Shown here: positions 1 to 64,000 of the stretch, piece after piece
How the letters are laid out: each line of letters opens with the position of its first letter
How positions within the stretch are numbered: position 1 is the first letter of the stretch
Source: Anaerovoracaceae bacterium
GTDB lineage: Bacteria > Bacillota > Clostridia > Peptostreptococcales > Anaerovoracaceae
Length of the DNA stretch: 64,000 nucleotides
Direction of reading: 5' to 3'
NCBI GenBank assembly: GCA_045639825.1
Contig: JAZUDV010000046.1
Location: 29,231-93,230 of the forward strand
Notes under the pieces: model-generated
Database searches by the model: none
Seen by the model: the letters and a program-made list of their open reading frames with translations, nothing else
What the model was told of the DNA's origin: nothing
Made by a program: the position numbers and the translations under genes

Positions 1-164
1 TCATCCTCGAGTCTCAGTATTGCGGCTCTCATCTCTTCAATTACATTTCTTGCGGCATCCTTAACAACGGCAGCACCGTATCTTTCAGATAACACAAAAA
101 GAGGTTCCCGGCTAAGTACTTCATCTACCTTAGGAATTCCCCTTAATAAATCTTTCTTATTCAT
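1..164 (-). CDS. selA: L-seryl-tRNA(Sec) selenium transferase SelA, N-terminal 54 codons only (gene runs off the left edge)
   Basis: Not in the ORF track because it is too short within the window. ATG at 164-162 with GGAGGG (rc of 171-176) 6 nt upstream. Translation MNKKDLLRGIPKVDEVLSREPLFVLSERYGAAVVKDAARNVIEEMRAAILRLED fits the SelA N-terminal domain pattern (LLRxIPxVDxxL). It lies directly downstream of tRNA-Sec on the same strand. Confidence 0.6.
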   Translation of the reverse strand, partial: MNKKDLLRGIPKVDEVLSREPLFVLSERYGAAVVKDAARNVIEEMRAAILRLED

Positions 165-190
165 GCTTCTCCCTCCATAAACAACTAAGG

Positions 191-287
191 TGGCGGGAGT
201 ATGTGGGAATCGAACCCACCCGGGAGGCTACTAACCCCCTACAACGGTTTTGAAGACCGCGAGGCACACCAGCACCTATCTACCCCC
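191..287 (-). tRNA. selC: tRNA-Sec (anticodon UCA)
   Basis: rc of 191-287 = GGGGGTAGATAGGTGCTGGTGTGCCTCGCGGTCTTCAAAACCGTTGTAGGGGGTTAGTAGCCTCCCGGGTGGGTTCGATTCCCACATACTCCCGCCA (97 nt). Anticodon loop CU-UCA-AA, long variable arm, T-arm GTGGG-TTCGATT-CCCAC. The acceptor stem is extended (7 pairs plus one mismatch at position 8), with a G discriminator and encoded CCA. This is the bacterial 8/5 tRNA-Sec layout, flanked by selA. Confidence 0.9.
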
Positions 288-312
288 AAGTCGTACATGG
301 TCGTACCAACAA

Positions 313-341
313 ATATTAACAAAAAAATACTGAAATTTCAA
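313..341 (-). promoter_or_regulatory. candidate sigma-70-type promoter of tRNA-Sec
   Basis: Minus strand reads TTGAAA (rc of 336-341), a 17-nt spacer, then TAATAT (rc of 313-318). The -10 ends about 25 nt upstream of the mature tRNA 5' end at 287. Confidence 0.45.
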
Positions 342-406
342 GGATATATTAAGCAAATAGCAGGTGCAATATGCAAGTATATATCAGCTGCAATAAGCGA
401 ATATAA

Positions 407-680
407 ATATTCACAGTGAATGCGCCCCTACCTGCCCTCTCAGGTGGCGAAAAGGCGCATATTTCACAACATGCGCAAACAGTTGATCATTTGGAGATAA
501 GGAAGTGATACCTATGCAGTCGTATATGACCGCATAGGTATCACTTTTCATTTCTATTTCATCACTACACATGCAACCTCCAACACGCTTTCTCGTCAGT
601 CAGAAAGGAACGCACCTTGAGGCTTGATTTTGGACGAGGTAGGGGCGCGTTTCTTGTGAATATCGATCCTATTGCAATCA
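407..680. repeat. left inverted-repeat arm (IR-L)
   Basis: Outer motif ATATTCACAGTGAATGCGCCCCTACC (407-432). Inner inverted copy at 638-663 (rc ATATTCACAAGAAACGCGCCCCTACC, 22/26 identical). Perfect 13-bp hairpin GTGATACCTATGC...GCATAGGTATCAC at 505-544. Homology to the right arm continues to 680, and a degenerate third motif copy lies at 681-708. Confidence 0.85.
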
Positions 681-888
681 GCAGCGCGTTTTTTGTGAAT
701 TGTAATATGAATCCCTGCTGCCACAAGAACTCGAAGTCGCCGATGTAAATAATGTCTTGAACAATACAAGATACCCATGAAATCCTACATTCTTGAACCG
801 TATTATTTATAATTGATGACTATAGTATCGCGTTGCAGTATAAATAAATCTCTACTTTGAAACAGAAGAATAAACGGAAAGGATTAAT

Positions 889-1710
889 ATGAATATTCTC
901 GAATACGCTGAAAGAGAGAAGCAACGCGCTGAACGTGAGCTAAAGCAAAAGAAAGCTGAGCTCCGAAAGCTATCGCGTGGTCGGCTTGAATGTCATAGAC
1001 GTGGCAACAATTGGACGTGGAAAATCGTCACTAATGGAAAGAAAAAATATCTATCTAAGCGCAAACATACTCAAATTGCAGAGTCGCTAGCATACAAGCG
1101 TAAGCTTCAGCAAGACATCGATTACTTGGATAATCATATATGTGCGTTAACCTCATTTATTCGAATGGATTCACCTGCGCGAGTGAATATTCCCAAGGAT
1201 AAGCGTTCCAAAACAAACGAGGAAATAGATAGGTTGGCTAAGGCATATTATGACAGAACTCATCCTGAAATAACCGCAAAGCGCTTGTCTAATCAAATTG
1301 CACTTGAAGAAAATATTCAAAAATTCAAAGGAAAAGACATCGAGAAAGCAGAGTACCCTATTAAATCAATGTGGGGTCTACGCTTTCGTTCCAAATCTGA
1401 AGCATTGATTTATGAACGTCTTCGTGCCCATGATTTGTTGGTTTTATATGAATCTGACCTCGAGATAAATGGCAAAATGCGCAGCCCTGATTTCATAGTA
1501 TATAACAGACGTACCAATCAACCTATTGTGTGGGAGCACTTTGGTAAAATGAATAGTCCAGGTTATCTTAACAAAAACAAGAATAAAATACTTCAATACC
1601 TTGAAGCCGGTTATATTCCTAACATCAACATGATTGCAACCTTTGAAATTGATGATAATAGTATAGATTTGCAATATATCGAATCATTGATAGAAGTTTT
1701 TTTATTATAA
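889..1710 (+). CDS. hypothetical protein: coiled-coil N-terminus plus C-terminal PD-(D/E)XK-like (TnsA/Vsr-like) nuclease core
   Basis: 273-aa ORF with an AAAGGA SD 7 nt upstream of the ATG. The N-terminus EREKQRAERELKQKKAELRKL is coiled-coil-like. The C-terminus reads RFRSKSEALIYERLRAHDLLVLYESDLEINGKMRSPDFIVYNRRTNQPIVWEHFGK, which fits a restriction-endonuclease-fold pattern (S.SE...PDF.V...hWEHxG). It looks AT-richer than neighbouring genes by eye. The family assignment is not verified. Confidence 0.6.
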   Translation: MNILEYAEREKQRAERELKQKKAELRKLSRGRLECHRRGNNWTWKIVTNGKKKYLSKRKHTQIAESLAYKRKLQQDIDYLDNHICALTSFIRMDSPARVNIPKDKRSKTNEEIDRLAKAYYDRTHPEITAKRLSNQIALEENIQKFKGKDIEKAEYPIKSMWGLRFRSKSEALIYERLRAHDLLVLYESDLEINGKMRSPDFIVYNRRTNQPIVWEHFGKMNSPGYLNKNKNKILQYLEAGYIPNINMIATFEIDDNSIDLQYIESLIEVFLL

Positions 1711-1731
1711 TGTCGTTCTGCCAATGTTGGT

Positions 1732-2004
1732 TGATTGCAATAGAATCGATATTCACAAGAAATGCGCCCCTATCTCATCAAAAATCAAGCCTCAAGGTGC
1801 GTTTCTTTCTGACTGACGAGCAAGCGAGTTGGATGTTGCGTATGTAGTAATGAAATAGAAATGAAAAGTGATACCTATGCGTTCATATACGACCGATAGG
1901 TATCACTTCCTTATCTCCAAACAATCAACTGTTTGCGCACGTTGTGAAATATGCGCCTTTTCGCCACCTGAGAAGGCAGGTAGGGGCGCATTCGTTGTGA
2001 ATAT
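1732..2004. repeat. right inverted-repeat arm (IR-R)
   Basis: Reverse complement matches 407-680. Inner motif ATATTCACAAGAAATGCGCCCCTATC starts at 1749. Outer end is GGTAGGGGCGCATTCGTTGTGAATAT, ending at 2004. The hairpin at 1868-1906 is reduced to 11 bp by substitutions. Confidence 0.85.
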
Positions 2005-2024
2005 AAGCTTCAGCAAATAAGAAT

Positions 2025-2270
2025 CTACTGATTCTGAGCGGCTCTCAGTGCTTTGCAGAGCTGATCCGAGCAGGATGTCGGCTTGAAACCGCACCTGATC
2101 CCTTCAAGTTTCTCGCAAGCCTCATCAACAGTCATTCCGGCAACCAACCTGGATACAGCCTGCAGATTGCCATGGCATCCGCCGGTAAATGTAACTTCTT
2201 TAATTATGTCTCCATCGAGTTCCAGCTCTATCATCTGTGAGCAGACGCCCTGAGGGTAGTATACGAACAT
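2025..2270 (-). CDS. TSCPD domain-containing small Cys-rich protein (TIGR03905-like)
   Basis: 81 aa, with GGCHGN and FKPTSCSDQL motifs and GGAG 7 nt upstream of the ATG. Confidence 0.75.
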   Translation of the reverse strand: MFVYYPQGVCSQMIELELDGDIIKEVTFTGGCHGNLQAVSRLVAGMTVDEACEKLEGIRCGFKPTSCSDQLCKALRAAQNQ

Positions 2271-2336
2271 CTTTCAACTCCTATGTGTTTACAACAGTGA
2301 TTTGATTTCACATTTTTTGTAGTAGCACAGCTATTC

Positions 2337-2912
2337 TTACAGTCCGATCTCGTCTGCGATTTCCAGCATTGACTCGATAGAGATGTCGATGAACTCATCC
2401 CAGCTGATGCCGGTCTTCTCGATTAGCATCATATACTGTCTGTTAGCGCCGGCAGCGAATCTTGTTTCGTTATATCTCTTGGCAACAGATTTGTGCTTAA
2501 CGCTTGCAAGCTTCTTATCAGGATAGATCTGAGCAACAGCCTTAACAAATCCACTCATCGGGTCAGCAGCGATAAGTGCATACTCCAATGTAGTTTCCGG
2601 ATTCTTGCCGCAAGTTGGGTTATGAGCCATGATAGCATTTGTCATTCTCTCATCGTCATATCCTTCGTCCTGCAGAATCTTCTTGGATGTTGGACCATGT
2701 GTTGACAGGTCTTCTCTCCATGGGCAAGTTTCCTCGTCCAGGTCATGAAGCAGTCCACAGATACCCCAGTATTCAACTTCATCCGGTGCCAGCTTCTTAG
2801 CCAGACCCTTCATGATAGCCTCAACCGCCATACTATGAGTAATATAATTCTCTCCCTTAACATGCTTGTTCAGGATTTCCCAAGCCTTATCTCTTGTTAA
2901 TGTATCTGCCAT
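2337..2912 (-). CDS. HD/HDIG-domain metal-dependent phosphohydrolase
   Basis: HD motif in ICGLLHDLDEE. I prefer the start at MADTLTRDK (ATG 2912-2910), which has GGAGG (rc of 2919-2923) 6 nt upstream, over the track start at 2945. Confidence 0.8.
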   Translation of the reverse strand: MADTLTRDKAWEILNKHVKGENYITHSMAVEAIMKGLAKKLAPDEVEYWGICGLLHDLDEETCPWREDLSTHGPTSKKILQDEGYDDERMTNAIMAHNPTCGKNPETTLEYALIAADPMSGFVKAVAQIYPDKKLASVKHKSVAKRYNETRFAAGANRQYMMLIEKTGISWDEFIDISIESMLEIADEIGL

Positions 2913-2922
2913 CTTATGCCTC

Positions 2923-3750
2923 CTAGCTTTCAATTGAAATAGCAAGTTTTACTACCTTGGTAAAGGTCTCCTCTACCTTGCTTCTGTTATCGAAAATATC
3001 TTGTCCGCTAATCGCTTTGCCCATAATACCGGCTGCCCAGTTAGACAAGAATGAAATACCTATTATTTCAAGGCCTGCCTGATTGGCAACAATAGCTTCC
3101 GGAACGCTGGACATACCTACTGCATCAGCTCCGATAACTCTCAAGAACCTGATTTCAGCAGGTGTTTCGAATGAAGGGCCATGCATCATTGTATAAACGC
3201 CTTCTCTGATTGGAATATCCTGATCGAAACAAGCTCTCTTCAGTTTCTTTCTCAATTCCTTATTATATGTGTCTGTCATATCAGGGAAACGTGGACCAAA
3301 TTCTTCAAGATTCTTACCTATCAGCGGATTGTCTCCCGATAAATTAATATGATCGCTGATAAGCATTAAATCACACTCATTCCAATCTGTATTGATACAA
3401 CCGGCCGCATTGGTGATAATTAATCTCTTAATTCCGAGCTTGATCAGAACCCTTACAGGAAGAGTAACCTCCTGCATTTGAAATCCTTCATAGAAATGGA
3501 ATCTTCCGGCAAGAGCGATTACCTTCTTCCCATCGACCAATCCATATGTAACGACACCGGTGTGTCCCTGAACATGAGGCTGTTTAAAACCCGGGATATC
3601 TGTATACTTAATTTCAGTAATTACATCAATCTGTTTAGAGAAATCATTTAATCCTGAACCAAGTATAATTCCGACCTCGGCATCTCCAACACCTCTGTTT
3701 CTTAAATAAGCTGTAGCGCCTTCAATTAAGTTAGTTAGTGAAATATCCAT
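2923..3750 (-). CDS. punA: purine nucleoside phosphorylase (PunA-type)
   Basis: 275 aa with IILGSGL, GRFHFYEG and ITNAAG motifs, typical of trimeric PNP. Confidence 0.85.
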   Translation of the reverse strand: MDISLTNLIEGATAYLRNRGVGDAEVGIILGSGLNDFSKQIDVITEIKYTDIPGFKQPHVQGHTGVVTYGLVDGKKVIALAGRFHFYEGFQMQEVTLPVRVLIKLGIKRLIITNAAGCINTDWNECDLMLISDHINLSGDNPLIGKNLEEFGPRFPDMTDTYNKELRKKLKRACFDQDIPIREGVYTMMHGPSFETPAEIRFLRVIGADAVGMSSVPEAIVANQAGLEIIGISFLSNWAAGIMGKAISGQDIFDNRSKVEETFTKVVKLAISIES

Positions 3751-3759
3751 ACTATTCTC

Positions 3760-4785
3760 CTATTTAATTAACAACTCAGCAATCTGAACTGCATTTGTTG
3801 CCGCGCCCTTTCTTACCTGATCGCCGCAACACCACAGATTAATACCATTTTCATTAGCCAAATCTCTTCTGATTCTGCCTACATAAACCAAATCCTGATT
3901 AGAGGTCTCGAGTGGCATTGGATATACGTGATTGTCGCCATCATCGCAAAGCTTGCATCCTGCAGCAGCCTCGACAGCCTTGCGAACAGCATCAATCTCG
4001 AGTCTGGACTCGGTAATTACGCATGCAGAAATCGCATGTGAACGCTCAACCGGCACACGTACGCAAGTACAGCTGACATTCAGCTCCGGAAGGTGCATGA
4101 TTTTGCGGCCCTCATTCTGGAGCTTCATTTCCTCACTTGAATATCCGTTCTCACCAAATCCGCCAATCTGCGGGATCAGGTTGAATGCAATCTGATGCTG
4201 GAAGACATGTGGTTCCGCCTTAACACCGTAATAAACACCGGCTTCACCCGCATTGCGTCCGTCAATTACCTGCTCAGCCTGAGCGTACATTTCCTTAGGA
4301 CCGGCAGCTCCTGCACCGCTTGTTGCCTGATAAGTTGATGCATACATAGCTTTAATCGGGCTCAGCTTGTTGATTGCGTTAACTGCAACGAGTGTGATAA
4401 TTGTTGAGCAGTTAGGATTGGAGATAATTCCGTTGTGCTTGAGCGCATCCTCAGGATTAATCTCCGGAACAACCAGCGGAACATCCGGATTGAGTCTGAA
4501 AGCACTTGAATTATCAACGAAAACAGCTCCGGCTGCTTTGATGTGAGGTGCCATCGCCTCAGCGATGTCGTTCTCGCTGGCACCGAGAACGATGTCCAGT
4601 CCCTCGAAAGCCTCAGGGCATGTACGCTGGACAGTCACCTCACCAAAGGCGGTCTGCAACTTCTTGCCCTCAGATCTCTCACTTGCAAGACATCTCAACT
4701 CATCAACCGGAAAGTTTCTCTCTCTAAGTATTTTTATCATTTCCTGGCCGACAGCTCCTGTCGCACCCATAATACCTACTTTCAT
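3760..4785 (-). CDS. asd: aspartate-semialdehyde dehydrogenase
   Basis: 341 aa with GATGAVG at the N-terminus and the active-site context SNPNCSTI. Adjacent to aspartate kinase and hom. Confidence 0.92.
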   Translation of the reverse strand: MKVGIMGATGAVGQEMIKILRERNFPVDELRCLASERSEGKKLQTAFGEVTVQRTCPEAFEGLDIVLGASENDIAEAMAPHIKAAGAVFVDNSSAFRLNPDVPLVVPEINPEDALKHNGIISNPNCSTIITLVAVNAINKLSPIKAMYASTYQATSGAGAAGPKEMYAQAEQVIDGRNAGEAGVYYGVKAEPHVFQHQIAFNLIPQIGGFGENGYSSEEMKLQNEGRKIMHLPELNVSCTCVRVPVERSHAISACVITESRLEIDAVRKAVEAAAGCKLCDDGDNHVYPMPLETSNQDLVYVGRIRRDLANENGINLWCCGDQVRKGAATNAVQIAELLIK

Positions 4786-4798
4786 CTATCCTCTCCTC

Positions 4799-6124
4799 TT
4801 AACAAGCAAAACTGTCATACAAGATCTTAACAGTTTTGTTAAAGTCCTCAGTATATACGCAGATCATAATCGTAATCTCATCAGCGCCCTGCTCGATTGT
4901 TCTAATGTTGATCTTGTTATCTCCAAGTGCACCGAAAATACGTCCGGAAACACCTGTCCTATAAGCCATCTGGCGTCCGACAATTGCGATAAGGCTGACG
5001 CCATCTGTAATATCGCATCTGTCAATCTGAGTTTCCTCGCGAAGCGCCGCCATAATCTCATACTTCTTTCCATCGATAGCCTCACTCGGAACAACTACAG
5101 AAATGCTGTCCACACCGGTAGGAATCTGCTCGATAGGAACATCATATTTATCGAAAATTGCCAGAACCTTACGCAGCAAAATGATTTTGTCCTCACCCAG
5201 ACTGGACTCATAAACATTGACTATTGAGAAGTCCTTCTTACCTGCAATGCCTGTAATGAAGCGATCCTTCTCTTCCTTGCTGTCGTGTTCAAAATCCTCA
5301 CGGATGATTGTGCCCGGGTTATCCGGTTCATTGGTATTCCTGATGTTAACAGGGATGTCGTTGATTCTTACAGGGAAAATCGTATCCTCATGCAGAACAG
5401 CAGCTCCCATATAGGAAAGCGCACGGAGCTCGTCATAAGTGACATGCTCGATAGTCTTAGGATTATCGACAATGCGCGGATCCACCATCTTGATACCATT
5501 TACATCTGTCCAATTCTCGTATATGGATGCCTTTACAGCAGCCGCAGCAATAGCACCGGTAATGTCCGAACCTCCACGACTGAACACCTTGATGTCACCG
5601 TTAGGCATTGCGCCATAGAAACCAGGTGTAACGATTTTGCCGTAAACGCCGTACAGCTCGTTTAAATTATTCTCCGACTTAGCAAAGTCAACCTCGCCCT
5701 TGAAGTTGAATACCAGCCATTCAGCTGCATCTACGAACTTAAATCCGAGGTACTCAGCCATCAGCATTGCGCAGAAATACTCACCTCTTGACGCAATGTA
5801 ATCAACGCTTGTTCTCTTAGTCATCTCGTCGAAAACTTTGTTTATTTCCGATTCGATGTCAAAGGTAAGACCGCATTCGTTCCTTATCTCTACATATCTG
5901 TCGACAATCATTTTCTTAATATTATCGAAAGGCACATCATATTTCAGATGTGCATGGCAGAGATATAACAAATCGGTAATCTTGCTATCTTCCGAATCAC
6001 GACGGCCGGGAGCACTTACAACAACAACGTTGCGGCTCTCGTCCGACTCAACTATTTTCTTAACCTTGGCGAACTGAGCACTACTTGCAAGGCTCGAGCC
6101 GCCGAATTTTAGTACTTTGATCAT
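4799..6124 (-). CDS. aspartate kinase (monofunctional)
   Basis: 441 aa starting MIKVLKFGGSSL (amino-acid kinase N-terminus) with a C-terminal ACT-like region. GGAG SD upstream. Confidence 0.9.
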   Translation of the reverse strand: MIKVLKFGGSSLASSAQFAKVKKIVESDESRNVVVVSAPGRRDSEDSKITDLLYLCHAHLKYDVPFDNIKKMIVDRYVEIRNECGLTFDIESEINKVFDEMTKRTSVDYIASRGEYFCAMLMAEYLGFKFVDAAEWLVFNFKGEVDFAKSENNLNELYGVYGKIVTPGFYGAMPNGDIKVFSRGGSDITGAIAAAAVKASIYENWTDVNGIKMVDPRIVDNPKTIEHVTYDELRALSYMGAAVLHEDTIFPVRINDIPVNIRNTNEPDNPGTIIREDFEHDSKEEKDRFITGIAGKKDFSIVNVYESSLGEDKIILLRKVLAIFDKYDVPIEQIPTGVDSISVVVPSEAIDGKKYEIMAALREETQIDRCDITDGVSLIAIVGRQMAYRTGVSGRIFGALGDNKINIRTIEQGADEITIMICVYTEDFNKTVKILYDSFAC

Positions 6125-6155
6125 TTAGAACTCCTAATTAGTCTGTTGACTTAAC

Positions 6156-7286
6156 TTACTCTTTAACTGCCGCAAAGAACAGCTTTAACTTTTTGGCTGC
6201 ACAGGTGCGTGCAATCATATGCATCTCTGCAACAGATACCTTCTTAGCTATACCGCGCTTGCCGTTGTAGCTGAGATAATATGATTGAACCTCACTGTTA
6301 TTATCTATTATTACCGGCTCACTGTTGTAGATATGCTGAACCGGTCCTCCCTGCATAATATCAACTACGTCCTGGATTACGGATTCGCCTGTCGGCAACA
6401 TACCGGCACCCTGTCCATAGAAGCTCTGCGTTCCGATACTCTCACCAACAAGAGTTATTAGGTTGTTGTTGGTACCGACATTCGCCTCTAGAGTATCTGC
6501 CTTGAAGAGTGTTGGCTCAACATAAACCGTTATCCTGCCATCGCCCACTCTTCTTGCATTCATCATAAGTTTGCAGGTATAGCCATGTTCGTTGAACCAT
6601 TCAATGTCTTTCTTATCAATCTTATCTATTCCACAGCATGGAACGTCCTGTTCGTTAATAACAGTATTGAATGCGATATTAGCACTAATTACGGTCTTGC
6701 GAAGAGTGTCTGTTCCTTCAACGTCTGAAGATGGATCCGCCTCTGCATAGCCGAGTTCCTGTGCCTTCTTAAGAACCTGTGAGTAGTCGGCTCCATCCTT
6801 GTGCATCGCATCAAGAATGTAATTGCAGGTTCCATTCACTATGCCCCTGACTTCAAGAATCTTGTCACAGCGTTTAGTTCTCTCAAGGTTGTACAGCCAA
6901 GGAATTCCACCTCCTGCTGTCGGAGTGAACTTTAAGGTGACGTCATTATCAAGAGCAGTACACATCAGTTCATCATAGCATGCACTGATAAGATTCTTGT
7001 TAGGCGTTACAACATGTTTTCCTGCATTCAAGCATGCCAGAACATATTCTCTTGCAGGCTCTACTCCGCCCATTGACTCAACAACAACATCAATGCTGTC
7101 ATCCTGCCATATTTCTTCAGGAGCTGCCGTAAAAATGCCGAGATTTCCGTCATCTTTCAATGTGCCTTCATACTCAGGACGAAGCCTTCTTGAGAAGATT
7201 TTTACAACCTCGACGCCAGCTGTTTCTTTTGCAATTGTGTAGGCACCAAATCCAACGGTGCCAAATCCCATGATTCCTATCTTCAT
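6156..7286 (-). CDS. hom: homoserine dehydrogenase
   Basis: 376 aa with a GFGTVG NAD-binding loop and GYAEADPS motif. First gene of the hom, aspartate kinase, asd string. Confidence 0.88.
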   Translation of the reverse strand: MKIGIMGFGTVGFGAYTIAKETAGVEVVKIFSRRLRPEYEGTLKDDGNLGIFTAAPEEIWQDDSIDVVVESMGGVEPAREYVLACLNAGKHVVTPNKNLISACYDELMCTALDNDVTLKFTPTAGGGIPWLYNLERTKRCDKILEVRGIVNGTCNYILDAMHKDGADYSQVLKKAQELGYAEADPSSDVEGTDTLRKTVISANIAFNTVINEQDVPCCGIDKIDKKDIEWFNEHGYTCKLMMNARRVGDGRITVYVEPTLFKADTLEANVGTNNNLITLVGESIGTQSFYGQGAGMLPTGESVIQDVVDIMQGGPVQHIYNSEPVIIDNNSEVQSYYLSYNGKRGIAKKVSVAEMHMIARTCAAKKLKLFFAAVKE

Positions 7287-7399
7287 CTTTTCTCCAGTCT
7301 GCGGACAGATTTCTTGATTAGTTCGCGTTCCGAAAACACTTGTCTTTATCCAGTGAATAATGTATCATAAAAATACATTTTTTTCAACAGGAGTACATC

Positions 7400-8869
7400 G
7401 TGATTAATTATATTAGTACAAGAAATTCCAAGCATATCACCACATCCTCTCAGGCCATTCTTAATGGTCAGGCACCGGATGGTGGACTTTATATTCCCAG
7501 CGACCTCTCAGCAATCGTTCTTGACGATTATCATGAGGTAACTGACAGAGATTTCCGCGGAATGGCCAAAGCTGTCTGGAACATATTCTTCCCGGATTAC
7601 GGCGAAGCGGTAATTGACGAACTGGTCGAGAGAAGTTACAGGAACAAGTTCTCTAAGGATGCCATTACGCCTCTTGCTAAAGTGGGCTCTAATGGCTATG
7701 TTCTTGAGCTTTATCATGGACCAACTGCAGCATTTAAGGACGTTGCCCTCTCAGCACTCCCTAATCTGTTAACCAAGGCAAGAGAGATGAATGATTTCAC
7801 CGATGAAATCCTTATCCTTACTGCCACCTCCGGCGACACAGGATCAGCTGCCCTCTGCGGTTTCAGTGATGTTCCGGGCACAAGAATTATCGTTTTCTAT
7901 CCCGAAGGCGGTGTCTCAGAAACACAGAAACTTCAGATGGTAACTGCAGCAGGCAACAACACCTGTGCATGCGCAATCAAGGGTAACTTTGATGATGCCC
8001 AGACAGGTGTTAAGAAGCTCTTTAGAGAAATCCCTCAGCCTGTTAAGGGAGTCAGCCTTTCAAGCGCTAATTCGATTAATATCGGACGTCTGGTTCCTCA
8101 AGTTGTCTACTATTTCTCAGCATACAAGCAACTTGTAGAAATGGGAGCCATTGAGGACGGATGTAAAGTAAACTTTACAGTTCCGACAGGTAATTTCGGT
8201 GACATTATGGCCGGATATTTTGCAATGAAGATGGGACTTCCTGTAGGCAAGCTCATCTGTGCATCCAACCCTAATGATGTCCTTACCGAATTCCTGCAAA
8301 CCGGTCATTACAACAGGAAGAGGACTTTCTACAAGACTACATCCCCTTCCATGGATATACTTGTTTCCAGCAATCTTGAGCGTCTTCTCTACTATATCTG
8401 CGGAGAAGAGCATACAGTTGAATATATGCAGCAGCTCCAGGAGTCCGGCGAATACCGGATTACCCCTGAAGAGCTCGCTAAGATCCAGTCCGTATTCGTC
8501 GGACTCGCTGCCGGCGATGAAGACGGCAGCGAATCAATCGGCCGCATTTACAATCAGGAACACTATCTCATGGATACTCACACGGCGATTGCCTGGAGCT
8601 GCTATGAGAAATACCAGCTTGCTTCATCCGATACAAATATCAATGTAGTACTCAGTACTGCTTCACCTTACAAGTTCTGCGCTTCCGTTCTCAGAGCCCT
8701 TGGCGAGCAGCCGGGATCCGATCGTGAGAACATGGATAATTGCCACAAGATCACAGGCACAGACATTCCTTCCGGACTTGCAGGTATATTTGAGAGAGAA
8801 ATAAGACATACAGATGTTATTGCCATTGAAGATATGAAGCAGTACGTTATAGATAGAGCTTCCAAGTAA
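7400..8869 (+). CDS. thrC: threonine synthase
   Basis: 489 aa. GTG start with AGGAG 6 nt upstream. PLP-lysine context TAAFKDVAL. Confidence 0.9.
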   Translation: MINYISTRNSKHITTSSQAILNGQAPDGGLYIPSDLSAIVLDDYHEVTDRDFRGMAKAVWNIFFPDYGEAVIDELVERSYRNKFSKDAITPLAKVGSNGYVLELYHGPTAAFKDVALSALPNLLTKAREMNDFTDEILILTATSGDTGSAALCGFSDVPGTRIIVFYPEGGVSETQKLQMVTAAGNNTCACAIKGNFDDAQTGVKKLFREIPQPVKGVSLSSANSINIGRLVPQVVYYFSAYKQLVEMGAIEDGCKVNFTVPTGNFGDIMAGYFAMKMGLPVGKLICASNPNDVLTEFLQTGHYNRKRTFYKTTSPSMDILVSSNLERLLYYICGEEHTVEYMQQLQESGEYRITPEELAKIQSVFVGLAAGDEDGSESIGRIYNQEHYLMDTHTAIAWSCYEKYQLASSDTNINVVLSTASPYKFCASVLRALGEQPGSDRENMDNCHKITGTDIPSGLAGIFEREIRHTDVIAIEDMKQYVIDRASK

Positions 8870-8879
8870 GGAGACCCTT

Positions 8880-9317
8880 ATGAACGGCAAATACGTAATT
8901 GTAGATAAAGTCCTTCTCCCTTCCTATTGTGAGAAGGTAATAGAGGCAAGACAACTGCTCGAAGACGGCAATGCCAAGGATGTCAGCGAGGCAGTTAAGA
9001 AGGTCGGTATATCACGTTCCACATTCTACAAATACAAAGATATGGTTCGTGATATGAGCACTATTTCGATGGGCAGACATGCTATAATATCGATGATGAT
9101 GAACCATCGCGTAGGAGTATTATGGACAGTTCTCCGAATAATTTCCAACTACGACTACAGTGTATGGACCATCACACAGAATCCACCGGTTGACAACAAG
9201 GCCAACGTTGTCATCACCCTCGACCTTGGCGAGGACGTAGATTCACTGGATGATATGCTTAGAGAAATAGCAACAGTTCCGGGCTTATCACGTATCCAGC
9301 TTCTCGGCATTGACTAA
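8880..9317 (+). CDS. UPF0735/PheB-like ACT domain protein
   Basis: 145 aa. The N-terminal part, with ISRSTFYKYKD, resembles B. subtilis PheB (LSRSAFYKYRD). The C-terminus is ACT-like. Confidence 0.7.
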   Translation: MNGKYVIVDKVLLPSYCEKVIEARQLLEDGNAKDVSEAVKKVGISRSTFYKYKDMVRDMSTISMGRHAIISMMMNHRVGVLWTVLRIISNYDYSVWTITQNPPVDNKANVVITLDLGEDVDSLDDMLREIATVPGLSRIQLLGID

Positions 9318-9371
9318 GAACATACACTTTAAATGAACTGACAGCTTCTTGTATATTAGGAGGCAATTCAA

Positions 9372-10259
9372 TTGGATTTTAAGCAAATAGAAGCATTCGT
9401 AAATGTTGTAAGGTATAAGAGTTTCAGCAAGGCAGCAGATGCTACCTTCTTTACACAGCCGACAATCAGCTCTCACATTCAGAACCTGGAAAACGAGCTC
9501 AATGTCAAGCTCCTTGATCGCAAGGGCCGCACAGTTGAGATGACTCCACAGGGTTCAGAGTTCTACAAATATGCAATAGAGATGATTAATGCGAGATCTG
9601 CTGCAATGAACGCACTCGGTGCCAACGGCGATGAAGCGTCCGGCATTCTTGAAATACAGACATCTTCAATTCCGGGTGTAACATTCCTGCCTGATCTTCT
9701 CGCAGACTTCCGCAAGGAACATAATAACGTCAAATATTATGTTGCCCTTTCGGACACCGAGTCTGTAGTTGATAACATTATCGACAGACGTGGCGAGATT
9801 GGCTTTGTTGGTGATGCGGTAAACAGCAATGTCATAGAGTCAACCAAAATCGCTAACGATAAAGTTGTCTTGATTGCGCCTAAGGCTTACGGCCTATCGG
9901 GGCATATTTCGGTATCTGCGGCAAGTGATCTGCCATTCCTCTGGCGTGAAACAGGTTCTGCAACAAGAAAGACTTTCGAAGCCGTCGCAATGTCTCGCGG
10001 ACTTGATAAGACCGGGTTTGAAGTCGCAGGTCTCTTCAACGATATTGATTCAATGATTCGTTCTGTAGAGGCAGGTCTGGGCGTAGCTATTATTTCCGAA
10101 AGAATTGCAAACAATCTGTCTGATAGAGTATCCATACTCAGTATAGATGACTTTGACTCGGACCGAGCATTCTATATCATCAAACTGAAGAATGCATCCC
10201 TCTCCCCTGTTGCAGAGGCATTCTACAACTACGTCATATCGAATAATTTAAGCAAATAA
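9372..10259 (+). CDS. LysR-family transcriptional regulator
   Basis: 295 aa. TTG start with GGAGG 8 nt upstream. N-terminal wHTH MDFKQIEAFVNVVRYKSFSKAADATFFTQPTISSHIQNLE. Confidence 0.88.
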   Translation: MDFKQIEAFVNVVRYKSFSKAADATFFTQPTISSHIQNLENELNVKLLDRKGRTVEMTPQGSEFYKYAIEMINARSAAMNALGANGDEASGILEIQTSSIPGVTFLPDLLADFRKEHNNVKYYVALSDTESVVDNIIDRRGEIGFVGDAVNSNVIESTKIANDKVVLIAPKAYGLSGHISVSAASDLPFLWRETGSATRKTFEAVAMSRGLDKTGFEVAGLFNDIDSMIRSVEAGLGVAIISERIANNLSDRVSILSIDDFDSDRAFYIIKLKNASLSPVAEAFYNYVISNNLSK

Positions 10260-10338
10260 ACTATCTATAGAAACAACCAATAAGACTATTATGAATACTT
10301 GGTGTATCATTTATGCATCAAGTATTTGAGGAATAAAT

Positions 10339-11445
10339 ATGTCAGAATCAAGCAAATCAAACTTAGTAAAACCAAAAAAGGCAATTCGTCTCACTGAGAT
10401 GACAACAGCAGGTGGATGAGGAGCAAAGTTGGGACCGGGTGTCCTTTCAGATATTCTTTCCGGACTGCCTAAGATTAGCGATGAGCGTATTTTAGTTGGT
10501 TTTGACAGCAATGATGATGCATGTGTTTACCGTGCCAGTGACGATCTTGCTATCATTAATACAATTGATTTCTTCCCGCCTATCGTCGATGATCCTTATA
10601 GATTCGGGCAGATTGCCGCTGCAAATTCACTAAGTGATGTATATGCAATGGGCGGACAACCAAAACTGGCGATGAATCTCCTTTGCGTACCTAATTGCTT
10701 ACCACTTGATGCAGTCAAAGCAATACTTGAAGGCGGTAACGACAAGGTTAACGAATGCGGTGCTACCATTGTTGGTGGTCACAGTATTGAAGATAACGAG
10801 CCAAAATACGGCTTATCGGTTACGGGTTTTGCTCATCCGAATGATATTCTCTCCAACAGTGCCAATGCAGGCAACCTTCTCGTTATAACCAAGAAGATTG
10901 GAACAGGGATTCTATCGACTGCTGCCAAGGCAGACATGTTGGATGATCAAACAGTCAGTGCCATGGAAGACACAATGGCTCAGCTAAACAAATATGGCTG
11001 GCTGGCTATGGAACAGATTCGCAAGGCCGGAGCCACAATCGACGGATGTACTGATATCACAGGCTTTGGCCTCATCGGTCACGCCGCAGAAATGGCTAAG
11101 GCCGGAAATGTTACTCTGGAAATCTTCTCAAGCAAAGTCCCTATTCTGGACAATGCACACGATATGGCAAAGATGGGAATTATTCCTGCCGGAGCTCATC
11201 GCAACAGAGAATACATTGGTCCTGATGTGTCAGAATTTCTTTCTAAAAACCCTGATACAGACATTGACCTAAGAGCGACAATCGACTGTCTCTACGACCC
11301 ACAGACATCCGGCGGTCTGCTAATCGCCATCGATGAGAAGCACGTCAAGAATCTCCAGCAAGCACTTGGAGAACAAGGTTGTGAGACAGCAATCATCGGT
11401 CAATTCAAAGATAAGAAGACTTCCTTCATCGAATTACATGACTAA
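10339..11445 (+). CDS. selD: selenide, water dikinase (selenophosphate synthetase), Sec-containing: in-frame TGA at 10417-10419 = codon 27
   Basis: ATG 10339 with GAGGA 6 nt upstream, then 26 sense codons (MSESSKSNLVKPKKAIRLTEMTTAGG), then TGA, then GAKLGPGVL..., continuing in frame into track ORF 10429..11445. The TGA sits in the glycine-rich loop at the position where E. coli SelD has its catalytic Cys. VGFDSNDDACVY and GGHSIEDNEPKYG motifs are present. Confidence 0.88.
10431..10445 (+). other. candidate bacterial SECIS hairpin for the selD UGA
   Basis: GGGAC-CGGGU-GUCCU: a 5-bp stem including one G-U pair, with a G-rich 5-nt loop. It begins exactly 11 nt after the UGA. Confidence 0.5.
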
Positions 11446-11450
11446 CTAAA

Positions 11451-11481
11451 AAAAGAATTCTGTTAATAACAGAATTCTTTT
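11451..11481. terminator. bidirectional intrinsic terminator between selD and the DUF2804 gene
   Basis: Perfect palindrome AAAAGAATTCTGT-taata-ACAGAATTCTTTT with an A-run on one side and a T-run on the other. Confidence 0.75.
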
Positions 11482-11492
11482 TATTTATATGC

Positions 11493-12530
11493 TTACCACT
11501 TGTTCTCTACTTTCTCAGCAAATCCGATAAAGTCTTTAATCTCAATCCTGGTTCCGTCCTCGAGTACGGCGGTTCCCGTATATCTTCCAAAGACCTGATG
11601 TTGGTCGCTTTTAATAAGTTTAACATCAGTACATGAAGCTCTATCAATTATCGGTTCAAACTCCATCTCGAACTTACCGTCATCACTGGTAAATGTCCAT
11701 GGGCGCATAAAGTCATCACTTTTACCGACCCTCGGAATATTGAATTTCACTTCGCTCAGCTTGTGTGACTTACCTCTATAGAACAGCATATTTTCAGTAG
11801 CTGCACTGGTGTCACCAAATCCGTATCCGATATTGAATCCAAATTCATTACCGTCAACGCGGCCGGATGCCGAACCCCAGTACCATGTATTATGGTATGT
11901 CCATACGCCTCTGCCCCAGTCAAGAATTCCCATTGACTCGAAAGGCTTAAATTCATATTTCTCCCCACCTATCTTTACATATCCATGGGCCGGCATATTA
12001 TTAATCTTCTGATTGAAGTAAAAATGACCCGCCTTGTTAAACGGAGTGACTATTACCATGGATTCTTCAGGCTCACTCAGCAGTTTAATATCAAATTCGA
12101 TTGGCAAATTATTCTTAAACTTGTCCATGCGACCGGTCAGGTGACGCTTGCCATCCTTAACCAGGAACTTTAGGTAATAATCTTTACCATATATCTCACT
12201 GATACCCTCTTCAGAAGTCTCAGGCAGATTAGTTCTGCCCATAGTCAGCCATCTCATCGGGCTCTTGGTAATCTCCCATGGTTCATCATCAAAGCTTAAG
12301 AACGAAATCGAATCAAGTCCCATATATGAATTGTCGGCAATTGTAACCGCAAGGCCAAAATGATCATTACCTATATAGTAATAATCCCATTCCTTAAGCC
12401 TCATCAAACCGCCCTTCACCTTGCTTCTGTCATATACAGGCAGCAGTTTTCTTGCAAATCCGACTTGTGTCAAATCTCCATTTTCATCGAGCAGAGGTCT
12501 TGCTTCAGTGATTTCAACGTTGTTTCTCAT
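11493..12530 (-). CDS. DUF2804 domain-containing protein
   Basis: 345 aa. RLKEWDYYYI near the N-terminus is typical of DUF2804. GGAGG 8 nt upstream. Confidence 0.7.
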   Translation of the reverse strand: MRNNVEITEARPLLDENGDLTQVGFARKLLPVYDRSKVKGGLMRLKEWDYYYIGNDHFGLAVTIADNSYMGLDSISFLSFDDEPWEITKSPMRWLTMGRTNLPETSEEGISEIYGKDYYLKFLVKDGKRHLTGRMDKFKNNLPIEFDIKLLSEPEESMVIVTPFNKAGHFYFNQKINNMPAHGYVKIGGEKYEFKPFESMGILDWGRGVWTYHNTWYWGSASGRVDGNEFGFNIGYGFGDTSAATENMLFYRGKSHKLSEVKFNIPRVGKSDDFMRPWTFTSDDGKFEMEFEPIIDRASCTDVKLIKSDQHQVFGRYTGTAVLEDGTRIEIKDFIGFAEKVENKW

Positions 12531-12696
12531 ATCAATTACCTCCGATTATTGTCAATCGTTCGTGTTTGCAGATAATTTTTTGTCGCAATTCCATCCATTT
12601 ATATTGTACTACGATTCGTACACAACCGCAACACTTTGCAAATACAGCATTTAACGATATATAGTATTGTTTCTAAATAAACACACAATATTTGTG

Positions 12697-12725
12697 TTGA
12701 TTTTTGCATTGCACAATTGTATATT
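12697..12725 (+). promoter_or_regulatory. candidate sigma-70 promoter of the permease gene
   Basis: TTGATT (12697-12702), a 17-nt spacer, then TATATT (12720-12725). It lies about 50 nt upstream of the ATG at 12778. Confidence 0.45.
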
Positions 12726-12777
12726 TAGCGAGATAGGATTTTTTTAAAGCACGCAAATAATAAAGGAGGAGAAGAAC

Positions 12778-14085
12778 ATGTCAACGCCAAGACGAATCGT
12801 ACAAGTTCAGGAACGTGTGCCTTTGAGCCAGGGAATTCCACTTTCCATTCAGCACACATTCGCAATGTTCAGTGCATCAGTATTAGTTCCATATATTTTA
12901 GGGGTAAGTCCTTCCATAGCGCTTCTTATGAACGGTATCGGAACACTTATCTTTATTTTTATTACAAAGGGAAAAGCTCCTGCTTATCTCGGATCATCCT
13001 TGGCATTCATCTCACCTGCTCTGCTGGTAATTGCGGATCCTGATCTCGGATATCAGTATGCACTCGGCGGCTTCGTAGTAGTAGGTCTGCTGATGTGTGC
13101 AATCGCTATCCTGATTAAGTTCGTAGGAACTAAGTGGATTGACTGTGTTCTTCCACCTGCAGCAATGGGTCCGGTAGTTGCACTTATCGGTCTTGAGCTC
13201 GCTAGCAATGCAGCTTCAACAGGCGGAGTTCTTCCTGGAGAAGACGTCAGCATTGATCCAAAGTTCGTAGTAGTATTCCTTGTAACTCTGCTGCTCGCAG
13301 TATTCGGACAGATCCTCTACAAAGGATTCGCAAGCGCAATTGCAATTCTGATTGCAATCGTTGCAGGATATGTTCTCGCACTTGTTATGGGACTGGTAGA
13401 CTTCTCTGCAGTTAAGGAAGCCTCCGTTGTAGCTATGCCTGCATTCATGTTCCCTAAGTGGAGCTTCAAGGCTATCGCAACAATCATCCCTGCTATACTG
13501 GTAGTAGTAAATGAGCACATCGGACACCAGGTTGTTACTTCCGAAGTAATCGGAGCAGACCTCCTGAAGGATCCGGGCCTTCACAGATCAATGTTCTCCG
13601 ATGGATTCTCAACAGCACTCTCCGGACTCTGCGGAGCATGCCCAACAACAACTTACGGTGAGAACATCGGAGTTATGGCTATCACTAAGGTTTACAGTGT
13701 ATGGGTAATCGGTGGTGCAGCAGTATTCTCAATCCTGCTCTCATTCATCGGCAAGGCTAGTGCTCTTATCCAGACAATCCCTGGTCCTGTTATGGGCGGC
13801 GTATCATTCCTTCTCTATGGTATGATCGGTGCTTCCGGAATCAGACTGATGGTAGACTCCAAGATCGATTACTCCAAGCCTCGTAACCTGGCACTGACTT
13901 CAGTAGTATTCGTAGTAGGACTCTCCGGAATTACAGTTCAGCTCGGTGAAGCTTGCACTCTTACAGGAATGAGCCTGGCAGCTGTAACAGGAATGATTCT
14001 CGGACTGGTATTCTATCTCCTTGACAAGTTCGGAGTAACTAATGACCATGATGATATTGAAGACATCATCGAGTCAGATGTATAA
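12778..14085 (+). CDS. uracil/xanthine permease family transporter (NCS2)
   Basis: 435 aa, polytopic, starting QGIPLSIQHTFAMFSASVLVP, typical of uracil permeases. AAAGGAGGAG SD upstream. Confidence 0.85.
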   Translation: MSTPRRIVQVQERVPLSQGIPLSIQHTFAMFSASVLVPYILGVSPSIALLMNGIGTLIFIFITKGKAPAYLGSSLAFISPALLVIADPDLGYQYALGGFVVVGLLMCAIAILIKFVGTKWIDCVLPPAAMGPVVALIGLELASNAASTGGVLPGEDVSIDPKFVVVFLVTLLLAVFGQILYKGFASAIAILIAIVAGYVLALVMGLVDFSAVKEASVVAMPAFMFPKWSFKAIATIIPAILVVVNEHIGHQVVTSEVIGADLLKDPGLHRSMFSDGFSTALSGLCGACPTTTYGENIGVMAITKVYSVWVIGGAAVFSILLSFIGKASALIQTIPGPVMGGVSFLLYGMIGASGIRLMVDSKIDYSKPRNLALTSVVFVVGLSGITVQLGEACTLTGMSLAAVTGMILGLVFYLLDKFGVTNDHDDIEDIIESDV

Positions 14086-14116
14086 ACAACAATCTGATTA
14101 TTACAACACATATAGG

Positions 14117-14142
14117 GGCAGATCTAACAGGGTCTGCCTTTT
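14117..14142 (+). terminator. intrinsic terminator after the permease gene
   Basis: GGCAGATC-taacag-GGTCTGCC stem followed by TTTT. Confidence 0.7.
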
Positions 14143-14208
14143 ATTATGCCAGCATGGTATAATCTAGTAGTGAACTATTGCAAACAAGGTAATAAGGAGG
14201 TTCGTTTA

Positions 14209-15840
14209 ATGAATTACCATCATGGTTTGTTTGTAGATATTGTTGAGCAGTCAGCAGCAAACTATCCAAACAACATTGCGTATTCTTTCATGAATAAGGA
14301 AGTCAGCTATCCTGCATTTGTTGCTCAGATTCAAAAAACTGCAAAATCACTATCAGCACTTGGCATTGGAGAAGATGATGTTGTCTCAATATGTATGCCA
14401 AATATGCCGCAGGCTATCATTATGTTCTACGCAGTTAACAAAATTGGCGCTGTCGTTAATATGATACATCCGCTTTCAACTGAGAATGAGATTATTGACG
14501 ATATCAACAAGCTTCATTCCAAGGCTATTGTTATCCTTGATAGCCTGTATGCTAATGTCACCGGCATTGTCAATTGCAATGATCTCAAGCATATTATTAT
14601 CTGTTCTGTCGGAGACGTACTGCCCCCTCTTCTCAAGCTGGGATACTGGGCAACTCAGGGAAGAAAAATCAGCAAGCCGGGATTCAACACTAAACATTTA
14701 ACCTGGTCGGAGCTTCAGAAGAAATCTGTCTCAGTGCATACACTTCCTGAAACTACTGATAGGACTGACAAAGCAGCACTCATACTTTTCTCCGGTGGTA
14801 CTACCGGCAAAACTAAAGCGGTGTGTCTTTCCAACTACAACATAAATGCATCAGCGGCACAGATGCTTGCTACTACTTCAGCCATGCATGAAGGTGACAC
14901 CTTTCTTACAGTAATGCCGATATTCCATGGCAGTGGACTAATAATCGGTGTCCATGTTATTATGATGGCTGGTGCACGCAGCATCCTGATTCCAAGGTTT
15001 ACTCCGGAGAGCTACGTTAAGGATATGCTCAAATACAGATGCAACTTCATGTCAGGTGCACCGACTCTATTCGAAAGAATGCTTGATGTCGAGGAATTGC
15101 AGAATGCGGATCTCTCATTTATTAAAGGAGTATTCTCCGGGGCTGATGCTTTATCAGCAGAACTCGAGCACAAAATCAATTCTTTTCTTGCCGCACGCGG
15201 ATGCAAGATTCATGTAAGACAGGGTTATGGTATGACAGAGGGAGTTGTAGCTAGCTGTCTGGTTCCTGAAGGCGATTATAAAGAAGGTTCTATCGGCAAG
15301 CCTCTGAACGATGTTGTCATGAAGATTGTTGAACCCGGAACTGACATAGAACTGCCTACAGGTGAAGTTGGCGAAATAGTTTTTAGCTCAGTCACCAACA
15401 TGCTTGGATACATTGATGATCCGGAAGAAACAGCTATAGCAATGCGAAAACATTCCGATGGACTAACCTATATTCACTCAGGTGACCTGGGATCTGTCGA
15501 CGAGGAAGGTTTCTTCTACTTTAAAGGCCGCATCAAGAGAATGATTGTTACTAACGGCTACAACGTTTTTCCTCTTGAGTTAGAAAGCATTATTGAAAAG
15601 AACGAAATGGTCAAGAGATGCTGTGTTGTCGGGGTACCTGACCCTAAGAGAATTGAGCGAGTTAAGGCGTATATCGTCCTCAATCCAGGATATGATAAGA
15701 GTGATGCAATCAGAGAACAGCTTAATGACTATTTTGCTAAAAATATTGCAAGATATGCCAAGCCTAGAGAAATCGAATTTATAGATGAGCTACCTAGAAC
15801 CAAGGTTGGAAAAGTAGACTTCACGGCACTTGTAAGATAA
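14209..15840 (+). CDS. AMP-dependent acyl-CoA synthetase/ligase (long-chain fatty acid-CoA ligase-like)
   Basis: Start taken at MNYHHG (ATG 14209), which has AAGGAGG upstream; the track start 14146 lacks an SD. Adenylation motifs LFSGGTTGKTKAV and GYGMTE are present. Confidence 0.88.
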   Translation: MNYHHGLFVDIVEQSAANYPNNIAYSFMNKEVSYPAFVAQIQKTAKSLSALGIGEDDVVSICMPNMPQAIIMFYAVNKIGAVVNMIHPLSTENEIIDDINKLHSKAIVILDSLYANVTGIVNCNDLKHIIICSVGDVLPPLLKLGYWATQGRKISKPGFNTKHLTWSELQKKSVSVHTLPETTDRTDKAALILFSGGTTGKTKAVCLSNYNINASAAQMLATTSAMHEGDTFLTVMPIFHGSGLIIGVHVIMMAGARSILIPRFTPESYVKDMLKYRCNFMSGAPTLFERMLDVEELQNADLSFIKGVFSGADALSAELEHKINSFLAARGCKIHVRQGYGMTEGVVASCLVPEGDYKEGSIGKPLNDVVMKIVEPGTDIELPTGEVGEIVFSSVTNMLGYIDDPEETAIAMRKHSDGLTYIHSGDLGSVDEEGFFYFKGRIKRMIVTNGYNVFPLELESIIEKNEMVKRCCVVGVPDPKRIERVKAYIVLNPGYDKSDAIREQLNDYFAKNIARYAKPREIEFIDELPRTKVGKVDFTALVR

Positions 15841-15853
15841 CAAATCGGAATAA

Positions 15854-15884
15854 ATGCTCTGCCTATTCTGTCCAGGCAGAGCAT
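15854..15884. terminator. bidirectional terminator hairpin between convergent genes
   Basis: ATGCTCTGCC...GGCAGAGCAT, a 10-bp perfect stem followed by a T-rich tract. Confidence 0.7.
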
Positions 15885-15891
15885 CTTCTTT

Positions 15892-18810
15892 TTATTCCCT
15901 ATTTATATCAGCCAGCTCGAACTTATCTATCCGTCTTACCGCAATTAATACCATAATTGTCGTTAGTATCACTGTGACTATCGCAGCTATTAGGCAGGCC
16001 ATAGCATCGGTAGTCTTAATCATTGCTGTTGCAGCATTCTCGAATGAACCAATAGTAGCTCTTCCTAACAGAGTTCCAACCACTGCACCAACGACAATAC
16101 CAACAATTCCGATGAAAATAGTATCTCTATAGATATATGCTTTGGCGTCCTTGACATCAAATCCATTTATCATCATTACAATCAGTTCAATGCGCTTCTC
16201 TTCAACAAACATTACAAACAGGTTGAGTAGTACCAGCAAAGTCATGATAGTCGCCAACAACATGTAAACGGCAACCAACGCCCCTGACACCGAAGTAAAT
16301 GCTTCAAAGAAATTCTCTGATTCTTTATAATAGTCATTAATATTGTAGAACCCATCAACTATTTTGAGTTGCTTATTAAGAGCTTTCTCTTGTGTTTTGT
16401 CAATATTAACAAGTGCTGCATTGTTTACAACATCAGCACCGAATTCTGCTCGATACACTTCAGGACTGAGCAGCACCAAGCCTCGTGTTAGATAACATTC
16501 CATAAACCCTGTCACTTTAAGCTTATGTATCTCTCTTTTGCTGTCTACCAATTCAATAGTATCGCCAGCCTTTGTTCCATATTCATTGGCATATGCGTGT
16601 GTCAACCACACGCCTTCCTGTCTTGTTCCTGCAGCGTCACCCATCTGATTAACCTTAACTAAATCATAGAATTCAGTGGCTTCAGATGTAAATATATCCA
16701 GTGATATCAGCTTTCCATCAGGTAATGTCATGGTAGCCATTTCCTTTTTTATGAAAGTATGACTCACTTCATTTTCACTCAGAATACTTGATATGCGCTC
16801 ATCTGCCCCATCACTATTCTCATCAAACAAGACAATTTCATTGAATTTGAACAACTCATCATACTGTTTCTGGAAACCAAGGACAATATTGTCCTTCAGC
16901 ATGATTGCACATACTATCATAGCAGTACAGCCTGCAATTCCAACTAATGTTGCAAAGACCCTTCTCTTATCATTGATAAAATTATTTACTATTGTTTTAG
17001 ACAGAAGTGACCGTCTCTTCCACACGCCTAATTTTTCAAAGAATCTAGCCTTATTGTGTTGTGGTGTCTGCCCAGTCAGTAACACAACAGCATCCTGTCT
17101 GAGAATCTTATAGCAAGCAATCCACGTACACAAGAATGTCAATGCTATTTCTACAGCAGCAATTGCTGCAGCGGTGCTCCAGTTAATATACATCTTGGCA
17201 GAATACAGCAAGTACTCCTTGGCAATAGACGCTGTGACTACACGCTCTACGAATAAAGCGCCTATTACTATCCCTAACACAATTCCCGTAATTACAGCTA
17301 TGCCTGAATAAGCAAAATAGAACGCATTTATTTCAGACTCCTTCATTCCAAAGGCCTTCTTGATTCCGATACGAGTATATTGGCTGTATATGATTCTTGA
17401 TACAGCAGAATAGCACACCAGCAATCCAACGATAAGGAACAGCATTGCCATACTATATCTTATCTTATCTATACACTCGCACACTATCTCAAGAGATGTA
17501 ATACCTACGTTGTATTCTCTTGTAGCTATCAGGCAATCATATTCAGTCAGCTCCTTCACTTCTTCCTTGAAGCTGCCAGCCTTCTCCTGACCGTCACTAT
17601 ACACATTTGCGAGCCTACTGATTTCACCTCTTCCCAGTTCAACTTTCTTTTTTAGAGAAGCAATAAGCTCGTCAAGTTGTTTTTTCGCGTCCTGACTTTT
17701 CTTCAATTCATCTTCCAATTTGGAAGCCAATATTACAGATGTAGGATCTTCTGTTTGATCTGGTGAAGAACTTGCACGAATACTCTTAAGCTGATTCTCT
17801 ATCTCAGTAATAGTTTTTATCAGCTTATCTTTCTTCTTCTCCAATTGCTGCAACTGTGTCTCTGCGTCCTGCAAGGAATTCTTTCCTTTGTTTATTCTGC
17901 CAAGAGCGTCTTCCAACTCTCTATCTATGGCTTCAGTTGTTTCATCTGCCTTGTCTTTAATTGAATTAAATCTGGCGGATGCAATTTCGCCAATATCGTC
18001 CGTAAGAGAATCTTTAAGTTTAATGCATGCATTCTTATATTCGCTACTATATGTATTCATGCCGCGAAGCCGATTGCTTCGAATATAGATATTGGTATGT
18101 CCACTGTATGCATTCTCACGAAATGACTCTTTAGCCATATATAACAAGCCATCAACAGGTTGCGCGCCATTAAGTGTACTGCCATAGGTGTTCTGTATAT
18201 CCATCACATATTGCATGCTTTCAACAGTCGCAGTAACAATGAACGTATCTGTAACCAGGTAGCCCGTATCTATGTCATAGACATCATTAGCTGTAATGCT
18301 ATCGGCATTTAAGTCCATTAACTTATTGAGCTTACTGCCATCAACAATTTCATCATCTATTACTTTAATAGAATCTCCAACCGCAATATCTTGTCTGGAC
18401 GCAAAATCTGATTCAAGCGCAACCTCGCCTACTTTATCCGGAAGACGACCTTCAATTACTATCGGCGTATTGATACTATTACAAAGCTCTTGTATTTTAA
18501 CTTGATAATCAACCTTGTCCTTATTATAGACTCCGTATGCCAGCTTAATTGTCGCTAATTCATCCACTCCCTCCATATTCCCAATCTGTTTGACATCGCT
18601 GTCTGTAAAACCGTATGGGAATATTAATTCATAGTCATAATAGTGCGTATCTTCCATCTGTCGATCTATGGCAGCACGTGTTCCATCACCCGTCCAGGAA
18701 AGACCAACAAAAATAGCCACCGCCAGTGCAACGAAAAACACTATCGAAACGAATGACACTTTGGATGACTTAATCGTATTTAATAATTCTCTCCTGTGAG
18801 TTCTCTTCAT
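15892..18810 (-). CDS. ABC transporter permease, FtsX/MacB type, 972 aa with a long coiled-coil extracytoplasmic insert
   Basis: N-terminal TM segment, then a large loop containing heptad-like text (LQQLEKKKDKLIKTITEIENQLK, KKQLDELIASLKKKVELGRGE), then two TM bundles. Immediately downstream of a MacB-like ATPase. Confidence 0.8.
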   Translation of the reverse strand: MKRTHRRELLNTIKSSKVSFVSIVFFVALAVAIFVGLSWTGDGTRAAIDRQMEDTHYYDYELIFPYGFTDSDVKQIGNMEGVDELATIKLAYGVYNKDKVDYQVKIQELCNSINTPIVIEGRLPDKVGEVALESDFASRQDIAVGDSIKVIDDEIVDGSKLNKLMDLNADSITANDVYDIDTGYLVTDTFIVTATVESMQYVMDIQNTYGSTLNGAQPVDGLLYMAKESFRENAYSGHTNIYIRSNRLRGMNTYSSEYKNACIKLKDSLTDDIGEIASARFNSIKDKADETTEAIDRELEDALGRINKGKNSLQDAETQLQQLEKKKDKLIKTITEIENQLKSIRASSSPDQTEDPTSVILASKLEDELKKSQDAKKQLDELIASLKKKVELGRGEISRLANVYSDGQEKAGSFKEEVKELTEYDCLIATREYNVGITSLEIVCECIDKIRYSMAMLFLIVGLLVCYSAVSRIIYSQYTRIGIKKAFGMKESEINAFYFAYSGIAVITGIVLGIVIGALFVERVVTASIAKEYLLYSAKMYINWSTAAAIAAVEIALTFLCTWIACYKILRQDAVVLLTGQTPQHNKARFFEKLGVWKRRSLLSKTIVNNFINDKRRVFATLVGIAGCTAMIVCAIMLKDNIVLGFQKQYDELFKFNEIVLFDENSDGADERISSILSENEVSHTFIKKEMATMTLPDGKLISLDIFTSEATEFYDLVKVNQMGDAAGTRQEGVWLTHAYANEYGTKAGDTIELVDSKREIHKLKVTGFMECYLTRGLVLLSPEVYRAEFGADVVNNAALVNIDKTQEKALNKQLKIVDGFYNINDYYKESENFFEAFTSVSGALVAVYMLLATIMTLLVLLNLFVMFVEEKRIELIVMMINGFDVKDAKAYIYRDTIFIGIVGIVVGAVVGTLLGRATIGSFENAATAMIKTTDAMACLIAAIVTVILTTIMVLIAVRRIDKFELADINRE

Positions 18811-18821
18811 CTATTGATATA

Positions 18822-19532
18822 CTACCAGTTCAGTTCGATTGCCTTAGCTTTATTCTCATTAATAATGATATTATCAATTCTTCCATCTCTAATTCTTACT
18901 ACGCGGTCAGCCATTCTGGTTATTTCCTCATTATGTGTTACCATCACCAACGTAGTTGCCTTGTTTGCCATTACACTCTCCAACACAGTAAGAACCTCTA
19001 TGCTGGTTTCATAGTCCAGTGCTGCAGTTGGCTCGTCTGCCAATATTACTTTGGGATTCTTAACCAGAGCCCTTGCAATTGACAATCTCTGCTGCTGCCC
19101 ACCCGAAAGTTGGGAAGGATAATTCTCTGCCTTAGTCTCAAGGCCTACCAGTTTCAGTACTTCGTCTGAGTCCATTGGATTATCAACCAATTCTGCTATT
19201 AGCTCCAGATTCTGTCTAGCGTTGAGATTATTCATCAAATTATAATTCTGAAAAACAAAGCCCGTGTTATTCCTTCTGTAGAAGGTAAGTTCCCTGCGTG
19301 ATGCAGCGCTTATATCCTGTCCAAGGAATGTAATGGTTCCATTGCTCAAACTATCCAGCCCTCCTATCAGATTAAGCATGGTTGATTTACCACAACCCGA
19401 TTCGCCAACAATGCACAAGAATTCCCCAACATAAATATCCAGATCAATATTCTTGAGTGCCCTTGTCACATTCTCACCATTAACATAATTCTTGGATACA
19501 TTATTCAAAATAATCAGTTTTTCTCTATCCAT
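18822..19532 (-). CDS. ABC transporter ATP-binding protein (MacB/LolD-like)
   Basis: Walker A GESGCGKST, signature LSGGQQQR, Walker B ILADEPT. Confidence 0.92.
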   Translation of the reverse strand: MDREKLIILNNVSKNYVNGENVTRALKNIDLDIYVGEFLCIVGESGCGKSTMLNLIGGLDSLSNGTITFLGQDISAASRRELTFYRRNNTGFVFQNYNLMNNLNARQNLELIAELVDNPMDSDEVLKLVGLETKAENYPSQLSGGQQQRLSIARALVKNPKVILADEPTAALDYETSIEVLTVLESVMANKATTLVMVTHNEEITRMADRVVRIRDGRIDNIIINENKAKAIELNW

Positions 19533-19550
19533 ACGATTCTCAGTATAATT

Positions 19551-20732
19551 CTATATCAAAGTAGATATAACAACCCCTACAAGTATTCCCAGTATGTTGC
19601 CTATGGACAGGCCTATTACACCACATAGCACTCCCGGTGTCATAAGCTTCTTGTCATCAAGAGTCTGTGCAATTGGTACGACAAAAGGCGGCCCGAATAT
19701 TCCTGCAATACTGGTTACTATCGACACCTCTGCGTCAACGTGAAATAACTTGCAAAATAGCATATGTACTACAGCAACCCCCAGCTGTACAACCAGGCAA
19801 AAGATAAAGACCGGCTTTATCGCAGTACTTATACTACTAAAATCTATGCTCATGCCCAGTCCCATCGAGAACACGAGTATCATGTATTGACCCAATCCGT
19901 AACTCCCCGGCACCATTCGAATCGGTCTAATCATTCCCCCTACAATTCCCAGAACAGATACTGTAATAATAATGAACAAACTTCCATCAAGATTACCATT
20001 TACCAGTATTTCCAGTAACACTCCAATGCCAAAGCACAACACAGCTAGCATGAAAACTGCCACGAGCTTAATAATACCAGACCCTCCAATCGATAATAAC
20101 CTTACGTTTTCATCTACATAGTCATTGTAAAGATCTGCGCATTCACTAATGCTTGAGTCTTCTCTGCTCATTACACGTCTTGAAGTACCCAGTGCATATT
20201 CATATATGTGCTTTCCGGTTGCAAGAATCAGCAAGAAGTACAAACTGCCTACTATTGTGTCTGACACAACGAGCGAACTAATTGCATTCATATCTCCATT
20301 CGTCAATGCATGCCCCACCGCAAGCAGGTTAGGAGTGCCTCCTATATACAAGCCCGTTGTCATTCCTGAATAAGCCCCTGCATTTTCCATTCCCATCTTC
20401 CCCGCTATCAAAGCTACGGAAGATGAGACAACAACAGTAGAAACAATTTGCAGGATAAAAGCCTTTACTACGCCTCCTGCAGCCTTACGAGTATCCAGGA
20501 TATTGAATCCAAAGAGCATAATTGGTATGGCTATCGCGACAATAACAGATGACAGCGTTGATGCGAACGACTTATCATATTGAAACGGCAATACGTCAAT
20601 TAGCAACCCCAAGGTGAAACAAAGTGTAATATTGCCCAGTTTCTTCAACTTTGGAATAGATTGTGTTAACCTAATAACCAATACAGGAATTAAGAATATC
20701 AATAAACATACAATAATATTACTCAGCATCAT
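19551..20732 (-). CDS. polytopic membrane protein (DUF819-like)
   Basis: 393 aa with about 11 hydrophobic segments. The DUF819 assignment is from memory of the family pattern only. Confidence 0.5.
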   Translation of the reverse strand: MMLSNIIVCLLIFLIPVLVIRLTQSIPKLKKLGNITLCFTLGLLIDVLPFQYDKSFASTLSSVIVAIAIPIMLFGFNILDTRKAAGGVVKAFILQIVSTVVVSSSVALIAGKMGMENAGAYSGMTTGLYIGGTPNLLAVGHALTNGDMNAISSLVVSDTIVGSLYFLLILATGKHIYEYALGTSRRVMSREDSSISECADLYNDYVDENVRLLSIGGSGIIKLVAVFMLAVLCFGIGVLLEILVNGNLDGSLFIIITVSVLGIVGGMIRPIRMVPGSYGLGQYMILVFSMGLGMSIDFSSISTAIKPVFIFCLVVQLGVAVVHMLFCKLFHVDAEVSIVTSIAGIFGPPFVVPIAQTLDDKKLMTPGVLCGVIGLSIGNILGILVGVVISTLI

Positions 20733-21843
20733 TTCCCTTTATTTTCTTATAATAGATTCTATATCTCCTACATATCTTTCCACCGGACTTCTCTACAGCC
20801 CTGCAGGATCTGACATTGTCTTCTACAATTGTACCCAATTCACAGTAATCATAATTGTGCTCAAGTGCCGAAGCCAGAGTAGCTGTGTACAAAGCATTCG
20901 TGATGCCTTTACCCTGATATTCAGGAATAACATATTGGAGCAATCCTCTGAACGAAGTAATCTTTCTGGATTCAACAAGATAAGAAATCAATCCCCTTAT
21001 ATCCATTCTTCCACGCATTTTTCTGAACACCTGGAAATAATCCGGTATAGACATGGTAAATCCTATTGGTTCGTCTGTCTCATCAGCACGCGCAATAAAT
21101 ATCAGGTTTGGATCCAAGAATTTCTTCCATCCCTTGAAAATCTTCAATATCATATCTCTGCTCGGTGCGTCCTGATAGATAACTTCATGATTAGCATGAT
21201 TCATAATCTTGCATACATCATCCACTTCCTTCTCAACCTGAGAGAAATCCGCCTTGTCTATATGATACTTGAAGTCTTTCATAGACTGTGCCGTCTTCTC
21301 TTGCATTATCGGAAGCTGTCCTCTATCTACCGAAGATGAAAACTCTAGTGTATCAATTTGCTTTATAAACCCAGCATCAATCATCTGCTCGTTGTAATAT
21401 GGAGGGTTATACGACGTGAGAATTAATGGTGGCCTATGGAATCCTTCAACCATTATTCCTCTTCTGTTATCCGGATCATGCGGAAAATATGTTCCTGATA
21501 TATATTCAGCACCCAGTGATTGAAGTCTGGCACTCATCTCTCCGAGAAGCAATCTGGACACTTCGAGATTGTCTATACACTCATACAATGAGAAAAAGCC
21601 GCACTTGTCAGTCTTCAACTGCTTATCCTTGCCTATTGTAAACAACACTCGTCCCAGCACTTTATTATTATCATCTACAACAACAAGTGCCGTATACTTC
21701 TTTCTCTCTATTACCAATTTATTTAGTGTCTTCTTAAGGTCGCCCCTCATATACGGAACGTAATTGGAGTCTCCCGCGTATAGACGATCCGGAAAATCAA
21801 TAAAATCCATTAATTTCTTCTTATTGACTTCAACAACTTTCAT
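20719..21843 (-). CDS. GNAT-like N-acetyltransferase family protein (large, ~370 aa type)
   Basis: 374 aa. The C-terminal RGLLQYVIPEYQGKGITNALY resembles the acetyl-CoA-binding motif (Q/RxxGxG/A). Overlaps the next gene by 14 nt. Confidence 0.55.
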   Translation of the reverse strand: MKVVEVNKKKLMDFIDFPDRLYAGDSNYVPYMRGDLKKTLNKLVIERKKYTALVVVDDNNKVLGRVLFTIGKDKQLKTDKCGFFSLYECIDNLEVSRLLLGEMSARLQSLGAEYISGTYFPHDPDNRRGIMVEGFHRPPLILTSYNPPYYNEQMIDAGFIKQIDTLEFSSSVDRGQLPIMQEKTAQSMKDFKYHIDKADFSQVEKEVDDVCKIMNHANHEVIYQDAPSRDMILKIFKGWKKFLDPNLIFIARADETDEPIGFTMSIPDYFQVFRKMRGRMDIRGLISYLVESRKITSFRGLLQYVIPEYQGKGITNALYTATLASALEHNYDYCELGTIVEDNVRSCRAVEKSGGKICRRYRIYYKKIKGNDAE

Positions 21844-21851
21844 TTTGAATG

Positions 21852-22796
21852 TTACTCTCCTTCGATTATAGCCAGCATCAGAACTCCGGTAATAATCATT
21901 ACCAGATACAGATACTGTTTCTTAGTCAATTTCTCCTTGAGCACTATTCTTGACAGCACCAGGGATACTACGCATACTGATGAAATGATTGGTGCCGCAA
22001 TAGCTCCGTTACCGCTCATAGCATACACATAAGTAAACTGTCCCGCAGTTTCACACACAGCGGCGATAATTTTGTCTTTCTGATTAGGCAGATTACCAAA
22101 TCTAACACCCTTGTATTTCAAGAATGCATATAACACAATTGCCGAAATCGCAAATGTCAATTCATATGAAGTGTTGGCAACATCTTCAATATTGGATTCC
22201 GTAATGCCAACAAGTGGACTGGTTGTAACCTCGAGATAATATATATCCAGGAAACTACCCAGGGCATCAAGAATCGCATAGCAGAACGGCATTGCAAAGG
22301 CTACAGCAGCAAGCTTCCTGCTTATTGTCTTATTCCTGCCATGTTCCTGACTGCGTTCAATATATCCAATACCTAGAATACCCACAACCATAATAGCAAT
22401 AGCAATCATAGATGAGCGAGAAACACTGCTACCAAGTATTGTTACACACAGCAGTGTGCATATAGCACCGGAAGTATTCTCAATAGGATCCGATATTGAC
22501 TCTTCTATGAATCTGCAACCGAAGAACGAGAGCGTCATTGAAAGGATATAACACAATGACACCGGTAAATACCTAATCAGATTGATTGGGTCATATGATA
22601 TGTGCTGGGTTGCCAATGTGAATAACGCATGTATTCCCATTACCGTTCCCACGCATATACATATCTTCAAATGTGCGTAGCGCTCATCAGGTCTTGCACC
22701 CTTCTTATAGAACAGCTCCGCAAGACCCCATATTATTGTTGTCGTTATGGCAAATATCAACCACATAATTCCAAAAATGAAGGCACTGCCTATCAA
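21852..22796 (-). CDS. DMT/EamA-like membrane transporter
   Basis: 314 aa, 10-TM-like. Start uncertain: TTG 22796 in the track, or ATG 22766 as an alternative. Confidence 0.5.
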   Translation of the reverse strand: MIGSAFIFGIMWLIFAITTTIIWGLAELFYKKGARPDERYAHLKICICVGTVMGIHALFTLATQHISYDPINLIRYLPVSLCYILSMTLSFFGCRFIEESISDPIENTSGAICTLLCVTILGSSVSRSSMIAIAIMVVGILGIGYIERSQEHGRNKTISRKLAAVAFAMPFCYAILDALGSFLDIYYLEVTTSPLVGITESNIEDVANTSYELTFAISAIVLYAFLKYKGVRFGNLPNQKDKIIAAVCETAGQFTYVYAMSGNGAIAAPIISSVCVVSLVLSRIVLKEKLTKKQYLYLVMIITGVLMLAIIEGE

Positions 22797-22838
22797 CAGC
22801 AGCGCCTTTAGTAACTAATCTCCTATACCGAATATCGT

Positions 22839-24500
22839 TTATTTGAATTCATCGAGACTGTTATCATCTTCTTCAGTAATGCCTGTTCCGACATAACCCA
22901 TTTGGCTGGTTCTGAATTCATTAATAATCTCATCAAAATCATATTCGAGTGTTGATGTATTTGCGTTCTTAACCGGATCCGTAGTTGGAATCATTTCAAA
23001 GATGTCATCAAATGCCGGTGAAATAATGCCCTTGCTGTCAGCGTCAGTCAATCCTGTACTCTCAAAAAAGTCCTCAATAGTATTTGCCGGTTCAGGTTCA
23101 GGTTCTGATGCTGATTCTAATTCTGATTCAGGCTCGCTATCAACATCAAATCTGATATCACTGCCAAAATCAGCATCAAGGTCAAAGTTTAATCCAAGCT
23201 GGGATTCAACCTCTTCATCCGGAATTCCGAATTTGATTGTCTGGCTTTCTCTCTCTGCAATATCATTGTCAAGAGATGTAACAGTTTCCTTGAGCTCATC
23301 GACTATGCTGCTGATCTCATCTTCATGAGGAGTAAACATTTCCAGCCCGGTAAGGGTGCTATCGAATGTATCTTCCTTGTCATCTTTGAAATCAATATCA
23401 TCCCAGTTAAATGAGATTTCGTTATATTTCCTGTCCAGATAGTCATCGACAATAGATAACTCTTCAGGTTCTGTCTCGAGCTCTGTTTCCGGCTCAAGCT
23501 CTGCCAATTCCTCAACAGCTTTCGCTTCTTCGTCCAGCGCTGGAATCTCAATTTCAGGTTTTGATAACGCCTCTTCAATAAAGTCATCGAACTCTAATGA
23601 ACCGACAGTATCATCAATCTTTTCTGTTTCCGGCTCAATTGCCTCATAAACAGCCTCTTCATCTTCTAGACTGATTACAGCCGGTGCAGGCATTGCTCCC
23701 GGTGCTTCAGGGATTTCCAGTGGCTGAGGTGCAGCTGCTGCTGTAATCTTATATTCGAACACAGCTTCCTGTTTCATTCCACGATTGATGATACGGATTC
23801 TGTCAGCTTTGCCATCAATGCTGTTAGCCTTAACAAGAATGTCAGCTGTCTCACCTGCTGTAATATCTATGCTTGCAGTCTGATCGCCGGCAGGTGGCAT
23901 ATCCCAATTTCCTGTTTCAGGATTGTATGCAGTATGGAAGAATCTAATCTTACCTACAGTTACATCAAAGTGATAATTGCAATCAGCGTCAACGCTAGGC
24001 AGCAAGCATTCACTCTGCTTGTCACCAATCTGACCTCTCAGATTAACTGTAGCCTGTGCTTTCTTATAAATCAGTCCCTTGTATTCTCCGGAATTCATTC
24101 TATTCTCGGAAATAATCAGAACATTACAATATGCATTATTAAGTACATAGTCTGTTGTCTTTCCCACCATGCTCAGTGTGTCAGAACGAGCAGACTTTGT
24201 CATTACAATATAGTCAGCATTGTACTCACGTGCCACCTTGACAATGCAAGGACCGGCTTTGCCTACGAATGCCTTTGTTACTACCTGATAGCCATCAAGC
24301 ACCTGCTTCATTACATCAAGCTTGCGTTCAACCAATGACAACGCAGCAGCTTCTTCTTCGCGAGTTGCCGAAATTCCGAGACTCTCATCAGACATCACAA
24401 GAATGATTTCTGCCTGTTCCTGAGTGAAATGCTTCTTAGCATATTGAAGAGCCAGCAAACTTCTGTCTGTCTCAACAAGAGGTAATACGATTTTTCTCAT
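22839..24500 (-). CDS. universal stress protein (UspA) domain protein with a long acidic disordered C-terminal half
   Basis: N-terminal ~135 aa are USP-like (IVLPLVETDRS...DYIVMTKSARS). A middle beta-rich segment follows, then ~290 aa rich in D/E/P. GGGAGA SD upstream. Confidence 0.7.
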   Translation of the reverse strand: MRKIVLPLVETDRSLLALQYAKKHFTQEQAEIILVMSDESLGISATREEEAAALSLVERKLDVMKQVLDGYQVVTKAFVGKAGPCIVKVAREYNADYIVMTKSARSDTLSMVGKTTDYVLNNAYCNVLIISENRMNSGEYKGLIYKKAQATVNLRGQIGDKQSECLLPSVDADCNYHFDVTVGKIRFFHTAYNPETGNWDMPPAGDQTASIDITAGETADILVKANSIDGKADRIRIINRGMKQEAVFEYKITAAAAPQPLEIPEAPGAMPAPAVISLEDEEAVYEAIEPETEKIDDTVGSLEFDDFIEEALSKPEIEIPALDEEAKAVEELAELEPETELETEPEELSIVDDYLDRKYNEISFNWDDIDFKDDKEDTFDSTLTGLEMFTPHEDEISSIVDELKETVTSLDNDIAERESQTIKFGIPDEEVESQLGLNFDLDADFGSDIRFDVDSEPESELESASEPEPEPANTIEDFFESTGLTDADSKGIISPAFDDIFEMIPTTDPVKNANTSTLEYDFDEIINEFRTSQMGYVGTGITEEDDNSLDEFK

Positions 24501-24570
24501 GTCTATCTCCCATTTCTTCTTATATTGCAGTACATTTTATTGTACCACTTATAAGCAGTAGTATTCAATC

Positions 24571-25464
24571 TTATTGTAAATTTGATTCGCCTTCGCTTCT
24601 GTCCCCCAGCTCACTGTAAGCTGTTGCGCCGAGAATCAGAACAGCACCCACAAGAACCCAGATTGACAAGTTTTCCTTAAGGAACAGCGCCGATAGCAGA
24701 CACGCCTCAACAGGGTCAATATAGCTGAGAATTCCAACTGTTGATGCCGGCATCTTGTTGACTGAATCAAAGTAGAATACATAGGCTATTCCGGTGTGTA
24801 CTATTCCCAGTGTCAGCAAACATATTATTCCTACAGTAGATATACTGATTGCTGAATAAGCATCAGTAGCCAGAGTATACGGAATCATGATTACCGTGAC
24901 GATTGACATCTGCATCACCGTTGTGTCAATGGTTGAGATGTCCTTCATATACTTGTTAATCAGTACAACCACAGCATAGAAGAAACCGCCGGCTATTCCG
25001 TACAATGCGCCCTTGAGTTCAGACAGATTAAATCCTACCTGAAGAACTCCGCTGACCATTATCATTCCCGCAAAGGCAACCAGGACACACATCCATTTTC
25101 TGAATGCTACCTTCTCCTTGAGCACAATTGCACTCATGATGATGAAGAATATCGGTTGCATATAGTAACACAGTGTTCCGGTTGCAACAGTAGTATATTT
25201 GAATGCCTCAAACTGACATACCCAATTCACGCACATGGAGGCTGAGCTAAGTGCGAGCCAACCAATATTGCGCTTAATCGCGTCCTTATCCAGGTTGTTC
25301 TTACTCAGTCCCAGATATATAGCAAGGATAAGAGCTCCTACGAAAGCTCTACCCAAGCAAATAATGCTCGACGGCATGTCTATGAAACGCGAAAGCGTTC
25401 CAATAGTGCCGAAGAGCATCATCGTTATAATGTACTGTAATCTGCTTGATCTAGCCATTATCAA
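24571..25464 (-). CDS. EamA family (DMT) transporter
   Basis: 297 aa, 10 TM, with a two-fold EamA-like repeat. Confidence 0.75.
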   Translation of the reverse strand: MIMARSSRLQYIITMMLFGTIGTLSRFIDMPSSIICLGRAFVGALILAIYLGLSKNNLDKDAIKRNIGWLALSSASMCVNWVCQFEAFKYTTVATGTLCYYMQPIFFIIMSAIVLKEKVAFRKWMCVLVAFAGMIMVSGVLQVGFNLSELKGALYGIAGGFFYAVVVLINKYMKDISTIDTTVMQMSIVTVIMIPYTLATDAYSAISISTVGIICLLTLGIVHTGIAYVFYFDSVNKMPASTVGILSYIDPVEACLLSALFLKENLSIWVLVGAVLILGATAYSELGDRSEGESNLQ

Positions 25465-25467
25465 GTA

Positions 25468-26664
25468 TTAGTCGTTAGTATAGTTATCGAAGTATCCCTG
25501 AATAAGAATTACAGGAGTACCCTTATCTCCGGAACCCGAAGTCAAATCGCAGAGAGATCCGATAAGGTCTGTCAGACGACGAGGTGTAGTTCCTTCGGAA
25601 GCCATATTTCCAACGAGGTCAGATTCCTTAGCCTTAATTGCTTCGGAAACAGCCTGCTTGAGAGCATCTCCTGAGAGATCTGCATAATCGTTATCAGCGA
25701 GATACTTGAGCTTGAGCTCATTAGGTGTTCCCTCGAGGCCCTTAGTGTATGCAGGTGATACTACAGGATCTGCAAGCTCCCAAATCTTTCCAACAGGATC
25801 CTTGAAAGCGCCATCTCCGTATACCATTACCTCAACGTTCTTACCTGTCTTAGCCTTGAGCTTAGCCTGAATATCCTCAACGAGTCCCTGGCAATCTCTT
25901 GGGAACAGCTTTACGGTATCCTCAGTTGCTTTGTTGGAACCTAGCAGTCCGTAGCTCTCATTGTATCCATTGCCATCAATGCTGGTATTCAGAATTTCAT
26001 CCATTCCATATACATTAGCACCCTTAGCCTTAAGGATTCTCTTAGTTCTAACTCTTGTATGAATATCGCATGTAATTACGTTATTGGTATATTTCAGAAT
26101 CTCTTCAGCATGGTTAGCGAAGATAATCTCAGCCTCTGCTCCCATTTCTCTGATAAGGTCGCCATAATACTTAACATAATCAACGCCTGTGAACTGATGC
26201 TTGTTCTCACCAAAGAGTTCTCTATATTTAGCCTCTGTAAGAACATCGCTGTATGGATTGATTCCGGCATCGTCAATCTGATCCATTGTAAGCAGTGCAT
26301 TGCCTACCTCATCTGAAGGATAGCTGAGCATCAGAACAACCTTCTTAGCTCCCTTAGCCATTCCTCTCAGGCAGATTGCAAATCTGTTTCTGGACAGAAT
26401 TGGCCAGATAATACCGATTGTCTCTCCACCGAGCTTATTCTTAACATCTTTAGCAATAGCATCAACGCTGGCATAGTTACCCTGGCATCTAGCTACGATG
26501 GATTCTGTCATTGCAACAACGTCCTTGTCACGCAGCTCAAACCCTTCTGACTCTGCGGCACCAAGTACGCTATCTACTACCATTGTTGCAAGATCATCAC
26601 CTTCACGAAATATAGGGCATCTGATTCCTCTTGAAACAGTTCCTACTCTTCTCTCATTACTCAT
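25468..26664 (-). CDS. CofE-like (F420-0:gamma-glutamyl ligase family) protein
   Basis: Start at MSNERR (ATG 26664) with GGGAGG 7 nt upstream. The N-terminus [21 protein letters not shown]...[17 protein letters not shown] fits the CofE-family fold pattern. Confidence 0.6.
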
Positions 26665-26787
26665 AATTGAGCCTCCCATGTATATATAAAACTTGTCGTT
26701 CTAATCATATTGATGTCGATAAATAGCACCGATATTTTTGACGTTTTATTGTATCATCTTTTCATTATGTATGCAAGAAAAGTAAGA

Positions 26788-28515
26788 CTACTTTAGTATA
26801 TCCTTCATAATGCCAAGCATAGCTGAACATCTCTCCTGTGCATCGTCGGCGGTTGAGCCCTTAGCAAGAATATAACACTTAACTCTTGGCTCAGTTCCCG
26901 AAGGTCTTACGATGCAAGTACATCCGTCTTCAAGAGTATATGCAAGAACGTTACTCTTGGTAAATCCCGGAATATCATCCAGATAGTCCACAGTATTTAC
27001 AACTGCTGAGTTGATTGATTTGAGAGGGTTAGCTCTTAATTCAACCATAACATTGGACATCTTCTCCTGAGCATCATATCCCTCAAACCAGAGTGACTCT
27101 GTCTTCTCTAGGAAATAACCATATTTCTTATAGAGGTCCTGCAATCCTTCGTACACAGTCATACCCTTGGACTTGTAGTAACATCCTACTTCAGCCATCA
27201 GCATTGCAGCAACAACTGCGTCCTTATCTCTTGCATATGTTCCCGCCAGGAATCCGATAGCCTCTTCAAACCCGAAGAGGAATGTATAATTATTATTCTC
27301 TTCGAACTCCTTAATCTTCTCTCCAATGAACTTGAATCCTGTGAGCACCTGGAAGCACTTAATGTCATGTGCTTCGCAAATAGCATCAGCCATTGTTGTT
27401 GAAACGATGGATCTGCATACTGCAGAATTATCAGCAAGTATGCCCTGCTCCTTCTTTACATTGATAAGGTAATCGAGCATAAGACAAGCTTCCTGATTTC
27501 CGGAGAGAACAACGTAATTATCATCTCCATTGCCACCATCGCTACACTTTTTTACTACAGCACCGCATCTGTCTGAATCAGGGTCTGTACCGATAACAAT
27601 ATCAGCGCCGTTCTTCTTAGCGTATTCGATTGCCAATGCAAAGCCCTCTGTATTCTCAGGGTTAGGTGACTTTACTGTTGGGAAGTTGCCGTCCGGAATC
27701 ATCTGTTCTTCAACAGGAATGATGTCAGCAATACCGATTCTTCTTAGCACTTCAGGAACCAGCTTGTATCCTGCGCCGTGGAATGGTGAGTAAACAATCT
27801 TGATATCCTTGGCTGCAGCATCGATATATTTCTTGCCTACAGACTGTTCCTGCACCTTGGCAAGATATTTCTCATCGATATCAGCGCCTATCATCTGAAT
27901 AAGCCCTGTCGCCTTGGCCTCTTCCAATGGCATAGTCTTAACATCTTCAAAAATGTCGATATTCTTAATCTCATCGGCTACCTGGTCAGCCTTGTCAGGT
28001 GCCATCTGTGCGCCATCTGCCCAGTAAACCTTGTATCCGTTGTACTCCTTGGCATTGTGGCTGGCCGTAATATTAATACCGGCAATCGAACCTGTCTCTC
28101 TAACTGCAAATGACAGTTCAGGAGTAGGTCTCATCTCATCAAACAGATATGATTTGATACCGTTAGCAGCGAGCACCTGTGCAGCCTCGCTGGCAAAAAG
28201 AGGACTGTTGTTACGGCAATCGTATGCTATAGCAACCCCATGTCCTTCAGTAGAGCTGCCGCCCTCCTGTCCTCCATTACGAATAATTACATTAGCCATT
28301 GCCTGTGTTGCGTGGCGAACTGTGTAGATGTTCATATTATTCAGGCCGGCCTTCATAATGCCTCTTAATCCTGCAGTTCCGAAGGTCAGCAGTTGTCCAA
28401 ATCTACCCTTCAGTTCTTCATCATCGTCCGCAATTGCCGCAAGGTTCTTCTTGCAAACATCGTCAACAACCGGAGAATTCATCCAATACTCATACTCTTC
28501 CTTGTAGCTTCTCAT
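26788..28515 (-). CDS. phosphoglucomutase / phosphomannomutase (alpha-D-phosphohexomutase)
   Basis: 575 aa with the phosphoserine loop TASHNAKEYNGYK and metal loop GTDPDSDR. Confidence 0.92.
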   Translation of the reverse strand: MRSYKEEYEYWMNSPVVDDVCKKNLAAIADDDEELKGRFGQLLTFGTAGLRGIMKAGLNNMNIYTVRHATQAMANVIIRNGGQEGGSSTEGHGVAIAYDCRNNSPLFASEAAQVLAANGIKSYLFDEMRPTPELSFAVRETGSIAGINITASHNAKEYNGYKVYWADGAQMAPDKADQVADEIKNIDIFEDVKTMPLEEAKATGLIQMIGADIDEKYLAKVQEQSVGKKYIDAAAKDIKIVYSPFHGAGYKLVPEVLRRIGIADIIPVEEQMIPDGNFPTVKSPNPENTEGFALAIEYAKKNGADIVIGTDPDSDRCGAVVKKCSDGGNGDDNYVVLSGNQEACLMLDYLINVKKEQGILADNSAVCRSIVSTTMADAICEAHDIKCFQVLTGFKFIGEKIKEFEENNNYTFLFGFEEAIGFLAGTYARDKDAVVAAMLMAEVGCYYKSKGMTVYEGLQDLYKKYGYFLEKTESLWFEGYDAQEKMSNVMVELRANPLKSINSAVVNTVDYLDDIPGFTKSNVLAYTLEDGCTCIVRPSGTEPRVKCYILAKGSTADDAQERCSAMLGIMKDILK

Positions 28516-28516
28516 T

Positions 28517-30382
28517 TTAGCTTACCTCCTCAAACTGCGAGTTATACAGGTCTGCATAGAATCCGCCCTTGGCGAGCAGTTCTTCATGTGTACCCTGTTC
28601 CACAATGTCGCCATGATCCATTACCAGGATCAGGACAGCGTTTCTGATAGTTGATAATCTATGTGCAATAATAAAGCTTGTTCTTCCCTGTGTCAGGTTA
28701 TCCATAGCTTTCTGAATTTCTTCTTCAGTTCTAGTATCTACTGACGATGTTGCCTCGTCAAGTATCAAGAGCTTCTTATCTGCAAGAATAGCCCTTGCTA
28801 TTGTCATGAGCTGTCTCTGGCCTTCAGAAATATTGGTTGCATCTTCGTTCAGTACTGTCTTATATCCACCGGACAGAGTCCTGATGAAGTGATGCGCCTT
28901 GGCTGCCTTTGCTGCTTCGATGATTTCTTCATTAGTAGCACCGGCCCTACCAAATCTCAGGTTGGAATGGATAGTACCCTTGAACAGCCAAGTATCCTGA
29001 AGAACCATCGCATAGTTCTCACGATACTCCTTACGCTTGTACTCACGAATATCGTGGCCATCGACTTTAATCGATCCGCCGCTTACATCGTAGAATCTCA
29101 TCAGCAACTTAACCATAGTTGTCTTGCCGGCACCGGTTGGACCAACAATGGCAATCTTCTGTCCCGGCTTAACCTTAGCACTGAAATCGTGAATTACAAG
29201 CTGCTCAGGATTATAACCGAATGAAACATGGTCAAATTCAACTTCGCCGGTCAGGTCATCCGCATCAAGAGCATTTGTTTCATCAACAGATTCTTCCTCT
29301 TCATTCAGGAATTCGAATACTCTCTCGGCAGCCGCAGCCATTGACTGGAGCTGATTCATTATCTGAGCAACTTCCTGAACAGGCTGACCCAGATTCTTTA
29401 CATACTGAATGAATGCCTGAATATCTCCTACACCTATGCTACCTGCGGCACAGAGAATTCCTCCCGCAACTGCTACCGCTACATATCCGAGGTTGGTTAC
29501 AACCCTTAGGAGCGGTCTCATCAATCCGGACAGGAATTGTGATTTCCAAGCGGATTCATACAATTTCTCATTAGCTTTGTTGAATTCTTCAGTGATGGCA
29601 TCCTCTCTATTGAACGCTTTAATAACCAAATGTCCTGAGAAGTTCTCTTCAACCTGGCTGTCTATTACTCCAAGATATTCCTGCTGAGTCTGGAAATGCT
29701 TCTGAGATATCTTGATAAGCCCTGCCATAAGAACAGCCGACAGCGGCACAACCATAACAGCAATTATCGTCATCGTTGCATTCATGTACAGCATTACAGC
29801 TATAATGCCTACAACACTGATAATGGACCAGATTAGATTGGAAATACTCTGGTTCATTGACATACCGATAGTATCGATATCGTTGGTTATTCTTGAAAGG
29901 ATCTCTCCTGTCGGAATCTTCTCAAAGTATGCAATAGGCATGCGATTAATCTTGGCTGCAACATCCCTTCTCATCTTGTAAACGACCTTCTGTGTAATAT
30001 TAGTCATTATCCAAGCCTGGAGGAACTGGAAGAGCGCACCAATAATGTAGAGTCCTAATGTAATCACTAAGATCTTGCCGATTGCACCAAAGTCCAAGCC
30101 ACCGGTTCCGTGTATCTTGGCCATAACGCCCTGGGCTATCAGGGTTGTTCCCTTACCCATTACCATAGGTCCCAGAGTTTCAAAAACAGTTGCGAGCGCA
30201 GCAACAAAGACAACGCCAACGATGGCTATCTTGTATCCTCCAAGATAAGCCAAGGTGTCCTTGATAGCTTTGCCGAAGTTCTTAGCCTTCTCGCCCGGTG
30301 CCATAGCTGCACTCGGGCCATGCTTTCTGGCATGCTTCTTGCGTCCGTATTCGTCTGTAGTTTTGTCTTTATTGTCTGCCAT
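28517..30382 (-). CDS. ABC exporter, fused permease/ATPase (half-transporter B)
   Basis: 621 aa. Walker A GPTGAGKTT, signature ISEGQRQL, Walker B LILDEATS. Confidence 0.9.
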   Translation of the reverse strand: MADNKDKTTDEYGRKKHARKHGPSAAMAPGEKAKNFGKAIKDTLAYLGGYKIAIVGVVFVAALATVFETLGPMVMGKGTTLIAQGVMAKIHGTGGLDFGAIGKILVITLGLYIIGALFQFLQAWIMTNITQKVVYKMRRDVAAKINRMPIAYFEKIPTGEILSRITNDIDTIGMSMNQSISNLIWSIISVVGIIAVMLYMNATMTIIAVMVVPLSAVLMAGLIKISQKHFQTQQEYLGVIDSQVEENFSGHLVIKAFNREDAITEEFNKANEKLYESAWKSQFLSGLMRPLLRVVTNLGYVAVAVAGGILCAAGSIGVGDIQAFIQYVKNLGQPVQEVAQIMNQLQSMAAAAERVFEFLNEEEESVDETNALDADDLTGEVEFDHVSFGYNPEQLVIHDFSAKVKPGQKIAIVGPTGAGKTTMVKLLMRFYDVSGGSIKVDGHDIREYKRKEYRENYAMVLQDTWLFKGTIHSNLRFGRAGATNEEIIEAAKAAKAHHFIRTLSGGYKTVLNEDATNISEGQRQLMTIARAILADKKLLILDEATSSVDTRTEEEIQKAMDNLTQGRTSFIIAHRLSTIRNAVLILVMDHGDIVEQGTHEELLAKGGFYADLYNSQFEEVS

Positions 30383-30421
30383 ACTTATTATCCTAAAGTT
30401 ATGTCATACATATTCGACCGC

Positions 30422-32536
30422 CTATTGAATAGATGCGGCAAGTTCTTTCTCGGATAGCTGGGATTCAGCTATTTCTCTATATATGCTGCAGTCCTTCATG
30501 AGTTCCTTGTGAGTTCCCTTTCCCACAATGCAGCCATCTTCCAGAACAATGATCTGCTCTGCGTTAAGTATTGTTCCAACTCTCTGGGCAACAATTATCT
30601 TAGCTGATGCAGCAAGTTCTTCGGCAAGTGCCTTGCGCAGCTTGGCATCAGTCTTCATATCCAAGGCTGAGAAAGAGTCGTCAAAGATAAGAACAGGTGG
30701 TTTCTTAATAAGTGCTCTGGCGATCGACAGTCTCTGTTTCTGTCCGCCGGATACATTGCTGCCGCCCTGTGCAATAAAGCTCTCATATCCCTCATCTTTA
30801 TCAGTGATAAATTCAGTAGCCTGAGCAACAGTTGCTGCCTTGACCATGTCCTCCTGATCAGAATCCGGTCTACCAAATTTGATATTGCTCTCTATAGTTC
30901 CGCTGAACAGGATTCCCTTCTGTGGAATGAATCCGATCTTGTCTCTCAGGGAGTGGATGTCTACATCCCTGACATCGAGGCCGTCTATCGTAATGCTTCC
31001 CTCGGTGACATCATAGAATCTTGGGATAAGATTAATTACTGTTGATTTACCGCATCCTGTCGATCCGATAATAGCTGTAGTCTCGCCCGGGCGAGCCTCG
31101 AAGTCTATATCTGTAAGAACATTTTCCTCTGCATCAGGATACATGAATGAAACGTGATTGAACTTAATCACTCCCTTGGTATCATCCGGAAGAGTAATCG
31201 CCTTCTCGCTATTCTTGATACTTGTCTCGGTTTCAATTACTTCATAAACTCTGTCCGCTGCAACGCCGGCTCTTGGAATAAAGATGAACATACTTGAGAT
31301 CATCAGGAATGAGAAAACAATCTCCATTGAGTACGAGATAAATGCTGTCATCGCACCAACCTGAATAACTCCCATATCGATTCTGTGTGCAGCCGTCCAT
31401 GTGATCCATATAGTCAGTCCATACATTACTATCATCATGAATGGTGACATAAGAGTCATTGTACGGTTAACAAAGAGCTGATTTCTGTATACATCACCGT
31501 TAGCCTTGTCAAATCTCTGTTCTTCTGTCTTCTCTCGGCCAAATGCTCTTATTACCTGTATGCCGGTCAGCATCTCACGTGATACTGCATTTAGTCCATC
31601 GATAAGTGTCTGCATGATTTTGAACTTAGGCATAGCAACCGCCAGCAGTATTCCCATCAGTGCCAGAATAGCCAGCACGCCAACCACTATCACATAGTTC
31701 ATCTGCGCGTGTGCCTGGTAAACTCTTATGATAGCCCATGTGCATACGCATGGTGCATATATCATCATACGCAGCATCATAGTACAGGTATTCTGCACCT
31801 GCTGTATATCGTTAGTCGCTCTTGTTATTAATGATGATGTCTGGAATTGTTCTATCTCAGCACTTGAAAAGCCGATAACGTTCTGGAACAGTTTTGATCT
31901 GAGGTTCTTACCGATACCTGCGCCAACTCTGGCCGCCAGGAAAGAAATACAAGCTATAAGCGCGAGTGAAGCAAGTGCCATCAGGAGCATTATGCCTCCG
32001 CATCTCCACATGTAATCATGCTGTAATTTCTCTACATCAACGCCCGCCTCTTCATCACACTGAACGGCATATGCAATTCCCATTCCGAGCAGTGTGTCAT
32101 TATTTCCAAGTGCTGAGGCTGATTCGATACTTGTCTTGATATCCGCAATCTCATCAGCCTTCATAGTGGCTTCATTCTTACCGACATATCTCTTAAGAAC
32201 AGCGCTAAGATATTTGGTGTCCAGAGCATCCATCTGTTCTCTATCCGCAGCGATCTCATTGTCAAGTGAATAAACAGCCTCTCCTGACTCAATATAAAGT
32301 CCGGTCAGTTCGGCAGCCTGTTCCTTGCTCATATTAGTTTTGAGCTCGTCAAGTTCGCCTGCTGTAATTGACACAGGAAGAATATGCTCAACACCATGAT
32401 TCTGGATGCCTACGTCAATAAGATTCTGAGTGTACTGTGGAAGATTTAAGTCACAGAAAGCCTGTCCTATTGTAAGCAATAGGATAATAACCGCAATTTT
32501 CTTATAAGGTTTCAGGTTTCTTATCAGGTTCTTCAT
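30422..32536 (-). CDS. ABC exporter, fused permease/ATPase (half-transporter A) with an enlarged first external loop
   Basis: 704 aa. Walker A GSTGCGKST, signature VSGGQKQR, Walker B LIFDDSFS. Paired with the downstream half-transporter. Confidence 0.9.
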   Translation of the reverse strand: MKNLIRNLKPYKKIAVIILLLTIGQAFCDLNLPQYTQNLIDVGIQNHGVEHILPVSITAGELDELKTNMSKEQAAELTGLYIESGEAVYSLDNEIAADREQMDALDTKYLSAVLKRYVGKNEATMKADEIADIKTSIESASALGNNDTLLGMGIAYAVQCDEEAGVDVEKLQHDYMWRCGGIMLLMALASLALIACISFLAARVGAGIGKNLRSKLFQNVIGFSSAEIEQFQTSSLITRATNDIQQVQNTCTMMLRMMIYAPCVCTWAIIRVYQAHAQMNYVIVVGVLAILALMGILLAVAMPKFKIMQTLIDGLNAVSREMLTGIQVIRAFGREKTEEQRFDKANGDVYRNQLFVNRTMTLMSPFMMIVMYGLTIWITWTAAHRIDMGVIQVGAMTAFISYSMEIVFSFLMISSMFIFIPRAGVAADRVYEVIETETSIKNSEKAITLPDDTKGVIKFNHVSFMYPDAEENVLTDIDFEARPGETTAIIGSTGCGKSTVINLIPRFYDVTEGSITIDGLDVRDVDIHSLRDKIGFIPQKGILFSGTIESNIKFGRPDSDQEDMVKAATVAQATEFITDKDEGYESFIAQGGSNVSGGQKQRLSIARALIKKPPVLIFDDSFSALDMKTDAKLRKALAEELAASAKIIVAQRVGTILNAEQIIVLEDGCIVGKGTHKELMKDCSIYREIAESQLSEKELAASIQ

Positions 32537-32538
32537 TA

Positions 32539-33123
32539 TTACTCAGAATATAATTTAGTTCTTGTTGCGTCGTGTCTTCCTGCTGTTTCAAGTGCAGCGG
32601 CAATCTCTTCAAGATTGTTACATACGAAGACCTTGTCCCAGTCTTCCTTCTTGTACAATTCTTCGCCGACCATCACTTCAATCATTTTGACCAGATTGTC
32701 ATAATAGCCGTCGACATTATAGAGAATAATTGGTCTGTCGATATCTCCGAAGAGTCCAAGCCTCTTGAGAGCCATACATTCAGATATTTCATCGATTGTT
32801 CCCATACCGCCTGGTAGAGCAATATACGCCTCTCCGTATTCAATCATTCTTGAACGTCTTGCCGACATGTTAGGAACAACCTCTAGAGTTGTACATTCTT
32901 CCAGTATCTCTTCTGCAGTAATAAAGAAGCCGGGTGTGATTCCGATTACTTCACCACCATTGTCAAGAACTGATCTGGCCACTTCTCCCATAAGGCCCAC
33001 ACTACCACCGCCATAAACGAGTCCATGGCCGTTCTTGGCCAGCCATACTCCCAGCTCATTTGCCGCTGTTCTAAAGTGAGGATTCTTGCCATAATGGGCG
33101 CCCATATATACTGCTACTCTCAT
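32539..33123 (-). CDS. LOG family protein (TIGR00730, cytokinin riboside 5'-monophosphate phosphoribohydrolase-like)
   Basis: 194 aa with GGGSVGLMG and PGGMGTIDE motifs. Confidence 0.88.
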   Translation of the reverse strand: MRVAVYMGAHYGKNPHFRTAANELGVWLAKNGHGLVYGGGSVGLMGEVARSVLDNGGEVIGITPGFFITAEEILEECTTLEVVPNMSARRSRMIEYGEAYIALPGGMGTIDEISECMALKRLGLFGDIDRPIILYNVDGYYDNLVKMIEVMVGEELYKKEDWDKVFVCNNLEEIAAALETAGRHDATRTKLYSE

Positions 33124-33145
33124 ATCAAAGCCTCTTTAAGACACG

Positions 33146-33168
33146 AAAAGGTGGCAAGGTATGCCACC
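33146..33168 (-). terminator. intrinsic terminator after the STAS gene
   Basis: Minus strand reads GGTGGCA-tacct-TGCCACC followed by TTTT. Confidence 0.7.
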
Positions 33169-33199
33169 CTTACTTGTTATTAATAAATAAGCAATAGAA

Positions 33200-33496
33200 T
33201 TACTCGATTGTAAGAATATCAACGAATCCTGTAATCTCGAAGACTTCCATAACCTCATCATTAACGCCTACGAGCTTCATTGATCCCTGCTTGCTCATTG
33301 TCTTCTGTGCAGCAAGAACAACTCTCAGTCCTGCAGATGAGATGTACTCCAGTTTGTTGAAATCGAGAACCAGCTCAGTAACACCATCAAGTGAGCTCTT
33401 AAGCTCAGCTTCAAGGTTAGGTGCTGTACTTGTATCCAGTCTTCCTTCCAGTGCGATTGTCAGTTTGTTTCCATCAAGGTTCTTAATGATTTCCAT
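33200..33496 (-). CDS. STAS-domain anti-sigma-factor antagonist (SpoIIAA/RsbV-like)
   Basis: 98 aa. The phosphorylatable-serine context DFNKLEYISSAGLRVV is present. GGAGG 6 nt upstream. Confidence 0.88.
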   Translation of the reverse strand: MEIIKNLDGNKLTIALEGRLDTSTAPNLEAELKSSLDGVTELVLDFNKLEYISSAGLRVVLAAQKTMSKQGSMKLVGVNDEVMEVFEITGFVDILTIE

Positions 33497-33553
33497 TTAT
33501 TGCCTCCTGAATAATAATACTCATAAACTATTTAAATTATACTATATTGCTGT

Positions 33554-36037
33554 TTATACATCAAGCGCAATGTCCAGTATGTTCATGCCTTGATTTCTTG
33601 TATATTTAATGTCCTCAGCCATCTGCTTAACCATAAAGATTCCCAGTCCGCCGATTTTTCTCTCTTCCGCTGAAAGAGTGATGTCCGGATCTTCCTTAGC
33701 AAGCGGATCGTATGCAATTCCATTATCCTGGAATGACATGATTATCTTACCAAGACCGTATTCAGCGGTAACGACAGCCATCGTTGCACCGCTGTAGTTA
33801 ACGATGTTGGAGTATATCTCATCTACCATTACCATAATCTTGGTAGCTGCCTTCATCGGGATATCATGGTCTTCAACGAATCTGTCGAAGAAGGCTGTTA
33901 CTTCTTCAACCGACTCCCGTTGTGCGCTAAGAATAATCTTTCCCGCCCTGTCCTCGTCGGTCTTCCTCTTAATACCCAGCATTGTGATATCGTCGAATTG
34001 AGGAGCTTCACCTACAAAGGCATCGACCTTTTCCTTAACCAGCTTGCAAGTATATCTCATGTTCATATTGCCGGAATCCTTAATTGCCTCTATGAGTCTG
34101 TCCTCACCGAAGAGTTCATTGTCCAGATTCGTAGCCTCAGTAACTCCGTCAGTGTACAACATGATTGACTGACCTTCTGCAAGATCAAGTTCGAAATCCT
34201 GATACTGAATACCTTCCATTCCCGCAAGAACGAAACCCGGCTTGCTCCTAAGGTATTCAAGTGTTCCATCTTCATTCTTAACAACCGGAGGATTATGTCC
34301 TGCGTTAGCATATACGACATGTCCGGTGTTAAGATCCATAATTCCCAGCCATGCAGTGACAAACATCTCCGCACTGTTATCAGCACATAATCTCTCGTTG
34401 GCTCTGGTGAAGGCAACGCCAGGAGACGCTCCTGTCTCTACCATGCTCTTAATAACACTCTTGGCGCTCATCATAAACATTGCTGCCGGAATTCCCTTGC
34501 CGGATACATCTGCAACCAGGAATGCAATTTTGTCTTCGCCTCCGACATGATAGAAATCGTAAAAGTCTCCGCCTACATCCTTAGCCGCCAGCATATTAGC
34601 ATATAGCTCATATCTGTTGTCCTCCGGGAAAACAGTCGGCAGAGCAGATCTCTGGATGTTCTTGGCTACCTTGAGTTCTTCATCAACCTTAGCTGCAGCC
34701 TGAGCGATATAATCCTTAAGCGTATCTACTGTTTCGTTGATATCGTCTGACAGACTGGCAAACTCACTACTTGCTCTTACCCTAACAACGGTCTCAAGGT
34801 TGCCGTTGGAAATTTTTGCAAGGTCCTCGTTAATCTTATCAAGATTTCTAACGATAATAATCTTGATAAGAATATATATCATCATGAATACTACTGCGAG
34901 TATTACTACTTCAAGCAGAGCTGTAAGCAGAGTTGTCAAGCTCATACTAAAATCGGCCTCAGCGCATGGATACATTGCAACAACGAAATAATCACCAAAT
35001 CGGAAATACCCACAGTAGTAGCTGTAACCATCATAGGTCAACTTATGACATTGCTTGCTGCCGGAGTCATTCATAGTTCCTATAACGTCTGAGCAATCTC
35101 TCTCTTCTTCGAGCAATGCACCCTTAGTAAATGTAACTGCATATCCTTCCTTGTTGAGCAAAACAAGATAGCCCGTAGCACCGATATGCCAGTTGTACAA
35201 ATCTTCTGCCATGAACTCTTCAAATTCCTCATTGCTCTTAATATCTGCCTGTCTGATGTCTTTCATTACATCATCAAGTGTCATGTTAATGGAATCACTC
35301 GCTGACTTAACGGCAATTGTATTCTGAATTGAATACTCCATTACATTAGTAACGAAGAATGCCAGAACAACGGCTATCAGCAGGCCAACCTCAATGTGCT
35401 GGGTTATTCTTTTCTCTTCGTCTCTCGGATGGAGATTTTCTTTATATATCAGAGTGATTACAAATCCCGGAACCGCTACGGCAATCGCAACCAGCGGAAT
35501 CATAACCGGAGCACAGAGCGTTGTAACTGCATGAGCCTTAACAGGCTCCCCGGCATTGGTGTAGTAAACAAGCAGCATATGTACTACTTCAGTTACCAGT
35601 CCAATCATACCGCCATATATGAATCCGGGCTTACGATCTTCGAGTATATATTTCTTAACGAAGGCACCGAATAAACCTGCAAAGATAGTTCCGAGTGTAC
35701 ATGCAAGTCTGGTATATGTTCCGGCACCCCAATATACAGCAAACCATCTCTCAATGCCGCCAATCAGGCCGGCTATGATTCCGGCAGGCGCACCGAAGAA
35801 CAGGCCTGCACTAAGTGGTGCAGCATCTCTGATGTTCATTACGGCACCTTCAATACTAACGCCGTATTCAGTTCCCACAACAGCAAGCGCACCAAAAATC
35901 AAGCCATAGATTATCTGTCTTAGCCAGTACTTCTTCTCTTTGTTTTCATATTTAAACCTATCCAGTGCGTATAACGATACCGTAACTATTGAGAACAGAA
36001 TCGCTGCCAGAAATAATTTATCTACTCCTTCGGGCAT
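33554..36037 (-). CDS. membrane sensor fused to a PP2C/SpoIIE phosphatase and a C-terminal RsbW/SpoIIAB-like HATPase kinase domain
   Basis: Start moved to MPEGVDK (ATG 36037, GGAGG 5 nt upstream). N-terminal multi-TM domain (LytS 5TM-like), a second TM with a HAMP-like linker, a PP2C block (GGDFYDF...FLVADVSGKG...NAGHNPP...LYTDGVTE), then HATPase text (GGLGIFMVKQMAEDIKY). Confidence 0.82.
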   Translation of the reverse strand: MPEGVDKLFLAAILFSIVTVSLYALDRFKYENKEKKYWLRQIIYGLIFGALAVVGTEYGVSIEGAVMNIRDAAPLSAGLFFGAPAGIIAGLIGGIERWFAVYWGAGTYTRLACTLGTIFAGLFGAFVKKYILEDRKPGFIYGGMIGLVTEVVHMLLVYYTNAGEPVKAHAVTTLCAPVMIPLVAIAVAVPGFVITLIYKENLHPRDEEKRITQHIEVGLLIAVVLAFFVTNVMEYSIQNTIAVKSASDSINMTLDDVMKDIRQADIKSNEEFEEFMAEDLYNWHIGATGYLVLLNKEGYAVTFTKGALLEEERDCSDVIGTMNDSGSKQCHKLTYDGYSYYCGYFRFGDYFVVAMYPCAEADFSMSLTTLLTALLEVVILAVVFMMIYILIKIIIVRNLDKINEDLAKISNGNLETVVRVRASSEFASLSDDINETVDTLKDYIAQAAAKVDEELKVAKNIQRSALPTVFPEDNRYELYANMLAAKDVGGDFYDFYHVGGEDKIAFLVADVSGKGIPAAMFMMSAKSVIKSMVETGASPGVAFTRANERLCADNSAEMFVTAWLGIMDLNTGHVVYANAGHNPPVVKNEDGTLEYLRSKPGFVLAGMEGIQYQDFELDLAEGQSIMLYTDGVTEATNLDNELFGEDRLIEAIKDSGNMNMRYTCKLVKEKVDAFVGEAPQFDDITMLGIKRKTDEDRAGKIILSAQRESVEEVTAFFDRFVEDHDIPMKAATKIMVMVDEIYSNIVNYSGATMAVVTAEYGLGKIIMSFQDNGIAYDPLAKEDPDITLSAEERKIGGLGIFMVKQMAEDIKYTRNQGMNILDIALDV

Positions 36038-36125
36038 GACTTCCTCCATATAATTTACGCCAAATATACAGATACTTAAATTATACGCTCAAACGCTTTG
36101 ATTTTCCAGCAAAAACGGTTACAAT

Positions 36126-37259
36126 GTGGTTATGGATAAGATATCAACAGTGAATAATAAAAAAGTAATCATAGGCATGAGCGGTGGTGTTGATTCCAGC
36201 GTCGCAGCATATCTGCTTAAGGAACAAGGCTATTCAGTAGTCGGACTTACTATGCGCCTATGCGAGGGCTTCACTCATAGCGAGGATACGCATAGTGTTC
36301 TTCTTGCCAAATCAGTAACCGAAAAGATTGGAGTAGATTTCATCACGATTGATTATCAGGATGAATTCCGCGACATGGTTATTAACCAGTTCATAGAATC
36401 CTATGAGCAAGGCATGACTCCAAATCCCTGCATTGAATGCAACAGATGCATCAAATTCGATATGCTGATGAACGACAGTGATGAAGGCTTTGAAGACAAG
36501 CCTGATCACGCTCCATTTGTAGCGACAGGTCACTATGTCAGACTTGAAGGACCTGATGTTCAGGTTAATCTTGCCGGTTCAGATGGCAGATACAAGCTCC
36601 GCAAAGCAGTTGATCTTGACAAGGATCAGTCGTATTTCCTATACACTCTTGGTCAGGACACTTTAGCACGTGTCATCTTCCCTCTCGGAGAGCTGGACAA
36701 ATCCCAAGTAAGAGAAATCGCCGAAAAAAACGGGCTCAAGACGGCTCACAGAAAAGAAAGTCAGGATATCTGTTTCGTGCCTGATGGCGACTATGCTTCA
36801 TTCATAACAGGCCTCACAGGAAAAGATTACCCTGCCGGCAATTTCGTGGATAAGGATGGCAACATTCTTGGACAACACGAAGGAATCATCAAATATACGC
36901 TGGGTCAGAGAAAAGGACTTGGCCTCGCGCTCAAGAAACCGATGTATGTTTACAAGTTGGACATTGAGAAGAACGAAGTCGTTCTCGCTGATGACGAAGA
37001 TCTCTTCAGCACCGAGCTAACCGCCAATCGCGTTAACTGGGTTTCAATTGCTCCACCACACGAATCATTCCGTGCGCTCGGCCGCATTCGCTACAGACAC
37101 AAAGAAGCGCCTTGCACCGTAACACCTAATACAGACGGAACTATCAGTGTTGTATTCGACGAACCGCAACGCGCAATCACAGCCGGCCAATCGCTGGTAC
37201 TCTACGACATCGATACAGATCAATACGTACTAGGTGGAGGAATTATAATAACTAAATAA
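36126..37259 (+). CDS. mnmA: tRNA 2-thiouridine(34) synthase
   Basis: PP-loop IGMSGGVDSS and catalytic-Cys context NPCIECN. The start is GTG 36126 or ATG 36132; neither has a strong SD. Confidence 0.92.
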   Translation: MVMDKISTVNNKKVIIGMSGGVDSSVAAYLLKEQGYSVVGLTMRLCEGFTHSEDTHSVLLAKSVTEKIGVDFITIDYQDEFRDMVINQFIESYEQGMTPNPCIECNRCIKFDMLMNDSDEGFEDKPDHAPFVATGHYVRLEGPDVQVNLAGSDGRYKLRKAVDLDKDQSYFLYTLGQDTLARVIFPLGELDKSQVREIAEKNGLKTAHRKESQDICFVPDGDYASFITGLTGKDYPAGNFVDKDGNILGQHEGIIKYTLGQRKGLGLALKKPMYVYKLDIEKNEVVLADDEDLFSTELTANRVNWVSIAPPHESFRALGRIRYRHKEAPCTVTPNTDGTISVVFDEPQRAITAGQSLVLYDIDTDQYVLGGGIIITK

Positions 37260-37282
37260 AAAGACTCCGGAGAGTCTTTTTT
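37258..37282. terminator. bidirectional terminator between mnmA and the ABC-2 permease gene
   Basis: AAAAAGACTC-cgga-GAGTCTTTTTT. Confidence 0.75.
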
Positions 37283-37289
37283 ATTTAGT

Positions 37290-38888
37290 TTATAAATTGC
37301 TGAAGATAGTAGCGCCTTTAGTCTTGATCCATTTGTCGCAGTACATATATATACCGACGAGCAGGACAATCAGCGCCAGGATGAAGATGTGGGTAGGCAC
37401 CATGTTTCTGGTTAAGAAACCCAATACTCCAATCAGTATACCGAACGCCCAGCCGCCAAAGATCACGAATGCAACAGGTGCGCCCTGCTTGACAGGTGTC
37501 TGCTCACTTGTCCACTCGAGATTAGGGTGCTTGAGGTTCAGAACTGTTCCGAGCGTTGAGCTGGTCCTTCCGAAGATTGCAGCAAACACGGTTATCAGTA
37601 CTGCATTCGAATCATCAATGCCAAGAGCTAATGACAGCGCAACAGCGAGTAATGCACCGGGTATAGACTGCAAATATACCGAGAACTGTATCTTGGCATT
37701 AATTGCAGCTATCGGATCAACAGGCATGGACTGCAGCATCCAGATATTCTTACCTTCCAGTGATATAGCAGCAGCGGAAACTGTTGCAAGTGACTCCATC
37801 ATACAGATTATAAACAGTATAGCCAATGGCAGTATCTGAGCCAACTCAGGAAGTACTTCTGCAAGAGGTGCAATCTTGTCCGCCAGCAGATTTCCCTTAA
37901 TGAACAGGAATGCTGCTCCACCTACCATGAATATTACACCAAGTCCGGCGTTTAACATGCAAGTAACGCTATTGAAGAAATGTGTTGCTTCCTTCTTAAG
38001 AAGCGCCTTGTTTGCAGAACTTGTCTTAATCTGAGTTTCCTTGAATTTTGCAGCAGTTCCGGAATTCTTCTTGGTAGAGAATCCGATAAAAGTCTTAGTC
38101 ACCAGCAGATATGCGGCAGCCATAATAACCGCAACAATTGCTGTAAAAATCAAGATTCCGGCAATATTGCCACAGCACGCATGTCCCAGCTGATAGAATG
38201 GATAAATAGATTGCTTTATTACTTCACCAGCTCTATCCATATTGCTTGCCAGCTTGTTCAGCAGAACATTTGTCTTGAACTGCAGTGCATATATACTAAT
38301 CAACAATAGCAGACAAACTATAACAGTTACGAATTTCTGATTCTTCAGTTTAGTTGCCAAGAATGCAACAACCCATCCGAACAGGCAAGTCAGTGCCAGG
38401 ATAAGAATTCCCGAGATAGCAAGCATCAACAACTGCGGAGCAATGGATATTGCAGGCATCTTACCTGAAGTGATTCCTACGACCATTGTCGGTAGCCATA
38501 CCATTGCAGCATATACTATACCCATGATGTAAACGCTTACCATCCTGGACATTACAAGAGTGCCAGGTGGAATCGGCATTGCCAGCAGCATCTCGTTATC
38601 ATGTGCCATATACAGCTGAACATAGCTGAGCATCGCATTGATAAGAGATGCAGTAACAACAGCCATGATGCCCATGATTGACCATACTATCCACCCCGCT
38701 TCTGCAGGAACCGAACCGAAGAAGAGCGCACTCATGCCGGCAAACGACAATGCCAGTGAGAAGAACACGATGATATACAGAATAATCATTCCTATCACGG
38801 CGTTACCCTGTCTCTGGCCACCCTTCTTATCCCTGAAGTATAGTGCTTTGACTTCCTGCAGATTCTTACGCAATAAAGTCTTTAACAT
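37290..38888 (-). CDS. ABC-2-type transporter permease (532 aa, ~12 TM)
   Basis: Start taken at MLKTLLRKNL (ATG 38888), 1 nt after the stop of the upstream ATPase. The track's 55-codon extension overlaps that gene. The protein is highly hydrophobic. Confidence 0.75.
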   Translation of the reverse strand: MLKTLLRKNLQEVKALYFRDKKGGQRQGNAVIGMIILYIIVFFSLALSFAGMSALFFGSVPAEAGWIVWSIMGIMAVVTASLINAMLSYVQLYMAHDNEMLLAMPIPPGTLVMSRMVSVYIMGIVYAAMVWLPTMVVGITSGKMPAISIAPQLLMLAISGILILALTCLFGWVVAFLATKLKNQKFVTVIVCLLLLISIYALQFKTNVLLNKLASNMDRAGEVIKQSIYPFYQLGHACCGNIAGILIFTAIVAVIMAAAYLLVTKTFIGFSTKKNSGTAAKFKETQIKTSSANKALLKKEATHFFNSVTCMLNAGLGVIFMVGGAAFLFIKGNLLADKIAPLAEVLPELAQILPLAILFIICMMESLATVSAAAISLEGKNIWMLQSMPVDPIAAINAKIQFSVYLQSIPGALLAVALSLALGIDDSNAVLITVFAAIFGRTSSTLGTVLNLKHPNLEWTSEQTPVKQGAPVAFVIFGGWAFGILIGVLGFLTRNMVPTHIFILALIVLLVGIYMYCDKWIKTKGATIFSNL

Positions 38889-38889
38889 T

Positions 38890-39597
38890 TTACTTTTCCT
38901 CCAGTTCCAGGAATACCTGTTCGAGTGACTCATCGCCCTTGACCTCTTCCATAGTACCGCACTTAATGAGCTTGCCCTGCTTGATGATGGCAACCATGTC
39001 GCAAAGCTTCTCAGCAACATCGAGTACATGAGTTGAGAAGAAGATAGCAGCACCGTTATCGCACATTTCCTTCATTACACCCTTCAGCAGGAAGGTTGCC
39101 TTCGGATCAAGTCCGACAAAAGGTTCATCCATGATAATCAGCTTAGGATTGTGCAGCAGAGCTCCGATGATGACCAGCTTCTGCTTCATACCGTGGGAAT
39201 ATGAGGAAATCGGCTGCGCCAATTTCTCCCTTATCTCGAACATCTCAGCGTATTTATTGATGCGCTCTGTTCTGACTTCTGCAGTCACCTCAAATATGTC
39301 TGCAATGAAGTTCAGGTACTGAATTGCTGTCATGAACTCATAGATATCCGGATTGTCCGGAATATATGCGAGTTCCCTCTTGCATGCGAGTGCTTCCTTC
39401 TTGATGTCCTTGCCATCAATTGTTATTGTTCCGTTATCAAAGTCAGAAATGCCAACAGCTCACTTGATTGCAGTTGTCTTTCCTGCTCCGTTGTGTCCGA
39501 TAAAAGCATATATCTGACCGGCCTCCACAGTCAGCGACAGATCGTCAACCGCAGTGAAATTACCGAATTTCTTGGTTAAATGTTCTATCTTTAACAT
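38890..39597 (-). pseudogene. ABC transporter ATP-binding protein interrupted by one in-frame TGA (codon 46, 39460-39462): a nonsense pseudogene or a recoded gene
   Basis: ATG 39597 gives MLKIEHLTKKFGNFTAVDDLSLTVEAGQIYAFIGHNGAGKTTAIK, then TGA, then AVGISDFDNGTITIDGKDIKKEALACKRELAYIPDNPDIYEF, then track ORF 38890..39333 (MTAIQYL...), all in one frame (708 nt, 235 codons). Walker A GHNGAGKTT, signature SYSHGMKQK, Walker B IIMDEPF. Confidence 0.75.
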
Positions 39598-39803
39598 CTT
39601 GTATCTCCTATTTCAAGTTCTATGGGCAAGTCTATTTCCTCTCCGACATACGCCCCATTCTTCTTGCGCTGTTTAACGCATTCTGTCAGCAGATATTCAA
39701 TCTGCCCGTTAACCGATCTGAAATCGTCCTCGGCCCACTGCATCAGCTGTGCATAGAGTTGAGCCGATAATCTCAGCGGTATCTGTTTTTTTTCATTTGC
39801 CAT
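39591..39803 (-). CDS. Arc/MetJ-type ribbon-helix-helix DNA-binding protein
   Basis: Start at MANEKKQIPLRLSAQLYAQL (ATG 39803, AAGAGG 6 nt upstream). The RHH beta-strand pattern IPLRL is present. The 3' end overlaps the ABC ATPase start by 7 nt. Confidence 0.7.
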   Translation of the reverse strand: MANEKKQIPLRLSAQLYAQLMQWAEDDFRSVNGQIEYLLTECVKQRKKNGAYVGEEIDLPIELEIGDTRC

Positions 39804-39813
39804 TGCGTACCTC

Positions 39814-40815
39814 TTAATACAAACTTCCGGAATTAACGACAGGCTGTGCATCGTGGTTGCCGCAGAGGACTACCAGCAGATTGCTGACCATTGCGGCTTT
39901 ACGTTCTTCATCGAGCGTAACAATGTCGTTTTCGTTCAGTTTCTCGAGAGCCATTTCGACCATGCCAACGGCACCGTCAACTATCATCTTACGTGCATCA
40001 ATGATTGCACTTGCCTGCTGTCTCTGAAGCATTACGCTTGCGATCTCAGGTGCATAAGCCAGATGTGTGATTCTTGCTTCGAGAATTTCGATGCCGGCAC
40101 AAGAAACCTTGGACTGAATTTCTTCTTTAATTCTGTTGGCAACAACCTCGCTGGATCCTCTGAGTGATCCTTCATCAGCAATGCCGTCGCCTGTTGTGTC
40201 TACATTAGGTGCCACATCGTAAGGATAGAGGCGAACAATGTTACGGAGAGCACTGTCGCACTGAAGTGACAGGAACTCCTTGTAGTTGTCAACATCGAAT
40301 ACTGCCTTCGCAGTGTCTGTAACCTTCCAAATAACTGCAATACCAATCTCGATTGGGTTGCCCAGACAGTCATTAATCTTCTGGCGGCTGTTGTTAAGAG
40401 TCATAACCTTGAGTGAAACCTTCTTGTTAACGACCGGCTTCGTAGTATTCTTGCCACCGAAGAGAATGCTAGGCTTCTTCTCGCTCTCTACATCACCACT
40501 CTGATTGAGCTTGGTCTCAGCAGCCGGATTGACAGCGATGCAGAACGGATTCACGAAGTAGAATCCCTCCTCCTTGATGCTGCCGTAATACTTACCGAAA
40601 AGGGTCAGAACCAGAGCCTCCTGTGGGCCAACAACCTTAAGGCCGAGGAAAAGGATCCAGCCCAGGCAGAGGTAAATGACTCCCAGCACTGACACAACCG
40701 GCATACCTATAATTCCGCCCATCGGAGTCAGCAGTATTGCAACAATATATAATACGATAGACAGAATCATCATTCCGATTCCGTTCTTCTTTCCGTTTAA
40801 TACTTTTTCTTCCAT
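39814..40815 (-). CDS. SPFH/Band-7 (stomatin/prohibitin-like) domain membrane protein
   Basis: Start at MEEKVLNG (ATG 40815, AAGGAAA upstream). Two N-terminal TM segments, then an SPFH core and a C-terminal ALEKL...[15 protein letters not shown] region. Confidence 0.78.
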
Positions 40816-40837
40816 GACTATTTCCTTTCTTTCAGAG

Positions 40838-40866
40838 AAAAATGATATCATAATGATATCATTTTT
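40838..40866 (-). terminator. AT-rich hairpin, candidate terminator after the AlkD-like gene
   Basis: AAAAATGATATCA-taa-TGATATCATTTTT, with 13-nt perfect arms. The stem has few G-C pairs, so it is weak. Confidence 0.35.
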
Positions 40867-40887
40867 ATATTGCTTGTCAAGACCCTA

Positions 40888-41568
40888 CTATTTTCTCTTT
40901 AAAGTATTCAGGTATTCTTTCTGTTTTTCAGAAATCCTGTAACTCTCTCTGGCCTTTTGAATGGTTTTATTATGCGTCCATGTCTCCAGGCGATTGCCCT
41001 CAATATAAGGAATTGTCGCATCCCACTGCTTGGCCAGCGCAGTCGCAAAGAACCAAGCCACCATCATTTTGGCATAGTAGTCTTCTAGCTTAACCGCCGC
41101 CGGAATCTCAAGATACTCACCCTTGAAATCCTCATCCAGATAGTGTGTCATCAGCATCTCCATGCCAAAGCGACTCGTATATGTTGCGTCACTTTTCGAC
41201 CACTCGATTATTTTGTTAATCAGTTGCTCTTTGTTCTTCTTGAAACACTTCGGCGACATAATATCGCACACTGCCCAGTTGTCGACATAAGGCAGAAAGG
41301 CATCAACGGCCTCAATGCACTGATCGTAATCCTTAAACTCTGATACAATGAGTCCATGCAGCATATTCTCATCATAGTATTTATGTGGCATCTCACTCAG
41401 AAAGGCATCGTACTCGCCCGCTCTGAACAGCTCCTTCGCCAACTTTCTTACTGCAAGAACACGCACACCGATACATGTACTTCTGTCAACTGTCGGAGTC
41501 AGTCTGGACTGAAACTCCGCATACTTCTCATCAGCCAATTCAAATAAACGTGCCTTAATGTCCATCAT
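40888..41568 (-). CDS. DNA alkylation repair protein (AlkD/HEAT-like repeat family)
   Basis: 226 aa with NWAVCD and FATALAKQW-type motifs of the DNA alkylation repair enzyme family. AAGGAGA SD upstream. Confidence 0.75.
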   Translation of the reverse strand: MMDIKARLFELADEKYAEFQSRLTPTVDRSTCIGVRVLAVRKLAKELFRAGEYDAFLSEMPHKYYDENMLHGLIVSEFKDYDQCIEAVDAFLPYVDNWAVCDIMSPKCFKKNKEQLINKIIEWSKSDATYTSRFGMEMLMTHYLDEDFKGEYLEIPAAVKLEDYYAKMMVAWFFATALAKQWDATIPYIEGNRLETWTHNKTIQKARESYRISEKQKEYLNTLKRK

Positions 41569-41586
41569 CAGTTCTCCTTTTCGTCC

Positions 41587-41781
41587 CTATTCTTCCCAGA
41601 AGAGCTCGTCCAAAGTCATTCCCAATGTCTTGCATATCGATCTGCAAAGAGAAATGGTCGGATTATAATCACCCTTCTCTATTGCATTGATAGTCTGGCG
41701 GGATACTCCGACAATGCGAGCGAGTTCGTCCTGTGAGAGGTCTTTGCCAGCCCTCGCCGCTTTCATCTTAAGATTCTTCAT
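41587..41781 (-). CDS. XRE-family helix-turn-helix transcriptional regulator
   Basis: MKNLKMKAARAGKDLSQDELARIVGVSRQTINAIEKGDYNPT. Start ambiguous: ATG 41781 lies 12 nt from GGAGG, TTG 41790 only 3 nt from it. Confidence 0.82.
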   Translation of the reverse strand: MKNLKMKAARAGKDLSQDELARIVGVSRQTINAIEKGDYNPTISLCRSICKTLGMTLDELFWEE

Positions 41782-41841
41782 AATTATCAATTTCCTCCTT
41801 GATGCTATTCATCTCCCTCTTCGCAGCCGCTGTTCCGCCAA

Positions 41842-42414
41842 CTAATCATTATTTTCCTCATTATCTTCATCAGCATTTCTCTTGTCGCGCACCTCCTTAA
41901 TACCTGCTGCTCCAAGAACAACAATCATCATAACTGCGCAGAGAAAATTAACAACTGTACCTGAGATAACGCCATCAACAATAAAATCGCCTCTAACTAT
42001 AGATGCAATGGAGATAACCAGATTTAGTACGCCAATTCCTCCAATGACAATCACGTAGTTCCTCTTATTATTGTTCATCCCCCAATACGCACCCTTGAAG
42101 ATACAGTACACACAGAAAATCATGATACTGATAATTATCATTCCGAATGCAATTACTCCAAAGTCAGTCTTAGCCAGATAATCCGTTCCAAAGCTTGCGG
42201 CAAGAGTTTTGTACATCTGAACAAGAACAAGTAAAGCTGCCAATGTCCAGTATGCAATTCTATATCCCTCTCCAATTACTATCTTCTGTCTCTCATCGTA
42301 TTCAGTCCTAACCTTATTGTCCCTATTGGCATACTTGAGAAGAACAACTACTATTACTCCTACTACTACGATAGTAATCAAAACGCCTGCAATCACTCCA
42401 AGCTCATATGACAT
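41842..42414 (-). CDS. hypothetical membrane protein (4-5 TM), partner of the XRE regulator
   Basis: 190 aa, hydrophobic, with an acidic C-terminal tail. AAGGGGG SD 8 nt upstream. Confidence 0.6.
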   Translation of the reverse strand: MSYELGVIAGVLITIVVVGVIVVVLLKYANRDNKVRTEYDERQKIVIGEGYRIAYWTLAALLVLVQMYKTLAASFGTDYLAKTDFGVIAFGMIIISIMIFCVYCIFKGAYWGMNNNKRNYVIVIGGIGVLNLVISIASIVRGDFIVDGVISGTVVNFLCAVMMIVVLGAAGIKEVRDKRNADEDNEENND

Positions 42415-42647
42415 AATAAATACCCCCTTCTGAAAATACGCTTTTCAGCGCTTCCTTTCCTTTCGTTAGGGAGTATATACCTCGTGCGACAAAATGTCAA
42501 ATATATATTACATTTTATCTATTATTTTTTTCATTATATCTTTTTCTCATGCTCTTATTCATAATTTGTAGTCCAAAGTCACATTTGGCGCATTTCATAT
42601 GACGCGCCATATGCGGTTTTGGTCTACAATTTATGTATGAAGACAGT

Positions 42648-45600
42648 TTACTGATAAATCCTCACTGCCTCGCTGGTATTAAAGAGATAGAGGTAAGCTT
42701 CACCTACCGGTAGTCCTGTGCCTTCTGTGATTGCCTTGGAATACAGTTCTATCTGAGTCTTATATTCACGGCGTATGCGTTCAATCTCTTCTTCCTTAGG
42801 CTTTCTCGGATTGATGTAGTTCGACTTGTAGTCCACCAGAACCATGCACGGATTGCCATTGGTATCTGTCTCTTCCCAGCAGCAATCGATAACGCCCTGA
42901 ACGAGGATATCTCTACCCTTCCACTCCGTTGACAGAGTGAATGCCTTCTCCTTCTTAAGCTTGCCTGAGATTGCGGCTCTGATCGCGCGCTGTCCCAGCG
43001 GTGTTCGGAAGAAATCTGCAATGCGTTCAAATTGCAGTGCCTTGAACACCTCCTCTTCTATCGCTCCGTTGTCACAGAGGAAGCGCGCGGATTCAAGAAT
43101 ATACCCCGGCTCAACGACTTTCGTAAAATCGATGTATTCCATTATCCTGTGATACGCGATCCCAAGGTCTGATGCGCTTGCCTTCTTCTTGTTGTCTGTA
43201 AGGTGCCAGAGGTTGACAACTTCATTATCGATTGTTGTTGCATCAGATGCTGGAGCGTCATCAGCATTTATGGCACCCGGCTGTGCCTCGCTTGCCAACT
43301 CATCGCGACGTATCGCACTTACGGAATACTTGCTAGGAGCCTCCAGCATCGCTGCATCAGGATATTCATAGCTGAGTCTGCGGTCAATCTCTTCATACAT
43401 AGAGAGAGCTTCCGGTGTGAGCACCTTAGGACGTGATGCCAACAATGCCTGTACTCTTGACTCCTTAGTTATATCGCGTCTGAGTTCAAGATTGTTCACG
43501 TAATAATCGTTGTAAGGAGTATCGAGAACTTCCCTCATTACCTTGAGGAAGCAATTCGGATTTGCCGTGAATTTGTTGAGCTCCTCTTCATTTTTGACAG
43601 CTCCAACCATAAAGAGTTTGTTCCTTGCACGAGTCATAGCAACATAGAGAATTCTCAGTTCCTCTTTGTAGCTCTCGGCGTTGGACTTGGCATTGATAGC
43701 ACGTTGCATAACTGTTGAACGCCAATAGCGTCTGTCCGCGCTGACGAATGGCAAAGCCACACCGAGCTCAGAGTCGAAGCTCAGTTTCATCTCGCTGTTA
43801 TCTCTTCTGAACTGATGACCGAGTCCTCCAACTATTACAAACGGATACTCAAGTCCCTTGCTCTTATGAATCGTTGTAATCCTTACTACATCATCTTCCT
43901 TGCTGACCATAGAAGCCTGTCCGTTGGATATCTTCTTGGTCTTCATTATTTCGATGAATCTTAAGAAGGAACTCAGTGATGCAACGGTGCCCTCGCTGTA
44001 TTGTCTTGCCCTATCCACCAGCACACGAAGATTGGCCTGTCTGCGATTGCCATCATACATAGCTCCGGCATACATATAATATCCGGAGTCGACCAAAACC
44101 TTCCACACGAAGTCGTCCAGCGGCATCATATTGGCAAGCTCACGCCACTCGTTAATCTTGCTGTGCGCGTATTGAACTTTGCTACGCAGCTGTTCATCTT
44201 TACCATTAACAGCATACCAATCAAGAGCCTCCCAGAATGAAGGTTTCCTGTTACCCTGATGTTCATCCTTGTGGTCTCTAAGGAATTGTCTGTGTGCAAT
44301 TCGTATATTCGCCAATTCAGACGGCGTCCATCCGAAGACCTCAGAATGAAGTGTAGCAATGAGCTGAACATCGCGTTTGGAATTATCTATCGTTTGGAAT
44401 AGCGACAATGCTATGCCTATTTCTACTGTATCGAAATAATTGTCATCTTCTTCGATGTGTGACTGAACCTCGACATTTCTCAAAGCCCTCGCCATAACCT
44501 CTCCGCGGACTTTGGTCGCACGGAGCAGAACTACTATATCCCTGGCTGTAGCCTTTCGAATCTCGCCGGTCTTGGTATCACAGAAAGTTGTTCCAATAGT
44601 ATCACGAACGAGTTTGGCAATGTAAACTGCTTCAGCCTCTTCATTGCTGAGATTCTCTATCTCATCTCCTGCCGGGTCGTCTGCCTCGAACTCATCCTCC
44701 GCTATCTCTTTCAGGAGGACATGAACCTCAGGCTTGAAATCATATTCATCCTGATATCCTGCCCCACTGTCCAGTCCGGTATACAGTCGGGCACGGCTGT
44801 CGTATCCCTCCATGATGTTGCCGAATACAACATTGATGTAATTAATTGTTGCATCGTTACAGCGGAAGTTCTTATTCAGATCTATTGCCATTGAGAATGC
44901 ATCCTGATCTGATGAATATTCCCTATATACCCTCTCGAAAATGGCCGGCTCAGCCTGTCTGAATCTGTAAATGCTCTGCTTGACATCACCAACTTTAAAC
45001 ACATTGTCTTCTCGCGCAAATCTGCCAATCAGGTACTCCTGAATATTGTTCGTATCCTGATACTCATCGATAAAAATGTATTTGAAACGCTTGCGCAGAG
45101 TTTCTGCAGGTACATCCTTCTCAAGTATCTGAACAGCAATGTGCTCCATATCTCCAAAGTCAAGAACGCCCGCATCTTTCTTCAGCTGAAGATACCTATC
45201 CTCGAAAGCCTTCATAAGGTTCAGATAGTAGATGGTATGCTCGTATGTAGCATTCATCTCAGATAATCTTGTGCCGAAGTCAGGCAGGAAGTATCTGTTA
45301 ACAATATTGGCTACAGCATCCTTGCACAGATTGCGAAGCGGCGTGATTTCTGTTCTGAATCCTGCATAGATCTTCTTGAGATCATCCTCAGTTCCCTTCT
45401 CGAAGAATGCGGTGTAACTCTGAAGATTAGCCCAAGGAATATTTAAAATGAGGTCTGCAAAGTCATTATTCCAAGCACCCTTATCTGCAATACTCTTGAG
45501 CTTAGTTACAGCCTCATACTCCTTGCCAAGCATATCGTAGAACTTCTTCTCAATTCCGTTAAGGATATACAGCTCTCTAATCTCTTCAAAAGACTTCACT

Positions 45601-46286
45601 GCAGTACTCAGCTCAGATCTTGCATCCGCCATAATTGACTCAGCTAGACGGCTGTCAGCTATGTTCTCTTTATTCAGCTTGAGTTCTGCTGCTCTGTCAT
45701 ATGCCCAGTTCCAGTAATCAGGCATGGAACGAAGTGCTGCATAGGCAGCAAGCATGTCATCCTTAAAGCTCTGTTCGCTTCTCTCCTTGGAATAAAGGCG
45801 TAAGAAACTACGGAATGATCCGCCTGCGATGAGTTCGCCATTGACGAATGCCTCTTCAAAGAGGCTGTCCAGAGCCTCCCTCTGCATCAGCTCACTCTGG
45901 ACCTCATCGCAAGCCTTGAAGTTAGGCTCTATATCTATTTCGTAGAAGAATTCTTTAATTACGCGAACAGCAAAACTATCAAACGTCGAAATGTATGATC
46001 TGTACAGCCTGTTAAGCTGATCTCTCAACTTAGCCTTGCTGGCAGGATCATCCTTCATTCTCTGTTTGATAGCTCGAGATAATTTGAGGCGCATCTCCGC
46101 TGCGGCAGCCTTGGTAAATGTCACAACAAGCATCTCATCAACATTCGCGTTACCGCTCAAGATGATGTTGATAATTCTCTGCACGAGAACCGCCGTCTTG
46201 CCCGAACCGGCAGCCGCACTGACAAGAATCGACTTGTCCAGCGTCTCAATAGCCTTATTCTGTTCTGTAGTAAATTTTACTCCCAT
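42648..46286 (-). CDS. addA: ATP-dependent helicase/nuclease AddA-like (UvrD helicase plus C-terminal RecB-type nuclease)
   Basis: 1212 aa. Motif I AAAGSGKT, motif II FIDEYQDTN, C-terminal nuclease GVIDCC...LVDYKSN...QIELYSKA. Confidence 0.88.
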   Translation of the reverse strand: MGVKFTTEQNKAIETLDKSILVSAAAGSGKTAVLVQRIINIILSGNANVDEMLVVTFTKAAAAEMRLKLSRAIKQRMKDDPASKAKLRDQLNRLYRSYISTFDSFAVRVIKEFFYEIDIEPNFKACDEVQSELMQREALDSLFEEAFVNGELIAGGSFRSFLRLYSKERSEQSFKDDMLAAYAALRSMPDYWNWAYDRAAELKLNKENIADSRLAESIMADARSELSTAVKSFEEIRELYILNGIEKKFYDMLGKEYEAVTKLKSIADKGAWNNDFADLILNIPWANLQSYTAFFEKGTEDDLKKIYAGFRTEITPLRNLCKDAVANIVNRYFLPDFGTRLSEMNATYEHTIYYLNLMKAFEDRYLQLKKDAGVLDFGDMEHIAVQILEKDVPAETLRKRFKYIFIDEYQDTNNIQEYLIGRFAREDNVFKVGDVKQSIYRFRQAEPAIFERVYREYSSDQDAFSMAIDLNKNFRCNDATINYINVVFGNIMEGYDSRARLYTGLDSGAGYQDEYDFKPEVHVLLKEIAEDEFEADDPAGDEIENLSNEEAEAVYIAKLVRDTIGTTFCDTKTGEIRKATARDIVVLLRATKVRGEVMARALRNVEVQSHIEEDDNYFDTVEIGIALSLFQTIDNSKRDVQLIATLHSEVFGWTPSELANIRIAHRQFLRDHKDEHQGNRKPSFWEALDWYAVNGKDEQLRSKVQYAHSKINEWRELANMMPLDDFVWKVLVDSGYYMYAGAMYDGNRRQANLRVLVDRARQYSEGTVASLSSFLRFIEIMKTKKISNGQASMVSKEDDVVRITTIHKSKGLEYPFVIVGGLGHQFRRDNSEMKLSFDSELGVALPFVSADRRYWRSTVMQRAINAKSNAESYKEELRILYVAMTRARNKLFMVGAVKNEEELNKFTANPNCFLKVMREVLDTPYNDYYVNNLELRRDITKESRVQALLASRPKVLTPEALSMYEEIDRRLSYEYPDAAMLEAPSKYSVSAIRRDELASEAQPGAINADDAPASDATTIDNEVVNLWHLTDNKKKASASDLGIAYHRIMEYIDFTKVVEPGYILESARFLCDNGAIEEEVFKALQFERIADFFRTPLGQRAIRAAISGKLKKEKAFTLSTEWKGRDILVQGVIDCCWEETDTNGNPCMVLVDYKSNYINPRKPKEEEIERIRREYKTQIELYSKAITEGTGLPVGEAYLYLFNTSEAVRIYQ

Positions 46287-46292
46287 GTGTTG

Positions 46293-47810
46293 TTAAACCA
46301 ACACGTCACCTTCCATACCTTCAGGCACATCAACGCCCATAAGAGTCAGAAGTGTTGGTGCAATATCTGCAAGCTTGCCGTCATTAGCCTTGAATGGAAC
46401 AGGCTCCTTGCAAATGTGGCAGAGAGGAACTCTTGATGTTGAATGCTTAGTTACAACATTGCCTGATTCGTCAACCATATAATCTGCATTACCGTGGTCG
46501 GCTGTGAGCAGTATCTGTCCATCCTTGGCAAGGATTGCTTCTTCAATCTGTCCAACAAGGCCATCGATTGTTTCGATTGCCTTAACCGCTGCATCAAACA
46601 CACCTGTGTGTCCGACCATGTCCGGATTAGCGAAGTTCAGAATAATAACATCGTAAAGATCCTCGTTAATCTTCTCGATTACCGTCTTGGCAACCTCAGG
46701 TGCGCTCATCTCAGGCTGCAAGTCATAAGTCTCAACCTTAGGTGAAGCGATAAGAATATGATCCTCATTCTTATTAGGAGCTTCAACGCCACCGTTGAAG
46801 AAGAAAGTAACATGCGCGTACTTCTCTGTCTCTGCGATACGGAGCTGCTTGAGTCCGAGATCTGCAAGAGTCTTTCCAAGTGTCGGATCAACATCCTCAG
46901 GTGGGAATGCAACTGTTACATTAGGCATTGTTGCATCGTACTCAGCCATGCATACATAAGTGAGTCCGCTAACGCGCTTTTTCATCTCAAATTCATTGAA
47001 ATCAGGATCAACGAGCGCTCTTGTAATCTCACGAGCTCTGTCAGGTCTGAAGTTAATGAATACAACTGAATCGTCGTCCTTAATAGGTACTGCATTAATG
47101 ATAGTTGGCAGTACGAATTCATCCGTTTCATCCTTGGCATATGACTGATCGATTGCTTCCTGTGCATCCTTAGCAGTAATTCCCTCAGAGAGAGTAAGAG
47201 CATCGTAAGCCACAACGAGTCTTTCCCATCTCTTATCTCTATCCATCGCATAGAAACGTCCTGAGATAATTCCGATCTTGCCAAGACCGATTTCCTTCAT
47301 ATAGTCCTCGAGAGGTCCGAGATAATCCATAGCACTCTTAGGCGGAACATCTCTTCCGTCAAGATAGCAGTGAACGATTACTTCAGGGACATTGTTCTTC
47401 TTGGCCATATCAAGAACTGCCTTAAGATGGTCAAAGTGACTGTGAACTCCGCCATCAGAAACGAGTCCCATTACGTGAAGTGTACGGCCCGGCTTCTTGG
47501 CATTTTCCATTGCAGCCAGCAGTCTCTCATTCTCGAAGAAGGAGCCTGAACGAACCGCTCTCGTAATCTTAAGCAGATTCTGGTAAACAACGCTGCCTGC
47601 TCCTATGTTAAGGTGACCAACTTCGGAGTTTCCCATCTGTCCTGCAGGGAGTCCGACAGGTTCACCGCTTGCTTCGATTGTCATGAAAGGATAATTTGAG
47701 AAAATGAGATCGAGATTAGGCTTGTTTGCTGCAGCGATTGCATTTCCATCCTTAGTTTCTCTGATTCCGTATCCATCCAGAATCATTAACATTGTAGGTC
47801 TGTGTTTCAT
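46293..47810 (-). CDS. gpmI: 2,3-bisphosphoglycerate-independent phosphoglycerate mutase
   Basis: Start at MKHRPTMLMILDGYG (ATG 47810, GAGGAG SD upstream). GNSEVGHLNIGAG and ADHGNAD motifs are present. Confidence 0.92.
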   Translation of the reverse strand: MKHRPTMLMILDGYGIRETKDGNAIAAANKPNLDLIFSNYPFMTIEASGEPVGLPAGQMGNSEVGHLNIGAGSVVYQNLLKITRAVRSGSFFENERLLAAMENAKKPGRTLHVMGLVSDGGVHSHFDHLKAVLDMAKKNNVPEVIVHCYLDGRDVPPKSAMDYLGPLEDYMKEIGLGKIGIISGRFYAMDRDKRWERLVVAYDALTLSEGITAKDAQEAIDQSYAKDETDEFVLPTIINAVPIKDDDSVVFINFRPDRAREITRALVDPDFNEFEMKKRVSGLTYVCMAEYDATMPNVTVAFPPEDVDPTLGKTLADLGLKQLRIAETEKYAHVTFFFNGGVEAPNKNEDHILIASPKVETYDLQPEMSAPEVAKTVIEKINEDLYDVIILNFANPDMVGHTGVFDAAVKAIETIDGLVGQIEEAILAKDGQILLTADHGNADYMVDESGNVVTKHSTSRVPLCHICKEPVPFKANDGKLADIAPTLLTLMGVDVPEGMEGDVLV

Positions 47811-47929
47811 TGTTTCTCCTCTTGTTTTCGGCTCTACCGATTTATAAAAATTACCCAATTAGTATACCACAATATCATCAAATGGTAAAACAACCATCAT
47901 TACAGGAAATGTGCTCCTATCTGCAAACT

Positions 47930-47953
47930 AAAACCTCCCGATAACTCGGGAGG
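47930..47953 (-). terminator. intrinsic terminator after pxpA
   Basis: Minus strand reads CCTCCCGA-gtta-TCGGGAGG followed by TTTT. Confidence 0.8.
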
Positions 47954-47983
47954 TAAGCCCATTGCGTAATTACTGTATCCTCA

Positions 47984-48751
47984 TTAAACGATTTGATTCA
48001 GTGGAACTATTTCAATATCTTCAGATGCTAAAGTATCTCGTATTTTCCTTACAAATTCAAGTGCTTTTTCTCCATCCCCGTGAACGCAGATAGAATCTGC
48101 CGTAATATCGATATCCTTACCGGTAATTGCTGTAACCTTGTGCTCTTTAATCATTCGCACAACTCTCTTAACAGCAAGATCTTCATCCGTAATCATTGCA
48201 CCCGGCTTCTTACGATTGACAAGGCTGCCATCCTCTTCATAGGCGCGATCTGCAAAAACCTCGCTCGCAACCCTAAGTCCCATGTCATGGGCAGCTTTGA
48301 CGAGCTCGCCTCCGGAAAGAGCCAGCACAATCAAATCGCTGTCATACTCTGCAACAGCCTCACATATAGCTTTGGCAAGAGTATAGTCCTTGCCAGCCAT
48401 ATTATAGAATGCGCCATGATGTTTAACATGCTGCATCTTAAGTCCATTGCTCTTGCAGAAAGCATCAAGCGCTCCAATCTGGTACAGCGCATATGCCTTA
48501 GCTTCTTCCGGAGAAATAATCATATTGCGTCTGCCGAATCCCATCAGATCCGGATATCCCGGATGAGCACCGACCTCTATACCGGCATCAGCCGCCATCT
48601 TAATTGTCTTAGCCATTACAACCGGATCAGATGCGTGAAACCCGCAAGCAACATTAGCTGAACTGATCAGAGGAATAACCTGATTATCACAGCCGATTCT
48701 GTATGCGCCGTAGCTCTCACCAAGATCCGAGTTAAGATCTACTTTATACAT
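47984..48751 (-). CDS. pxpA: 5-oxoprolinase subunit A (LamB/YcsF family)
   Basis: 255 aa starting [17 protein letters not shown], the characteristic LamB/YcsF N-terminus. Confidence 0.88.
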
Positions 48752-48763
48752 ATTAAGCCCTCT

Positions 48764-50107
48764 CTATGCCTTCATAACCTTCTCGATAAAACCTGTATCA
48801 GCCTCTCCTGCGCAGAAGATAGGATTTCTGATTATCTGATACTGGAAATCAAGATTAGTCTCAACACCAACCACAACCATCTCGTCCAGTGCTGATTTCA
48901 TCTTCATAAGTGCAGCCTCTCTATCAGGTGCGTGAACAATAACCTTAGCTATCATTGAATCATACTGCGAAGGAATTGTGTAGCCCTCATACAGAGCTGT
49001 ATCCACACGAACACCATTGCCTGCAGGAAGATGTATGTGCTCAACCTTACCCGGACTAGGCATGAAGTTCTGTCCCGGACTTTCAGCATTAATTCTGCAC
49101 TCAATAGCATGTCCTCTGATAACTATATCGTCCTGACTGAAGCTCAGTGGTTCGCCCATTGCAATTCTGATCTGTTCAATAATCAGATCAGTACCCGTTA
49201 CCATCTCGGTAACTCCATGCTCAACCTGAATTCGAGTGTTCATTTCCATGAAATAGAATTCGCCTGATTGACTCACGATAAACTCAATAGTTCCGGCATT
49301 GGTATATCCCACTGTCTTGGCAGCCAGAACAGCATATTCGTTCATCTTGCGACGAGTCTCGTCATTTATAGCAGGAGATGGTGATTCTTCTATCATCTTC
49401 TGATGGTTACGCTGTACGGAGCAATCACGATCTCCAAGAGCTACCACATTACCGAAATTGTCAGCAATTATCTGTATTTCAACATGTCTTGGGTTCTCGA
49501 TGAACTTCTCAATATACATAGTATCATCGCTGAATGCATTGACGGATTCACGCTGTGCAAGATTGAACTGATATTCAAAATCTTCAGCAGATTCAGAAAC
49601 CCTCATTCCCTTGCCACCGCCGCCTGATGATGCCTTGATCATAACAGGATAGCCTATGTCATCAGCCATCTTCTTAGCCTGAGCAACATCATAAACAGCT
49701 TCCTTGGTGCCTGGAACAACAGGTACCTCAGCTCCCATCATGGTCGCACGGGCCTGGGATTTGTTACCCATAGCATCAATCACATCCGACTTAGGTCCAA
49801 TGAATGTTATACCTGCCTCCTCGCAACGTCTGACGAACTCGCTGTTCTCAGACAGGAATCCGAATCCCGGATGGATTGCGTCTGCACCCATATTGATGGC
49901 TGCCTGAATAATTCGGTCCATGTTAAGATAGCTGCCCTTGGCAGGACCTTCTCCTATACATATTCTCTGATCCGCAAGCTTGACATGAAGACTCTCTGCG
50001 TCTTCCTTAGAATAAACTGCAACGCTTCTTATTCCCATATTTCTGCATGCACGAATAATACGCACTGCAATTTCTCCTCGATTTGCAATTAATACTTTAT
50101 TAAACAA
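48764..50107 (-). CDS. accC: biotin carboxylase (acetyl-CoA carboxylase AccC-type)
   Basis: 447 aa. TTG start with GGAGG 7 nt upstream. KVLIANRGEIA at the N-terminus and an ATP-grasp GGGGKGM loop. Confidence 0.9.
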   Translation of the reverse strand: MFNKVLIANRGEIAVRIIRACRNMGIRSVAVYSKEDAESLHVKLADQRICIGEGPAKGSYLNMDRIIQAAINMGADAIHPGFGFLSENSEFVRRCEEAGITFIGPKSDVIDAMGNKSQARATMMGAEVPVVPGTKEAVYDVAQAKKMADDIGYPVMIKASSGGGGKGMRVSESAEDFEYQFNLAQRESVNAFSDDTMYIEKFIENPRHVEIQIIADNFGNVVALGDRDCSVQRNHQKMIEESPSPAINDETRRKMNEYAVLAAKTVGYTNAGTIEFIVSQSGEFYFMEMNTRIQVEHGVTEMVTGTDLIIEQIRIAMGEPLSFSQDDIVIRGHAIECRINAESPGQNFMPSPGKVEHIHLPAGNGVRVDTALYEGYTIPSQYDSMIAKVIVHAPDREAALMKMKSALDEMVVVGVETNLDFQYQIIRNPIFCAGEADTGFIEKVMKA

Positions 50108-50125
50108 ATCGGAACCTCCTATATA

Positions 50126-50581
50126 CTAGAGTTTCTTAACACGGAACAGTGGCTGACCATACTCAACGCGCTGCTCATTGCTTACAAGAATTGCCTCAAT
50201 CTCACAATCAAATTCTGCTGTAATCTCATTCATCAGCTTCATCGCCTCAAGAATACATACGGTCTCACCGGCCTTAACTCTGTCACCTACCTTAACAAAA
50301 GCAGGAACATCAGGTGCAGCTGCAGAATAGAATGTGGCTACGATTGGTGCAGTGATAAATTCTTCTGTTGTTTCTGCTACTTCTGCGGCAGGAGCAACAG
50401 GTGCTACAGCCGGTGCAGGAGCTGCTACAGCTGCCTGAGGAACAGGTGCTCCGGTGGCAATAACAGGAGGATTATCCAGTGTACTGATACAGATCTCAAC
50501 CTCTTCATCCTTGTAGCTGAATTCCTTAACAGATGACTCCTCAATTATTTTAACAATGCGTTCAATTGCATTAATATCCAT
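50126..50581 (-). CDS. accB: biotin carboxyl carrier protein
   Basis: 151 aa with an Ala/Pro linker and the biotinyl-lysine motif EAMKLMNEI. Confidence 0.9.
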   Translation of the reverse strand: MDINAIERIVKIIEESSVKEFSYKDEEVEICISTLDNPPVIATGAPVPQAAVAAPAPAVAPVAPAAEVAETTEEFITAPIVATFYSAAAPDVPAFVKVGDRVKAGETVCILEAMKLMNEITAEFDCEIEAILVSNEQRVEYGQPLFRVKKL

Positions 50582-50594
50582 TTATTGTCTCCTT

Positions 50595-51599
50595 TCATTC
50601 AAACAGGCTTCTGACACGCTTTGCTGTCAACCTGCAATCAAGAACTTCCTTGCAAGGTTTGTGTATTTCGTTTCTCATCAGCTCCAGCTCCTTCTCCTCC
50701 TTAAGGAAAAGAGTCTGAGCCTGCTGAACACTAATCTTTTCAAAATGTATCTTACAGTCAGTCCTGCACTGTGCCAGTTTAGGAATATCCACAGATACCA
50801 CAGTAGCTATCTTGGCATAACCACCTGTTGTCTGTCGATCTGACAGCAGAATAATCGGTTTGCCATGTGCAGGTACCTGTACAGATCCGAGAGCAATACC
50901 ATCTGAGATAATATCCGACCCGCTCTTGGATGCAATATACGGGCCATCAAGTCTGCAGCCCATACGGTCAAACTCACTTGTCACCATGTACTCGCTCTCA
51001 AGGAACGTCTTGATACCATCCTTGGTGAAGACATCGTCCTGCGGTCCCATTACAACCCTTAAAGTAACATTTTCGGAACTGAAATCATCAGGATTCAGTT
51101 TGCGTGACAAGAAGTATGGCAGATAACGACGCTTGATTCTAAACAGAATAAAGTCATCAGCCTGCAGTTTTCTTCCCTTAAATCCGCCAACCGAACTCTT
51201 CATATTGGTAGAACGGCTGCCCATTACAACAGGAACACTCAGATAGCTGGAAAATGCGATATATCCTCTCGTTCCCGACATGGCAACGCCCATCTCCAGA
51301 ATGTCTCCCTTGTGCATATACAGCGCAGTATACATTGGAACAGCTTTGCCATTAACCTTAGGTGCAAACTTAGCTCCCGTAATTGCAATGATTGTATCCG
51401 ATGTAAACTCAAGAGTTGGGCCTATCATTGTACATTCCAGAACCGGTTCATTCTCAGGATTGTCCAGCAGCATGTTGGCAATCTTGAAGGATCTGACATC
51501 CATAACACCCGCAACACTGAAGCCCTGACTCTGATATCCTGTACGGCCAAGATCCTGAACGGTAGTCAGCATACCCGGTTTAATCACTCTAATACCCAT
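50595..51599 (-). CDS. pxpC: 5-oxoprolinase subunit C / KipA-like (allophanate hydrolase subunit 2 family)
   Basis: 334 aa starting MGIRVIKPGMLTTVQDLGRTGYQSQGFSVAG, typical of the family. One of only two CDS in this window that end in TGA. Confidence 0.85.
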   Translation of the reverse strand: MGIRVIKPGMLTTVQDLGRTGYQSQGFSVAGVMDVRSFKIANMLLDNPENEPVLECTMIGPTLEFTSDTIIAITGAKFAPKVNGKAVPMYTALYMHKGDILEMGVAMSGTRGYIAFSSYLSVPVVMGSRSTNMKSSVGGFKGRKLQADDFILFRIKRRYLPYFLSRKLNPDDFSSENVTLRVVMGPQDDVFTKDGIKTFLESEYMVTSEFDRMGCRLDGPYIASKSGSDIISDGIALGSVQVPAHGKPIILLSDRQTTGGYAKIATVVSVDIPKLAQCRTDCKIHFEKISVQQAQTLFLKEEKELELMRNEIHKPCKEVLDCRLTAKRVRSLFE

Positions 51600-51601
51600 G
51601 A

Positions 51602-52327
51602 TTATGCCTCCTCCTTAACTACAACTTCATATTCGTTGTTCTCTACCAGTTCAGTTATTCTCCTATACTCGGCCTCATCGATAGGGACAAAGCGTATATA
51701 GTCTCCTGCCTCGACCAGTATCGGCGTTTCGCGATCAGGATCGTAGGTCTTCACCGGAGTCTTGCCCATGAGGTTCCATCCTCCCGGGGAATCCAGCGGA
51801 TATATTCCCGTCTGTGAACCTCCGATTCCTACACTTCCAGCTTCAATTCTCAGTCTAGGATTAGGCAGTCTTGGAGTATGAATTCTCTCATCCAAGCCTC
51901 CGAGATAAGTAAATCCCGGCAGGAAACCAAGCATATATATCAGATAATCCTGTGAAGAATGTATCTGTATTACCTCTTCATTAGTAAGTCCTGCATGTTC
52001 TGCAATCAGATCAAGGTCAGGCCCATATTCACCGCCATAGCAAACAGGGATCTCGAAAACCCTCTTGCGGCGCGTTGCTGTAGACACTTCAATCTTGAGA
52101 AGATTTTGTATGCGATTCTTAATATCCTTGTACAGTACGATGCGAGGATCGTAATTGATAAGCAGAGAACAATAGGTCGGAATCATATCTACGATTCCTT
52201 CAATCTGCTGTTCTCTTATCAGCTGAACGAAAGATGCAATTCTTCCGTTAATTTCAGGATTGATTTCATTTCCGAATTCGACAAGCAGTGACGAATCACC
52301 CGCAGTACGAATGTGAATATCCTGCAT
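51602..52327 (-). CDS. pxpB: 5-oxoprolinase subunit B / KipI-like (allophanate hydrolase subunit 1 family)
   Basis: Start at MQDIHIRTAGDSSLLVEFG (ATG 52327, AAGGAGAG SD upstream). Also GFLPGFTYLGGLD. Confidence 0.85.
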   Translation of the reverse strand: MQDIHIRTAGDSSLLVEFGNEINPEINGRIASFVQLIREQQIEGIVDMIPTYCSLLINYDPRIVLYKDIKNRIQNLLKIEVSTATRRKRVFEIPVCYGGEYGPDLDLIAEHAGLTNEEVIQIHSSQDYLIYMLGFLPGFTYLGGLDERIHTPRLPNPRLRIEAGSVGIGGSQTGIYPLDSPGGWNLMGKTPVKTYDPDRETPILVEAGDYIRFVPIDEAEYRRITELVENNEYEVVVKEEA

Positions 52328-52458
52328 ATGCAATCTCTCCTTTCCATATACTACTAAACGGGGACGGGAATCATCCGAACTCAAGTCACGGAGACCCATC
52401 CCCTTTTGATTATACAGTTTGAACTACGGTCTGTATACTCAGTTGTATACGACCTCAA

Positions 52459-53685
52459 TTAGAGCAGGCTGCCCAGGTTGGAAATAAATGTAGTGATACC
52501 GAGGTATGCGGAAATAGCTACAACGATCCATCCGAGAACCCACAGAACCATAGGGTGATTGTAATCTTCACCCATGATCTTCTTGGATTTGGCTGCAATC
52601 AGGCATACTGCCAGAGTTATAGGCAGGATCAGTCCATTGAATGCACCTGCAAATACCAGCATTACAGCAGGAGTAGTCTTAACTATCAGCATGATTAATG
52701 TTGATACGGCAATGAATCCAATAATAATCTTATTCTCATTCTTCTCCAGTACAGGGTGGAATGTCTTAAAGAATGAAACTGATGTATAAGCCGCACCGAT
52801 AATTGATGTCAGAGCTGCGCACAGCAGTACCAGTCCTGCAAAACGATATCCGATCTGTCCTGCACCTGCAAGGAATGAATCTGCAGCAGGGTTAGCGGAT
52901 TCTGCAAGAGCATCGCTACCGATAAGTCCACTTGCTACTACACCGAGTACAGCCAGGAAGAGGAAGATACGTACAATGGTTGCAATTCCGATTCCCATAA
53001 CTGAACTCTTAGTAATCTGAGGCATGTTATCCTTACCAACAATTCCTGCGTCAATCAGTCTGTGAGCGCCGGAGAAAGTGATGTATCCTCCAACTGTTCC
53101 ACCGAGCAATGTGATGATTGCAGGTGACAGTGCGCCGTAGCCTGTCTCTGGTACAAATGTATTCTTCAGAGCCTCTCCCATAGGTGGCTTAACAACAATA
53201 ATGATTACGAAGATTACAACGATCATTATTCCGCCCAGCACCTTGGTTGCGGTATCCATTGCAGCCTTGGCATTCTTTAGAACGAAAATTGCAATTGCAA
53301 GTCCACCTGAGAGAACGATTCCCAGCCATAGTGGCATATTCATAAGTGTTGTGAATCCCAGTGCACCGCCGCCAACGTTACCGATATTGAAAACAAGTCC
53401 TCCGACAACAACCATGAAGGATACTACATATCCCAGTCCCGGAAGGATCTTGTTAGCGACTTCCTGTCCACGGAGTCCTGAGTTACACAGAACTCTCCAG
53501 ATGTTAAGCTGTGCAATAGCAGCAAGAATAATCGATGCAAGGATTACGAATGCAAAGCTTGCACCAAACTGACCGGTAAACTTTGATGTCTGTGTCAGGA
53601 ATCCCGGTCCGATAGCAGACGTACCCATCAAGAATGCTGCACCAAGAATGGCACCTGCACCCTTTTTCTTAGTCTTGTCGTCCAT
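52459..53685 (-). CDS. NRAMP-like membrane transporter (YcsG-like)
   Basis: 408 aa, 11 TM-like, with GAAFLMGTSAIGPGFLTQT. Same position as ycsG in the B. subtilis ycsF-ycsG-ycsI-kipI-kipA cluster. Confidence 0.7.
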   Translation of the reverse strand: MDDKTKKKGAGAILGAAFLMGTSAIGPGFLTQTSKFTGQFGASFAFVILASIILAAIAQLNIWRVLCNSGLRGQEVANKILPGLGYVVSFMVVVGGLVFNIGNVGGGALGFTTLMNMPLWLGIVLSGGLAIAIFVLKNAKAAMDTATKVLGGIMIVVIFVIIIVVKPPMGEALKNTFVPETGYGALSPAIITLLGGTVGGYITFSGAHRLIDAGIVGKDNMPQITKSSVMGIGIATIVRIFLFLAVLGVVASGLIGSDALAESANPAADSFLAGAGQIGYRFAGLVLLCAALTSIIGAAYTSVSFFKTFHPVLEKNENKIIIGFIAVSTLIMLIVKTTPAVMLVFAGAFNGLILPITLAVCLIAAKSKKIMGEDYNHPMVLWVLGWIVVAISAYLGITTFISNLGSLL

Positions 53686-53730
53686 AGTTTTTCTCCTTTA
53701 ATATATCTTTAAAATTTTCTATATAGCTTT

Positions 53731-54552
53731 CTATTTGTTCTTCTTAGCTTCAAGATAGTCATTGAGCTCAGAATTAATAATATCTGTAATGAACATATGT
53801 CCCGGCGCGTGAGTAATAGCAATTGGTGGTTTTGCATTCTCAACAACCGACTGAGGTGTTACTCCGCATGGCCAGAATACAGGAATCTCTCCTTCATAGA
53901 AGTCTACAGCTTCACCATAATCAGGCTTCATAACATCCTTAACGCCAACCTCTTCAGGATTGCCGATTTGAACAGGTGCTCCGTGTACATTAGGCATCTT
54001 AACAGTAATGTCATATGCCTTCTGGGCATTCTCAGGAGTCATAGGTCTCATTGAGCAAACCATCGGTCCATAAAACGGTCCTGCAGGAACAGTCTGAATG
54101 CTTGTCTTGAACATAGGAACATTTCTGCCCTGTGTAATATGTCGTACATCAATTCCTTCATTGATCAGAGTCTCCTCAAATGAGAATGAACATCCAATCA
54201 GGAATCCTACATATCCTTCCTTCCAATACTCGGAAGCATCAGTAATCTCTTTGGTAAATACACCATTCTCATAGATACGATATTTAGGAATATCCGTGCA
54301 GATATTTCCACCCTCTCCCATGTCATGAGTTTCAGGAGTTCCCTTAATGATTTCCAGAACAGGACAAGGGAATGGGTTTTTCTTGCAGAACTCTTCAAAA
54401 TCTGCAGCATATTCAGGTGGAAGAATAATTAGATTAGCCTGCGCATAGCCACCGCACATGCCTGCAGTAGGATAATCAATGACACCTTCTCTGATGAGCT
54501 TTCGTACTTCGGAAGGCTTCATATTCTTGTATTTAGCAGTTTCGTATGCCAT
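53731..54552 (-). CDS. DUF1445/UPF0317 putative hydro-lyase (YcsI-like)
   Basis: Start at MAYETAKYKNMKPSEVRKLIREG (ATG 54552, AAAGGAGAAG SD upstream). GYAQANLIILP is typical of UPF0317. Confidence 0.75.
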   Translation of the reverse strand: MAYETAKYKNMKPSEVRKLIREGVIDYPTAGMCGGYAQANLIILPPEYAADFEEFCKKNPFPCPVLEIIKGTPETHDMGEGGNICTDIPKYRIYENGVFTKEITDASEYWKEGYVGFLIGCSFSFEETLINEGIDVRHITQGRNVPMFKTSIQTVPAGPFYGPMVCSMRPMTPENAQKAYDITVKMPNVHGAPVQIGNPEEVGVKDVMKPDYGEAVDFYEGEIPVFWPCGVTPQSVVENAKPPIAITHAPGHMFITDIINSELNDYLEAKKNK

Positions 54553-54595
54553 CGAATCTTCTCCTTTCAAGTCCTTAATAACAATTCTGTATACA

Positions 54596-54624
54596 ATTAT
54601 ACAATTATACAAAATTCATTGCAA
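54596..54624 (-). promoter_or_regulatory. candidate promoter of the DUF1445-NRAMP-pxp operon
   Basis: Minus strand reads TTGCAA (54624-54619), a 17-nt spacer, then TATAAT (54601-54596). A second TATAAT lies 8 nt upstream of it and the palindrome TGTATACA (54588-54595) lies just downstream. Confidence 0.45.
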
Positions 54625-54625
54625 C

Positions 54626-54668
54626 AAAAAAATGCGACTGTTAAGTCGTTCCTAACTGTCGCATTTTT
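54626..54668 (-). terminator. intrinsic (bidirectional-looking) terminator after aroQ
   Basis: ATGCGAC...GTCGCAT stem, extended with partial pairs, flanked by an A-run (54626-54631) and a T-run (54665-54668). Confidence 0.7.
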
Positions 54669-54684
54669 GTTACTTTGATTATTA

Positions 54685-55101
54685 CTAAAGCTTATCTATT
54701 GCTTCTATATAACCCTCGAATCCGTGTCCAGATACCGTAGCCTTGGCAACCTCTCTGACGTAGGAAATCTTCCTGTAGTCTTCTCTTTCGTCCGGATTGC
54801 TAATGTGTACTTCAACGGTCGGAATTCCAACTGCCCTGATAGCATCGGCTATTGCTATGCTGGTATGGGTGTAGGCTGCGGGATTGATTACTATTCCGTC
54901 CACTTTATCGGAGTATGCCTGCTGAATTGCATCCACAATCTCACCCTCATGGTTGGACTGGAAAAATGACAGTTCATTCTCTCCTCCTCGTTCAGCCTTA
55001 ATATAATCTACAAGATCATCATATGTTCTCTTGCCGTAGATGTCGGGCTCTCTGATCCCAAGCATATTCATATTAGGTCCGTTAATAACCAGTATTTTCA
55101 T
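54685..55101 (-). CDS. aroQ: type II 3-dehydroquinate dehydratase
   Basis: 138 aa starting MKILVINGPNMNMLGIREPDIYG. Confidence 0.92.
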   Translation of the reverse strand: MKILVINGPNMNMLGIREPDIYGKRTYDDLVDYIKAERGGENELSFFQSNHEGEIVDAIQQAYSDKVDGIVINPAAYTHTSIAIADAIRAVGIPTVEVHISNPDEREDYRKISYVREVAKATVSGHGFEGYIEAIDKL

Positions 55102-55107
55102 GCTATT

Positions 55108-56484
55108 CTATACCCACTTATTTCCTGCAATATCAAATATGTATTTCTCAATGATTGCTTTGGCGCGAAATACGAACACCTTCATATCATAACCATATGA
55201 ATTCTTGTTGCCGTTCTTGTCCAAACTGTCGCCAAAATTCTTGTTGTTAGGCAGCGATATGTCAGCGACCTTTCTGTATATCTTGTCGCGCTCCTCGTAT
55301 AACTGATCAACGCCCTTCTCCTGGCTTATAGGTCTTCCATAGGTCGACAGCATCTCGAGTGGTCTCTTCACATATATAACTATACTATTTGCCTTAAGAA
55401 GATCTCTGTTGATAGGATTCAGAATTGCACCACCACCGGTGGCAATAACTGCACGGCTATTTCGACTCGCTTCGAGCACTGCCCGGCTCTCCATTTCGCG
55501 GAAGTACTCCTCACCCTTGCCGCCTTCACCAAGAACATTCTCAATAGTATCATTCATCAGTTCTTCAGTCTTCTTATCGAGATCTATGAACTCGAGCTTC
55601 ATCTCACTGGCATATTTTCTGAATATTGAAGTTTTGCCGCAGCCGGGCATACCGATTGCAACGATATTCAGTTGTCTTGTCAGCAGCTTTCTCTTTATAG
55701 CACTTGTTGTTACTCTCTCAAATAGCGGTATGTTTGTTGCACTCTTCCATATGTTTCTTGCTGCAATCGCCTGGTGAATCAGCATCTCAAGCCCGGATGC
55801 TGTCTTGCAACCGGTAAGTCTTCTCGCATCCTGCAGAAATTTGGTCCTATAAGGACAGTACACAAGATCCATAGCGAGTTCAAGTGATGCGAAATTCCTT
55901 GCGGAATTACCACTCTCACTGAATACGGACTTGTCGATAGTATCCATATGACCAACAGGTGTCGCATTGACGATAACCTGCACATCAGTATGCTTAGACA
56001 CATCTTCATATGAGATAAGCTGTGCTCCGTCAGGAAGCCTGTCTCTTGCCGTCTCAGGATTGCGAGAAACATATATAATCTCTGCAGCTCCCGCAATTTC
56101 GAGACCAACTCCAACTGCTCTTGCTGCGCCACCCGTTCCGAATACCATGCACTTGCGTCCACGTGCTCTATCGCCTACGGATTCCTTGAATCCATGTACA
56201 TCAGTGTTATAGCCGGCTAGCTTGCCATCAGGCATACGCTTAATGGTATTAACAGCATTAGTGCTCTTAGCGCGATTGCACAGAGAATCCATATACTTAA
56301 CGACACTTTCCTTGTATGGCATGGTAACATTAAAACCATCATAAGAAGTATCATTCAGAATACTCTCAAGTTCTGATTCATCCTGAACTTCTATCAATTC
56401 ATATTCATAATCGCCAATAATCTGGTGTAGGAAAGTGGATTGACTATGTGCAATATTCTTTCCAATAAGACCATATTTAGCCAT
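55108..56484 (-). CDS. aroE: bifunctional shikimate dehydrogenase / shikimate kinase fusion
   Basis: N-terminal ~270 aa are AroE-like (YGLIGKNIAHSQS, NVTMPYK, GTGGAARA). The C-terminal part is AroK-like with P-loop GMPGCGKTS. Confidence 0.85.
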   Translation of the reverse strand: MAKYGLIGKNIAHSQSTFLHQIIGDYEYELIEVQDESELESILNDTSYDGFNVTMPYKESVVKYMDSLCNRAKSTNAVNTIKRMPDGKLAGYNTDVHGFKESVGDRARGRKCMVFGTGGAARAVGVGLEIAGAAEIIYVSRNPETARDRLPDGAQLISYEDVSKHTDVQVIVNATPVGHMDTIDKSVFSESGNSARNFASLELAMDLVYCPYRTKFLQDARRLTGCKTASGLEMLIHQAIAARNIWKSATNIPLFERVTTSAIKRKLLTRQLNIVAIGMPGCGKTSIFRKYASEMKLEFIDLDKKTEELMNDTIENVLGEGGKGEEYFREMESRAVLEASRNSRAVIATGGGAILNPINRDLLKANSIVIYVKRPLEMLSTYGRPISQEKGVDQLYEERDKIYRKVADISLPNNKNFGDSLDKNGNKNSYGYDMKVFVFRAKAIIEKYIFDIAGNKWV

Positions 56485-56511
56485 TAATTCGCCTCGTTCA
56501 CAATAATATTT

Positions 56512-56811
56512 TCAATCTTTATCTATGTCGAAGAGTTTACTCTGATATTCCTTGGACAGATCTGCAAGTGTCAGATACAGTTTGCTGGTATATGCCGCTA
56601 AATCATCTTCGACATTCTTGGCAATCTTGTCCAATTTGTCCTTTTCACGTTCAATGTCCAGAATGGCCAAGCCGTTAGCTTTCTTCACTTTGCCAATCTC
56701 TGCCGAAAGTGCCATCCTGTCTCTAAAAAGTTCCATAATACTTCTATCTACGGAATCTATCTCTTTTCTCAGGTCTTCAAGATTCATTCCTTCATATTTA
56801 TTCTCGGCCAT
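56512..56811 (-). CDS. chorismate mutase (AroQ class, type II)
   Basis: 99 aa, all-helical, with LRKEIDSVDRSIMELFRDRMALSAEIGKVK. Ends in TGA. Confidence 0.82.
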   Translation of the reverse strand: MAENKYEGMNLEDLRKEIDSVDRSIMELFRDRMALSAEIGKVKKANGLAILDIEREKDKLDKIAKNVEDDLAAYTSKLYLTLADLSKEYQSKLFDIDKD

Positions 56812-56820
56812 GCATGCCTC

Positions 56821-57825
56821 CTATTCTGCAATAAGTCTGTCATAGAGTACCAATGCCGCCATCGCCTCAACTACCGGCAGAACTCTTGGTACTATGCATA
56901 CATCGTGTCTTCCCTCTGTGCAAACTGCAGTTTCTGTCATTGTAGCTATGTCTACGGTTTTCTGTTCAATCGCTATTGATGGAACCGGCTTGAATGCGAC
57001 ATTAAGTGTAATATTCATGCCTGTACTGATGCCGCCACTAATGCCACCCTGCTTGTTGGTTCTGCTGACGATCCTTCCATCCTGCAGGAAGTACTCATCG
57101 TTATTTGTGGAAGCTCTCCAATAGGTTCCTTCAAAACCGCTGCCAAATTCAATGCCCTTAGCTGATGGGATTGCGAGCATTGCTCGTGCGAGGTCACCCT
57201 CGAGACCCTCCATACCCGGTCCGCCAATTCCACCGGGATAATTCTTAATAACGCAGCCTACGATACCACCGCAGGAATCTCCATCGGCTGCGATTTCCTC
57301 TATTCTGCTGACAAACTCCACCTCATCTTCTTCATCGAGAAAAGCTGTTGTCATACCGCCCATTTGAAGGATATATGAGTTTATCTCAATGCCTTGTTTC
57401 TCCAGCTGCTGCTTGGCAATTCCACCTGCAATGCACATTGCCGCAGTCATTCTTCCCGAGAATTCACCTCCACCCGGCAGAAGTCCCTCAGGACCATACT
57501 TAAGATATGCTCCCAGATCAGCATGACCGGGTCTGAGCACGGTACGCAGCTTGTCATAGTCCTGACTTCTGACGTCCTTGTTGTCAATGTGAGCTTTGAT
57601 GACTTCACCCTCTTCATCGAAGATTACTGTGTCCGGCTCATGTCTTCCTGTTCCGACCAGTTCAGCAAGGTAGCTGCCATCTCCATGTCTTCTATCCAAG
57701 AAGTTCTGCAGCTCTGCCTTGTCAAATACCACATCGTATGGCAAGCCCTTCATTTCAACGTCAATCCTCTTGGAATGCGAAGCGCCTTCAATATTTACAT
57801 GTATGTTGTTAAAATCCAGTTTCAT
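56821..57825 (-). CDS. aroC: chorismate synthase (short, divergent form)
   Basis: 334 aa with EGASHS, GEFSGRMTAAM (compare GRSSARET) and GRHDVCIVPR motifs. Confidence 0.8.
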   Translation of the reverse strand: MKLDFNNIHVNIEGASHSKRIDVEMKGLPYDVVFDKAELQNFLDRRHGDGSYLAELVGTGRHEPDTVIFDEEGEVIKAHIDNKDVRSQDYDKLRTVLRPGHADLGAYLKYGPEGLLPGGGEFSGRMTAAMCIAGGIAKQQLEKQGIEINSYILQMGGMTTAFLDEEDEVEFVSRIEEIAADGDSCGGIVGCVIKNYPGGIGGPGMEGLEGDLARAMLAIPSAKGIEFGSGFEGTYWRASTNNDEYFLQDGRIVSRTNKQGGISGGISTGMNITLNVAFKPVPSIAIEQKTVDIATMTETAVCTEGRHDVCIVPRVLPVVEAMAALVLYDRLIAE

Positions 57826-57826
57826 C

Positions 57827-59026
57827 CTATTCTACTATTCCACCAAGAGTTCCAACATCCTCAAAGAATTCCGGATATGACTTGCTTACAGATTCTATCC
57901 CGCCAACCTTGACAGGCTTGTCTGTAATAATCGACGCCATTACTGCCAGCATCACCATTCGGTGATCTCCGAATGTTTCGATTAGTGTATCATTGCCGGG
58001 AAGTTTATTACCTGATGTGCCCCTAATAATCAGGCTGCTACCATCATCGCCTATACAGATATCGGCTCCCAGAGTAGCCAAAATCTTCTGTATAGCAATC
58101 AGCCTGTTACTCTCCTTGTATCTAAGGCGTCCGGCATTCGTGATAGTCGTTACCATAGGCGATGTAACAGCTCTTAATGCTATAGCAGGAACCAGGTCAG
58201 GACAATCCGAAACGTCGATTGCTATAGTATCCGACATCAGTTCATCTATTGCGAAGTCATTCAGTATACTGATAATCTGTCTGTCCCCCTGAATGGATTC
58301 AGCAGACAGGCCATTTACCTTAAGTTTACCGCCAAGAAGGTCATTTGCTACAACCCACATCGCTCCGTTAGACCAGTCTCCTTCAATCAGCTTGTCCTGG
58401 CCGCCCTTGCTATATGCCTTAATCACTTCGCCTGTCATCTCAACATAAGATGAGGACTGAAGCTCATCCTCAGTGCATATCCATAGGTCACCATCAACAA
58501 GATCTGATGCCAGCATCAGGCCGCTGACAAACTGTGAACTGATATTGCCGGGTAGCTTGTAATCGCCCGCTTCAAGCTCGCCTGACACCTTGTACACCTC
58601 AGTATCAGTTACGATTTCCATCTCTATGTCAGCACCGTGTCTATTGAGCTCATCGATAAATGGCTTCATAGGCCTGCCAACCAGACTGCCCTCAGCAGTG
58701 ACGTTAGCACGTACTCCCATTGCTGCTACAAGTGGTATCATGAAGCGAAGCGTCGTTCCGCTCTCATGGCAGCATAGTTCGACTGCCTCATCTGAGCCCG
58801 GCATAGCACCCATTAGTTTTTCAAGGCAGGACTTAGTTGCAAGAACATCGTCCGAAAGGCGTCCAACCCGGGACTCAATATTCCTTATGGTATCATAGTC
58901 CCCCTGAACATATGCGCAGAGCAAATAGCGATGCAGTATCGACTTGGATACCGGCACCCGTACTTCGCCTTTTAATTTCTTACAATCAACTGTAATGCTA
59001 CTCACTTTATTTAACTGCGGCTTCAA
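57827..59026 (-). CDS. aroA: 3-phosphoshikimate 1-carboxyvinyltransferase (EPSP synthase)
   Basis: 399 aa with [13 protein letters not shown] and ESGTTLRF. Start uncertain: TTG 59026 overlaps the aroF 3' end, with GTG 59005 as the alternative. Confidence 0.85.
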
Positions 59027-59888
59027 CCTTCTTAATCTTAATCATTAGTTCTCGGAATTGTTCCGGTGTAATGGACTGTCTGCCATCACTCAAGGCATTC
59101 GCAGGGTCATTATGAACCTCTATCATGAGGCCATCTGCACCCGCAGCTACCGCTGCGAGGGCCAGCGAGCCTACGAGCTCGCTACGACCGGAGCCATGGC
59201 TCGGATCAACGACGGTCGGCAGATGGCTCAGCTCCTTAAGAACAGGAACCGCCGCTACATCAAGCGTATTACGTGTATATGTTTCAAATGTTCTTATTCC
59301 CCTCTCACAGAGGATAACATTAGGATTGCCTTCAGAAAGAATATATTCTGCTGCAGTAAGGAGTTCCATATAAGTAGCCGATATTCCCCTCTTAAGAAGG
59401 ATCGGCTTGTTGCTCTTACCAAGAGCCTTGAGTAATGCATAGTTCTGCATATTTCTTGCTCCAACCTGCAATACGTCAACCTCGCTGAAGAGATCAAGAT
59501 TGCTCGGATCCATTATTTCTGTAATAATTGGGAGTTCCGTCTCCTCTTTAGCCTTAAGAAGCATCTTGATTCCTGCAGCTTCCAGCCCCTGAAAATCATA
59601 CGGTGAAGTACGCGGTTTGAATGCTCCGCCACGTAGCATATCTGCACCGGCTTCCTTAACCGCCTGAGCAATGCCGACAATCTGTTCTTCTGTCTCAACG
59701 GAACAAGGACCTGCGATAACCACCAACTTATCTCCGCCAAATTGAACATCACCACCCACCATAACATGGGTATCCTCAGGCTTGCTGCTCCTCATGCATA
59801 ATAATTGTTCTTTATATCTTAAGTCTTCCATACTCATATATGAAACGGGGCTAACAACACCCAAGGTGTAACGCCGCCCCGTAACCAT
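59007..59888 (-). CDS. aroF: 3-deoxy-7-phosphoheptulonate (DAHP) synthase, type I-beta
   Basis: Motifs [24 protein letters not shown] and DPSHGSGR. Start uncertain among 59888, 59837 and 59795. Confidence 0.85.
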
Positions 59889-59894
59889 TCATCC

Positions 59895-60101
59895 TTATTC
59901 CAATCCTTCAGGTCTGGTATATGAAACCAGATCCTCTGAGATTTCCTTAGCAGCTTGGCTAACAGGTCTCTCGCACTCTTCGTCTGTAAGAACAGGCTTA
60001 CCGTCGATAATATCTCTTGCTCTCTTAGCAGTCAGAATAGCAAGTGAATACTTGCTGTCAGTCTTTTCTGATAATTCGTTGATTGATGGATACAGTAACA
60101 T
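59895..60101 (-). CDS. rpoZ: DNA-directed RNA polymerase subunit omega
   Basis: 68 aa with KYSLAILTAKRARDI. GGAGG 7 nt upstream. Confidence 0.9.
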   Translation of the reverse strand: MLLYPSINELSEKTDSKYSLAILTAKRARDIIDGKPVLTDEECERPVSQAAKEISEDLVSYTRPEGLE

Positions 60102-60117
60102 AAATCGGCCTCCTTAT

Positions 60118-60723
60118 TTATTCGTACTTACTGATTATTGGTTTAACATGTTCCGGTAAACGACACGACTCGGCACTGATAATACTCTTAGCCTGAGCAA
60201 TGGCCGTTTCCAAATCGTCATTTACTATGTAATAGTCATACTCGCCAATTAGCTTGATTTCATTCAGCGCCTCGCCGAGTCTCTTCTCTATAACTTCATC
60301 AGACTCAGTTTGTCTTCCGACAAGTCTCTTGTGCAATTCTTCCATGTTCGGTGGTAACACGAAAACCATTACCGCCTCAGGCATTGCCTTCTTAACCTGC
60401 AATCCACCCTGAACATCTATATCCAGGATAACATTGCGTCCTCTTTCCAGTTTCTTCAGAACAGCATCCTTGGGTGTACCATACATATTGTTGAACACAA
60501 TTGCATGCTCCAAGAAGTTATCTTTGTCGATGTTTTCCTGAAAAACTTCTTTGCTGACGAAGAAGTAGTGTTTGCCTTCCTCCTCACCAACTCGTGGAGC
60601 TCTTGTTGTCATAGACACCGAAAACTCATTATTATAGTCCTTGAGGAGTTCAGTGCAAATCGTTCCCTTGCCTGTTCCGGATGGTCCGCTGATAACAAAC
60701 AGCTTTCCCATAGTACTACTCAT
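60118..60723 (-). CDS. gmk: guanylate kinase
   Basis: P-loop ISGPSGTGKGT, plus TTRAPRVGEEEGKHYFF. Confidence 0.93.
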   Translation of the reverse strand: MSSTMGKLFVISGPSGTGKGTICTELLKDYNNEFSVSMTTRAPRVGEEEGKHYFFVSKEVFQENIDKDNFLEHAIVFNNMYGTPKDAVLKKLERGRNVILDIDVQGGLQVKKAMPEAVMVFVLPPNMEELHKRLVGRQTESDEVIEKRLGEALNEIKLIGEYDYYIVNDDLETAIAQAKSIISAESCRLPEHVKPIISKYE

Positions 60724-60736
60724 TTCACTACCTCGT

Positions 60737-62215
60737 CTATCTTAACTCAAATCTAAATATGGCAGAAACAGTCTTAGTGCCATCTTCATTATCATGAACA
60801 TCATAGCTGCCATTCATTGCATCGATTGGACCTCTATGAACAGTTGCAGTATCACCAACGTATGTGCATGAATATTCGTAATCGCTTCTTCCATACTTGG
60901 ATGCACCGAGCTGCTTAACCATCATTACAATAGTTGAATTCCTAAATGCTGACTCGGCAACATCGTAAACCAAGCTTACTACCATCTTGTTGATGGCTTC
61001 GGAATTAGCATACACGATGGTATCCGGCATATCTCCGAACTGGAGAGAAATACCTACGCCATACTTGCGAACAATAGCCTCGAGTTTCTTAACGGAATCC
61101 TTCATTACCAGCTTGAGGTTAACTACTCCGTCTTCAGCAAAGATTAGCTTGGCAACTTCTTTCTTAGGTTCAGTAGCTACTGCCACATCCTCTTTCTTCC
61201 TGTATGGTGGAACCTCAGGCTCAGCATAAGCAGCAATTGTAACCTCAGGGTCAACCTCAACAGGTTCCGGTGCAGGTGAAATGCTGTCCATTCCACTAAT
61301 TTCTTCTATGTTATGAGCTACTGTAGCCACAAGCTTGGCATTGCTGATTCTCTCAGCTTTGAGCTTGGCCTCAAAGCTCTTTCTTGCATCATAAAGTTTC
61401 TGGGCATATGACAATCTCTCTTCGTCCAGCTGTTTCTCAAGTGCTGTATTCTCCTCATTGAGGTCAGCCAGCATCTTTCTGTAAGCGCCCTTCTCAGTAT
61501 TATTCCTCTGAGCCATTTCAAGACGCTCGATTTCCTGCTTCTGAATCAGTTCCAGACGCTCATGTTCAACCAGCTTCTCGACTTCTTCATAGGTGCTGTC
61601 GAGCTGCTGTGCTACAACAGACTTGCTATCTTCAAGTCTCTTAGCAAATGCCCTTCTTCTCGTCTCGATATCCATCTGAGCAGTGTCACTAAGGTTGTTG
61701 GCAACCGCATACTGCTTGGCAAGAGCTTGCTTCTCTTTCTCAATAGTCTCAGCAAACTGCTTCTTCTCAGTTTCAAGCTCAGTAGAGAAATCGTTTCTCA
61801 GCTTGCTTATCTGTTCCTTAAGAGACTTGTTCTGTTCAGCCAGAGCAATTGCTCTCTGCATATGTTTCATGTCCAGCTGTTTAGTGTACTTTGCAGACTC
61901 CTCCAGCTGTCTCTTGAGTTCTTCATTTTCCTCGTTCAGCCTTCTCGCCTCATCAGCATATCTTGCCTGCTCCTCACGAAGTGTATCTTCAATCTCCTTC
62001 TGTCTGTCAGCATCAACAGTAGATACGTCTGCTTCACCGGCAGGATTCTCATTCTTCTCTCTGATTTCATCAAGCAGGGCATCCAAAATATTCCTGTCTT
62101 CAGACTCAACATCATCATGACGTTTAACATCCTTGACAAACACAGCAGCTATTACAATAACCGCCAGCACGATAATCGCCAAAACGATGCATATAATTGC
62201 AAAACTGAGTTCCAC
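60737..62215 (-). CDS. hypothetical membrane-anchored coiled-coil protein with a C-terminal globular domain
   Basis: I prefer the GTG start at 62215 (GGGGGAG 7 nt upstream), giving VELSFAIICIVLAIIVLAVIVIAAVF as a TM segment. About 300 aa rich in E/K/Q/L/A heptads follow, then a ~130-aa alpha/beta-looking C-terminus. Confidence 0.6.
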   Translation of the reverse strand: MELSFAIICIVLAIIVLAVIVIAAVFVKDVKRHDDVESEDRNILDALLDEIREKNENPAGEADVSTVDADRQKEIEDTLREEQARYADEARRLNEENEELKRQLEESAKYTKQLDMKHMQRAIALAEQNKSLKEQISKLRNDFSTELETEKKQFAETIEKEKQALAKQYAVANNLSDTAQMDIETRRRAFAKRLEDSKSVVAQQLDSTYEEVEKLVEHERLELIQKQEIERLEMAQRNNTEKGAYRKMLADLNEENTALEKQLDEERLSYAQKLYDARKSFEAKLKAERISNAKLVATVAHNIEEISGMDSISPAPEPVEVDPEVTIAAYAEPEVPPYRKKEDVAVATEPKKEVAKLIFAEDGVVNLKLVMKDSVKKLEAIVRKYGVGISLQFGDMPDTIVYANSEAINKMVVSLVYDVAESAFRNSTIVMMVKQLGASKYGRSDYEYSCTYVGDTATVHRGPIDAMNGSYDVHDNEDGTKTVSAIFRFELR

Positions 62216-62374
62216 GATTGTTCTCCCCCTGAAATTGCATAATACACTAACATAATTATACATAATAAATATACCACAAATCTCCAAATATACCAACACA
62301 TTGAGCCCACTTCGTGATAAACTATTTATATCCGAAAGATCAGATGATTATTATATGCACAAGGAGGCTTTCGT

Positions 62375-63268
62375 ATGATTAGGAGCATGACAGGATATGG
62401 TCGTGGTGAGTACCAGGATGACATCAAAAACATCACCGTTGAGATCAAAGCAGTCAATCACAGATACTGCGATATATTTGTAAAAATGCCAAGGCGCTAC
62501 TCATTCGCTGAGGAGAAGATCAAAGCAGCCATCAAGAACGGCCTTTCCAGAGGCAAGATTGAAGTCAGTGTCACAGTCGACAACTTCGGCACCAGCGATA
62601 CAGACATCAGACTCGATGCCCCACTCGCTAAGCGCTACTATGATGTGCTTCACGAACTCTCAGACACATTAGATTTCGGTCTCTTCGAAGATCAGATATC
62701 TCTGGGACTTATTGCCAAAATGCCGGATGTAATTAAGGGTGTGGCAGCAGAAGAAGATGAAGAAGCGATGCTCGCTGCTCTTCTCGACGCAACAAACAAA
62801 GCGATTGAGAACATCACAACGATGCGCGAAACCGAGGGACAGAAACTCGTTGCCGACATCTCAATGAGAGCAGACCTCATCTCAGACATCCGCAGCAAGA
62901 TTGAAACAAGGGCTCCGGAAATTCAGCAAGAATATGCAGCAAAGTTCAAGGCAAGAATCGAAGAACTCCTGGACGGAGCTGCTGAGGTGCCGGAAGAAAG
63001 AATCGCCCTCGAAGCAGCAATCTTCGCAGACAAGGCCAATATAACAGAGGAGCTCGTACGACTGGATTCACATATCAATCAGCTAAGAGAATTCCTTAAG
63101 GGCAGCGATGAATCCATCGGAAAAAAGATTGACTTTCTTATTCAGGAAATGAACCGTGAGGCCAACACCATCGGTTCCAAGTCCAACGACAAGGAAATCA
63201 CGGCTATGATGCTCGACCTCAAAGCCGAAATCGAGAAGATTAGAGAACAAGTGCAGAATATTGAATAA
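62375..63268 (+). CDS. yicC: YicC/YloC family endoribonuclease
   Basis: 297 aa starting MIRSMTGYGRGE, with C-terminal QEMNREANTIGSKS. AAGGAGG SD upstream. Confidence 0.9.
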   Translation: MIRSMTGYGRGEYQDDIKNITVEIKAVNHRYCDIFVKMPRRYSFAEEKIKAAIKNGLSRGKIEVSVTVDNFGTSDTDIRLDAPLAKRYYDVLHELSDTLDFGLFEDQISLGLIAKMPDVIKGVAAEEDEEAMLAALLDATNKAIENITTMRETEGQKLVADISMRADLISDIRSKIETRAPEIQQEYAAKFKARIEELLDGAAEVPEERIALEAAIFADKANITEELVRLDSHINQLREFLKGSDESIGKKIDFLIQEMNREANTIGSKSNDKEITAMMLDLKAEIEKIREQVQNIE

Positions 63269-63269
63269 T

Positions 63270-63424
63270 AAAAGAGACTGTATGTCATTAAGGTGCAGAG
63301 TACGGCTCTCGCCTCGCTGCGGCTATACGTAGCGGTACTAAGCTCTGACTTCGCTATCGCTCGTCAATCGCTAAGTACCGACTACCGCAGAGCCTCTGCA
63401 CCTTTAATGCATACAGTCTCTTTT
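63270..63424. repeat. 155-nt nested imperfect palindrome in the yicC/rqcH convergent junction
   Basis: Outer arms AAAAGAGACTGTATGTCATTAAGGTGCAGAG (63270-63300) and CTCTGCACCTTTAATGCATACAGTCTCTTTT (63394-63424). The outermost 15 bp are perfect and flanked by A and T runs. A GC-rich ~93-nt core has its own inverted repeats (CGGTACTAAGC / GCTAAGTACCG, CTGCGG / CCGCAG). Confidence 0.8.
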
Positions 63425-64000
63425 GATTTAATACCTGGTGTTACATACACTGTTCTGTTGTTAGTAAAAATTACGTATCCAGGCTTGGCTCCTGCCGGTT
63501 TCTTAACATATCTGACAGGCACGTAATCTACAGGAACATTCTCGCCGGTCTTGTACTTACTGTGATATGCGGCTATTGATGCGGCTTCGTATATCAGTTC
63601 TGCCGGAAGATCATCTACATTACGCCCGTCCTCAAGCCTGATAATAACATGAGAACCCGGAATGTCCTTGGTGTGCAGCCACACGTCGGTCTTAGCTGCA
63701 AGCTTCATTGTAAGATAATCATTCTCAATATTGTTGCGCCCTACCAGCACTGTCGTGCCATCTGATAATGTATATCTGATTGGATCAACTTTACTCTTCT
63801 TCTTGCGCTGCGCCACCTTAGCTCTACGCTTAACATATCCTGTCTCCTGCAGCTCGTCTCTGATTGCATCCAGTTCTTCTTCAGTTCCGGCCGCTTCAAT
63901 ATTCTGAACTACCGATTCAAGATATATAATGTCCATTTCGTTATCGGCAAGCTGCGACTGCTTCTCGTGAATAGCAGTCTTGGCCTTGGAATACTTCTTG
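63382..64000 (-). CDS. rqcH: RqcH/FbpA (NFACT family, ribosome quality control) C-terminal part; the gene continues past the right edge
   Basis: The frame is open from 64000. DUF814-type text LVGRNNIENDYLT...DVWLHTKDIPGSHVII...AASIAAYHSK. The last ~14 codons and the TAG stop lie inside the palindromic element. Confidence 0.8.
   Translation of the reverse strand, partial: KKYSKAKTAIHEKQSQLADNEMDIIYLESVVQNIEAAGTEEELDAIRDELQETGYVKRRAKVAQRKKKSKVDPIRYTLSDGTTVLVGRNNIENDYLTMKLAAKTDVWLHTKDIPGSHVIIRLEDGRNVDDLPAELIYEAASIAAYHSKYKTGENVPVDYVPVRYVKKPAGAKPGYVIFTNNRTVYVTPGIKSKETVCIKGAEALR

Follow-up and report, generated by a model that had tools for sequence, protein, structure and literature searches.

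A nuclease-like gene enclosed by mirrored, structured repeat modules beside the tRNA-Sec gene of an Anaerovoracaceae bacterium

Introduction

Pairings of a nuclease with a set of repeats represent important biology and have yielded useful tools, as exemplified by CRISPR, RAYT/REP, type III toxin-antitoxin systems, and the RNAs of IS110 and IS605. RAYT genes are single-copy, nuclease-type genes whose cognate palindromic REP/REPIN repeats lie in inverted orientation on their flanks; each RAYT lineage has its own repeat sequence, and many members are stable residents (PMC3337134). Type III toxin-antitoxin loci are defined by tandem repeats followed by a palindromic terminator and then the toxin gene (PMC3401426), while the TIME-COMP and the integron mobilization unit are composites bounded by two MITE copies (PMC13367494).

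Here we describe a cassette at positions 407-2004 of a 64-kb window (the whole stretch of DNA that was analysed), in which one ORF is enclosed by mirrored arms between the selC promoter and the stop codon of a TSCPD gene. Like a RAYT gene, the cassette gene has cognate palindromic repeats on its flanks, each specific to its lineage. Unlike RAYT/REP, the enzyme is predicted to have a PD-(D/E)XK fold rather than that of an HUH/Y1 (IS200-like) transposase, the repeats are 257-bp modules or 40-75-nt tandem units, and neither the remaining 62 kb of the window nor the loci fetched for comparison showed dispersed copies. As in the type III systems toxIN, cptIN, and tenpIN, structured non-coding repeats adjoin a nuclease gene with a hairpin and T-tract in between, and many family members have tandem arrays; in contrast to those systems, the fold is restriction-endonuclease-like instead of ToxN-like, the window holds mirrored single modules, and the arrays of the family lie on either side of the gene. 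Two elements of ~250-300 bp with terminal inverted repeats, themselves inverted around a gene, recall the TIME-COMP and the integron mobilization unit, but the cargo here is always the same gene family, diverging along with its arms, and the trans-acting transposase family, target-site duplication, and solo copies of MITE composites are missing from the loci compared.

The predicted fold is that of free-standing PD-(D/E)XK, Vsr-like, and T7 endonuclease I-like nucleases (phage homing endonucleases, TnsA, junction resolvases), with the same layout of core motifs: a helix with E, a β strand ending in YE, PDF, and an E-containing strand. The protein differs from these nucleases in that sequence similarity is marginal, the (D/E)xK lysine is replaced (W-E-H-F-G), and a 150-aa N-terminal domain is added, and its gene lies outside any intron or intein with no TnsB-like neighbour. 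Insertion sequences and transposons differ from the cassette in having a DDE, HUH, serine, or tyrosine transposase and sharp ends, and invertons in having a dedicated recombinase; here, moreover, promoter-like site and gene flip together. The view taken in a first-pass annotation of this DNA, that the cassette matches no named element class, is supported.

Results

A single gene between mirrored arms

The left arm (407-680) aligns with the right arm (2004-1732, minus strand) over 274 columns at 92.3% identity (E = 5.5e-112, BLASTN of the region against the window), and BLASTN reveals no third arm copy in the 64-kb window. The sole long ORF between the arms (889-1710) encodes 273 aa from an ATG start with a GGA-rich Shine-Dalgarno sequence. 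As the first-pass annotation had noted, the ORF is richer in AT than the flanking genes, with a GC fraction of 0.33-0.43 along its length vs 0.42-0.51; that annotation's coordinates for the arms, ORF, selC promoter, and TSCPD stop also all proved correct.

To the left of the cassette lie the tRNA-Sec gene (selC, 191..287, minus strand) and a selA-like ORF (start at ~165, minus strand), the latter assigned from its translated N-terminus as read by eye. A promoter-like site for selC, TTGAAA-17-TAATAT with an extended TG (313..341, minus strand), lies 65 nt from the left arm, and the same motif is located 5′ of tRNA-Sec in relatives L092 and L008. To the right, the 81-aa TSCPD gene (2025..2270, minus strand, which places its stop codon at 2025-2027) and an HD-domain gene (2337..2912, minus strand) constitute the conserved flank used for locus comparison. 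tRNA-Sec is the only Rfam match obtained with the cassette, and no recombinase gene is found in it or in the adjacent genes read (selA, TSCPD, HD, PNP).

Each arm is a structured module

The internal anatomy of the arms is absent from the first-pass annotation. Each arm is built as a module of ~257 bp that carries 27-nt inverted repeats at its own ends and, at its centre, a strong hairpin with a T-tract behind it; on both sides the hairpin and T-tract point inward, into the cassette. The left arm (407..680, plus strand, whose canonical orientation reads inward) comprises the module at 407-663 and 17 nt common to the right arm. Its outer 27-nt terminal repeat, ATATTCACAGTGAATGCGCCCCTACCT (407..433), forms an inverted pair with the inner one (637..663), and the hairpin at 503-546 with the T-rich tract behind it, TTTTCATTTCTATTTC (503..562, plus strand), is conserved with covariation. 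The right arm (1732..2004, minus strand), delimited by its match to the left arm, comprises the mirrored module at 1749-2004 and a 17-nt extension (1732-1748), the similarity between the arms thereby extending 17 nt beyond the inner terminal repeat. Its inner terminal repeat (1749..1775) pairs with the outer one (1978..2004), and its hairpin lies at 1866-1908, followed by a T-rich tract on the minus strand (1848..1908 in all). A partial third copy of the terminal repeat, GCGCGTTTTTTGTGAAT (676..702, plus strand), 70% identical to 637-663, sits just inside the left arm.

Both arms fold more stably than shuffled sequence (left, z = -6.2; right, z = -6.8). The central hairpin has a 22-bp stem in each arm, and as RNA it folds at -30.8 kcal/mol on the left (z = -8.8) and at -26.2 kcal/mol on the minus strand of the right arm (z = -6.3). 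With its T-tract, the left hairpin looks like a terminator for transcripts coming from the left, and the right hairpin like one for transcripts coming from the TSCPD side. A consensus terminator scan leaves the central hairpin uncalled, probably owing to the loop-length rule of the scan.

The protein has a predicted restriction-endonuclease-like domain

The two-domain protein encoded by the ORF (889..1710, plus strand) has no usable known family in Pfam, NCBIfam, PHROGs, or the sequences of the PDB, in keeping with the earlier remark that no transposase or integrase could be recognised. In the AF2 model (pLDDT 77 overall, 77-89 in the C-terminal nuclease-like domain), the N-terminal part is ordered as a helix, a three-stranded sheet, and long helices, and residues ~150-273 adopt a predicted restriction-endonuclease-like (PD-(D/E)XK) fold. 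Foldseek assigns probability 1.0 to Bax1, 3ijm, DrdV, and R2 RLE (E = 2.6e-3 to 5e-2) and to viral/phage endonucleases (E = 3.6e-4), with further matches to XisH and Hjc. Model and structural matches together lend support to the PD-(D/E)XK-like assignment first made by eye. Modelled alone, the N-terminal domain (~150 aa, pLDDT 84) has no significant structural match.

Alignment of 32 sequences shows R167, S168, K169, E171, Y187, E188, D201, F202, W215-G219, and K233 to be invariant. The acidic residues E171, D201 (in PDF), and E216 are thus all retained, while the third motif reads W-E-H-F-G instead of (D/E)xK; K169 or K233, both invariant, may stand in for the canonical lysine. The gene is under purifying selection (dN/dS = 0.06 vs L005). 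The family itself is unnamed, comprises at least 5,800 clusters, and has no Pfam model. Its profile retrieves from the PDB only a marginal match to T7 endonuclease I (E = 0.25), and PADLOC returns only PDC-S68, at the C-terminus of the protein (E = 3e-20). On Bacillus cereus plasmids, beside DISARM genes, the homologous nuclease domain forms part of a fusion with a 1251-aa ATPase.

The modules accompany the gene

Homologous arms flank the orthologue or paralogue of the gene in L005, L008, L003, L009, L007 (one arm only, on a short contig), and L001/L002. They are found solely beside close relatives of the gene, in at least three genomic contexts, and an arm profile run with nhmmer over the window and ~170 other loci matches only next to a gene of this subfamily. 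Neither solo nor dispersed copies of the module turned up in the window, the ~170 other loci, or the three public collections searched. The end-motif pattern has no match in genome, metagenome, and viral collections, a result that is uninformative on copy number.

RNAalifold on 11 arms yields 32 pairs, 16 of which have compensatory double changes, and both the terminal stem (22-27 bp) and the central hairpin with its T-tract are kept across lineages through compensatory substitutions. The inward strand of the terminal stem has 13 G-T wobble cells vs 1 A-C, although the cells are non-independent. The two arms of a locus are 92% identical in the window, 92% in L003, 84% in L001, and only 67% in L005 and L008, yet the stems and hairpin are kept in all of them, including the 67%-identity arms. 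Between loci, the modules diverge in step with the gene, arm identity falling to ~45%. We therefore read them as belonging to the gene rather than as generic repeats. That gene and arms diverge in parallel demonstrates linkage, not functional interaction.

These data bear directly on whether the cassette is a chance composite, in which an unrelated gene lies between two MITE copies mobilised by a transposase elsewhere in the genome. The arms are formally MITE-like (~257 bp, non-coding, 27-nt terminal inverted repeats) and composites of two MITEs are known (TIME-COMPs and integron mobilization units, PMC13367494), but in each lineage recovered the module family is the same, stands beside that one gene subfamily, and co-diverges with it, solo copies are absent from the window, the fetched loci, and the collections searched, target-site duplications are lacking, the similarity between the arms overruns the terminal repeats, and a distant family member (L096) shows the identical layout with an unrelated module. 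Given the first two of these points, the earlier proposal of cargo between MITEs is not supported, and a chance composite is scarcely credible.

The cassette is accessory and occurs in both orientations

Relatives whose HD protein is 85-88% identical are without the cassette. At the site, L092 reads TSCPD-cysK-cysE-tRNA-Sec; L093 has a cysK-like gene immediately after TSCPD, L091 a different ORF after TSCPD, and L176 and L177 have PALP immediately after HD. None of these is a clean empty site, the relatives carrying cysK-cysE or other genes there. Elsewhere, the cassette occurs in TelA/LOR (L003) and GntR-GHMP kinase/trypsin (L001) contexts, diverged relatives occupying at least three further kinds of site. 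The flank proteins are about equally distant across loci (HD 95-96%, TSCPD 85-88% identical), and the dN of the nuclease gene is 0.05 vs L005 and 0.40 vs L007; against L005, its dS is 0.85 and that of HD 2.1. Synonymous sites between the hosts are saturated, so that the incongruence of gene and flanks rests mainly on dN and this single dS contrast. The cassette is accessory, and its divergence is out of step with that of its flanks. A database record of the exact TSCPD protein was not found. Adjacency to a tRNA as a general target was considered and rejected, a tRNA lying beside 3 of 60 loci.

Several of these features would be expected of an autonomous mobile element, a reading also offered in the first-pass annotation, with the nuclease as mobility or homing enzyme and the modules as complex transposon ends, that excises from or copies into intergenic sites. 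The arms-gene-arms unit recurs in unrelated contexts with the arms as its outermost homologous feature; it is accessory, exceeds its flanks in AT content, and has a phylogeny at odds with theirs; its mirrored ends carry the terminal motif at least three times per arm, as is typical of transposase-binding ends; and the structural neighbours of the protein include phage free-standing homing endonucleases, T7 endonuclease I, Vsr, and the R2 restriction-like endonuclease. We nonetheless consider such an element unlikely. It would be present as a single copy in 64 kb, with an end-motif pattern unmatched in the genome, metagenome, and viral collections. Read directly, the window, L005, L008, and L003 have no target-site duplication, no direct repeat abutting the arms at any of the four, which agrees with the first-pass reading of the window. 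Clean empty sites are lacking, and from the conserved selC promoter to the arm the window and L005 have DNA of unequal length and dissimilar sequence, which leaves no precise insertion point. Arm similarity also continues past the ends of the modules, for 17 nt here and for about 100 nt in L001, where the arms enclose two additional genes, and many family members are armless, stable, and syntenic.

The 5′ end of the gene points toward TSCPD in L008 and L007, and the 3′ end does so in the window and L005. The two flanks seen in the window, namely the 3′ end of TSCPD and the selC promoter, are both present in L008; the core thus occurs in both orientations between the same flanks among related lineages. 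The inversion breakpoints are unplaceable from the arm halves of L005 vs L008, these arms being too diverged. A programmed invertible segment, whose core would serve as a phase switch, turned over by recombination between the arms so as to alter transcription toward selC or TSCPD, would account for both orientations, for the perfect tracts of up to 33 nt common to the arms here, which suffice for homologous recombination, and for arms that are homogenised in some genomes. Such a switch is nevertheless very improbable: the promoter-like site and Shine-Dalgarno sequence of the gene lie within the flipped segment, so that the gene would not be switched; the 67% arm identity of L005 and L008 indicates that the recombination substrate is not maintained; the cassette and adjacent genes hold no recombinase gene; and the arm hairpins would block read-through both outward and inward. 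Of the earlier suggestion that the segment flips, the part that stands is flipping on an evolutionary scale, given the two orientations among relatives; the segment does not look like a switch, since the promoter-like site is carried along, the arms have drifted apart in L005 and L008, and no recombinase gene was read in or next to the cassette.

Hairpin repeats adjoin the gene across the family

Repeats at the gene extend well beyond the subfamily. In 17 of 63 lineages (27%), a tandem array of hairpins is found no more than 500 nt from the gene, a 9.5-fold enrichment (P = 3e-11), and TRF shows that arrays in 12-kb loci concentrate next to it, about as commonly downstream as upstream. Their units measure 40-75 nt and their copy number differs between samples. 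In L106, an array of 16 units of 52 nt ends ~20 nt before the start codon, with no terminator between array and gene. Repeat pairs bracket the gene in 11 cases vs 2.2 expected (P = 2e-5), and the L096 member, 28% identical, is enclosed by mirrored arms of 276 nt that are unrelated to those here but likewise contain a terminal stem and central hairpin. Under the criteria used, ~60-70% of the family loci have neither arrays nor bracketing repeats, many members being stable syntenic residents without arms, and the window has no tandem array.

Clustering of neighbours in 84 loci identifies no conserved partner gene, and Rfam finds no family except tRNA-Sec in 12 array-bearing loci. Palindrome enrichment in 400-nt flanks, scored by self-complementarity with a metric blind to short hairpin arrays, is equal for the family and control genes. 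Two sets of direct repeats were set aside as not equivalent to the arms, those around the gene in L038 being unstructured (z = -0.3) and those flanking it in L074 including duplicated tRNA-Gly genes. No published description of a pairing between this nuclease family and hairpin repeats was found.

Arrays next to the gene raise the question of a protein-RNA partnership of the type III toxin-antitoxin or abortive-infection kind, in which structured repeat RNAs would restrain a toxic nuclease. Family-wide arrays such as that of L106, with copy number differing between samples, recall the tandem repeats, palindromic terminator, and toxin gene of type III loci (PMC3401426); the upstream arm in the window likewise sets a hairpin and T-tract ahead of the gene, the wobbles of the terminal stem are biased toward one strand, and both the ATPase fusion near DISARM genes and the PDC-S68 match to a defence candidate are in line with such a role. 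However, the fold is PD-(D/E)XK and not ToxN/Kid-like, the window is without a tandem array, the mirroring of the arms leaves just one in the sense orientation, arrays are about equally frequent on the two sides of the gene, the L106 array and gene have no intervening terminator, and no Rfam family matches. We regard this partnership as quite unlikely.

Discussion

Our tentative preference, held at somewhat less than even odds, is for a nuclease cassette that is accessory and exchanged horizontally, and whose arms would be boundary modules of its own, acting in cis. Across the subfamily the modules share homology, and they are both inherited and moved to new sites along with the gene. They would act as folded single strands and cis-acting boundary elements, in the simplest form as inward-facing terminator or processing insulators that shield a potentially harmful nuclease gene from read-through at any landing site, and the cassette would spread horizontally as a single unit. 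Because the modules form a long inverted pair, we infer that they would undergo gene conversion, which would explain why the arms are 92% identical here vs 67% in sister lineages; the same pair would let the core be inverted now and then by a RecA-type route. We read both the inversion and the homogenised arms as by-products of the repeats. More modestly put, the cassette would represent a naturally occurring, portable transcription insulator placed around a harmful gene, and would also account for the breaking of metagenome assemblies at these loci.

Two observations run against an insulator role: a 257-bp module with nested repeats and conserved blocks far exceeds the needs of a terminator, and the terminator scan makes no call at the central hairpin. 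A working central terminator would also mean that the 3′ half of the module is rarely transcribed, in which case the strand bias of the terminal stem needs another cause. Single-stranded DNA and read-through RNA are candidates.

A broader reading, which we think possible but doubtful, is that the family as a whole consists of nucleases partnered with adjacent lineage-specific structured repeats that serve as substrate, guide, or antidote. It would cover ~265-aa PD-(D/E)XK nucleases of gut and rumen bacteria with tandem arrays or mirrored ~260-bp modules, among which the cassette of the window would be the self-contained, transferable form. What lends it interest is that a family of thousands of clusters without a named function has a statistically strong association with hairpin repeats, and that one subfamily carries its repeats as mirrored modules moving along with the gene. 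If the repeats are the substrate or regulator of the enzyme, common bacteria of the gut and rumen would harbour a new system that is amenable to experiment; a true partnership would make this a novel nuclease-repeat system, comparable to RAYT/REP or type III toxin-antitoxin systems but assembled from unrelated parts.

Architecture of the cassette and its arms

The cassette (407-2004) lies between the tRNA-Sec gene selC (191-287, minus strand) with its promoter-like site (341-313, minus strand) on the left, and an 81-aa TSCPD gene (2025-2270, minus strand) together with an HD-domain gene on the right. A single ORF (889-1710, 273 aa), more AT-rich than the neighbouring genes, is found between the arms, and the left arm (407-680), compared with the reverse complement of the right arm (1732-2004), is 92.3% identical to it across 274 aligned columns (E = 5.5e-112), both as described in the first-pass annotation, which had put arm identity near 90%. 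The 64-kb window holds no further copy of the arm. Each arm is also a palindromic module in its own right, which the first reading overlooked. Inverted repeats of 27 nt bound the left (407-433/637-663) and right (1749-1775/1978-2004) modules around central 22-bp hairpins at 503-546 and 1866-1908, and the arm-arm similarity extends 17 nt beyond the inner repeat. Both arms are far more stably folded than shuffled controls (z = -6.2 and -6.8), and the central hairpin alone reaches -26 to -31 kcal/mol (z = -6 to -9), followed on the cassette-inward strand of both sides by TTTTCATTTCTATTTC. The terminal-repeat motif recurs a third time, in part, 13 nt inside the left arm (676-702); this copy has no right-side counterpart and could be left over from an earlier arm boundary.

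On the selC side, a minus-strand ORF that starts at ~165 and leaves the window (1-165) reads by eye like the N-terminus of SelA (selenocysteine synthase), which would make selC and selA adjacent; the same layout, with SelA again assigned by eye, recurs at the end of the related locus L092. In the homologous locus L008, the interval from the selC promoter to the end of the contig contains a series of degenerate GTACGA-bearing repeats (1850-1943), far longer than the GTACGACCATGTACGA stretch of the window (about 288-305); this repeat stretch upstream of tRNA-Sec is a variable leader.

Conservation of the modules at homologous loci

Among 5.8 billion proteins only 13 close homologues turned up, at 42-99% identity. 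Most are encoded on short contigs (about 1-1.3 kb), which is what assemblies broken at flanking repeats would give; the L004 contig, which ends inside the arms on both sides, agrees with this. The arms recur wherever flanks of close homologues are present, a recurrence that the first-pass annotation had proposed to test for. They are found at the same selC/TSCPD locus in L005 (protein 88% identical), L008 (76%) and L007 (53%, one arm on the contig), in a TelA/LOR context in L003 (54%, 268-nt arms, 93% complementary), and at either end of the 1.5-kb L009 contig (54%), with the flanks beyond it. In Candidatus Crickella equi (L001/L002, 51%), 348-nt inverted repeats 2.7 kb apart enclose the nuclease gene together with GntR and a GHMP kinase. 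Around this Crickella cassette lie four copies of a perfect 26-nt hairpin (AAGGACGGCTCACACGAGCCGTCCTT-like; L001 3691-3757, 4108-4133, 7128-7153), and the repeat reaches ~100 nt past the module because two of these hairpins lie in its outer part.

All of these arms can be aligned with those of the window, and RNAalifold predicts the central hairpin as well as a terminal stem of 22 pairs. Compensatory double changes occur in 16 of the 32 base pairs, the sequences being related; for example, ATATTCACA/TGTGAATAT in the window becomes ATCGCCGCA/TGTGGCGAT in L003 and AAAACTCCCTC/GGGGGAGTTTT in L007. On the inward-reading strand of the terminal stem, non-Watson-Crick cells comprise 13 G-T against one A-C (non-independent cells from related sequences), a bias that hints at selection as a folded single strand. 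Arm-to-arm identity varies from 92% in the window and L003 through 84% in L001 to only 67% in L005 and L008, so the long near-identical repeat of the window is a local state, explained most simply by recent gene conversion; the conserved property is the module structure.

The first-pass annotation had also considered cargo trapped between MITE copies and raised a search for extra or solo arms. An nhmmer arm profile matches solely at cassette loci, with none in the rest of the window or in ~170 other loci, and the end-motif pattern has no match in genome, metagenome or viral collections. The arms are part of one unit with the gene, inherited, relocated and replaced jointly, and are not unrelated MITEs that captured it; a MITE composite formed by chance is very improbable.

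An accessory unit with its own history

The host is a Mogibacterium-like organism, in which the cassette is clearly accessory, being missing from relatives with 85-88% identity in the HD protein. None of L091, L092, L093, L176 and L177 offers a clean empty site, since these relatives carry other genes there: L092 reads PNP-HD-TSCPD-cysK-cysE-tRNA-Sec, a cysK-like gene directly follows TSCPD in L093, PALP comes immediately after HD in L176 and L177, and a different ORF follows TSCPD in L091. The site downstream of TSCPD varies among these bacteria. Where cysK-like/cysE-like genes replace the cassette between TSCPD and tRNA-Sec, they occupy L092 4073-6076 and L093 5976-6575 (window 288-2024); the 64-kb window lacks both genes throughout.

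Flank identity is about equal among the window, L005 and L007 (HD 95-96%, TSCPD 85-88%; dS 1.4-2.1, saturated), whereas the window nuclease is 88% identical to that of L005 and 53% to that of L007 (dN 0.05 versus 0.40), with a dS of only 0.85 against L005 while host synonymous sites are saturated. The history of the cassette is thus unlike that of its flanks. The gene points its 3' end toward TSCPD in the window and L005 and its 5' end in L007 and L008. L008, which runs from the TSCPD C-terminus to the selC promoter (TTGAAATTGCAGGATTTTTTTGTTATTAT), has both window flanks with an inverted core, so the flipping proposed earlier has support between lineages, on an evolutionary scale; a programmed inversion switch is nonetheless very improbable.

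We tentatively favour, at somewhat under even chances, an accessory, horizontally exchanged nuclease unit with mirrored modules as cis-acting boundary elements. The modules would act as folded single strands, most simply as terminator or processing insulators that face inward and shield a gene that could be harmful, and core inversion and arm homogenisation would be side effects of long inverted repeats. Self-mobility driven by the nuclease, with the arms as ends, is unlikely. No target-site duplication is visible at the cassette, in line with the first reading, and the window and L005 have different DNA separating the selC promoter from the arm.

A restriction-endonuclease-like protein

The 273-aa protein has no match in Pfam, NCBIfam, PHROG or PDB sequences. 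In its AlphaFold model (pLDDT 77), residues about 150-273 adopt a restriction-endonuclease-like fold, supporting the PD-(D/E)XK-like assignment made at first pass; its PDB neighbours are Bax1, 3ijm, DrdV, R2 endonuclease, XisH and Hjc, and its viral neighbours are phage endonucleases, annotated homing endonucleases, DUF2726, endonuclease I and Vsr. The family profile matches T7 endonuclease I marginally in the PDB (E = 0.25). The N-terminal 150 aa are modelled as a helix, a three-stranded sheet and long helices, for which a structural search returned no match. R167, S168, K169, E171, Y187, E188, D201, F202, W215-G219 and K233 are invariant in 32/32 aligned sequences, and the canonical (D/E)xK lysine is missing from its expected position. 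A dN/dS of 0.06 against the L005 orthologue indicates that the gene is functional.

For the C-terminal half of the protein there are two matches: the C-terminus of PDC-S68, a defence candidate in PADLOC (E = 3e-20), and a 1251-aa AAA ATPase encoded on Bacillus cereus plasmids. The latter, an 'AAA family ATPase' at L175 2695-6450 (NZ_AP022916.1) with a C-terminal domain homologous to the nuclease domain, is probably PDC-S68 itself; a site-specific integrase on one side and DISARM drmA on the other give it what looks like a defence-island setting.

RAYT/REP systems, in which a single-copy nuclease gene lies between cognate palindromes in inverted orientation and gene and palindromes co-diverge (PMC3337134), are the closest architectural precedent for the cassette, followed by type III toxin-antitoxin loci (PMC3401426). 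The modelled enzyme fold and other defining features rule out membership in either; an RNA-antidote partnership resembling the type III systems is a rather improbable reading.

Repeats beside the wider family

A profile search returned 5,813 representative clusters (50% identity, E up to 1e-3), the best 150 of which are mostly 245-300 aa. Relatives are encoded in 316 stretches of species-representative genomes and >550 metagenome-contig stretches, mainly from Lachnospiraceae, Treponema, Fibrobacter and Sphaerochaetaceae of rumen, horse gut and human gut. The wider family has no Pfam match and no conserved partner gene, and no flanking inverted repeat was found at most of its loci. L096 (only 28% identical) has mirrored arms of its own, 276 nt long and unrelated in sequence, again with a terminal stem and central hairpin, and L066 and L071 have inverted pairs of about 400 nt, one copy immediately after the gene. 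Counting repeat pairs with gaps of at most 3 kb, the gene is bracketed in 11 cases where 2.2 would be expected (P = 2e-5).

Tandem arrays are present at 61/166 loci no more than 500 nt from the gene. Their units of about 41, 52, 64 or 75 nt consist of a short GC hairpin and a linker, purine-rich in some lineages, and match no Rfam family. After collapsing, 17/63 lineages have an array beside the gene, a 9.5-fold enrichment over the remainder of the loci (P = 3e-11), 9 upstream and 13 downstream; examples are L106 4072-4902 (also L108-L163), L013 6751-7138, L014 5691-5821 and 6829-7126, L034 6788-7103 and L048 4885-5307. In one lineage common in the human gut, the array stops about 20 nt short of the start codon, and its copy number ranges from about 3 to 16 across metagenome samples of what seems to be this single lineage. 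The whole family tends toward lineage-specific structured repeats at the gene's side. Two thirds of family loci have no repeats by the criteria used, and repeat-flanked loci are probably under-represented in MAG and short-read assemblies. In L074, a Fibrobacter MAG, direct copies of tRNA-Gly(GCC) at 5618-5691 and 7127-7200, inside ~115-270-nt direct repeats, flank the family gene and may be a duplication or integration footprint.
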